Part shown: positions 1 to 9,216 of the stretch, one piece after another | How the letters are laid out: each line of letters begins with the position of its first letter | Position numbering within the stretch: the first letter of the stretch is position 1 | Source: a virus | Taxonomy: Duplodnaviria; Heunggongvirae; Uroviricota; Caudoviricetes | DNA length: 9,216 nucleotides | Virus record (IMG/VR): IMGVR_UViG_641736222_000030 | Span: 1 to 9,216 of that record | Reading direction: 5' to 3' (one strand) | The notes under the pieces: generated by a model | The model's database searches: none | The model's input: only the letters and a program-made list of their open reading frames with translations | Told to the model about the DNA's origin: nothing | Made by a program: the position numbers and the translations under genes

Positions 1-1239
1 ATGAGCAGGGCAATTCATAGACTTAGCGACACTCTTTTACGAAAATTAAGCGGATCACCAACCACAAAAAGCACCTTTTTTAATGATGGTGGCAACCTTA
101 GCGTAAGGCATTCAACCAATGGCCTGTTAACCTGGTATTTCACTTACAGGGCTGGAACTGGTAGGCAGATATCACCGGAACGTCTGAGGCTGGGCAATTA
201 TCCCGATCTGAGCCTGAAAGCTGCCAGGGAAAAAGCGGCACAGTGTCGCGCCTGGCTGGCTGAGGGGAAAAATCCGCGCTATGAACTTAATCATGCTGTA
301 CAGGACGCGTTAGCCCCCGTGACGGTTAAGGAAGCGCTCACTTACTGGCTTGAATCGTACGCAAAGGAAAAGCGCACTGACTACGAATCACTGAAAAGCC
401 GGATCAATAAACACATAATTAGCCAGATTGGCGCTATGCCACTGGAAAAATGCGAGCTACGCCACTGGCTGGCCTGTTTTGACCAGCTTGCTAAGCGTAA
501 TCCGGTATCAGCCGGATTTTTGCTACAGGTATGCAAACAGGCGCTTAAGTACTGCCGAAAACGACGATACGCAATCAGCAACGTTCTTGATGATATGGTT
601 GTCGGTGATGTTGGGAAAAAAGCAGAAATAAGCGAGCGCGTACTAACAAACAAGGAGCTTGGGGAATTACTACGCGCCCTGGATGAAAAAATTTACCCAC
701 CGTACTACAGCGCCCTGATTCGCCTCCTGATTGTCTTCGGATGCCGTACCACTGAGCTAAGACGCTCTGAGGTCCAGGAATGGGATTTTAAAGAAATGCT
801 CTGGACCGTGCCGAAAGAACACAGCAAAACGAAGGTAGCAATATTCAGGCCAATACCGGAAGCGATCTTGCCGTTTGTCATGAAGCTGGTGGAGCAGAAC
901 AGGCACACGGGATTATTGCTCGGAGAACTGAAAGGGCAATCATCCGTATCAGAGTACGGAAGAACGGCACACAGACGCATTAATCAAGCCCCATGGACGT
1001 TGCACGACATCCGGCACACGTTTACAACGATGCTGAACGATTTAGGCGTTGATCCTCATGTAGTGGAGCAGCTAACCGCGCACCAGTTGCCAGGAATGCA
1101 ACGAGTCTATAATCACTCCCGTTATCTTGATGCAAAACGTGACGCTCTTAATCTATGGGGTGAGCGTCTCGAGCTTCTCCAGAACAATGATGAAAAAATC
1201 GTTGTTATGACCTCGCGAATTTACTCCCAAAATTCTTGA
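1..1239 (+). CDS. int: site-specific tyrosine recombinase, P4-type phage integrase (412 aa)
   Basis: Complete ORF. N-terminus (DGGNLSVRHSTNGLLTWYFTYRAGTGRQ) resembles the arm-DNA-binding domain of P4-family integrases; C-terminal catalytic domain has box I Arg (FGCRTTELRR), HxxR (LHDIRHTFTT) and a Tyr region (VYNHSRYLD). Confidence 0.93.
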   Translation: MSRAIHRLSDTLLRKLSGSPTTKSTFFNDGGNLSVRHSTNGLLTWYFTYRAGTGRQISPERLRLGNYPDLSLKAAREKAAQCRAWLAEGKNPRYELNHAVQDALAPVTVKEALTYWLESYAKEKRTDYESLKSRINKHIISQIGAMPLEKCELRHWLACFDQLAKRNPVSAGFLLQVCKQALKYCRKRRYAISNVLDDMVVGDVGKKAEISERVLTNKELGELLRALDEKIYPPYYSALIRLLIVFGCRTTELRRSEVQEWDFKEMLWTVPKEHSKTKVAIFRPIPEAILPFVMKLVEQNRHTGLLLGELKGQSSVSEYGRTAHRRINQAPWTLHDIRHTFTTMLNDLGVDPHVVEQLTAHQLPGMQRVYNHSRYLDAKRDALNLWGERLELLQNNDEKIVVMTSRIYSQNS

Positions 1240-1388
1240 CAAATTACGGCTGTTTTTCTTCGGGAAAATAGCCTTCTTAAAAAAATCGTCGAAGTTCGAC
1301 CAAAGTTCGTCGTTTTTTTATTTGTCAATCATCGAAAAAATTGAAATTCACTCTCCTGAATCCTTATTCTCTGTTTCTTGATTGTTCC

Positions 1389-1437
1389 AACACCTGATGG
1401 TTTATCTATTTGTTTTTAATGAGGTAATTCAGGTGTT
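1389..1437. repeat. perfect 9-bp inverted repeat AACACCTGA / TCAGGTGTT, 31-bp AT-rich spacer, in int-alpA intergenic region
   Basis: Read directly: AACACCTGA at 1389-1397, its reverse complement TCAGGTGTT at 1429-1437. Candidate operator or recombination-directionality site; function not established. Confidence 0.3.
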
Positions 1438-1649
1438 ATGCCAAATGACGACATTTTTTGTTGCGTCGCTTAAAAACTCGTGACACGATTTTAAACACTA
1501 ACGAGCTTCTACGAACCTTAGCGAACAAAGCCTTTAGCATGGTTGTGTTTTTAATTTAAGAGGTGAAAAAGAATCTAAGTAATATCCGATCTTATATATC
1601 TACAGCTAAGAGAAAAGTTTATATACGTAATTTTTATGTAGGTTTTTGT

Positions 1650-1859
1650 ATGCGTGAAATAAATGAAGATCGTGTAATCCGCGAAAAAGAATGCAGAGAG
1701 CTAACAGGCGTTTGCCGCACAACTCGTTACGAGATGGAAAAGCAGGGCCGCTTCCCCTCACGTATCAGTCTTGGCGGTCGTTCTGTTGGCTGGGTTAAGT
1801 CTGAGGTTATGGAATGGGTTAAAAGCCGGGATCGTATTAATTCAGGTAAGGCAGCGTAG
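1650..1859 (+). CDS. alpA: AlpA-family (phage-type MerR-like HTH) transcriptional regulator, 69 aa
   Basis: Translation MREINEDRVIREKECRELTGVCRTTRYEMEKQGRFPSRISLGGRSVGWVKSEVMEWVKSR matches the AlpA pattern (TG-x-SR-x-T-x-Y, FP-x-x-LG-x-RSV-x-W, SEV-x-x-W). ATG at 1650 chosen over the ORF-track GTG at 1563 because AlpA proteins are about 70 aa; the ribosome-binding site is weak (AGG about 8 nt upstream). Confidence 0.85.
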   Translation: MREINEDRVIREKECRELTGVCRTTRYEMEKQGRFPSRISLGGRSVGWVKSEVMEWVKSRDRINSGKAA

Positions 1860-1872
1860 GGGGAACATATGA

Positions 1873-1905
1873 CACATAAAACAAAGGCGACCTGTGGCGG
1901 TCGCC
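1873..1905 (-). terminator. hairpin GGCGACC-N6-GGTCGCC followed on the minus strand by TTTGTTTTAT; putative intrinsic terminator for the divergent RHH gene
   Basis: 7-bp stem 1886-1892 / 1899-1905. The T-tract exists only on the minus strand (plus 1874-1885 acataaaacaaa). Sits about 90 nt past the RHH stop on that strand. Confidence 0.4.
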
Positions 1906-1993
1906 AATGGGAAAACACTCAACATAAGCCCGAACATCATAGCGATTTGCTGTCTGGTGGGCAATGTGCTCAGTGTGCTGGCTTGCTGGTGGA

Positions 1994-2173
1994 CTATTCC
2001 TGCTCTTTGGCCTTGCGGCGCTGGCGGCGTTTGATTTCGCCTTTAACGGCAGTAACTATAAATTGCGCTTTGCTTTCACCTTCATCTAAATTTTTTTCTA
2101 AGTCTGCAACAACATCATGCGGGAATCTGGCATTTAACTGTTGCGACTTATTATTTGTTGAACCTGTTGCCAT
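1994..2173 (-). CDS. ribbon-helix-helix (CopG/Arc/MetJ-like) DNA-binding protein, 59 aa
   Basis: Minus-strand ORF MATGSTNNKSQQLNARFPHDVVADLEKNLDEGESKAQFIVTAVKGEIKRRQRRKAKEQE: N-terminal beta-strand (QQLNARFPHDVV), helix, then G-E-S-K helix N-cap, and a basic tail. Start at the internal ATG (plus 2171-2173) with RBS AGAGAGGA 7 nt upstream. The competing + strand reading here is Cys/Trp-rich and not protein-like. Confidence 0.6.
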   Translation of the reverse strand: MATGSTNNKSQQLNARFPHDVVADLEKNLDEGESKAQFIVTAVKGEIKRRQRRKAKEQE

Positions 2174-2189
2174 TACTGAATCCTCTCTA

Positions 2190-2290
2190 AGTTGGTGCGA
2201 TTCAGTATACACAAAAAAAATTCAGAGAAAAGGCTTGAAGTGCGATTCACTTGCTGATAGGTTAAAAACAGATGGTGCGATGCACCAAAT
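2190..2290. promoter_or_regulatory. divergent promoter/operator region with three direct repeats of GTGCGATTCA
   Basis: GTGCGATTCA at 2195-2204 and 2240-2249, plus GTGCGATGCA (one mismatch) at 2275-2284. Minus-strand -10-like TATACT (plus 2204-2209) overlaps repeat 1; plus-strand TTGAAG-17 bp-TAGGTT (2235-2263) has repeat 2 in its spacer. Confidence 0.4.
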
Positions 2291-2363
2291 AACAACGCCC
2301 CGCAGTGGTGGCACACATGCAGGGCGTCTAACAACCAACGATAGCAACAGTATCGAGGTAGCT

Positions 2364-2570
2364 ATGAGAAATCATACCACACACCCGCAAGGGCGGGACT
2401 CGCACAACCTGAATAAATACATCTGGCGTTTTATCGCCCTGAGCACGGCACAACCGCGCGTGATTACCATTGAGGCCACCAGCGAACAGGAAGCACGCCA
2501 GCAATCTCCGGCTGGCTGCGTGATGGTATTCGCTGCCCGTATTCGTCAGGGGGAAACCTATGCACAATAA
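2364..2570 (+). CDS. hypothetical small protein, 68 aa (first gene of coupled cassette)
   Basis: C-terminal 68 codons of ORF 1869-2570, beginning MRNHTTHPQGRDSHNLNKYIWRFIALSTAQ. ATG at 2364 preceded by GAGG; an alternative ATG at 2280 has a poorer RBS. Stop overlaps the next gene's start. No family recognised with confidence. Confidence 0.5.
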   Translation: MRNHTTHPQGRDSHNLNKYIWRFIALSTAQPRVITIEATSEQEARQQSPAGCVMVFAARIRQGETYAQ

Positions 2571-2784
2571 AACCACACCGGACGCAACCGCCGCCGCACT
2601 CACTACACTGATGCACGCGCTGATTGATATTTCTGTTATTGCTGACAGGGCGCATAAACACGCAGCCAGAGAATCAGAATGCATCTTCCATTATTTAGCA
2701 TTTGTGCAGCTAAAAGCCGATCAGGCACTGGATAAGGCCGGAAAAATTATCATGGCTGATGTGCAGGAGGTGCACCATGCATAA
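2560..2784 (+). CDS. hypothetical small protein, 74 aa
   Basis: ORF beginning MHNKTTPDATAAALTTLMHALIDISVIADR. RBS GGGGGA upstream; 11-nt overlap with preceding gene and 8-nt overlap (ATGCATAA) with the following gene. Confidence 0.6.
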   Translation: MHNKTTPDATAAALTTLMHALIDISVIADRAHKHAARESECIFHYLAFVQLKADQALDKAGKIIMADVQEVHHA

Positions 2785-3142
2785 CCTGTCAATTTCTGAC
2801 CTTAACAGCATTCAGTTTGACGAGAAATTTACCGGGCAGTTGCTGGTCAATGTGGAGAACGGGCGCATAGTGCGTAATTATCACCTGCCGGATGGTGCAA
2901 TTGCCGGAAGCGTTGAAGCATTGCTGGAACTGGCGGAACGTGCGCGACTGATTAAGCCGTCAACGAGCCATCACGATGATGATCTGCATTTTACCGGATG
3001 TATGGTGAGTCACTACGAAAACGGCGTCGAGGTATCCTGCGAACGGCTGCGTGATGATTGCTGTTTCGGCACACTGCCGGAATTTATCGAGTTGCTGACC
3101 AGTTGCGGTTATCATGTCATTCAGGGGGGTAAACATGCGTGA
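2777..3142 (+). CDS. hypothetical protein, 121 aa, Cys/His-rich C-terminal half
   Basis: Start at ATG 2777 with consensus RBS AGGAGG (the ORF-track start 2759 has none). C-terminal 50 aa carry Cys75, Cys88, Cys95, Cys96, Cys110 and several His, suggesting metal binding. No family recognised. Confidence 0.65.
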   Translation: MHNLSISDLNSIQFDEKFTGQLLVNVENGRIVRNYHLPDGAIAGSVEALLELAERARLIKPSTSHHDDDLHFTGCMVSHYENGVEVSCERLRDDCCFGTLPEFIELLTSCGYHVIQGGKHA

Positions 3143-3368
3143 TGATCGTTTTAATTCCCTGAAACAGGAATTTTCCGGCGTTCCTGATGATGCGGCTGAT
3201 GCGCTTTCGTCAATGCCAGAGCTTATTAGAGCGGCTTTTTTCTTACTTTCCACGAGAGAATATAAATCAACGGGGCTTGATGTACTGAATATCGCCGCCG
3301 ATTATGCGGAATATGTGGCAGAGGCGCGTTATAGAAGAAAATTTCCTGAGGATGTAAGCCATGCGTGA
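3135..3368 (+). CDS. hypothetical small protein, 77 aa
   Basis: Start ATG 3135 after GGGGGG RBS; the junction with the previous gene reads ATGCGTGA (start embedded 5 nt before upstream stop). Translation begins MRDDRFNSLKQEFSGVPDDAADAL. Confidence 0.6.
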   Translation: MRDDRFNSLKQEFSGVPDDAADALSSMPELIRAAFFLLSTREYKSTGLDVLNIAADYAEYVAEARYRRKFPEDVSHA

Positions 3369-3594
3369 TATTTACCACCAAACAATAGACCGCGCATTTC
3401 TTGCACTTTCTCACAGTGAAAACATGATGGAAATATTTCGCATATGGCTTGAAACACTTGGCGACAATGAACGCGACAAACAAAAATCAAGAATTGCCAC
3501 GGCATTAATAACGCTTCTTGAGCCTGTAATAATGGAACTGCAAGAAATAGATCTATTGCACGACAGATATAAAGAACAGCACACCGGAGAATAA
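3361..3594 (+). CDS. hypothetical small protein, 77 aa
   Basis: Same ATGCGTGA overlap junction as the previous gene; RBS GAGGA. Translation begins MRDIYHQTIDRAFLALSHSENMMEIFRIWL, predicted helical. Confidence 0.6.
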   Translation: MRDIYHQTIDRAFLALSHSENMMEIFRIWLETLGDNERDKQKSRIATALITLLEPVIMELQEIDLLHDRYKEQHTGE

Positions 3595-3599
3595 AAATA

Positions 3600-3899
3600 A
3601 TGAAACTTAAATATTCTGGCTTAACTGCCAGTGGCAACACTCACCCTAAATTTACGCGCGGTGATATTTACCGCGACCAGTACGGCGGCACGGTAATGAT
3701 TAAGGGCGTGGAAGAACGGCGCGTAACCTACCGCCGTGAAGGTTACGAATATGATTGCGTGATGCCTGTTTATCAGTTCCGGCGTGATTTTTCTCTGGTA
3801 CAGACCGCGCCGCATAACGTGCCCACCAGCAACGCCAGGGCACGGGCAAACATCCAGAAGCTGAAAACCATGATTAACGGATTCAGGGGTAAAAAATGA
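3600..3899 (+). CDS. hypothetical protein, 99 aa, coupled to replication gene
   Basis: RBS GGAGA 9 nt upstream; stop overlaps the primase start as ATGA (3896-3899). Basic protein beginning MKLKYSGLTASGNTHPKFTRGDIYRDQYGG. Confidence 0.6.
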   Translation: MKLKYSGLTASGNTHPKFTRGDIYRDQYGGTVMIKGVEERRVTYRREGYEYDCVMPVYQFRRDFSLVQTAPHNVPTSNARARANIQKLKTMINGFRGKK

Positions 3900-5650
3900 A
3901 ACTGGCACCGAACGTAAAACAGCAGTCACGCGGCATAAAACACAAAGAAACAGAAGTCATTATTTTTGCGGGTAGTGATGCCTGGGCACACGCGAAACAA
4001 TGGCAGGAACATGATGCGCGTATGGCCGGAGATAATGAGCCTCCTGTGTGGCTTGGGGAGCAGCAGTTATCAGAACTGGATAAGCTGCAAATTGTGCCGG
4101 AAGGCAGAAAATCCGTGCGCATATTCAGGGCCGGATATCTTGCGCCAGTAATGATAAAGGCGATTGGCCAGAAGCTGGCGGCGGCAGGCGTACAGGATGC
4201 AAATTTTTACCCTGATGGTATGCACGGTCAGAAGGTGGAGAACTGGCGCGAATATCTGGCCCGTGAGCGCCAGAATCTTTCTGATGGTCTGGTCATTGAG
4301 CTTCCGGTAAAGCAAAAGGCGCAACTTTCGCAGATGGCGGACAGTGAGCGCGCGCAGCTGCTTGCCGATCGCTTTGATGGCGTTTGCGTACATCCTGAAA
4401 GTGAAATCGTTCACGTATGGCGTGGCGGGGTATGGTGTCCGGTCAGCACAATGGAACTGAGCCGCGAAATGGTGGCGATCTATTCAGAGCACAGGGCCAC
4501 TTTCAGCAAGCGCGTAATCAATAACGCCGTGGAAGCGTTAAAAGTTATTGCCGAACCAATGGGCGAGCCGTCCGGCGATTTGCTGCCGTTCGCCAATGGT
4601 GCGCTTGACCTGAAAACGGGGGAATTTTCCCCGCACACGCCGGAGAACTGGATCACCACGCACAACGGCATTGAGTACACGCCACCAGCACCAGGGGAGA
4701 ACATCCGCGATAACGCGCCAAACTTTCATAAATGGCTTGAGCACGCAGCCCGAAAAGACCCGCGCAAGATGATGCGTATATGTGCCGCGCTGTACATGAT
4801 TATGGCGAACCGGTACGACTGGCAGATGTTTATTGAGGCCAGCGGAGACGGCGGGAGCGGTAAAAGTACATTCACACACATAGCCAGCCTTCTGGCAGGG
4901 AAACAGAACACGGTAAGCGCTGAAATGACATCGCTTGATGATGCTGGTGGACGTGCGCAGGTTGTCGGGAGTCGTCTTATCGTCCTGGCAGACCAGCCGA
5001 AATATACAGGCGAAGGAACGGGCATCAAGAAAATCACGGGCGGCGACCCCGTGGAAATAAACCCGAAATATGAAAAGCGTTTCACGGCGGTAATCAGGGC
5101 GGTGGTGCTGGCGACCAATAATAACCCGATGATATTCACCGAACGGGCCGGAGGTGTGGCACGTCGTCGCGTGATTTTCCGTTTCGACAATATTGTTAGT
5201 GAGGCCGAAAAAGACAGGGAACTACCGGAAAAAATTGCGGCTGAAATCCCCGTCATTATCCGCCGCTTGCTGGCGAACTTTACCGACCCTGAAAAGGCGA
5301 GGGCTTTACTACTGGAACAGCGTGACGGTGATGAAGCACTGGCAATAAAGCAACAGACGGATCCGGTTATTGAGTTTTGCCAGTTCCTGAATTTTCTGGA
5401 GGAAGCGCGCGGCCTGATGATGGGTGGCGGTGGTGATTCAGTGAAGTACACGACCAGGAACAGCCTTTACCGCGTCTATCTGGCGTTTATGGCATACGCA
5501 GGCAGGAGCAAACCGCTAAACGTGGCTGAGTTCAGCAAGGCCATGAAGCCAGCGGCGAAAGTTTACGGGCATGAATATATTACGCGAAAAGTTAAGGGAG
5601 TAACGCAGACCAACGCAATTACAACAGACGATTGCGACGCGTTTTTATAA
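3896..5650 (+). CDS. replication protein: P4-family primase C-terminal (D5_N-like) region plus SF3 helicase, probable C-terminal ori-binding region (584 aa)
   Basis: Motif LPFANGALDLKTGEFSPHTPENWIT (aa 230-255) is typical of the region preceding the helicase in P4-alpha-like proteins. Walker A GDGGSGKST (aa 317-325, nt 4844-4870), Walker B RLIVLADQ (aa 360-367), motif C VLATNNNP (aa 404-411). The N-terminal ~190 aa is not confidently a primase catalytic domain. Confidence 0.92.
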   Translation: MKLAPNVKQQSRGIKHKETEVIIFAGSDAWAHAKQWQEHDARMAGDNEPPVWLGEQQLSELDKLQIVPEGRKSVRIFRAGYLAPVMIKAIGQKLAAAGVQDANFYPDGMHGQKVENWREYLARERQNLSDGLVIELPVKQKAQLSQMADSERAQLLADRFDGVCVHPESEIVHVWRGGVWCPVSTMELSREMVAIYSEHRATFSKRVINNAVEALKVIAEPMGEPSGDLLPFANGALDLKTGEFSPHTPENWITTHNGIEYTPPAPGENIRDNAPNFHKWLEHAARKDPRKMMRICAALYMIMANRYDWQMFIEASGDGGSGKSTFTHIASLLAGKQNTVSAEMTSLDDAGGRAQVVGSRLIVLADQPKYTGEGTGIKKITGGDPVEINPKYEKRFTAVIRAVVLATNNNPMIFTERAGGVARRRVIFRFDNIVSEAEKDRELPEKIAAEIPVIIRRLLANFTDPEKARALLLEQRDGDEALAIKQQTDPVIEFCQFLNFLEEARGLMMGGGGDSVKYTTRNSLYRVYLAFMAYAGRSKPLNVAEFSKAMKPAAKVYGHEYITRKVKGVTQTNAITTDDCDAFL

Positions 5651-5661
5651 TTTTTTGTAAA

Positions 5662-5890
5662 AGCCCTCTACCCCATCTACCCGAATGAAATAAATACATA
5701 TTATTCAACATGATAAGTGGGTAGAGGGCCAGGTAGAAGGCTAATAAAAGCTCTCTACCTCTTCTACCTGATTTTATCAGTTTCAGGTAGCAGGGTAGAC
5801 GGCAGGTAGAGGAGCCCCAAAAGCTATCTACCCGCTGAAAGCCTCGCCATTACTGACATGATGAGCATTCGGGTAGATGGGTAGAGGGGG
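5662..5890. repeat. iteron array: putative origin of replication of the element
   Basis: Eleven exact copies of GGTAGA/TCTACC plus one GGTAGC variant. TCTACC at 5667, 5676, 5754, 5763, 5827; GGTAGA at 5720, 5732, 5794, 5805, 5872, 5880; GGTAGC at 5786. Mostly in pairs 8-12 bp apart. Nested inverted repeats: 5664-5682 vs 5871-5889 (19 bp, one G indel), 5663-5673 vs 5719-5729, 5730-5739 vs 5761-5770. AT-rich segment at 5683-5718. Lies directly 3' of the helicase gene. Confidence 0.55.
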
Positions 5891-5934
5891 GGGAGGCACA
5901 ACTAAAAACTTTTTAAACGAGGGGGTGAAAATAA

Positions 5935-6249
5935 ATGCGCATACATCAAAATCACTTAACAAACATGCCAGCCGAAAACATGAATCAGGGGCGACAAATG
6001 ACCAAAATTCGCAGAGACAGAACAGAGCCAAAATATAAAGCGTTAGACATGACTGAGCATACCTTAAAGGTGGCAATCAGAACGATAGACCGCCATGCGG
6101 GGGAAGGATACGCGAAAGCACATCCCGACCTGATAAGCGCATTCATGACCACGACGGCGGCAAACTTTGCCACGCTGACAGAACGGGAGATTGCCGAAGC
6201 GGAACAGGTAACAACCATCAACATTAAAACCGGAGAGGTGGAATCATGA
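5935..6249 (+). CDS. hypothetical protein, 104 aa (start uncertain; alternative ATG 5998 gives 83 aa), coupled to ssb
   Basis: ATG 5935 follows GAGGGGG; ATG 5998 follows AGGGG. Stop overlaps the ssb start as ATGA (6246-6249). No family recognised. Confidence 0.5.
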   Translation: MRIHQNHLTNMPAENMNQGRQMTKIRRDRTEPKYKALDMTEHTLKVAIRTIDRHAGEGYAKAHPDLISAFMTTTAANFATLTEREIAEAEQVTTINIKTGEVES

Positions 6250-6668
6250 CAGCACAGATAGCCGCTTACGGGCGGCTGGTGGCTGACCCACAGTTAAAGA
6301 CCACCAGCAAGGGTACACAAATGGCGATGGCGGGTATGGCTATCCCCCTGCCGTGCAGCCAGGCCGATGACGGAACGGCGACGATGTGGTTATCCGTCCT
6401 GGCGTTTGGCAGACAGGCCGACGCACTGGCAAAACACCGCAAAGGCGAGCTGGTGAGCGTGGCGGGTAACATGCAGGTAAGCCAGTGGACAGGCCAGAAC
6501 GGCGAAACGCGGCAGGGCTGGCAGGTTATCGCAGACAGCGTAATCAGTGCGAGAACGGCGCGACCGGGCGGCAAAAAAGGCCAGCAGGGGCAGGCTACTG
6601 ACGCACTGAACAGGGCAAAACAACAGGCGGGGAATGATGATCCGTACGGGGATAACATACCGTTTTAA
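6246..6668 (+). CDS. ssb: single-stranded DNA-binding protein (OB-fold), 140 aa
   Basis: Aligns by eye with E. coli SSB: IAAYGRLVADPQL vs VILVGNLGQDPEV; WLSVLAFGRQADALAKHRKGELVSVAGNMQVSQWTGQNGETRQ vs [44 protein letters not shown]; Gly/Gln-rich linker; C-terminal tip DDPYGDNIPF vs host DDDIPF. Confidence 0.85.
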   Translation: MTAQIAAYGRLVADPQLKTTSKGTQMAMAGMAIPLPCSQADDGTATMWLSVLAFGRQADALAKHRKGELVSVAGNMQVSQWTGQNGETRQGWQVIADSVISARTARPGGKKGQQGQATDALNRAKQQAGNDDPYGDNIPF

Positions 6669-6683
6669 GCAACGAGTGACAGA

Positions 6684-6708
6684 AGCCGGAGAAATCCGGC
6701 TTTTTTGT
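6684..6708 (+). terminator. rho-independent terminator after ssb
   Basis: 7-bp GC-rich stem AGCCGGA (6684-6690) / TCCGGCT (6695-6701), GAAA tetraloop, then T6 (6701-6706), 16 nt after the ssb stop. Confidence 0.7.
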
Positions 6709-6899
6709 AGGTACTCCTGGTGGGGGTGGCCTGTCCACGGGGCGGAGGGGCGCGGAAAAAGGCGCATTTTTTGATTTTTATGGCACCATCACCACCACTA
6801 TAAGTTATTGATATATTGAGGAATAAAAATTTTTAGTGTCGAATCAGGTTGTTTTTTGTTCATCACTGGAGCGTTCCCGAAAGCATTTACAAAAAAATA

Positions 6900-6944
6900 G
6901 GCGCAAAAAAAGCGCCCCCGATTGCTGTTACCGGAGGCGCTTTT
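6900..6944 (+). terminator. alternative-hairpin element with weak terminator, upstream of capsid operon
   Basis: GCGCC (6912-6916) can pair with GGCGC at 6900-6904 (7-nt A loop) or with GGCGC at 6936-6940 (extended by 6918-6920 / 6932-6934, 11-nt loop), the latter followed by TTTT (6941-6944). On the minus strand the first hairpin is followed by TATTTTTTT. Confidence 0.3.
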
Positions 6945-7025
6945 ACACGACAAAGGAGTTTTTATCGCCAGGATGACGAGTCTTAATACTGCTTCAATGG
7001 CAAAAATGCGTCAATAACTTTGCCT

Positions 7026-7065
7026 TTCTGAGAATAATCAGAAAAAACATAATCTGATTTTCAGG
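7026..7065. promoter_or_regulatory. palindromic TCTGA/TCAGA sites in the probable capsid-operon promoter region
   Basis: TTCTGA-gaataa-TCAGAA (7026-7043, perfect 6-bp arms) and TCTGA-ttt-TCAGG (7053-7065), 70-110 bp upstream of the 7136 start. Candidate activator or repressor sites. Confidence 0.35.
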
Positions 7066-7135
7066 TAGAAAATGATTTATCTATTACTTTTATCGATCAA
7101 TAATGATGCCCGTTAATCAAAACGGAGGCGGATTT

Positions 7136-7330
7136 ATGCCAGAGAACAACACCAGAAAGCCGGATAAAAGTGCCACGGTACACATAGACGCCGGAACTAT
7201 GGAGAAGATCGAACGCTATCAGCAGTTCATCAAAGATAATCACCCGGGTATGCCAGTGCCCACGAAAGGACAAATCACACGCAGCGCGGTTGAATACTGG
7301 TACAGGGCAACGTTAGGAGCCTGGCTATGA
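7136..7330 (+). CDS. small RHH-like protein, 64 aa, coupled to capsid gene
   Basis: Start ATG 7136 with GGAGG RBS 8 nt upstream (the ORF-track start 7103 has none). MPENNTRKPDKSATVHIDAGTMEKIERYQQFIKDNHPGMPVPTKGQITRSAVEYWYRATLGAWL shows a beta-strand (KSATVHID), helix, then G-Q-I-T-R-S helix N-cap. Stop overlaps the capsid start as ATGA (7327-7330). Confidence 0.55.
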   Translation: MPENNTRKPDKSATVHIDAGTMEKIERYQQFIKDNHPGMPVPTKGQITRSAVEYWYRATLGAWL

Positions 7331-9216
7331 AAACATGGTTTTCCATTAAGGCTATGGCAGATGTTGTACATGTGCGCATTTATGACGAGATCGGCGGGTA
7401 CGGTGTAAAGGCATCGGCACTTACTGACGAGATCAACGCGTGCGGTAATGTGTCTGAAATCCATCTTCGCATCCATTCACCTGGTGGCGACATCTTTGAA
7501 GGGCTGGCTATCTATAACGCCCTGAAAAATCATCCGGCAAAGAAAATTGTACACATTGAAGGCATGGCGGCTTCTATGGCCTCGTTTATTGCCATGTGTG
7601 GCGATCACATCGTTATGCCTGAAAACGCGATGATGATGATACATGCCCCCCGTGGTGTTACTGCCGGAGTGTCGGGCGACGTTCGCCGCTTTGCTGACCT
7701 GATGGACAAGCTGGGCGACACGATGGCGGAAACCTACGCCGGAAGAACGGGCAGGAGCAAACAGGAAATCACCGCCATGATGGAGGCGGAAACCTGGATG
7801 GATGGCAATGAGTGTAAGGCTAACGGCTTCGCAGATGAGGTTATAGCCGCGATTACAGCAATGGCCCGAATTGAATCAAAACGAATCGGAGATTTTTCAA
7901 ATATGCCGGAAAAAATTAAAAGCATGATCAGCCAGAAAACTACCAGTGGCGAACAGGAACGACTTAACGGCATCCGTGAATTGTTTGGCACGTTCAACGG
8001 AAGATATAACGACCTGGCTATAAGTTGTCTTGCTGATTCAGAATGTAGCGTTGAGAATGCACGCGAACGCCTTTTACTCGCTATGGGTAAAGAATCAACG
8101 CCAACAAACAAAACCACCCCCGCAAATCTTTACTACGCGTACACGGATAACGGCAACATAACCGGCGATGCAATGCGCCAGGGGCTTAATGCGCGTCTTG
8201 GTCACGAACGGGCCGAACGCGGTAATCCTTACGCCATGATGAGCCTTTTCGATATGGCACAGGCATCATTAACCCATCGTGGTATAAGCACGGGCAGCTA
8301 CGGCACACGCTCGCAGATAGTAAACGCGGCATTCACCCACAGCAGCAGCGATTTTACCGATATTCTTGCTGGTGGCGCTGAAAAATCAGTGCTTGCAGGC
8401 TGGGAGCACAGCGGCGAAACATTCCGCCAGTGGACGAAAAAAGGTTCCCTTTCAAACTTCCGGGAAGCCCGCCGCGTTGGTATGAATGGCTTCTCAACGT
8501 TAAACAAAGTGCCGGAAGGGGCAGAATATAAATACATCACCACCAGCGATCGCGGTGAACCCATCGCGCTGGCTACTTACGGGAATATTTTCAGCATTAC
8601 CCGCCAGGCGATAATCAATGATGACCTTGATCAGTTATCAACGGTGCCAATGGCTATGGGCCGTGCTGCATCAAGAACGGTGGGAAATCTGGTTAATCTG
8701 GTGCTTACAGGCAACGTAAAACTTTCTGACGGAATAGCGCTGTTTGACAAAAAACACAGCAACCTGATTGAAGCAGGACTGACAACACCGGGACTTAGTG
8801 CAGCACGTCACCTGATGCGCACACAGAAGGACAAAAATGGCGAAGTGCTGAATATTGCGCCTAAATTCCTTTTAGTTCCGGCAGCACTGGAAGATCGCGC
8901 GTTGCAGATGATTAACTCAACCGCACCTTTCGGGGCTGATAAAAACAGCGGGATCTTTAACCCGTATCACAAGCTACTTGATATCATCGTCGATCCCCGC
9001 CTTGATGATATCAGCGAAAAACAATGGTACATGCTTTCCGCACAGGGAACGGACACAATCGAGGTGGCTTATCTTGATGGCAATGACGAGCCTTACCTTG
9101 AACAGCAGGAAGGTTTTATCGTTGACGGCGTGGCCTGGAAAGTCCGTATTGATGCAGGTGTGGCAGCTCTGGATTATCGCGGTATGGTCAAATCAGGCGG
9201 GACAGATTCACTCTGA
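7327..9216 (+). CDS. fusion ORF: ClpP-like (S14) prohead serine protease domain, linker, probable HK97-fold major capsid domain (629 aa)
   Basis: N-terminal ~180 aa align with ClpP: IHSPGG vs INSPGG; GMAASMAS vs GQAASMG (Ser83, nt 7573-7575); MMIHAP vs MIHQP (His106). The C-terminal ~330 aa (from about aa 300) have the size and composition of a phage major capsid protein (FSITRQAIINDDLDQL, LLVPAALEDRALQ). No stop codon separates the two parts. Confidence 0.85.
   Translation: MKTWFSIKAMADVVHVRIYDEIGGYGVKASALTDEINACGNVSEIHLRIHSPGGDIFEGLAIYNALKNHPAKKIVHIEGMAASMASFIAMCGDHIVMPENAMMMIHAPRGVTAGVSGDVRRFADLMDKLGDTMAETYAGRTGRSKQEITAMMEAETWMDGNECKANGFADEVIAAITAMARIESKRIGDFSNMPEKIKSMISQKTTSGEQERLNGIRELFGTFNGRYNDLAISCLADSECSVENARERLLLAMGKESTPTNKTTPANLYYAYTDNGNITGDAMRQGLNARLGHERAERGNPYAMMSLFDMAQASLTHRGISTGSYGTRSQIVNAAFTHSSSDFTDILAGGAEKSVLAGWEHSGETFRQWTKKGSLSNFREARRVGMNGFSTLNKVPEGAEYKYITTSDRGEPIALATYGNIFSITRQAIINDDLDQLSTVPMAMGRAASRTVGNLVNLVLTGNVKLSDGIALFDKKHSNLIEAGLTTPGLSAARHLMRTQKDKNGEVLNIAPKFLLVPAALEDRALQMINSTAPFGADKNSGIFNPYHKLLDIIVDPRLDDISEKQWYMLSAQGTDTIEVAYLDGNDEPYLEQQEGFIVDGVAWKVRIDAGVAALDYRGMVKSGGTDSL

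Follow-up and report, generated by a model that had tools for sequence, protein, structure and literature searches.

A probable EcCICFT073-family phage-inducible chromosomal island at the cspD-clpS site of Escherichia coli with a protease-capsid fusion in its late module

The window analysed here, a stretch of 9,216 nt of viral DNA, very probably represents 9,216 of the 10,685 bp of a Gram-negative phage-inducible chromosomal island (PICI) of the EcCICFT073 family, which encodes its own integrase for the cspD/yljB-clpS site and would depend on a helper phage for its cycle. Gene content, boundaries, the empty site, origin repeats, cos homology and family membership can all be read from the DNA itself. 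Contig ABHS01000018.1 contains the whole window without a single difference, within an element of 10,685 bp, and locus L014 matches it exactly at 7884-17099. In this locus, macB, cspD and yljB flank the island on the left and clpS and clpA on the right. The 11-nt direct repeat ATGATAGTTAT stands at both ends, 10,685 bp apart (L014 7700 and 18385), with the attL core 184 nt upstream of the window start, and it supplies the att-flanked ends for which an initial annotation of the window had called. A doubled arm-type motif, GGTGTAGT(T/C)AATGGTGTAGTTAAT, is present at each end as well (L014 7837 and 18290), its left copy 47 nt upstream of the int start codon.

Of 5426 complete E. coli genomes, 5057 carry the reconstructed empty cspD-clpS site without interruption. 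The site is listed with core ATGATAGTTAT for the PICIs EcCIIHE3034 and EcCI18098 (Fillol-Salom et al. 2018, PMC6092414 Table S1), and the supplements of PMC10111431 give the same site and core for EcCIIHE3034. No tRNA gene occurs in the window, and the tRNA-type attachment site suggested in the initial annotation gives way to this intergenic site, an arrangement normal for the EcCICFT073 PICI family. Equally normal for the family is the absence of terS, terL and portal genes from the extended sequence, where that annotation had proposed to look for them. Neither the 10,685-bp element nor its flanks contain terminase, portal, tail, lysis or repressor genes; the flanks consist of chromosomal genes without tail, lysis or head modules, which upholds the distinction between a satellite and a full prophage.

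The left end carries int and alpA, as first annotated, both with strong profile matches. The tyrosine integrase (1..1239, plus strand, 412 aa; Arm-DNA-bind_3 1.2e-16, Phage_integrase 2.6e-18) is specific for the cspD-clpS attachment site and shows 94.4% identity to the EcCIIHE3034 integrase and 77% to that of EcCICFT073. AlpA (1650..1859, plus strand, 69 aa from a probable start at 1650; PF05930 9.8e-18, phrog_2790) is 87% identical to its EcCIIHE3034 homolog and 56% to that of EcCICFT073, and experiments with EcCICFT073 make it the predicted activator of the excision-replication-packaging cycle of the island. Between both genes lies an AT-rich intergenic region (1240..1649; 36-40% GC in the composition profile), in which L014, L005 and L008, copies that match the window exactly or almost exactly, have no called ORF. 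The matching region of EcCICFT073 holds PalpA, a promoter autoactivated by AlpA (PMC6092414), and the alpA promoter of the island is presumed to lie within 1240..1649. In O145:H28, the int-alpA gap is filled by a 257-aa gene.

Several features lay beyond the initial annotation, namely the two small genes that follow alpA, the RgdR ortholog and the cos site. The first of these genes encodes a YlcI/YnfO-family small protein (1994..2212, minus strand; NF041551 2.3e-17, phrog_949), with a probable start at 2173 that yields 59 aa (1994-2173). The sole minus-strand gene, it lies at the position and in the orientation of its EcCICFT073 counterpart, with which it shares 63% identity. The second encodes an Icd-like small protein of 68 aa (2364..2570, plus strand), identified through the EcCICFT073 homolog annotated as 'host cell division inhibitor Icd-like', to which it is 98.4% identical. 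Four overlapping small ORFs (74, ~121, ~77 and 77 aa; 2560..3594, plus strand) make up a variable zone between regulation and replication. They match only PHROGs of unknown function, Pfam and PADLOC searches of them returned no matches, and three have EcCICFT073 counterparts at 46-90% identity. The anti-phage cargo considered in the initial annotation was not recognisable in searches that included PADLOC; the accessory gene is rgdR. Its product, a DUF4222 protein of 99 aa (3600..3899, plus strand; PF13973 1.6e-24), bears an RGD motif at residues 20-22 and is 93.9% identical to CFT073 c1493 of EcCICFT073. The gene is translationally coupled to pri. The initial annotation is confirmed in that almost all genes share one orientation and have overlapping junctions (neighbors overlap by 4-29 nt).

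Replication is organized around Pri (3896..5650, plus strand, 584 aa), a replication initiator/helicase with matches to D5_N (1.2e-15), DUF5906 (6.3e-10) and Pox_D5 and with 98.6% identity to EcCICFT073 Pri. Its initial designation as a P4-family primase/helicase applies to the helicase and C-terminal parts and does not extend to residues 1-150. The model TIGR01613 ('primase, P4 family') scores 107.7 bits, just below its cutoff of 108.7, and the PDB matches comprise the primase chain 7ola_A (residues 194-432) and chain 1ka8 (residues 488-576), which carries the PDB name 'putative P4-specific DNA primase'.

Directly 3' of pri, repeats and similarity to EcCICFT073 define an iteron-type replication origin (5660..5890), as had been recognized from the start. 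The window contains 12 GGTAGA/TCTACC hexamers where ~1.9 are expected, a count reached in 0 of 200 shuffles, and 11 of these fall within 219 bp (5667-5885) in alternating orientation or pairs. A perfect 16-nt inverted repeat (5672-5687 / 5866-5881) and an AT-rich spacer (5685-5715) complete the picture. The origin belongs to a replication block (3135-6574) with 89% nucleotide identity to EcCICFT073, compared with 79% over int, and the rep-ori segment of EcCICFT073 drives plasmid replication. Downstream, a small ORF (5935..6249, plus strand, 83-104 aa; phrog_1231) is coupled to ssb and is 83% identical to an EcCICFT073 counterpart in the same position. The island does have its own SSB, as proposed (6246..6668, plus strand, 140 aa; PF00436 4.9e-15); the protein ends in ...DNIPF and shares 70% identity with EcCICFT073 SSB. 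A putative terminator (6684..6707, plus strand) was picked out by inspection and was absent from a consensus terminator scan. This hairpin followed by a T-run (AGCCGG-AGAAAT-CCGGCT + TTTTT) has the form of an intrinsic terminator and closes the replication operon.

A complete lambdoid-type cos site, cos1 (6702..6869, plus strand), follows and is defined by similarity to CP-1639, 1720a-02 and mEp460-type sequences. It has a cosN-like core, ACGGGGCGGAGGGGCGCGG, from 6737 and a right-hand side that resembles phage cosB. Over 167 nt, cos1 is ~90% identical to the Rz-terS stretch of Stx1 phage CP-1639 and phage 1720a-02, in an alignment that reaches ~30 nt short of the phage terS start codon, and it also matches the start/end of linear genome records of the mEp460 type. 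The core ACGGGGCGG is common to cos1 and the lambda-type site in EcCICFT073. A second site, cos2, lies 59 nt beyond the window end, so that both sites flank the capsid module. The cosN spacer of cos1 is AGGGGCGCGG, as opposed to GCGGCGCGG in CP-1639, despite the CP-1639-like right side of the site; cos2 has the cosN of CP-1639 and a different right side. In IMG/VR, the cosN of cos1 has 16 exact matches, all of them PICIs and none a phage. Since the island has no Rpp and cos1 copies helper cosB, packaging probably proceeds by direct cos mimicry. Alternatively, an analog of Rpp, for example, ORF75 or the 93-aa ORF, may have gone unrecognized.

The late module within the window consists of two genes. 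A small PICI-specific ORF (7136..7330, plus strand; phrog_4934) encodes 64 aa from an ATG preceded by a GGAGG Shine-Dalgarno sequence, or 75 aa from 7103. It is coupled to the capsid gene and has a strongly conserved core. No match was found among 50,697 phage records, and its homologs form only 12 clusters, every named one of which is enterobacterial. The AlphaFold model of this ORF (pLDDT 59.6) was too poor for use.

The capsid gene of the initial annotation (7327..9216, plus strand, 629 aa) encodes a fusion of a ClpP-like prohead protease, a scaffold and an HK97-type major capsid protein (NF045540 5.3e-268). Pfam matches (Phage_capsid_4 8.3e-55, CLP_protease 5.6e-33) and the ClpP-type motifs AASMAS, MIHAP and FADEV agree with this assignment. 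The nearest phage homologs are the fusions of CP-1639, 1720a-02, mEp460 and Stx phages, at 51-55% identity, relative to which the island protein lacks 35 aa in the linker that follows the protease domain. In the assembly collection, 3068 indexed blocks contain the identical protein. The fusion is under purifying selection (pN/pS 0.11 across 12 stop-free alleles). Its predicted role could be co-assembly with helper capsids, capsid resizing or helper interference. Deletion of the EcCICFT073 capsid gene, which is of a different type, caused no phenotype, and by analogy the island capsid gene may be dispensable for transfer.

A capsid gene and a cos that are clearly phage-derived raise the alternative of a decayed, immobile lambdoid prophage remnant in which int, a head gene and the genes for replication happen to survive. 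In older annotations, related islands, O-island 51 / CP-933C among them, figure as cryptic prophages, and damaged copies exist, including an SSB pseudogene in O145:H28 and an IS element within int in L009. This explanation is nonetheless unlikely. In the copy of the window, all ORFs are intact and tightly packed, and the att core and arm motif are preserved at either end. The inward-facing int, alpA, the pri-ori region and the late zone are kept across insertion sites, unlike prophage architecture, and the selection on the capsid gene argues against decay. Copies of this late module are found in combination with at least three integrases and two replication modules, implying that mobility continues, and in EcCICFT073 the replicon and cos sites homologous to those of the island do function.

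The initial annotation had left the choice between a PICI and a P4-like satellite open, and gene order and sequence shared with EcCICFT073 and EcCIIHE3034 decide for the former. A P4-like satellite would exploit P2-type helpers through Sid, Psu, Delta, CI RNA immunity and a P2-type cos. The P4 genome measures 11.6 kb, and P4 and the island are both integrative satellites of ~11 kb with integrases of a related clade (here with Arm-DNA-bind_3), an AlpA/Vis-type regulator, an SF3-type helicase homologous in its C-terminal domain (the 1ka8 match and the near-cutoff TIGR01613 score) and helper cos-type packaging. However, Pfam, PHROG and NCBIfam searches gave no match to Sid, Psu, Delta or Epsilon for any ORF, and searches for C4/isrK or CI RNA were negative even at E<=1. 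The cos sites belong to the lambdoid type, with matches to CP-1639 and mEp460 rather than to P2, the capsid gene is likewise lambdoid, no gene set for a plasmid state is evident, and the helpers would be lambdoid. EcCICFT073 itself is explicitly set apart from P4 in PMC6092414, which lists these distinctions. A P4-like identity is accordingly most improbable.

A capsid-forming PICI (cf-PICI), which would build and fill its own capsids and take only tails from a helper, is scarcely credible despite the intact protease-scaffold-capsid fusion and the selection on it, since cf-PICIs are described as encoding all proteins for capsid making and DNA packaging (bioRxiv 10.1101/2022.09.08.507074), and here the fusion stands alone in 10,685 bp, with terS, terL, portal and other head genes not found.

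Assignment to the EcCICFT073 family is reinforced by comparison with EcCICFT073 itself, the Gram-negative prototype from E. coli CFT073 (Fillol-Salom et al. 2018 ISME J, 2019 Mol Cell). Both elements are collinear in the order int, alpA, minus-strand ylcI/ynfO, icd-like, small ORFs, rgdR, pri, ori, small ORF, ssb, cos, capsid module, second cos, 93-aa ORF and attR. They share the arm motif GGTGTAGTTAATGGTGTAGTTAAT and a pair of cos sites around the late genes, both functional in EcCICFT073. EcCICFT073 is inserted at ycfD-phoQ with core GGACATATTT, whereas the island occupies cspD-clpS with core ATGATAGTTAT. The late zones are unrelated: that of EcCICFT073 combines a lambda E-type capsid and a head-decoration gene with RppA, PerC and a cos with lambda-type cosN (L010 12556), whereas the island has the ClpP-capsid fusion, ORF75 and CP-1639/mEp460-type cos sites and lacks Rpp and PerC. 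EcCIIHE3034 and EcCI18098 share the site, core and layout of the island (10.5-10.8 kb versus 10.7 kb). EcCIIHE3034 also has one mEp460/CP-1639-type cos upstream of its capsid genes, but its second cos is of lambda type, and its late module comprises a lambda E-type capsid, a head-decoration gene and a gene annotated as 'terminase small subunit'.

Helper-embedded PICIs (HE-PICIs; Tommasini, Mageeney & Williams 2023) have the same four zones of integration, variable, replication and late genes. In HE-PICI-type elements within terL of CP-1639-like prophages (L003, L006, L007, L009, L022, L027), the late module is 99.1% identical to window positions 6064-9216. Rather than a late gene of a prophage, the island occupies a chromosomal intergenic site; its integrase shares only ~22% identity with the one that targets terL, and its doubled arm motif is GGTGTAGTTAAT, versus the doubled TGTATTGC reported for HE-PICIs. 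Among Gram-positive elements, the cos-type SaPIbov5 similarly combines a helper-type cos with a diverged homolog of the helper major capsid protein, Ccm (PMC5052747, PMC8569155), but is regulated through the Stl repressor. Ccm reportedly redirects capsid size and shape, a role that E. coli PICI capsid genes are not known to have.

As key proteins are 87-99% identical to EcCICFT073 or EcCIIHE3034 proteins, the EcCICFT073 life cycle can serve as a model for that of the island, whose induction, helper, packaging route and capsid role are inferred here. A lambdoid helper, induced or infecting, would turn on alpA, and AlpA would then activate its own rightward operon; in EcCICFT073, AlpA overproduction triggers int- and pri-dependent excision and replication. 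The integrase would cut the island out at ATGATAGTTAT, Pri and SSB would replicate it from the GGTAGA iterons, and helper terminase would cut and package the replicated DNA at the island cos. Helper portal, tail and lysis functions would finish and release the particles. Probable helpers are long-tailed lambdoid/Stx phages of the CP-1639 / 1720a-02 / mEp460 type; their TerS is of the DUF1441 type and their TerL of the GpA type, and they encode a ClpP-capsid fusion. The cos1 homology and the nearest capsid homologs point to this one group, and the terL genes that harbor sister elements with the window-type late module are 99% identical to CP-1639 TerL. Because no sequenced phage capsid is closer to the fusion than 51-55% identity, the helper is placed by phage group rather than as an exact phage.

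The element is thus a typical example of an established kind of E. coli PICI at an already catalogued insertion site, and the variation of its late module relative to EcCICFT073, with a different capsid type and no Rpp, has already been described. Its accessory gene belongs to a wider pattern, as rgdR fills this role in all E. coli PICIs analysed (PMC6092414), and both ECs1581 and c1493 stimulate LEE type III secretion in EHEC (Flockhart et al., PMC3378721). By analogy with these proteins, RgdR is a predicted virulence regulator through which the island can affect the virulence regulation of its host.

The element occupies a chromosomal site already catalogued for phage-inducible chromosomal islands (PICIs). 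An exact-protein look-up of the integrase led to contig ABHS01000018.1 of assembly GCA_000171995.1, where the window corresponds to positions 7884-17099 of the locus (L014) with 0 mismatches over 9,216 bases. There, macB, cspD, and yljB lie to the left of the window; to the right come a 93-aa ORF and then clpS and clpA. Att cores at L014 positions 7700 and 18385 define an element of 10,685 bp, bearing out the att-flanked boundaries proposed for checking in the initial annotation. The direct repeat at its outer ends has the core ATGATAGTTAT and reads ATGATAGTTATTTATCA in the left copy and ATGATAGTTATCTATCA in the right copy. The window therefore lacks 184 nt at the left, attL included, and about 1.3 kb at the right, comprising a second cos site (cos2), the 93-aa ORF, and attR. 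Comparison of the two ends revealed a doubled motif, GGTGTAGT(T/C)AATGGTGTAGTTAAT, in two places, some 45 nt ahead of int and close to the right end. This motif is read as putative arm-type sites, and the direct repeats lie outside it at both ends.

Of 5426 complete E. coli genomes, 5057 match, without interruption and at 99.8% identity, a synthetic empty site in which a single core joins the two flanks. In Fillol-Salom et al. 2018 (PMC6092414, Table S1), this site and core are given as a PICI attC: EcCIIHE3034 and EcCI18098, which measure 10.5-10.8 kb, are both placed at cspD-clpS with core ATGATAGTTAT. Identical attL/attR sequences for EcCIIHE3034 appear in the supplements of Tommasini et al. 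2023. The element is thus of PICI size (about 8-15 kb), carries a direct-repeat att core, and sits where PICIs, but not prophages, integrate. The expected tRNA or tmRNA 3' end was not found in the window, and attachment of that type was rejected because the actual site is intergenic, between cspD/yljB and clpS.

Six-frame ORF listing and profile searches recovered every gene named in the initial annotation, all on the plus strand. Profile matches identified a tyrosine integrase with an arm-binding domain (1-1239), AlpA (1650-1859), and SSB (6246-6668). The P4-family primase/helicase is Pri, a 584-aa helicase-type replication protein (3896-5650; D5_N/DUF5906/Pox_D5), and the capsid gene encodes a 629-aa fusion of a ClpP-like prohead protease and an HK97-type major capsid protein (7327-9216; NF045540, 5.3e-268). 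Several further genes had been missed: a YlcI/YnfO gene on the minus strand (1994-2173) and, on the plus strand, an Icd-like ORF (2364-2570), four small ORFs (2560-3594), and an ortholog of RgdR (3600-3899; DUF4222, 99 aa, RGD motif at residues 20-22). Inward-facing int and then alpA occupy the left end, and the remaining genes run rightward with one small exception. Neighboring genes overlap by 4-29 nt, so the near-uniform orientation and overlapping junctions described earlier hold. A 233-aa ORF (1869-2570) and long minus-strand ORFs were treated as spurious, as they have no family match and overlap supported genes.

The suggestion of anti-phage cargo found no backing. PADLOC, run on every small ORF, on the 93-aa ORF past the window, and on a 257-aa gene of a related copy, recognized no defense family. 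The latter gene lies between int and alpA (13221-13994 of locus L001) in E. coli O145:H28 RM12581, the closest complete-genome copy, whereas the same slot in the window holds only an AT-rich spacer. This position looks like a variable cargo slot. The O145:H28 SSB gene (L001 18705-19115) contains an internal stop. An Rfam search for any RNA gave nothing beyond three weak matches below threshold, to unrelated families, which are taken as chance. Consensus promoter sites were no more numerous than in shuffled sequence, and predicted terminators were only modestly above it (19 versus 11.1, sd 3.6). A 14-nt motif, ATG(G/A)TTTATCTATT, precedes both alpA and ORF75, a small late ORF, and was considered as an AlpA box. 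In two related elements (L004 and L006) that share the late module but have different left-end modules, it recurs upstream of ORF75 and nowhere else in the element, so a link to AlpA is unsupported.

Gene order is the same as in EcCICFT073, the prototype Gram-negative PICI, and in EcCIIHE3034. Against EcCICFT073, nucleotide identity reaches 79% for int and 89% over 3135-6574 (rgdR, pri, ori, ssb), and protein identity is 98.6% for Pri, 98.4% for the Icd-like protein, 93.9% for RgdR, and 70% for SSB. Int and AlpA were compared with their EcCIIHE3034 counterparts (94.4% and 87% protein identity, respectively). On these grounds, published EcCICFT073 experiments can be transferred to the present island with reasonable confidence. 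In EcCICFT073, AlpA is an autoactivating activator turned on by helper phages, and its overexpression causes excision and replication in an int- and pri-dependent manner. That island has two functional cos sites and relies on the helper's TerS. Phage-dependent induction, specific packaging, and high-frequency transfer have been demonstrated for EcCICFT073 alone.

The replication module follows the same plan. An iteron origin lies immediately 3' of pri, as initially described: 11 of the 12 GGTAGA hexamers of the window fall within 5667-5885 in alternating orientation. About 1.9 hexamers would be expected across the whole window, and a count of 12 was not reached in any of 200 shuffles. The same region contains a perfect 16-nt inverted repeat (5672-5687/5866-5881). 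The island accordingly possesses its own replicon components, its Pri being nearly identical to the functional protein of EcCICFT073, whose rep-ori segment is a functional replicon.

The late zone departs from both relatives. In EcCICFT073 and EcCIIHE3034, a lambda E-type capsid gene and a head-decoration gene are accompanied by RppA or a terS-like gene, whereas the window carries a cos site (cos1), an ORF of 64-75 aa, and the ClpP-capsid fusion. A hairpin with a T-run (6684-6707) leads into cos1 (6702-6869), which aligns with phages 1720a-02 and CP-1639 over 167 nt at about 90% identity. In CP-1639, the counterpart sits where lambda has its cos, between Rz and the first gene for packaging, and in mEp460-type records the match falls right at one terminus of the linear genome. 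Alignment identified a cosN-like core, ACGGGGCGG...CGCGG, common to cos1 and the lambda-type site of EcCICFT073. Rightwards, the window tracks CP-1639 to about 30 nt short of the phage terS start codon, and cos1 therefore includes a phage-like cosB. On sequence evidence alone, the island has helper-type packaging signals, with cos1 inside the window and cos2 just past it.

Cos2 starts 18 nt beyond the stop codon of the capsid gene and is about 73-83% similar to cos1. The two sites are not identical, as compared at 6737-6755 and at L014 17158-17175 (59 nt past the window end). Cos1 has the spacer AGGGGCGCGG with a CP-1639-like right side; cos2 has the cosN of CP-1639, including its spacer GCGGCGCGG, with a different right side. 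Ends produced by cutting at both sites would probably not be complementary. An exact-match search of IMG/VR with the cos1 cosN gave no phage source, since all 16 matches were themselves PICIs. EcCIIHE3034 also has two cos sites of different types (locus L011, 7056 and 9497). Its mEp460/CP-1639-like site is upstream of its capsid genes and its lambda-like site (GGGCGGCGACCT) is upstream of a gene annotated as 'terminase small subunit', which hints that one island may be able to use two helper lineages.

Packaging in the EcCICFT073 subgroup depends on Rpp, which binds and redirects helper TerS, and for EcCICFT073 itself published work attributes this need to a difference between the cosB of the island and that of the phage. 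The present island departs from that arrangement. Neither the window proteins nor the 93-aa ORF matched CFT073 RppA or the IHE3034 terS-like gene by BLASTP (E<1e-3), and the late zone contains no ORF of the size of RppA, RppB, or RppC (144-153 aa). With no Rpp homologue and a phage-like cosB, the simplest reading is that the island would be packaged by direct cos mimicry.

The capsid fusion is under purifying selection: all 12 distinct full-length alleles are free of stop codons, and the pooled pN/pS is 0.11. The protein shows the ClpP-type motifs AASMAS, MIHAP, and FADEV, and its protease domain matches ClpP structures. Relative to the CP-1639 fusion, 35 residues (PRDTTVTIPAPAVTEPSPVTAVSDEATIRARVMAE) are absent from the linker after the protease domain, at residues ~209-210. 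No phenotype resulted when the EcCICFT073 capsid gene, which belongs to a different type, was deleted. In the phage's terS position, a small ORF restricted to PICIs comes after each cos site: ORF75 (7136-7330; 64-75 aa) after cos1 and the 93-aa ORF (L014 17357-17638) after cos2. Among 50,697 phage records, ORF75 is absent and the 93-aa ORF has one weak, partial match. The latter is retained at the right end of EcCICFT073 and EcCIIHE3034 with 78-80% identity, and its PDB matches were all insignificant (E at least 0.27). From its sequence pattern, ORF75 had been guessed to be a ribbon-helix-helix or TerS-like DNA binder. It has no PDB sequence match, and an AlphaFold model built from 9 sequences (pLDDT 59.6) was too poor for fold search.

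The closest capsid homologues (51-55% identity) belong to phages that also match cos1, namely CP-1639, 1720a-02, mEp460, and several Stx-converting phages. Phages of this group are the likely helpers. Elements with a 99%-identical late module lie inside terL of prophages (L003, L006, L007, L009), and in three IMG/VR copies (L019, L022, L027) the split TerL is 99% identical to that of Stx1 phage CP-1639. In L006, the sister PICI (2773-12640) splits a lambdoid terL into ATPase (1618-2655) and nuclease (12803-13915) parts, and terL insertion is seen also in L003, L007, L009, L022, and L027. One such copy has an IS3-family element in its integrase gene (L009 1460-4011). The terL insertions correspond to the helper-embedded arrangement of Tommasini et al. 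2023, in which a PICI lies inside a late gene of a helper prophage in the same orientation. The sister elements are placed in this manner, whereas the present island is at cspD/yljB-clpS.

In L004, the late module is joined to a yejM-site integrase and another replication protein; its identical capsid protein sits beside an AAA_25 replication protein (469 aa) and a PerC-family gene (7221-9352). Such a combination shows modules to be freely exchanged among islands of this kind. Found with different integrases and replication proteins, the late module is an exchangeable cassette, and it occurs in ~143-152 of 5426 complete E. coli genomes.

Taken together, the element is a further EcCICFT073-family PICI at a catalogued site, and its late-zone variant is covered by the published notion of a "dynamic late zone." The initial observation is confirmed, and its interpretation is supported. 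A cryptic prophage remnant is unlikely, given intact att and arm sites, a conserved architecture, and a capsid gene under purifying selection. A temperate lambdoid prophage would bring its own repressor switch and lysis cassette along with terminase, portal, and tail modules, none of which occurs in the 10,685-bp unit or adjacent sequence. The earlier view that this is not a full prophage accordingly stands: no terL, portal, tail, or lysis genes occur in the full element and both flanks of L014 or its identical and near-identical copies (L005, L008), where the protease-capsid fusion is the sole structural gene. For the same reason a capsid-forming PICI, which encodes a full capsid and packaging set and takes only tails from its helper, is rejected, as the fusion is present without terS, terL, or portal. 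The satellite reading survives as a PICI and fails in its P4-like form, since Pfam, PHROG, and NCBIfam gave no sid, psu, delta, or epsilon matches, Rfam gave no C4 or isrK match at E<=1, and both cos and capsid are lambdoid.

Rather improbable, in our assessment, is a more ambitious reading of the late-zone variant as an Rpp-independent PICI subgroup, intermediate between classical and capsid-forming PICIs and defined by three joint features. The island's own ClpP-scaffold-capsid fusion may build smaller shells, of satellite size, on the portal of the helper. Cos1 may copy the helper's cosB so exactly that a TerS-redirecting protein is unneeded. The two non-identical cosN may allow packaging of one island by two different lambdoid lineages, in which case mixed-cos cutting would yield ends unable to circularize. 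ORF75, or the 93-aa ORF after cos2, could act as a packaging specificity factor of a new type.

For annotation, the stretch should be labeled a PICI and not a cryptic prophage. AlpA induction, the Pri-ori replicon, cos packaging, late-gene capture, and the cspD-clpS site are already published. RgdR, the accessory gene in all E. coli PICIs analyzed (PMC6092414), is reported to stimulate LEE type III secretion in EHEC (ECs1581, c1493; Flockhart et al., PMC3378721). The island is probably mobilized by lambdoid phages, including Stx-converting ones, and, with its RgdR ortholog, could therefore carry a virulence regulator between strains and lower helper phage yield. The element adds an example and not a concept, and it bears on the role of capsid genes in Gram-negative PICIs.

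Follow-up and report, generated by a model that had tools for sequence, protein, structure and literature searches.

The window analysed here is a stretch of 9,216 nucleotides of viral DNA (IMGVR_UViG_641736222_000030:1-9216), and its features are collected in Table 1. Judged by its gene content, the window is a capsid-forming PICI (cf-PICI), since an integrase gene (int), alpA, a primase gene and head genes of its own lie together within 9.2 kb. AlpA belongs to a family of activators and excisionases. With positions 1995–3000 as query, 97.8% identity was found to strains of O157:H7 and O111, and over 1994–2380 the E. coli record NZ_AP026099.1 matches the window at 100% identity. Past the part covered by the window, a close relative in E. 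coli goes on to encode portal, head-closure and HNH proteins. The last ORF is a fusion, with a Clp-protease domain at residues 42–174 and a Phage_capsid_4 domain at residues 331–623, unlike the close relative L001, in which the capsid and the HK97-protease are encoded by separate genes.

Table 1. Genes, predicted promoters and candidate regulatory sites in the window
Feature	Position	Strand	Remark
Tyrosine integrase (int)	1–1239		
alpA	1650–1859	+	Pfam PF05930, E 9.8e-18; start taken from annotation of a close relative; convergent with ylcI
Long Eta-like frame	1869–2570	+	Antisense through ylcI, operators and promoters, into the Icd-like domain
Terminator-like hairpin and T-run	1876–1905	-	90 nt past ylcI stop
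ylcI, 59 aa	1994–2173	-	YlcI/YnfO family; predicted Arc/Mnt-like ribbon-helix-helix repressor
ylcI ribosome-binding site, GAGAGGA	2181–2187	-	Read from sequence
O1, GTGCGATTCAG	2195–2205	+	Spans about +1 to -8 of predicted ylcI promoter
ylcI predicted -10, TATACT	2204–2209	-	TATACT in 61/81 relatives; no recognisable -35
Rightward predicted -35, TTGAAG	2235–2240	+	TTGAnn in 80/81 relatives, 64 nt from ylcI CAT
O2, GTGCGATTCAC	2240–2250	+	Begins at final base of -35, occupies spacer
Rightward predicted -10, TAGGTT	2258–2263	+	TAnnnT at 17–18 nt spacer in 79/81 relatives
O3, in palindrome TGGTGCGATGCACCA	2273–2287	+	Core GTGCGATGCAC at 2275–2285
Conserved 5' leader of Icd-like gene	2295–2358	+	Hairpin 1, TCTAACAACCAA, hairpin 2, then GAGG ribosome-binding site
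Icd/Kil-like gene	2364–2570	+	NF033153, 69.8 bits; first gene of rightward operon
Several small ORFs and DUF4222 gene			Between Icd-like gene and primase
D5_N/DUF5906 primase	3896–5650		Pfam
SSB gene	6246–6668		
Clp-protease/capsid fusion ORF	7327–9216	+	Extends beyond window end

Some further elements of the window lie apart from the region around ylcI. The gap between int and alpA holds a repeat-rich stretch at 1283–1314 (TCGTCGAAGTTCGACCAAAGTTCGTCG), with two copies of AAGTTCG and inverted TCGTCG / CGACGA ends, which may serve in regulation or recombination upstream of alpA. Strong hairpins are found on the minus strand at 5662–5743 and 6903–6944, and both gave spurious sub-threshold matches in Rfam (plant microRNA, ctRNA_p42d). 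The former is located directly 3' of the primase gene, the reported location of PICI replication origins, and the latter, which follows the SSB gene at a distance of about 240 nt, combines a GC-rich stem-loop and a T-run.

An earlier note on this DNA had described a 59-aa gene as the only one on the minus strand, and this description was confirmed. The minus-strand ORF as listed runs for 72 amino acids from a GTG at 2212, and the ATG at 2173 gives 59. The shorter form is the right one, because homologues begin with MATGS and because O1 and the -10 element precede the ATG and would fall inside the 72-aa reading from the GTG. In the RefSeq annotation of a close relative, ylcI alone is found on the minus strand of the island. 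Its own ribosome-binding site, the terminator-like hairpin and codon-position entropies of the coding type speak for ylcI being a genuine gene. In 83 loci its start codon, ribosome-binding site and length have been retained, and the CAT-TACTG-GATCTCC context of the start is kept regardless of the operator class described below. The protein scored 63.3 bits (cutoff 30) over residues 9–50 with NCBIfam NF041551 (YlcI/YnfO), a family that also includes YlcI and YnfO from DLP12 and Qin, two cryptic prophages of E. coli K-12. A search of deposited phage genomes with the YlcI sequence yielded no match. In a survey of September 2026, YlcI/YnfO was given only as an accessory 'prophage-associated protein' (PMC13612085).

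The protein had also been assigned to the ribbon-helix-helix class. In an hhalign comparison, a profile of 34 family members was aligned with Arc repressor (sequence checked as PDB 1arq) with an E-value of 2.7e-4 and a probability of 42%. The register places YlcI K9–G32 on Arc K6–N29, with Q12, N14 and R16 on Q9, N11 and R13, which are the base-contacting residues of Arc. YlcI LNARFPHDV thereby pairs with Arc FNLRWPREV, and the two proteins have the strand motif N-x-R-[FW]-P-x-[DE]-V in the same register. The family has a conserved G32-E33-S/T34 turn ahead of helix 2, and the alternating polar strand residues followed by a G-x-S/T/N turn, which are features of ribbon-helix-helix proteins, are both found in YlcI. 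An AF2 monomer of low confidence (pLDDT 66) showed coil at residues 1–18 and helices at 19–27 and 35–58; such a coil would be compatible with a ribbon-helix-helix strand that is formed only in the dimer. YlcI of the window had no match in Pfam and reached no curated ribbon-helix-helix model at threshold, the family members gave only sub-threshold matches to CB_ParB_C and PSK_trans_fac in Pfam, and a sequence search of the PDB was empty. The evidence behind the assignment is consistent but weak, and an Arc/Mnt-like ribbon-helix-helix fold is likely for YlcI.

Upstream of ylcI, the sequence GTGCGATTCA occurs exactly at 2195–2204 and 2240–2249, and a third copy with one mismatch to it (GTGCGATGCA) is found at 2275–2284. 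Of the three 10-bp copies reported previously, two are therefore exact and one is a near copy, and the reported start-to-start spacing of 45 and 35 bp stands. With up to one mismatch, GTGCGATTCA has four matches in the window, of which the fourth lies within int (351–360); shuffled windows contained a mean of 0.70 matches, and none of the 200 shuffles reached four. A 13-mer search of the window allowing up to three mismatches revealed no additional convincing repeat copy.

The placement of the first two copies on promoters, as proposed in the earlier note, was supported by the comparison with relatives. Copy 1 adjoins a minus-strand TATACT, the predicted -10 of ylcI itself, in 61 of 81 relatives, and the other variants of this hexamer (TATAAT, TATAGT and TATATT) retain the minus-strand TAnnnT. 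For ylcI in the window, transcription is predicted to start near 2197 on the minus strand. Copy 2 is flanked by the conserved TTGAnn (80/81) and TAnnnT (79/81) of a predicted rightward promoter, which in the window has a 17-nt spacer and a predicted start near 2270. A generic sigma-70 scan of the window called neither promoter at threshold. The third copy had been thought to overlap an alternative start of the downstream cassette. This had to be given up, as an imperfect copy at about +5 to +15 relative to the predicted rightward transcript start points to an operator and not to a start codon. Two other candidates in this region were rejected. The first is a 9-bp perfect inverted repeat (TACTGAATC / GATTCAGTA, 2174–2182 and 2199–2207), considered as a fourth operator half-site, of which the left arm is made up of the ribosome-binding site and start region of ylcI, conserved and unchanged across operator classes. 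The second is a minus-strand 'terminator' at 2287–2273, which is really the O3 palindrome followed by an A-run beside the -10; as O3 shifts and flips in relatives, it does not represent a conserved terminator.

Related loci are widespread. A blastn search with a 387-bp query that reaches from ylcI across the operators into the first part of the Icd-like gene had matches in 1,581 of 5,426 complete E. coli genomes, and 75 further loci with the pair of ylcI and the Icd-like gene came from other Enterobacterales. The pair is accompanied by differing integrases, AlpA variants and primase types. For comparison, 81 distinct relatives were used, from E. coli, Citrobacter, Klebsiella-group genera, Pectobacterium, Dickeya, Yersinia, Serratia, Proteus, Morganella and Xenorhabdus. 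In about 80 related loci, O1, O2 and O3 are fixed in position relative to the conserved -35 and -10. O1 begins at +24 from the ylcI start codon in nearly all loci, with the -10 hexamer directly after it and an A-rich tract between this hexamer and the rightward TTGAnn (at +64), and the spacing from O1 to O2 is 45 bp, again in nearly all loci. O2 sets in at the final base of the TTGAnn. O3 is found in either orientation, 27–41 nt from the start of the -35, on or just past the -10.

The sites have the form (G)GTG-N5-CA(C)(C) and measure roughly 11–13 bp. The flanks are near-constant, and their GTG and CAC are invariant, as is R16 of YlcI. The 5–6-nt core varies by element, falls into 18 classes and is identical at all three sites within one element. 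Examples of the core are CGATT (window), TATKT, GCTGA, GAATC, GGCCA, GAGCA, GCATT, GTGTT and TAAGA, and GTGGCTGACAC and GTGTATTTCAC are further examples of operators from other classes. The strand QQLNARF together with a CGATT core was found in Escherichia, Citrobacter, Morganella, Proteus, Pectobacterium, Dickeya and Xenorhabdus, despite diverged flanking DNA. The mapping of residues to operators is not strictly one to one, as QKIQARA occurs with GGAATCC in the locus L068 and with GTACTCC in L070, the cores being related, and the strands QKTSVRI and KRFDVRV both occur with GTCCGAC-type sites.

When operator class was compared with the proteins encoded nearby, the association (AMI) was 0.83 for YlcI residues 12 and 14 combined, 0.75 for the seven-residue strand, 0.74 for the rest of YlcI, 0.20 for the Icd-like gene and 0.14 for AlpA, all values exceeding permutation. 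In single columns of YlcI, residues 14 (0.76) and 12 (0.62) were the top two, whereas the equally variable columns 27 and 31 reached just 0.24 and 0.13. Physical linkage accounts for part of the covariation between YlcI and the operators, the distance between ylcI and O1 being 22 bp, but it leaves unexplained why the signal peaks at two alternating residues of the strand. Comparison across loci strongly supports the proposal of an autoregulated divergent repressor acting over its own promoter and that of the cassette and replication operon, as the sites are fixed in about 80 loci and switch their sequence in concert, and as this switch tracks the predicted DNA-reading residues of YlcI and not the neighbouring genes.

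The same data bear on the question of which protein reads the repeats. They could be AlpA sites that activate the rightward operon, with YlcI unconnected to them, as AlpA is required for PICI induction and alpA ends just 135 bp from the ylcI stop. This is very improbable given that the operator class is nearly independent of the AlpA class (AMI 0.14), that L001 and L002 differ in AlpA while their operators and YlcI are the same, and that positions in the -35/-10 spacer and at the -10 or +1 suit a repressor and not an activator. A protein of the rightward operon, Icd-like or Cro-like, might instead read the sites, replacing YlcI or competing with it in the manner of lambda CI and Cro. Bistable switches often pair two proteins on common operators, and Icd-like families are labelled 'transcriptional repressor' in PHROGs (6196 / 1743). 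In P4 (L083, 8168–8584), P4p10 carries the same label, while P4 immunity is conferred by an RNA (PMC10111431), and for this reason the label probably derives from an obsolete annotation of a P4 'cI gene product' CDS. Moreover, a near-identical Icd-like protein occurs with six operator classes (AMI 0.20), and L002 and L003 have downstream proteins in common, among them an identical second gene and DUF4222 gene, with different YlcI and operators. Reading of the sites by an operon protein is accordingly held to be just as improbable as reading by AlpA, and YlcI remains the preferred candidate.

Co-resident islands were also inspected. None of 23 pairs in 11 genomes shared an operator/strand class (expected 2.34, P = 0.085), and Xenorhabdus innexi and X. 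mauleonii have four different classes apiece among their co-resident islands. Avoidance of the same class among co-resident satellites is suggestive only. A related island in E. coli LST200A (L085, 1712–1960) is without ylcI and has at this place an unannotated minus-strand ORF of 43 aa (MRISPELKEQFDKEAQSDGISLANWLKELGRKELLRRGIEPKG) with weak matches to HicB and RHH_5, and a repeat of its own (GTGACCACC) is present twice around a TTGACA -35. The arrangement resembles a small repressor cassette of another kind.

The repeats had been described as intergenic. They do lie between genes, yet they are also contained in the long open plus-strand frame at 1869–2570. This frame starts 10 nt after alpA in the same phase, with just the TAG stop of alpA in between, and in many relatives the long frame opens within about 30 nt of the alpA end. 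The antisense frame across ylcI was open in 79 of 81 genes against 38% expected from synonymous resampling, and the frame in phase with the Icd-like start codon stayed open across the intergenic region, and on through the antisense of ylcI, in 51 of 76 loci, where shuffles predicted 1.6% for the intergenic part. Open-frame lengths were bimodal, with at least 411 nt or at most 138 nt, and ylcI and the plus-strand frame have their wobble positions in common. Because chance would leave the plus frame across ylcI and the repeats open far less often, it might be argued that ylcI is an accidental antisense ORF in an Eta-like plus-strand gene and that the repeats are coding features. We consider this extremely improbable. 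The variability at ylcI codon positions 1, 2 and 3 (codon-position entropies of 0.80, 0.64 and 1.44) fits ylcI, whereas with a plus-strand gene in the dominant role position 2 should vary more than position 1. The start signals and length kept in 83 loci, the match of the protein to a curated NCBIfam family and its resemblance to Arc also argue against an accidental ORF, and the flipping of O3 orientation among loci would be unexpected for a coding repeat. By the pattern of codon-position variability, YlcI is what protein-level selection acts on, and the plus frame is simply kept open.

The leader of the Icd-like gene contains two hairpins, of which the first pairs 2295–2304 with 2318–2327 and the second 2339–2343 with 2351–2355, and TCTAACAACCAA is located at 2327–2338. 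RNAalifold on 24 relatives gave 13 leader pairs, 11 of them with compensatory changes. A TCTAACC-like invariant stretch sits between the hairpins. An immunity RNA in the leader, C4/cI-like or isrK-like after the model of P1 and P4, was considered and rejected at the sensitivity of Rfam: in the window no family was found at E-values up to 10 and no C4 or isrK RNA, three relatives were equally empty, and the P4 positive control was clearly recognised (C4 74.9 bits, isrK 60.8 bits). In P4 (L083), the C4-family immunity RNA lies at 8420–8507.

Despite this difference, the region is laid out like the immunity region of P4, with an alpA/vis homologue, a long frame with an Icd/Kil-like end, small genes and a primase. 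NF033153 also matched the C-terminal part of P4 Eta/Kil, at 73.1 bits. In P4, eta is coupled to vis, contains the cI RNA as well as PLE, an internal promoter, and has Kil as its final part, and its translation from the upstream late promoter prevents termination (PMC10111431). In both elements a promoter lies inside the long frame, and an immunity function, which for the window is predicted, is located between vis/alpA and kil. P4 uses a C4-family RNA and an isrK-like target, whereas the window has a predicted protein repressor gene on the opposite strand and DNA operators. The window further has its own capsid genes, in contrast to sid, psu and delta of P4.

Taken together, it is quite probable that YlcI is an Arc/Mnt-like ribbon-helix-helix repressor with three operators, for which we infer binding, repression and fold from sequence comparisons. 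The repressor reading is supported by where the sites lie, as repressors classically occupy the -35/-10 spacer and also the -10 itself or about +5 to +15. In the resting island, YlcI on O2 and O3 would keep the rightward promoter shut, which is predicted to drive the Icd/Kil-like gene, the cassette of small ORFs and the primase operon, and O1 over the ylcI start region would lead to negative autoregulation. Specificity appears to be determined chiefly by the beta-strand residues 12 and 14, and the GTG and CAC flanks are probably read by R16, which is invariant like them.

The action of YlcI on its own promoter could also be more complex. Like Mnt or lambda CI, YlcI might be a dual regulator, in which case O2 would activate the ylcI promoter while the rightward promoter is repressed, and O1 would mediate autorepression only at high concentration. 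In P22, Mnt represses Pant and activates Pmnt. Such a role would agree with a ylcI promoter that has a conserved -10 and no -35, with an O2 centre at about -48 from the ylcI start and with the 45-bp spacing of O1 and O2 in nearly all loci. The site positions are the sole basis for this proposal, and it would refine the main explanation of YlcI as a repressor and not replace it. We regard dual regulation as rather unlikely.

For Gram-negative PICIs it was reported that the helper phage acts through switching on alpA (PMC6092414), and in EcCICFT073 and EcCIEDL933, AlpA is needed for induction and turns on PICI genes (PMC6092414; 10.1101/2022.09.08.507074). The earlier note had seen in the repressor a switch for a helper phage to flip; the helper phage would do so, if at all, probably indirectly through AlpA-driven transcription. 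Helper-induced, AlpA-driven transcription would read and translate through ylcI and the operators, and this read-through would circumvent the internal promoter in its repressed state and hinder the expression of ylcI. The model was derived from the position of ylcI, antisense in an open frame that begins directly behind alpA, just as vis is followed by eta in P4, and its chances are judged to be even. More tentatively, and with some doubt prevailing, YlcI might be the master repressor of Gram-negative PICIs and cf-PICIs in general, with at least 18 specificity ('immunity') classes, and AlpA read-through might silence ylcI head-on and bypass the promoter. If this were true, co-resident satellites would be under independent regulation via their YlcI operator classes, and the system would be a protein-based counterpart to P4 RNA immunity with a toggle based on convergent transcription.

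Ribbon-helix-helix repressors with promoter-overlapping operators are a well-known kind of system, and the closest parallel is immI of P22. There, too, a small Arc/Mnt-like protein (for the window, a prediction) is encoded divergently from the controlled operon, and short pseudo-symmetric operators lie over the -35/-10 of the operon and over the repressor's own promoter. Sequence similarity is marginal (hhalign probability 42%). The window has one repressor gene and three dispersed sites, whereas P22 has two repressors with one operator each. The P22 operon encodes the Ant antirepressor, and that of the window an Icd/Kil-like protein and replication genes; the rightward operon of the window begins with the Icd-like gene and not with a second ribbon-helix-helix repressor gene (arc), and no Ant or BRO gene was found in it. 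Unlike P22 immI, ylcI of the window is embedded antisense in a long open frame. Similar in logic is Stl/Rpr of SaPIs and Gram-positive PICIs, a divergent repressor of the excision, replication and packaging operon with element-specific variants. The Stl fold is helix-turn-helix and unrelated to YlcI, and Stl is lifted through direct binding of a helper-phage protein, whereas helper-dependent alpA expression is the only known trigger of Gram-negative PICIs (PMC6092414).

In the 2018 description of Gram-negative PICIs, the global repressor was called 'unclear' and control was credited to AlpA. A cf-PICI preprint described the stretch that follows alpA as variable, with no function known. In the literature covered, which was mostly outside subscription journals, no described ribbon-helix-helix repressor of a PICI or satellite was found. 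What appears to be new is the uncharacterised YlcI/YnfO family as a candidate satellite repressor, its many specificity classes and the antisense embedding of its gene in an Eta-like frame. YlcI is thus a concrete candidate for the repressor of Gram-negative PICIs, with defined operators, promoters and specificity residues. The antisense embedding of ylcI offers a clean case of a gene kept within an open and presumably translated-through frame, and the approximately 18 natural pairs of YlcI and operator may serve as a ready-made set of orthogonal small repressors.

Follow-up and report, generated by a model that had tools for sequence, protein, structure and literature searches.

Six small overlapping genes probably form the leading part of an early operon in an EcCICFT073-type phage satellite of Escherichia coli

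The stretch analysed here (the window; 9,216 nucleotides, positions 1 to 9,216 of IMG/VR record IMGVR_UViG_641736222_000030) carries six small plus-strand open reading frames (O1 to O6, positions 2364-3899) that are chained to a primase gene, pri-rep, at 3896-5650. They probably represent the promoter-proximal part of the AlpA-dependent rightward early operon of an EcCICFT073-type PICI, in which coupled translation would deliver ribosomes to pri-rep. The cassette would then be the usual early operon of a satellite family that is already published and catalogued, rather than a new six-gene system; both of its end genes can be assigned to named families, and for the last, RgdR, phenotypes have been published.

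Window DNA is 99.8% identical to an island at the cspD-clpS site of E. coli O145:H28 RM12581, which is ~10 kb long, is flanked by cspD/yljB and clpS, and contains a protease-capsid fusion as its sole structural gene and no lysis or tail genes, in agreement with what defines a PICI (about 10-15 kb, with its own att site and without lysis or tail genes). The integrase gene lies at the left end (1-1239), co-oriented with alpA and the remaining genes, and its product is 77% identical to both the CFT073 and the Sakai integrases; an island with an identical O3 protein at the same site encodes a 412-aa tyrosine integrase with Arm-DNA-bind_3 and Phage_integrase domains. Judged by its integrase and alpA genes, its pri-rep gene and iteron origin, and its size, the element in the window is a Gram-negative PICI of the EcCICFT073 type. 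Querying phage nucleotide sequences with the whole window returned no match. EcCICFT073 and O-island 51/Sp7 (CP-933C) are the prototype Gram-negative PICIs (Fillol-Salom 2018, PMC6092414; Flockhart 2012, PMC3378721), and helper-phage-dependent induction, replication and packaging have been demonstrated for EcCICFT073 only (PMC6092414). The window has the same order as EcCICFT073/Sp7, namely int, alpA, a ylcI-like gene on the minus strand, an Icd-like gene, overlapping small genes, RgdR, an ATGA overlap, pri-rep, and ssb, and EcCICFT073 likewise has six small genes and an iteron origin 3' of rep. Its proteins are 98.6% (primase), 98% (O1), 94% (O6), 90% (O4), and 86% (O5) identical to those of the window, whereas its O2 counterpart is just 46% identical. 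The two elements also differ in integration site (cspD-clpS in the window, roxA-phoQ in EcCICFT073) and in the middle of the cassette: O3 is not found in the CFT073 or Sakai islands, CFT073 has an additional gene of a family termed F9, and the Sakai island has F7 and F9 in place of O2-O4. The morphogenesis module of the window element, a ClpP-protease/capsid fusion, is unlike that of EcCICFT073/Sp7. In satellite P4, kil, eta, epsilon, cnr and similar small genes lie in the left operon upstream of the alpha primase, a general likeness in that small regulatory, interference or toxic genes are transcribed before a P4-family primase/helicase. At the thresholds used, neither the O1 and O6 proteins nor the window DNA matched a P4 record, and P4 and PICIs share AlpA, Pri-Rep and Int only distantly (Fillol-Salom 2018, PMC6092414).

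The genes of the cassette are packed stop on start. O1 and O2 overlap by 11 nt (ATGCACAATAA); the O2/O3, O3/O4, and O4/O5 junctions are 8-nt overlaps (ATGCATAA, ATGCGTGA, and ATGCGTGA, respectively); O5 and O6 are separated by a 5-nt gap, and O6 meets the primase gene in an ATGA overlap, so that all six junctions in the window overlap or have a gap of at most 5 nt. Shine-Dalgarno (SD)-like sites precede all seven starts (O1-O6 and the primase), with anti-SD duplex energies of -6.6 to -11.6 kcal/mol, values that rank in the top 1-10% when 201 ATGs of the window are scored. Coordinates, junctions and SD sites thus bear out the description of six chained ORFs, each with a ribosome-binding site, given by the first-pass annotation. 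That annotation could name no family for any of the genes; all six proteins, however, match PHROG families (1e-28 to 1e-49), O1 falls in NCBIfam NF033153, and O6 in Pfam DUF4222. Against diverged homologues, dN/dS is 0.22-0.44 for O1, 0.20 for O5 (versus CFT073) and 0.24-0.43 for O6; constraint is weaker on O2 (0.39-0.73) and O4 (0.69), both of which still stay below 1. On the basis of these family matches and dN/dS values, the six ORFs are genuine genes and not chance reading frames. No terminator-like site was found on the plus strand within 2364-3899.

Among 21 distinct cassettes from related islands, 104 of the 108 junctions are overlaps (82) or gaps of at most 5 nt (22), and by this comparison the stop/start chain into the replication gene is evolutionarily conserved. 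From this anatomy and the conservation of the junctions we infer translational coupling, the strength of which is less certain. Because none of the genes lacks an SD site, each could be translated by ribosomes that initiate on it independently, and any coupling may be weak. Natural isolates moreover tolerate frameshifts in O4 that open an untranslated gap of 69-92 nt, which suggests that an unbroken ribosome relay is not essential and that dependence is not absolute. ATGA overlaps also occur at 6246/6249 and 7327/7330, between other gene pairs of the window, so tight packing is a property of the whole island and is not specific to the cassette. The ATGCRTRA repeat noticed earlier at the junctions holds up in its placement, since all four copies in the window lie on start codons (that of alpA at 1650 among them), but not in its number: 1.8 copies are expected and 25 of 200 shuffles reach four, so the count alone is not significant.

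Upstream of the cassette, alpA (1650..1859, plus strand) occupies the same position as in EcCICFT073 and encodes a 69-aa AlpA-family regulator (Pfam Phage_AlpA, 7.7e-18); AlpA is the activator of the PICI cycle (PMC6092414). It is followed by a ylcI/ynfO-family small gene on the minus strand (1994..2173; NCBIfam NF041551, 2.3e-17), divergent from the cassette; PGAP annotates this gene in the RM12581 island, and most related islands have it. A repeat search of the region between the divergent ylcI-like gene and O1 revealed three direct repeats, GTGCGAT(T/G)CA, at 2195, 2240 and 2275 (2195..2284), which are candidate operators. The O103:H2 island L002 has a different triple palindrome, GTGTTCAACAC, at the equivalent position; triple operator repeats were rejected as a universal feature, as the same criterion found none in CFT073 or Sakai-type islands. 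A conserved leader with the SD site of O1 (GAGGT, -7.2 kcal/mol) occupies 2322..2363 on the plus strand, and 2322 is where homology begins with islands whose sequence further upstream is unrelated. A sigma-70 scan of 2174-2363 gave no convincing promoter, and read-through from PalpA is uncertain because the minus-strand ylcI-like gene lies between alpA and O1. An Rfam scan of the whole window (E up to 1) returned just three weak, unrelated matches and no C4-like antisense RNA ahead of icd of the kind used in P1/P4-type immunity.

Downstream, pri-rep (3896..5650, plus strand) encodes a P4-family primase/helicase of 584 aa with D5_N, DUF5906 and Pox_D5 domains. Its first ~125 residues form a domain common to other PICI replicases: the N-terminal 122-163 aa are 63-83% identical to replicases of the RepA/AAA_25 and DUF927 types, and DNA homology extends to about 4270-4317. 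A search for relatives of this N-terminal domain with solved structures gave noise only. The gene is followed by an iteron-rich replication origin (5655..5896), in which GGTAGA iterons cluster (11 of the 12 window copies lie in 5667-5885; 1.9 copies are expected in the window and none of 200 shuffles reaches 12).

Taken as an early operon, the cassette would work as follows. Transcription would start in, or read through, the alpA/ylcI-icd intergenic region and would rise when a helper phage induces AlpA, as published for EcCICFT073 and as we infer here, yielding a single mRNA for the Icd-like protein, the variable small proteins, the O5-like protein, RgdR and pri-rep. As stop-on-start packing with separate SD sites allows ribosomes to re-initiate on the next ORF, those finishing one ORF might pass to the following one and keep the mRNA covered. 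Expression of the replication gene might then require translation of the leader genes, in parallel with icd-ant1 of P1. Such an operon would have three layers: a constant Icd-like first gene; a constant terminal pair, O5-like and RgdR, with rgdR welded to the start of whichever initiator the island carries; and a mosaic middle (O2, O3 and O4) exchanged at gene boundaries.

The constant first gene, O1 (2364-2570, plus strand, 68 aa), is in first position in all 21 cassettes. It scores 69.8 bits against NF033153 (cut-off 25), compared with 52.6 bits for P1 Icd itself, and pairwise BLASTP aligns it to P1 Icd with 35% identity over 43 aa (E 2e-6). The tentative Icd-like reading of the first-pass annotation is thereby confirmed, and O1 is, by homology, a true Icd-family protein; no sequence relative with a solved structure was found for it. 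A longer, 233-aa ORF (1869-2570) was considered as the true O1 and was ruled out, because homology between islands begins only at 2322; PGAP gives the 68-aa form together with the antisense ylcI gene, and a good SD site precedes 2364. In the immI operon of P1 (c4, icd, ant1/2), too, an Icd-family ORF is translated first and overlaps the next gene, in that case by ATGA with ant1, and icd is annotated as apparently needed for ant expression, which makes icd-ant the classic example of control of a gene by a small leader ORF ahead of it. The two systems differ in that the C4-type antisense RNA was not detected in the window by the Rfam scan, and in that an antirepressor follows the Icd-family gene in P1, whereas small genes and the primase follow it here. 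A division block is known for P1 Icd only, which is 35% identical to O1.

By its homology, O1 is a candidate growth-arrest effector, a small inhibitor of division or growth, with a published screen of strain ECOR61 as indirect support. A possible but not probable alternative to the early-operon reading is that the cassette and the primase together form a phage-triggered growth-arrest/superinfection-exclusion module, in which a protein of an infecting phage activates the system and the Icd-like protein and its small neighbours stop host growth. In ECOR61, transposon suppressors of growth arrest triggered by orf24 fell in an Icd-like gene and the next two small genes, and an AlpA/Icd-like/primase locus of P4-like type in ECOR15 behaved similarly (Silas et al., bioRxiv 10.1101/2023.04.06.535777), suggesting that related cassettes can arrest growth upon exposure to a phage protein. 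The two small ECOR61 genes measure 186 and 192 nt, with overlaps resembling those of Sakai ECs1578-1579. However, the ECOR61 cassette appears, judged by gene sizes only, to be of the Sakai type, whose middle genes are unrelated to O2-O4. The arrest could also reflect mere induction of the island, given that uncontrolled replication of EcCICFT073 is itself toxic (PMC6092414). The first-pass annotation had proposed that this position, between alpA and the replication gene, may house helper-interference, anti-defence or immunity functions; PADLOC recognised no defence system among O1-O6, and its weak match to mad3 (E 0.0046) concerned the primase ATPase only.

At the other end of the cassette lie O5 and O6. 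O5 (3361-3594, plus strand, 77 aa; phrog_2196) is a conserved helical protein whose gene precedes that of RgdR and has a counterpart in 20 of the 21 cassettes; an exhaustive HMMER search of 1.84 billion proteins for remote homologues returned only 10 cluster representatives, none of them informative. O6 (3600-3899, plus strand, 99 aa) matches PF13973 (Pfam DUF4222) with 85.7 bits, carries RGD at residues 20-22 (KFTRGDIY) within a conserved core of residues 20-68, and is 81% identical over 99 aa to ECs1581 and 94% identical to C1493, the CFT073 orthologue. RgdR is recognised by PF13973, a length of about 99 aa, RGD at 20-22 and more than 77% identity to ECs1581, and by all of these features O6 is RgdR, a member of the DUF4222 family. 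Its core is an SH3/Tudor-like barrel, a point added here, and the protein is small and basic, with global effects on regulation on record in the literature; a search for sequence relatives with solved structures gave noise only. When one genome per species was scanned, relatives of O6 turned up in Shigella and E. albertii loci only, and breadth outside Escherichia was judged from protein matches.

The phenotypes published for RgdR relate to host genes and not to the PICI cycle: ECs1581 activates LEE1/type III secretion and represses motility, and C1493 does likewise (PMC3378721; PMC10877973). It could therefore be argued that the cassette is mainly host-directed accessory cargo, made up of RgdR-like regulators of virulence and motility, and that the overlaps are ordinary phage-style packing, as the ATGA overlaps elsewhere in the island would allow. 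We consider this unlikely. RgdR homologues are also present in commensal and LEE-negative strains (PMC3378721) and in about 1166 of the 5426 genomes surveyed here, and the published EMSA shows non-specific DNA binding. Moreover, in lambdoid phages as in PICIs, DUF4222 genes are joined to genes for replication initiators. In all 21 cassettes the DUF4222 gene overlaps the Rep gene by ATGA, whether Rep is of the D5_N, AAA_25 or DUF927 type, and in a Klebsiella phage, SfIV and e14 short DUF4222 genes overlap lambda-O-like initiator genes by 11 nt, a second point added here. By genomic position, DUF4222 genes are thus physically coupled to four unrelated types of replication initiator; this suggests that they serve the cycle of the element itself and that the effects on the host arise incidentally.

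This linkage leads to a testable hypothesis for the mechanism of the "virulence regulator", which we offer quite tentatively: rather than being primarily a virulence regulator, DUF4222/RgdR might be a conserved accessory factor of mobile-element replication initiation, made in cis by coupling with whichever initiator follows (P4-type primase, RepA-type helicase, DUF927 helicase or lambda O), and, with the Icd-like leader, might sense the helper, stop host growth and license replication as one module. Effects on LEE and motility would then be side effects, for example of binding to RNA polymerase or the nucleoid, as for the Tudor domains of UvrD and CarD. In the literature found, there was no deletion of these cassette genes in a PICI and no account of what the Icd-like, O5-like or RgdR proteins, whose genes make up the invariant part of the operon, do for the island. 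Phage annotations under tblastn matches suggested that DUF4222 might be YmfM; this was rejected, since YmfM of K-12 has neither a DUF4222 domain nor similarity to O6, and the matches lie in a different reading frame overlapping ymfM. On the replication-factor reading, the "ymfM" division-inhibitor locus of K-12 e14 conceals an unannotated, better-conserved DUF4222 gene, which might add to the published phenotype.

Between the constant ends lie the exchangeable genes. O2 (2560-2784, plus strand, 74 aa) is a small helical protein (phrog_5146, 1.8e-42; phrog_2512, positions 1-74) homologous to the N-terminal half of fusion proteins of 151-154 aa, and O4 (3135-3368, plus strand, 77 aa; phrog_2512, positions 78-154, 1.8e-49) is homologous to the C-terminal half; the identities to the 154-aa protein of L002 are 56% for O2 (residues 1-73) and 98.7% for O4 (residues 78-154). 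Depending on the island, the two are fused, adjacent or separated. They appear to act like the halves of a single protein; the natural fusions suggest that at least O2 and O4 work together. O3 (2777-3142, plus strand, 121 aa; phrog_340) contains two similar beta-beta-beta-alpha units, and its AF2 model shows the duplicated secondary structure, but at a pLDDT of only 59; no fold match was found, and the search for relatives with solved structures gave noise only. All 10 places returned for the exact O3 protein are at the cspD site, and O3 appears to be an insert specific to the cspD-site lineage among the loci examined.

Such genes might be seen chiefly as spacers whose translation keeps the mRNA occupied by ribosomes, with products that are dispensable and drifting, a view to which the weak constraint on O2 and O4, the rampant fusions, internal deletions and frameshifts, and the lack of a fold match for O3 would be congenial. 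It is nevertheless improbable: O2, O3 and O4 have strong SD sites (-9.4, -11.6 and -11.5 kcal/mol, respectively), and belong to recognisable PHROG families; dN/dS for O2 and O4 is still below 1. Deletion and fusion variants of O3 occur, and a full-length form is retained in Salmonella at 72-78% identity.

The first-pass annotation had proposed obligate co-translation and fixed stoichiometry. Comparison across the 21 cassettes shows that the ends are constant, the Icd-like gene opening the cassette and the O5-like and RgdR genes closing it ahead of Rep, and that the middle genes are swapped, fused (O2 and O4 as one 154-aa protein), deleted or frameshifted. Related islands have three, four, five or six small genes, and a four-gene cassette is found in islands that likewise occupy the cspD site and encode an identical O1; O4 is a frameshifted pseudogene in RM12581 and in the Shigella islands L005 and L016. 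In 5426 genomes, and at a coverage of at least 80%, prevalence varies six-fold (O6 1166, O1 1133, O5 783, O4 681, O3 345 and O2 193), and the whole cassette is present in only 135. The idea that six proteins act in fixed stoichiometry in one complex or pathway, for which the tight chaining of all six genes and the O2-O4 fusions could be cited, is therefore very improbable and largely refuted; co-occurrence of the six genes as a unit, which the annotation had named as a check, fails for the middle genes, which vary freely, and on these comparisons the cassette is neither an obligate unit nor a fixed six-subunit machine. Homology breaks off exactly at the start codon of O4 (3135) in 7 of the 13 loci compared and immediately upstream of O6 in 4 of them, and such exact gene-boundary breakpoints, together with the split-or-fused O2/O4 pair, provide a clean small case of modular exchange at stop/start junctions.

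The six small genes of the cassette lie end to end on the plus strand, namely O1 (2364-2570, 68 aa), O2 (2560-2784, 74 aa), O3 (2777-3142, 121 aa), O4 (3135-3368, 77 aa), O5 (3361-3594, 77 aa) and O6 (3600-3899, 99 aa), and are followed on the same strand by the primase gene (3896-5650, 584 aa). The ORF positions in the first-pass annotation agree exactly with these, and its chain of overlaps was recovered in full: O1 and O2 overlap by 11 nt, the next three junctions are ATGCATAA, ATGCGTGA and ATGCGTGA, a 5-nt gap follows, and ATGA leads into the primase. The separate ribosome binding sites that it had assigned were also found, with a Shine-Dalgarno (SD)-like sequence at every start and anti-SD duplex energies of -6.6 to -11.6 kcal/mol, which rank in the best 1-10% among 201 ATGs scored in the window. 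No terminator-like site was found on the plus strand within the cassette. O1-O6 are genuine genes: each falls in a PHROG family (1e-28 to 1e-49), and dN/dS, computed against diverged homologues, stays under 1 for O1 (0.22-0.44), O5 (0.20), O6 (0.24-0.43), O2 (0.39-0.73) and O4 (0.69). The octamer ATGCRTRA is not enriched in the window (4 observed vs 1.8 expected; 25 of 200 shuffles reach 4), and all four copies hold start codons; other gene pairs of the island are also joined by ATGA overlaps. The alpA start (1650-1657) lies within the same ATGCGTGA octamer as the O3/O4 and O4/O5 junctions, with no upstream ORF ending there.

A nucleotide search of phage records with the window gave no match, and the window is 99.8% identical to an island of E. 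coli O145:H28 RM12581 that occupies approximately 10 kb between cspD and clpS. Its gene order (integrase, AlpA, a minus-strand ylcI/ynfO-family gene, Icd-like, small hypotheticals, DUF4222, P4-family primase, SSB and capsid module) is that of the Gram-negative phage-inducible chromosomal islands (PICIs) described by Fillol-Salom et al. 2018 (PMC6092414). The prototype EcCICFT073 also carries six small overlapping genes with the same bookends, and identities to the window reach 98.6% for the primase, 98% for O1, 94% for O6, 90% for O4 and 86% for O5. Directly 3' of the primase, 11 of the window's 12 GGTAGA copies are clustered in 219 nt; the region 5655-5896, where these GGTAGA/TCTACC copies lie in either orientation around A+T-rich stretches, is an iteron-type origin, as expected of a PICI. 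A weak Rfam match to 'MIR2617' at 5662-5743 corresponds to one such inverted iteron pair. The cassette is of a kind already known (a PICI early region with Icd-like and RgdR genes), and public genomes already contain and annotate its sequence. The earlier statement that none of the six genes matches a nameable family does not hold, since O1 belongs to NF033153, O6 to Pfam DUF4222 and all six to PHROGs; beyond that cataloguing, no published description was found of the O3-containing variant or of O2-O5 functions. The RM12581 island differs from capsid-forming PICIs in that no portal or terminase gene was found in it, and a ClpP-like prohead protease/major capsid fusion (window 7327-9216; RM12581 locus L001:16986-18875) is the sole structural gene in the portion of the island covered. 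The SSB gene is intact in the window (6246-6668, 140 aa) and has an internal stop in RM12581 (L001:15924-16334).

Between alpA and O1, the ylcI/ynfO-family gene (1994-2173, minus strand) is divergent from the cassette, and three GTGCGAT(T/G)CA repeats occur at 2195, 2240 and 2275, one of them within the 5' part of the ylcI-like gene and the remaining two in the interval from there to O1. In the O103:H2 island the corresponding place is taken by a different triple palindrome (GTGTTCAACAC), and the N-terminal half of the small protein has diverged; neither CFT073 nor the Sakai-type (Sp7/OI-51-like) islands showed such repeats. The ylcI-like protein and the repeats make up a candidate repressor/operator pair, and the family is said to have no known repressor.

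Comparison of 37 loci, which gave 21 distinct cassettes (mostly from E. coli, the members not being independent), revealed fixed ends and a variable middle. The first gene is Icd-like and the last is RgdR in all 21, RgdR overlapping the replication gene by ATGA every time, and an O5-like gene precedes RgdR in 20; between these the content varies, with two unrelated genes in Sakai-type islands, one middle gene in E. albertii and a four-gene cassette in islands that share an identical O1 and the same cspD site. Among 5426 complete E. coli genomes (coverage at least 80%), O1 was detected in 1133, O6 in 1166, O5 in 783, O4 in 681, O3 in 345 and O2 in 193, and the whole cassette in 135. The middle genes thus vary freely, the very pattern that the first-pass annotation had said would refute its obligate six-gene unit. 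Tight packing is conserved: of the 108 junctions in the 21 cassettes, 82 are overlaps and another 22 are gaps no longer than 5 nt. Breakpoints in blastn alignments coincide with gene boundaries, homology resuming exactly at 3135 (the O4 ATG) in seven of 13 comparisons; in four it resumes just upstream of O6. The CATGCRTRA junction is a repeated joint for module exchange, because O2, O3 and O4 end in HA-stop and the next genes begin with MH or MR.

The tentative Icd-like call for O1 was confirmed: it scores 69.8 bits on NF033153 (cut-off 25), which P1 Icd matches as well, and aligns with P1 Icd over a 43-residue core (35% identity, E 2e-6). O1 is a bona fide Icd-family protein. The only O1-like protein among phage records is in LR881103.1 (Escherichia phage vB_KppS-Ant, 16.5 kb; positions 9397-9540), an 'induced prophage' record that probably represents a satellite submitted under the name of a phage.

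O2-O5 have no match in Pfam, NCBIfam or PADLOC, and a PDB sequence search with O3 gave none. In some islands an O2-like gene (73 or 79 aa) stands next to an O4-like gene (77 aa); in several others the two form a single in-frame fusion of 151-154 aa (e.g., L002:6239-6703 in the O103:H2 island). In the window they are parted by O3, an arrangement confined, among the loci compared, to its cspD-site lineage; the natural fusion suggests that the O2 and O4 products interact. Frameshifts or truncations leave O4 with 46-50 aa in RM12581 (L001:12814-13046), Shigella flexneri (L005:5540-5692) and another island (L016:4529-4669), opening untranslated gaps of 69-92 nt in the gene chain. O3 (2777-3142) is an internal duplication of an approximately 45-aa unit, modelled as two similar beta-beta-beta-alpha units (AlphaFold model, too poor for fold assignment). 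Its relatives, from E. coli and Salmonella, include many internal-deletion and fusion variants; those of 83-91 aa look like recombinants of the two units, and fusion partners are O4 (196 aa), Icd-like, a DUF4222 protein and the N-terminus of an AntA antirepressor. For some relatives a precomputed match to PF27490 is on record, an entry missing from the Pfam copy used. The O5 family is very narrow (10 cluster representatives among 1.84 billion proteins).

O6 is RgdR, a DUF4222 protein with the RGD tripeptide at residues 20-22, and is 81% identical to ECs1581 (Sakai prophage Sp7/OI-51) and 94% to C1493 (CFT073), both of which activate LEE1 and type III secretion while repressing motility (PMC3378721; PMC10877973). 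DNA binding by RgdR in EMSA was non-specific (PMC3378721), and all analysed E. coli PICIs encode it (PMC6092414). In the AlphaFold model (86 sequences; pLDDT ~91 for residues 21-70), the core is confidently predicted to be a five-stranded SH3/Tudor-like barrel followed by a C-terminal helix, with generic fold neighbours. Three interchangeable types of replication gene follow the cassette (D5_N/DUF5906 primase-helicase, RepA/AAA_25 helicase and DUF927 helicase). Considering that their N-terminal ~125 residues are 63-83% identical (window 3896-4270; no Pfam or PDB match) and that DNA homology extends from O4 to about 4270-4317, with recombination breakpoints just past this domain, the conserved block runs from O4 through O5 and RgdR into the N-terminal domain of Rep. 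In a Klebsiella lambdoid phage, SfIV and the e14 prophage, short DUF4222 genes of 59-73 aa likewise overlap the starts of lambda-O-like initiator genes, by 11 nt; DUF4222 is thus welded to four unrelated initiator families, which suggests a role linked to initiator expression or function.

In e14 of K-12, the DUF4222 ORF is unannotated (59 aa, TTG start, Pfam 8.6e-19; L037:5002-5181, i.e., NC_000913.3 1204001-1204180) and sits in another reading frame within the 3' half of ymfM, a published SOS-inducible division inhibitor, overlapping the oweE/ymfN start by 11 nt. Of the 30 substitutions in the overlap that separate e14 from a Klebsiella phage, 23 are at third codon positions of the DUF4222 frame, and amino-acid identity is 52/60 in that frame vs 28/54 in the ymfM frame; hence selection acts on the DUF4222 frame. 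Since 53 of the 59 DUF4222 codons are inside the annotated ymfM ORF, a clone of that ORF would contain them too.

We propose that, under the AlpA-dependent control published for EcCICFT073, one mRNA would run from upstream of O1 into pri-rep, with ribosomes passing from gene to gene through the stop/start packing. The Icd-like leader may be the counterpart of icd for ant in P1, where the icd/ant1 overlap is likewise ATGA and icd is annotated as 'apparently required' for ant expression; RgdR and O5 might act with or on the replicase, O2/O4 could form a two-part protein, and O3 may be a lineage-specific add-on. In ECOR61, transposon suppressors of growth arrest triggered by a phage protein map to an Icd-like gene and the two small genes that follow it, and the arrest needs all six linked genes including the primase, the Icd-like gene being essential (bioRxiv 10.1101/2023.04.06.535777). 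The two small genes have the same sizes and overlaps as Sakai ECs1578-1579, an apparent equivalence judged from gene dimensions. The screen supports a growth-arrest role for such cassettes; the ECOR61 arrest could equally be induction of the island. The O1 frame stays open for a further 495 nt upstream (1869-2570, 233-aa ORF), antisense to the ylcI-like gene, and gene callers sometimes give 236-342-aa 'Icd-like' proteins in related islands; a long open frame of this type may be the source of the 'long N-terminal extension' of the ECOR61 Icd-like protein.

Follow-up and report, generated by a model that had tools for sequence, protein, structure and literature searches.

The prototype phage-inducible chromosomal island (PICI) of Gram-negative bacteria is EcCICFT073, whose replication origin was placed directly 3' of the initiator gene in a study that also mapped the iterons of several E. 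coli PICIs (PMC6092414; Fillol-Salom et al, 2018, ISME J). A clone of the EcCICFT073 pri-ori segment maintains a thermosensitive plasmid whereas Δpri-ori fails to do so, and pri-Δori gives significantly fewer colonies (PMC6092414). A deletion primer in the supplement of the same paper carries CAGGTAGACAGGGTAGACAG, which corresponds to the first iteron pair, and the cos site of EcCICFT073 was cloned as a construct separate from ori (PMC6092414). Our literature searches found nothing besides PMC6092414 that pairs EcCICFT073 with iterons, and nothing relevant for GGTAGA as an iteron.

Two further satellite systems provide points of reference. The origin of SaPIs lies directly downstream of rep and comprises 6-12 penta- or hexanucleotide iterons and a central AT-rich region, with at least two iterons on each side of that region pointing in opposite ways (PMC9371898). 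The SaPI Rep recognises these iterons through its C-terminal winged-helix domain, acts as a self-loading SF3 helicase, and binds and melts the origin without ATP (PMC9371898). According to its GenBank annotation (X51522), the crr of P4 is made up of two 120-bp units with ten type-1 repeats in total, and the P4 ori is located 4.5 kb off.

We analysed a stretch of 9,216 nucleotides from IMG/VR virus record IMGVR_UViG_641736222_000030 (positions 1 to 9,216 of that record; hereafter the window), in which a block of short repeats follows the replication gene. We read positions 5651-5934 as the vegetative replication origin of an EcCICFT073-type Gram-negative PICI, and assign this reading a probability of roughly 0.9. 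All genes of the window are encoded on the plus strand:

1-1239, plus strand: tyrosine integrase (Pfam)
1563-1859, plus strand: AlpA (Pfam)
between AlpA and DUF4222 in the gene list of the window, plus strand: Icd-like protein
3600-3899, plus strand: DUF4222 protein
3896-5650, plus strand: pri-rep, 584 aa (Pfam D5_N, DUF5906 and Pox_D5 C-terminal)
5357-5647, plus strand: C-terminal domain of Rep, aa 488-584 (matches 1KA8; identity tracks iteron class)
between the repeat block and ssb, plus strand: small ORF
6246-6668, plus strand: SSB (Pfam SSB, 4.9e-15; TIGR00621, 59.3 bits, above cut-off)
7327 to the end of the window, plus strand: ClpP-protease/major-capsid fusion

This layout, with int, alpA and a unidirectional rightward operon, fits a Gram-negative PICI, and the island-encoded SSB is likely an accessory of the replication module. 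The best match among complete genomes is E. coli O145:H28 strain RM12581 (97.5% identity, 92% coverage), in which the island is ~10.5 kb long and inserted between cspD and clpS, an attachment site shared with published PICIs. Of 5426 complete E. coli genomes, 1190 were hit by a query with the ori region and 1943 by a query with the whole window.

The repeat block of the window aligns with the ori regions of EcCICFT073 and EcCIIHE3034 with the hexamers in register. EcCICFT073 shares with the window the (G)TCTACC/GGTAGA hexamer, the order of orientations, the position directly 3' of pri-rep and the gene order int-alpA-...-DUF4222-pri-rep-ori-orf-ssb, and it likewise carries 11 hexamers in one cluster plus only a stray copy elsewhere. 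The ori alleles differ in that they are just ~77% identical and have different inter-iteron flanks; alleles of the EcCICFT073 type have lost the forward site at 5732 and gained a reverse copy nearby, which leaves the total at 11. The capsid modules differ as well, the window encoding a protease-capsid fusion where CFT073 has a separate capsid and decoration protein. Because the Rep proteins are near-identical and the orthologous ori has been published and tested on plasmids, the block represents another allele of the known PICI ori, and is as such an ordinary, already described element.

The Rep encoded directly upstream of the block is 99% identical (576/584) to EcCICFT073 Pri-Rep. Its Walker A motif GDGGSGKS (aa 317-324) lies within DUF5906, the SF3 helicase domain, and aa 194-432 match SaPI5 PriRep (7OLA, E = 7e-15); by homology, we classify Rep as a self-loading SF3 helicase and initiator. 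Identity to P4 alpha is 40% over aa 141-573 (tblastn), and aa 488-576 match the alpha origin-binding domain, whose structure has been solved (PDB 1KA8, E = 7.7e-6), so that iteron recognition is presumed to reside in the C-terminal winged-helix domain. Rep aa 1-150 gave no Pfam match even at E ≤ 10, and the P4 alpha alignment begins only at aa 141; a primase, as the name Pri-Rep implies, is thus not evident, because aa 1-140 have neither a Pfam match nor an alignment to alpha.

The initial annotation had described eleven GGTAGA/TCTACC hexamers in both orientations immediately after the helicase gene, and the exact positions agree with this description. The rep stop codon occupies 5648-5650 and the first hexamer begins 16 nt later; 11 of the 12 copies in the window are packed into 219 bp (5667-5885), six forward (starts at 5720, 5732, 5794, 5805, 5872 and 5880) and five reverse (5667, 5676, 5754, 5763 and 5827). 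The block sits in the 284-nt gap between the rep stop (5650) and the ATG of the next ORF at 5935, or in a gap of 347 nt if the RefSeq start of the next gene in strain RM12581 (5998) is used. Its components are as follows:

5667-5672 and 5676-5681, minus strand: left outer iteron pair, TCTACC, 9 nt apart
5683-5718, no strand: AT-rich spacer, 36 bp, 19% GC, 38 nt between iterons
5720-5725 and 5732-5737, plus strand: forward iterons, GGTAGA
5754-5759 and 5763-5768, minus strand: reverse iteron pair, TCTACC, columns 95-100% conserved
5786-5791, plus strand: GGTAGC variant, directly ahead of the 5794/5805 pair
5794-5799 and 5805-5810, plus strand: forward iteron pair, GGTAGA, columns 95-100% conserved
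5827-5832, minus strand: single reverse iteron, TCTACC, columns 92-98% conserved
5833-5871, no strand: right-hand spacer, 39 nt, fixed length and conserved sequence (CTGAAAGCCTCGCCATTACTGAC...)
5872-5877 and 5880-5885, plus strand: right outer iteron pair, GGTAGA, 8 nt apart
5903-5914, plus strand: TAAAAACTTTTT box, 18 nt past the last iteron, ≥0.9 conserved
7064-7069, plus strand: isolated GGTAGA

The hexamers form six groups that alternate in orientation, with start-to-start distances within groups of 9, 12, 9, 8/11 and 8 nt and a solitary site at 5827, and the oriented sites of the window follow the pattern RGGTAGA-N-R. On both strands of the window there are 12 GGTAGA copies compared to 1.88 ± 1.29 in 200 dinucleotide-preserving shuffles (maximum 6), and scaling the shuffle mean down to 229 bp gives an expectation of ~0.05 hexamers for the block. 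The cluster is therefore far beyond chance. Single hexamers such as the one at 7064 do arise by chance, but an explanation of the entire array as a chance or low-complexity intergenic feature has a negligible probability given eleven copies in 219 bp against ~0.05 expected, and given positions that are conserved across genera.

The same reasoning applies to the isolated copy at 7064-7069, which the initial annotation had listed as an extra site. The hexamer exists, but a function for it is unsupported: we rejected it as a satellite Rep site as ~1.9 hexamers are expected per window by chance, and the 13 relatives sharing the segment carry GGTAGA in nine cases and GATAGA in four. It is most likely a chance occurrence outside the origin.

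The block had also been described as bracketed by a 19-bp inverted repeat (5664-5682 and 5871-5889). This repeat holds approximately, but in register just 14 of the 19 positions match, because the left pair is spaced by 9 nt and the right pair by 8 nt. There is no perfect 19-mer, a 1-nt shift is needed, and what seemed to bracket the block is simply its outermost iteron pairs in opposite orientation. Together, the left and right outer pairs make up the perfect inverted repeats of 16 nt (5672-5687 and 5866-5881) and 10 nt (5664-5673 and 5879-5888), and all 24 palindromes reported by the repeat finder contain opposed iterons or, in one case, sequence of the AT-rich spacer. When the whole window was scanned against Rfam (E ≤ 1), nothing rose above threshold and only eukaryotic families were returned; a miRNA precursor match at 5662-5743 was rejected (31 bits compared to a gathering score of 46.5), as was a sub-threshold snoRNA match, these hits reflecting palindromic repeats and no RNA gene. 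As a separate observation on word usage, the motif is weakly depleted in the window outside the origin (3 GTAGA compared to ~8 expected); in related loci, which are not independent of each other, it stands at 0.05 per kb.

The AT-rich core at 5683-5718 proved correct. Only two 30-mers of the window are less stable than the one at 5688-5717 within this core, which has a nearest-neighbour energy of -29.6 compared to a window mean of -41.0 ± 3.6, and the core is presumed to be the DNA-unwinding element. Neither a DnaA box (allowing up to two mismatches) nor an IHF consensus was detected in 5651-5997, and initiation is therefore probably DnaA-independent, in keeping with an initiator that fires autonomously.

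To assess conservation among close relatives, we collected 80 IMG/VR loci with Rep proteins 88-99% identical to that of the window and the RM12581 locus (L001), which together yielded 65 distinct ori sequences, 70-100% identical to the window. Across these variants the mean conservation is 0.89 for hexamer columns and 0.71 for all other columns (Mann-Whitney p = 6e-10, a value that overstates independence since the variants are phylogenetically related, although the pattern is clear-cut), and none of 10,000 random placements equalled the hexamer placement. Conservation reaches at least 95% at nine of the 12 sites with adjoining bases at about 40-55%. The columns of the left outer pair are 98-100% conserved between flanks at 37-55%, and most columns of the right outer pair are 95-98% conserved. 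The stretch 5833-5865 within the right-hand spacer has a mean conservation of 0.85. The GGTAGC variant of the initial annotation is present at 5786-5791 but is not conserved as an iteron in relatives: conservation is just 40-78% in four of the six columns, with GAGGGG or GACAGG taking its place in other alleles. We accordingly rejected it as a twelfth iteron; judged by this alignment, it is probably not functional.

More distant relatives had to be collected differently. The 120 matches listed in the Rep homologue search are all near-identical E. coli proteins, and divergent Rep loci were obtained through a search of 50%-representative sequences together with an alignment-based locus scan. A profile-guided scan with one genome per species yielded 80 loci with Rep proteins 41-90% identical, 76 of which were scorable, having at least 200 nt available downstream of the rep stop. 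A strongly over-represented hexamer is found downstream of rep in 41 of these 76 loci. This hexamer is again GGTAGA, in 6-13 copies, in Shigella, Rosenbergiella, Xenorhabdus, Symbiopectobacterium, Tolumonas, Raoultella and Pantoea, and these seven genera keep the order << AT > <<< >>> < 38 nt >> with Rep proteins that are 45-60% identical. The pair at the left outer position and a site matching 5827-5832 in position are both present in other genera. The left spacer measures 38-40 nt in 12 of 14 measurable GGTAGA-class loci and the right spacer 35-40 nt in 14 of 16, and the right spacer of relatives carries the dyad GCCAGTACTGGC. Four relatives (L097/L114, L102, L106 and L108) lack an AT-rich left spacer, so the melting site may not always lie there.

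In other loci the word is GGTGAACA (annotated in P4 as the type-1 repeat), GGTAGG or yet another, which allowed the iteron class to be compared with the sequence of Rep in 42 sequences from several genera (41 loci and the window). Between the GGTAGA and TGAACA classes the helicase domains are 56% identical and the C-terminal domains 35%, compared to 60% and 58% within the GGTAGA class and 61% and 57% within the TGAACA class. The nearest neighbour shares the iteron class in 35 of the 42 sequences when neighbours are defined by the C-terminal domain, and in 26 when they are defined by the helicase domain. The C-terminal domains closest to those of the GGTAGA class belong to the GGTAGG class, whose iteron departs from GGTAGA by a single base. 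When the P4 alpha origin-binding domain is compared with the C-terminal domains of the two classes, its identity is 47% for TGAACA and 33% for GGTAGA, whereas the helicase identity of P4 alpha is equal for the two classes. Because the class tracks the C-terminal domain while the N-terminal regions of GGTAGA-class Reps vary in length, being short (~600-aa proteins) or long (~800-aa proteins), specificity seems to travel with the C-terminal module. Two GGTAGA-class loci (L099 and L141) are exceptions, with C-terminal domains only 33-36% identical to that of the window Rep. The covariation and the homology to P4 alpha, together with the match to the tested EcCICFT073 system and the conservation of the hexamers over their flanks, support the earlier proposal of an iteron origin that the adjacent Rep recognises through its C-terminal region.

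Given its location between two gene groups, where it is read through by the rightward operon, the block might alternatively consist of operator sites for AlpA, the DUF4222 protein or the small ORF product, controlling transcription further downstream. A scan for promoters and terminators predicted no plus-strand terminator in 5500-7400, and conserved sequence (5891-5934) lies ahead of the next gene, both of which would suit an operator; the same scan, however, found no sigma-70-like promoter in 5500-7400. With neither element found there, the block is explained neither by a promoter nor by a terminator. In addition, GGTAGA clusters follow rep even in loci with no detectable alpA, DUF4222, downstream ORF or ssb homologue within 3 kb. 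Rep is the sole constant neighbour of the clusters, and the hexamer class tracks its C-terminal domain and not any of the candidate regulators. We therefore consider an operator very unlikely.

Satellites also require a packaging site, and short-repeat arrays are a frequent target of terminase small subunits, which raises the question of whether the block could be a cos or pac signal recognised by the terminase small subunit. Relatives with different capsid/terS modules nevertheless retain the same iterons, and P4 alpha is followed by the same arrangement although the P4 cos is at the genome ends, away from crr. In EcCICFT073, moreover, cos is a separate construct and the region 3' of rep was treated as ori (PMC6092414). 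A packaging signal is on these grounds extremely improbable.

The strongest competitor to the origin reading is suggested by P4 itself, in which the iteron block right after alpha is crr and not ori, the ori being 4.5 kb away. By analogy, the block of the window could be a cis-acting enhancer that binds Rep while synthesis starts from another origin of the island, away from the block, and the two blocks do have a syntax in common, namely one or more reverse sites, a spacer of ~36-39 nt, a forward pair and an A/T box. A second GGTAGA cluster is missing, however, from the window and from the complete islands of RM12581, CFT073 and IHE3034, which contain singletons only outside their one cluster. 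As the sole iteron cluster in the island, the block must serve as the origin itself. It also holds its own AT spacer of low stability, and the EcCICFT073 pri-ori segment alone maintained a plasmid (PMC6092414). A crr-like enhancer is thus unlikely.

Taking the block as the vegetative origin, we envisage the following course of initiation. A helper phage would switch on the rightward operon and thereby lead to production of Pri-Rep, as is known for EcCICFT073 and as we infer for the window element. The C-terminal winged-helix domain of Rep would then bind the RGGTAGA hexamers in their alternating groups, as homology and covariation suggest. By analogy to P4 alpha and the SaPI Reps, Rep molecules on opposed iteron groups may assemble into SF3 hexamers across the ~38-bp AT-rich spacer at 5683-5718, and these hexamers may open the spacer and self-load as helicases of 3'-5' polarity. 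The island SSB and the host polymerase III could then copy the excised circle.

Two aspects of the region appear undescribed in the literature that we found, and we regard both as leads and not as findings. The first is a TAAAACTTTT box located 15-25 nt after the terminal iteron pair. Within +200 to +299 nt past the rep stop, AAAACTTT occurs 13 times in 80 loci compared to 0.14 expected occurrences, and as it is found in both iteron classes the box is independent of iteron class; P4 crr carries AAAAAAAACTTTTTT in the same relative place as the box of the window. The second is the fixed length of the ~38-nt spacers, the right one of which (5833-5871) is also conserved in sequence. Both the TAAAACTTTT box and the ~38-bp spacers are present in P4 crr as well. 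Read jointly, these observations lead to a tentative idea, which we consider possible but rather doubtful, that the P4-alpha and Gram-negative PICI initiators share one deep, so far undescribed origin grammar. Its elements may be opposed iteron groups across fixed spacers of 36-40 nt, a specificity-independent TAAAACTTTT box located ~15-25 nt past the terminal forward pair, and an iteron specificity (GGTAGA, GGTAGG, GGTGAACA and others) that may be swapped together with the C-terminal winged-helix domain. If this were true, P4 crr would be the ancestral origin homologue, and the TAAAACTTTT box and 5833-5871 would be functional parts of the origin, such as the site of priming, the start site or the binding site of a host factor, and not filler.

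The result mainly aids annotation and raises no new question on origin biology. It settles where the origin lies in a family of PICIs with matches in roughly one fifth to one third of complete E. coli genomes, and it shows that a reader provided with the sequence only was able to call a satellite origin correctly. The table of iteron classes and C-terminal domains could guide specificity-swap experiments, and could predict replication incompatibility or cross-activation among co-resident satellites.

The iterons of plasmids such as F (RepE), pPS10 (RepA) and R6K (pi) are direct repeats of 17-22 bp that are bound by winged-helix dimers or monomers of the RepA family, and these origins work with DnaA and DnaB/DnaC. 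The window resembles them in placing initiator-binding repeats beside an AT-rich unwinding element, but differs in its sites of 6-7 bp, in the use of both orientations, in the fusion of helicase and initiator, and in the lack of a DnaA box. As for SaPIs, the layout of the window fits the published description of the SaPI ori and the helicase cores are homologous, albeit distantly and over aa 194-432 only (7OLA). There is no DNA similarity, however, the host and lineage are different, and the window has six orientation groups instead of the simple two-set layout.

In P4, alpha is homologous to Rep over the helicase and the origin-binding domains, and in both elements a block of iterons in both orientations lies directly after the initiator gene, which in P4 is crr (GenBank X51522). 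Each unit of crr, taken in the orientation of alpha, consists of reverse sites, an AT-rich spacer of ~36 nt, a forward pair and an A/T box, and this module is like the right-hand part of the window block, in which a spacer of ~36-39 nt and a forward pair are followed by AAAACTTTT. The differences are that the type-1 repeat of P4 is TGTTCACC whereas the iteron of the window is GGTAGA, that P4 has a bipartite origin with ori and crr both needed in cis whereas the window has a single cluster, that the ~320-aa N-terminal primase region of alpha is absent from the window Rep, and that the element of the window is a PICI without sid, psu and delta. Because the iteron differs and neither a bipartite ori/crr nor an alpha-type primase is present, the window is not a P4 system sensu stricto; its repeat block is nonetheless the positional and structural counterpart of P4 crr.

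Beyond the iterons themselves, two stretches on the 3' side of the origin are conserved among relatives. They are listed here with other features of the window:

1240-1560: AT-rich intergenic region before alpA
3896-4315: N-terminal domain of Rep (aa 1-140), part of 'Pri-Rep'
5833-5871: 39-nt spacer separating the single reverse iteron from the terminal forward pair
5903-5914: TAAAAACTTTTT box, 18 nt past the last iteron pair
6669-7100: AT-rich intergenic region before the capsid module
7327-9216: ClpP-type prohead protease fused to the major capsid protein

The spacer at 5833-5871 keeps its length across genera, measuring 35-40 nt in 14 of the 16 relatives in which it could be measured. In Enterobacteriaceae the sequence is conserved as well, reading CTGAAAGCCnCGCCATTACTGrC, and the dyad GCCAGTACTGGC is present in the relatives' counterparts.

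The TAAAAACTTTTT box shows a conservation of at least 0.9 among the E. coli-type origin variants. In the 80 loci from other genera, AAAACTTT occurs 13 times between +200 and +299 nt from the rep stop codon (0.14 expected), and its presence downstream of rep is common to the GGTAGA and TGAACA iteron classes. In the crr of phage P4, the iteron block directly after the alpha gene, the equivalent relative position is occupied by AAAAAAAACTTTTTT. The box may be an origin element independent of iteron specificity, or else a signal for expression of the following gene.

No clear hexamer cluster was found in a group of seven Xenorhabdus loci (L117, L119, L122, L125, L126, L132 and L148), in which AAAACTTTT shares bases with the rep stop codon itself (TAAAACTTTTGG); these relatives may have an origin of different organisation or one at another place. 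Outside the origin the iteron word is scarce: the whole window holds three further GTAGA 5-mers against about eight expected, and GGTAGA occurs outside the cluster at about 0.05 per kb in 80 related loci (L002-L081), which are not independent of one another. This scarcity might mean that stray Rep sites are avoided, with the caveat that words containing TAG are rare in general.

The two AT-rich intergenic regions (33-40% GC) include several of the window's least stable 30-mers and probably act as regulatory regions for the two parts of the operon.

For the N-terminal domain of Rep, a Pfam search returned no match even at E <= 10, and the only PHROG families matched are of unknown function or carry primase as a generic name. 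The N-terminus of the Rep homologue P4 alpha is longer and different, as are those of the relatives of about 800 aa. Priming by 'Pri-Rep' is not evident from the sequence.

Downstream, the SSB gene (6246-6668) is intact; its counterpart in the closest complete genome, E. coli O145:H28 RM12581 (L001, 12847-13257), is, according to the annotation, a pseudogene interrupted by a stop codon. Islands with 99%-identical Rep differ by a swapped morphogenesis module 3' of the replication module (7327-9216 in the window versus 8669-10071 in L163 and 7309-8711 in L164, the loci compared). Whereas the window encodes a protease-capsid fusion, the major capsid protein is separate in both the prototype EcCICFT073 and the related island EcCIIHE3034, and each of these also encodes a decoration protein; EcCIIHE3034 carries a terS in addition.

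Follow-up and report, generated by a model that had tools for sequence, protein, structure and literature searches.

The 9,216-nucleotide stretch analyzed here (the window; positions 1 to 9,216 of IMG/VR record IMGVR_UViG_641736222_000030) ends in a gene that joins a ClpP-type head-maturation protease, a helical linker, and an HK97-fold major capsid protein in one 629-aa polypeptide. This gene is a member of the already named Gifsy-2-type "tripartite capsid gene" family, which has its prototype in Gifsy-2. The island that carries it is an ordinary, classical cos-type Gram-negative E. coli PICI of ~10.7 kb, and the fusion is its only head gene. We lean towards reading the fusion as a satellite capsid-morphogenesis factor, whose subunit would enter or replace the helper's shell.

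The fusion gene is on the plus strand and has three parts. The protease domain (aa 1–185, 7327..7881) is a ClpP-fold (S14-like) prohead protease and carries the catalytic codons for Ser83 (7573–7575), His106 (7642–7644), and Glu155 (7789–7791). The linker (aa 186–300, 7882..8226) is helical in the secondary structure of the predicted model, with helices at residues 195–202, 207–221, 228–236, 242–255, and 278–291, and is a putative internal scaffold by analogy with Gifsy-2 and MD8. The capsid domain (aa 301–629 plus stop, 8227..9216) is an HK97-fold major capsid protein (Phage_capsid_4) related to Mu gpT. A preliminary description of this DNA had proposed such a polypeptide, with a ClpP Ser/His signature in which S83 is the nucleophile and a linker of ~120 aa. 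These proposals were borne out on testing: the ORF is intact, the N-terminus has the ClpP (S14-like) fold with catalytic Ser and His, the C-terminus has the HK97 fold, and the linker measures about 115–120 aa. The AlphaFold2 model, made using an alignment of 108 representatives of 50% clusters, has a mean pLDDT of 91. An earlier model (14 sequences, two clades) was set aside without a fold search because its mean pLDDT was 42. Purifying selection is strong, with a dN/dS of about 0.09 in each of the three domains.

The protein is a full-length match to NCBIfam NF045540, named [quoted passage not shown] (891.1 bits; the family cut-off is 475 bits), and matches phrog_133 at 2e-281. In Gifsy-2 the tripartite capsid gene is STM1034.3n. 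Its product has the same domain order as the window protein (ClpP protease, helical linker, HK97 capsid) and is 50% identical to it, collinear over the whole length, with the catalytic Ser and His shared. The Gifsy-2 fusion was described by Effantin 2010, as cited in PMC8538268, and the same kind of fusion was described in MD8-like Pseudomonas phages (PMC8508860); these and the Stx2a phage Stx2_95 share the Gifsy-2 architecture. The fusion is the sole capsid gene in the functional phages Gifsy-2 and Stx2_95. The novelty implied by the preliminary description was therefore overstated, given a curated family and a published architecture. Its statement that most phages encode protease and capsid separately is correct, since, of 1753 phage records that have a ClpP-like match, only 80 cover at least 80% of the fusion. 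Among the best 150 representatives of 50%-identity clusters, at least 142 are full-length fusions of 600–795 aa. No deposited phage fusion exceeds about 52% identity to the PICI copy. With a protein family that already has a name and a RefSeq accession and an island that is a standard E. coli PICI, the finding as submitted adds nothing new.

The remaining genes in the window are those of a satellite and confirm the int/alpA context noted previously. The first nucleotides of the window are the ATG of a 412-aa tyrosine integrase (1..1239, plus strand; Pfam Phage_integrase and Arm-DNA-bind_3; phrog_1). An AlpA-type regulator/excisionase of 69 aa follows (1650..1859, plus strand; Pfam Phage_AlpA, 9.8e-18); its ORF begins at 1563 in the program-made list, and the start at 1650 was preferred, as in the 69-aa call in relatives. 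A DUF4222 protein (3600..3899, plus strand; Pfam DUF4222, 1.6e-24) is directly 5' of, and overlaps, a 584-aa D5_N/DUF5906 (P4-type) primase-replicase (3896..5650, plus strand; Pfam, PHROG, and NCBIfam TIGR01613). Just 3' of the primase, a repeat search found at least eight direct and inverted copies of GGGTAGAGGG/CCCTCTACCC (5660..5890, no strand assigned). This is the probable replication origin, by analogy with the PICI ori, which is described at the same place (PMC6092414). Next are a 140-aa single-strand DNA-binding protein (SSB; 6246..6668, plus strand; Pfam SSB, 4.9e-15; phrog_44) and a small ORF (7136..7330, plus strand; phrog_4934, 1.8e-51) that encodes 64 aa from an SD-preceded ATG at 7136, or 75 aa from 7103, and is translationally coupled to the fusion. 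The small ORF has no PDB or Pfam match, and its sequence looks ribbon-helix-helix-like. Neither Rfam at gathering thresholds nor PADLOC identified anything in the window. The last nucleotide of the window is the end of the fusion stop codon.

Island content beyond position 9216 was inferred from relatives, the best of which is 98.6% identical over the whole window. The loci examined share the identical fusion (eight), share the identical primase (10), or belong to sister lineages (seven). The full gene order is integrase, alpA, accessory genes, DUF4222, primase and ori, SSB, a cos-like site, the small ORF, the fusion, a second cos-like site, and orf93. After the fusion, all 18 loci that share it or the primase in identical form have only the cos-like site, the 93-aa ORF, and ~0.75 kb of non-coding DNA, and the island ends ~1.3 kb beyond the fusion in relatives. 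The non-coding DNA is followed either by attR and then host clpS or by the rest of an interrupted prophage terL. The preliminary description had called for a search of this region for portal, terminase, and head-completion genes; none is present in relatives' islands up to the att sites, and the 25 related islands have no portal, TerL, connectors, or tails. In L022, which is collinear with the window and 98.6% identical, mapping against the K-12 empty site gave an island of 10.68 kb with a 21-bp att repeat, and attL is 168–188 nt 5' of the integrase start. On the chromosome, outside any prophage, the closest relatives of the window's integrase/primase backbone occupy the cspD|clpS site. Islands with the identical fusion are also found inside prophage genes (L003, L006, L007, L009, and L032). 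The island is common in Shiga-toxin-producing serotypes.

Two cos-like sites, A and B, flank the small ORF and fusion and are candidate helper-type cos sites, as judged from their sequence. Site A (6683..6794, plus strand) has a hairpin and T-run (6684–6706) and then a cosQ/cosN-like core (...CCACGGGGCGGAGGGGCGCGGAAAAAGGCGC...). The second copy starts 5 nt past the fusion stop in relatives, outside the window. The copies form a direct repeat with 71%–79% identity. The core is ~70%–72% identical to the cos region 5' of terS in a host lambdoid prophage, and identity is ~40% beyond the core, downstream. Two cos sites are documented in EcCICFT073 (PMC6739421). The terminator/promoter scan missed the hairpin and T-run that can be seen on the plus strand after the SSB gene, and for this reason we claim no late-cassette promoter. 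The window's lineage yielded no TerS or Rpp homologue. A sister lineage with 62% identity has a DUF1441/phrog_141 TerS-like gene. Orf75 and orf93 were considered as Rpp, but both gave no PDB sequence match even at E values up to 10 and fall in PHROG families that have no assigned function.

Gene content and organization are those of classical Gram-negative PICIs of the EcCICFT073 type (Fillol-Salom 2018; SatelliteFinder). Shared features are an integrase, AlpA, a primase with a 3' ori, one direction of transcription, a size of 10–20 kb, specific att sites (from L022), two cos(-like) sites, and a capsid-morphogenesis gene as the main late gene, with no tail, holin, portal, or head-tail genes in the 25 related islands. 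The window island differs in that its capsid gene is ClpP-fused and that no rpp or terS was seen in its lineage. Four of the five SatelliteFinder core components would correspond to "Type B." Helper-embedded PICIs (Tommasini, Mageeney and Williams 2023) are related through the fusion: the identical gene is in islands inside lambdoid-prophage terL (the lambda A cognate), co-oriented with the late operon, and these insertions agree with published A:Terminase sites, whereas the window backbone has its closest relatives on the chromosome. SaPIbov5 Ccm and the PmCI172 capsid homologue are, like the fusion, satellite-encoded HK97-fold relatives of a helper capsid protein, in islands that are likewise cos-packaged and otherwise reliant on helper head proteins. 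Ccm, however, has no fused protease and is 23% identical to its own helper's capsid protein, compared to about 57% here; size redirection is demonstrated for Ccm and hypothetical for the fusion.

In the role that we favor, induction by a lambdoid helper with the same type of head module would be followed by assembly of the fusion polypeptide via its capsid domain, with the linker serving as internal scaffold. The tethered protease would then cut off roughly the N-terminal 300 residues; both steps are suggested by the biology of Gifsy-2 and HK97. The satellite subunit would enter or replace the helper shell on the helper's portal, which is the least certain step. Helper terminase would fill this shell at the PICI cos sites, and helper connectors and tails would complete the particle. 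The gene would then follow a logic like that of SaPIbov5 Ccm and would not belong to a self-sufficient capsid-and-packaging kit. The unchanged transfer after deletion of the EcCICFT073 capsid gene, described below, weighs against this role, as does the fit of a tetramer of the 10.7-kb unit (about 43 kb) in a helper-sized head, which means that no small capsid is required; the genomes of Gifsy-2 and Stx2_95 are 45.8–46.3 kb. If the satellite builds its own shell from a single gene, the distinction between capsid-remodelling and capsid-forming satellites would become a continuum, and this 1.9-kb gene would be a compact self-processing capsid module with possible use in engineered transducing particles.

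The satellite copies differ from phage copies in the linker. The window protein is 629 aa, compared to 674–696 aa for phage proteins, and lacks about 30–37 Pro/Ala/Val-rich residues that phage proteins have between the protease and the helical linker. The absent segment maps to a loop at residues 203–206. At 115 aa, the linker compares to a median of 156 among 108 fusions, only one of which is shorter. Linker length was compared between 10 satellite-type and 56 phage-type loci, with a neighbor-joining tree; this statistic overstates independence because the ten satellite-type loci represent only about three clades. In two clades, satellite-type loci have a homolog of the small ORF directly 5' of the fusion; the 56 phage-type loci have none. 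Phage fusion genes have a portal gene upstream and decoration, connector, and tail genes downstream, while the window gene has neither and is in a satellite. A tentative extension, which we regard as possible, is that satellite-borne tripartite capsid genes are a distinct satellite-adapted form, with a tether ~30 residues shorter and a small satellite-only ORF as partner. With such a one-gene "capsid kit," a ~10-kb island could assemble a shell of its own, perhaps a smaller one, on a portal taken from the helper, with stolen terminase, connectors, and tails filling and completing it. Classical PICIs use the helper's capsids or remodel them, and cf-PICIs take nothing but tails; if true, this would be a "shell-only" strategy intermediate between the two, and it would span satellites with four unrelated replication modules in Enterobacterales, Pseudomonadales/Oceanospirillales, and Burkholderiales. 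A capsid gene is present in most Gram-negative PICIs, and the sole published knockout has no phenotype; the comparative results give a concrete handle on why, namely tight constraint in three domains, a systematically shorter tether than in phage copies, and a small satellite-only partner ORF.

That knockout bears on a somewhat unlikely alternative, in which the fusion was acquired from a helper's late genes and is retained as a working but nonessential backup, for instance in a helper-embedded PICI that interrupts the late operon or beside defective resident prophages, with no specific role in transfer or interference. In EcCICFT073, the one E. coli PICI tested, deletion of the capsid gene c1499, a possible member of the same family, left transfer and interference unchanged, and packaged DNA was all phage-sized (PMC6092414). 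Late-gene capture is described by Tommasini et al., who suggest that such genes serve as backup copies, and the identical gene occurs in PICIs within terL of prophages whose own fusion has an internal stop. Against this, the low identity to deposited phage fusions shows that capture was not recent, the dN/dS in every domain argues for constant use, and the trimmed linker and satellite-only partner ORF are found again in satellites whose backbones are unrelated.

We consider it improbable that the fusion is an interference factor, a subunit that co-assembles or competes with helper capsid protein and poisons head assembly as an anti-phage decoy without productive shells. Classical PICIs do interfere strongly with helpers, the capsid domain is 57%–58% identical to the helper's and so close enough to co-assemble, and Ccm-mediated redirection cuts helper titres a million-fold or more. 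A decoy, however, needs neither a conserved catalytic triad nor tight constraint on protease and linker. The known interference factor of E. coli PICIs is Rpp and not the capsid gene, and there was no match to a PADLOC defence model.

The "capsid-forming PICI lifestyle" suggested in the preliminary description, in which the full set of capsid and packaging genes (portal, connectors, TerS, and TerL) lies beyond the window and only tails are stolen, is very improbable. By definition, a cf-PICI of about 15 kb includes capsid, protease, portal, head-tail connectors, HNH, TerS, and TerL, and the SatelliteFinder PICI model uses portal and head-tail genes to separate cf-PICIs from PICIs (PMC10085698). 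Like EcCIEDL933 (Alqurainy et al.), the window has an integrase/AlpA/replication front end and encodes a major capsid protein and head-maturation protease, here in one polypeptide, and its own downstream DNA is unseen since it stops at the fusion stop codon. The island is nevertheless most probably not a cf-PICI, because close relatives carry no portal or terminase, and this reading was rejected on their gene content. Portal and head-tail adaptor/connector genes are absent from the window and from related islands up to the att sites, as is a large terminase with TerS and HNH, any adjacent terL being an interrupted host-prophage gene. In the 18 loci that share the fusion or the primase, the island ends soon after the fusion, and its size is 10.68 kb compared to 15.4 kb for EcCIEDL933.

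That the fusion is unreal or non-functional, either because an assembly or sequencing error merged two genes or because the gene is in decay, is effectively refuted: the architecture is rare a priori and one E. coli genome (H67) has split pieces annotated as "capsid" and "Clp protease," but a stop or frameshift between the domains, a possibility that the preliminary description had raised, is very unlikely, nearly all of the best cluster representatives are full length, Gifsy-2 and Stx2_95 are functional with no other capsid gene, the strength of purifying selection led us to reject decay, and the identical ORF is present in thousands of independent assemblies.

The protease/capsid fusion is encoded by an unbroken ORF of 629 codons on the plus strand, from the ATG at 7327 to the TGA at 9214–9216, with no stop or frameshift between its domains, as a preliminary description had placed it. 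An AGGAG ribosome-binding site lies 7 nt 5' of the start, and the start codon shares bases with the stop codon of a small ORF that precedes it (ATGA). Pfam matches were identified for CLP_protease (aa 42–174, 5.6e-33) and Phage_capsid_4 (aa 331–623, 8.3e-55), with a weaker match to Mu-like gpT. Alignment with solved ClpP structures places the catalytic serine and histidine at Ser83 and His106, and Glu155 occupies the ClpP aspartate position. The three-part architecture initially proposed, a ClpP-type Ser/His protease, a linker, and a capsid C-terminal half, is correct. Residue conservation and linker length were measured in a 108-sequence alignment of diverse fusions, in which Ser83 is kept in 106 of 106 aligned sequences, His106 in 107 of 107, and Glu or Asp at position 155 in 102 of 106. 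The catalytic residues are also unchanged across both lineages of phage satellite islands (PICIs) carrying the gene.

This fusion is already known, and the novelty implied for it gives way to several precedents. It scores 891 bits (cut-off 475) against NF045540, which NCBIfam curates for this very arrangement of domains ([quoted passage not shown]), and an identical protein, WP_000860401.1, carries that name in RefSeq. It is a full-length member of phrog_133 (2e-281). The 696-aa product of STM1034.3n, the Gifsy-2 capsid gene (Effantin et al. 2010, as cited in PMC8538268), is 50% identical and collinear over the whole length. MD8-like Pseudomonas phages have the same three-in-one gene, for which homology models based on ClpP and HK97 have been described (PMC8508860), and CF60a from this group is 48% identical to the window fusion. 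In two functional phages, Gifsy-2 and the Stx2a phage Stx2_95, the fusion is the sole capsid gene. Fusions of 600–795 aa make up 142 of the best 150 50%-identity cluster representatives in a library of 1.84 billion proteins. The arrangement is still a minority one, as first described, since only 80 of 1,753 phage records with a ClpP-like match reach at least 80% query coverage. The gene is almost certainly a Gifsy-2-type tripartite capsid gene that occupies the capsid-morphogenesis position in a classical cos-type PICI.

Genes in the element lie on one strand in the order tyrosine integrase, AlpA regulator, small accessory ORFs, DUF4222, P4/D5-type primase, iterons, SSB, small ORF, and fusion. 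The iterons, densely packed copies of GGGTAGAGGG/CCCTCTACCC in both direct and inverted orientation at 5660–5890, are directly 3' of the primase gene and presumably constitute the PICI replication origin. This gene set bears out the suggested int/alpA satellite context and, terS aside, matches the published definition of classical Gram-negative PICIs (integrase, alpA, primase-replicase, capsid morphogenesis, and terS; PMC10085698), 21 of 29 reference members of which have a capsid gene (PMC10111431).

The small ORF and fusion are bracketed by two cos-like copies of a 110–125 nt repeat, one just 3' of SSB (6683–6794) and the other 5 nt past the fusion stop, as seen in relatives (e.g., L005:11895–12006 and L022:15326–15440). 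In each copy, a G-rich core comes after a hairpin that has a T-run. Identity between this core and the cos region 5' of terS in a lambdoid prophage is 70–72%, falling to ~40% downstream of the core. This mirrors the cos1/cos2 pattern of EcCICFT073, with the core kept and downstream similarity lost; EcCICFT073 has two cos sites with phage-like cosQ/cosN and a different cosB, and needs a helper terminase (PMC6739421, PMC9026076). The element is probably packaged in this way, with inferred cleavage at the cos-like sites. Likely helpers are those lambdoid phages in which the head module reads terS, terL, W, portal, their own fusion, decoration, then Z, U, V onward. Islands with an identical fusion sit in terL of lambdoid prophages, dividing its ATPase and nuclease halves (L003, L006, L007, L009 ~2650–12800; L032:1601–11797), the same configuration as the helper-embedded PICIs of Tommasini et al. 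(PMC10111431). The ClpP-capsid fusion that belongs to the prophage itself has an in-frame stop in several STEC genomes (RefSeq "internal stop").

For the role of the gene in the satellite, our preferred but tentative reading is that it supplies a functional, self-processing shell subunit, which would enter or replace the helper's shell on the helper's portal, a logic comparable to that of SaPIbov5 Ccm (PMC6893505). The main rival, that the gene is a dispensable spare part, is less likely: when the capsid gene of an E. coli PICI was deleted, in the only such case published, no phenotype resulted, the PICI concerned is packaged in phage-sized heads, and four 10.7-kb units (~43 kb) would fit in a head the size of Gifsy-2's (45.8 kb). 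A decoy that interferes with the helper is improbable, and the conserved protease is less consistent with it.

The capsid-forming PICI (cf-PICI) lifestyle proposed in the preliminary description would give the satellite its own capsid. The whole window is collinear with its closest relative, L022, at 98.6% identity. Set against E. coli K-12, where the cspD-clpS site is empty, the L022 island is 10.68 kb, bounded by a 21-bp duplication; by these bounds the window starts 168 nt inside the left island end, and the L022 island continues for 1.28 kb past the window with a cos-like site, a 93-aa ORF (orf93), and non-coding DNA. The same ending occurs in all eight listed loci with an identical fusion protein, in all ten listed loci with an identical primase, and in 91%-identical and 62%-identical lineages. 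No portal, large terminase, head-tail connector, or tail genes were found in any of these islands. Portal and head-tail genes divide cf-PICIs from PICIs (PMC10085698), and cf-PICIs, according to their authors, encode capsid, protease, portal, head-tail connectors, HNH, TerS, and TerL in ~15.4 kb. Three of these defining features were looked for in the window and related islands and not found; the cf-PICI lifestyle is therefore not supported and can be effectively set aside.

An artefact or remnant has even less to recommend it and is effectively excluded, as dN/dS between the 629-aa and 628-aa fusion alleles is 0.09 overall (dS 0.54; protease 0.12, linker 0.10, capsid 0.07) and the catalytic residues are invariant. 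Nor was the fusion recently captured, because every deposited phage fusion is at most ~52% identical to it. Between islands whose flanks diverge by 1–3%, the fusion gene has 0–1 differences per 1890 nt, and a near-identical late cassette (window 6684–9216 vs L004, L015, and L003) is common to PICIs with different integrases and replication modules. In two comparisons the homology block begins exactly at the first cos-like site, 6684, which suggests module exchange there.

With the fusion neither a remnant nor a recent capture, satellite and phage copies were compared for systematic differences. The window linker is 115 aa versus a median of 156 in the 108-sequence alignment, where only one sequence is shorter and the protease and capsid domains of the window fusion are of typical length. 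We classified 80 loci from different species by searching them, in phmmer and hmmsearch, with enteric-phage seeds for portal, TerL, tail, integrase, and replication genes. Satellite-type loci were those without portal, TerL, or tail, with an integrase, AlpA, or replication gene, and with flanks long enough to judge. This yielded 10 satellite-type loci, with linkers of 114–128 aa (median 117), and 56 phage-type loci, with linkers of 117–176 aa (median 146.5). Linkers of 128 aa or less occur in 10/10 and 2/56, respectively (Fisher P = 3e-10; Mann-Whitney P = 5e-7), the 10 satellite-type loci being only about three independent observations. In a crude neighbour-joining tree with linker columns left out, satellite-type genes form approximately three clades: enterobacterial PICIs, Pseudomonadales/Oceanospirillales, and Burkholderiaceae/MAG. 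One representative of each distant clade was scanned with Pfam, and both are compact islands: L066 (integrase, P2-GPA-type replication protein, fusion, then host genes) and L096 (serS, integrase, PriCT-Toprim-AAA_25 protein, fusion, then host genes). The missing segment falls in a low-confidence loop of the predicted model (residues 203–206), in that model a tether between the protease domain and a helical region, which would leave the linker helices themselves retained. Satellite linkers are ~30 residues shorter than phage ones, and the missing piece is a Pro/Ala/Val-rich tether (fusion aa 194–212, window 7906–7962; loci L033–L112).

The small ORF directly 5' of the fusion and coupled to it (window 7103/7136–7330; L010:9795–10004; L066:9735–9995; L068:9678–9992) encodes 64–104 aa among loci. 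It is kept in the enterobacterial and Pseudomonadales/Oceanospirillales satellite clades and absent from 56/56 phage-type loci. Searches of Pfam and PDB gave no match, and its motif, VHLD...HP..P.P...QI.R.AV..W, looks ribbon-helix-helix-like when judged by eye from the sequence. The satellite-specific short tether and this partner ORF are the only new elements here, and they make the long-unexplained PICI capsid gene directly testable.

Relatives in Alphaproteobacteria (L104, L108, L109, L111, and L112) match only residues ~200–625, the linker and capsid. Their N-terminal domain is ~180 aa, with the ClpP Ser/His unaligned, and may be another kind of protease, or some other domain, joined to this capsid family. 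The 62%-identical sister lineage (L010:12171–12656, L011, L012, and L013) has an extra 161-aa DUF1441/phrog_141 gene between fusion and orf93, which the window lineage lacks; it resembles a small terminase subunit and may be an Rpp/TerS-type packaging-redirection gene. Within the window, phrog_2512 (154 positions) is divided over two overlapping ORFs, 2759–3142 (profile 1–73) and 3114–3368 (75–154), a split that may stem from a frameshift or be a natural pair of genes. An antisense 72-aa ORF lies at 1994–2212 (minus strand); near this position relatives encode a YlcI/YnfO-family protein (minus) and then an Icd-like cell-division inhibitor (plus; window ~2400–2790), and this stretch varies most between islands. 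In E. coli O145:H28 RM12581, the closest relative with a complete genome, the annotation lists SSB as a pseudogene interrupted by an internal stop (L001:18705–19115), while the fusion there is identical to that of the window; some replication accessories seem less well preserved than the late cassette.
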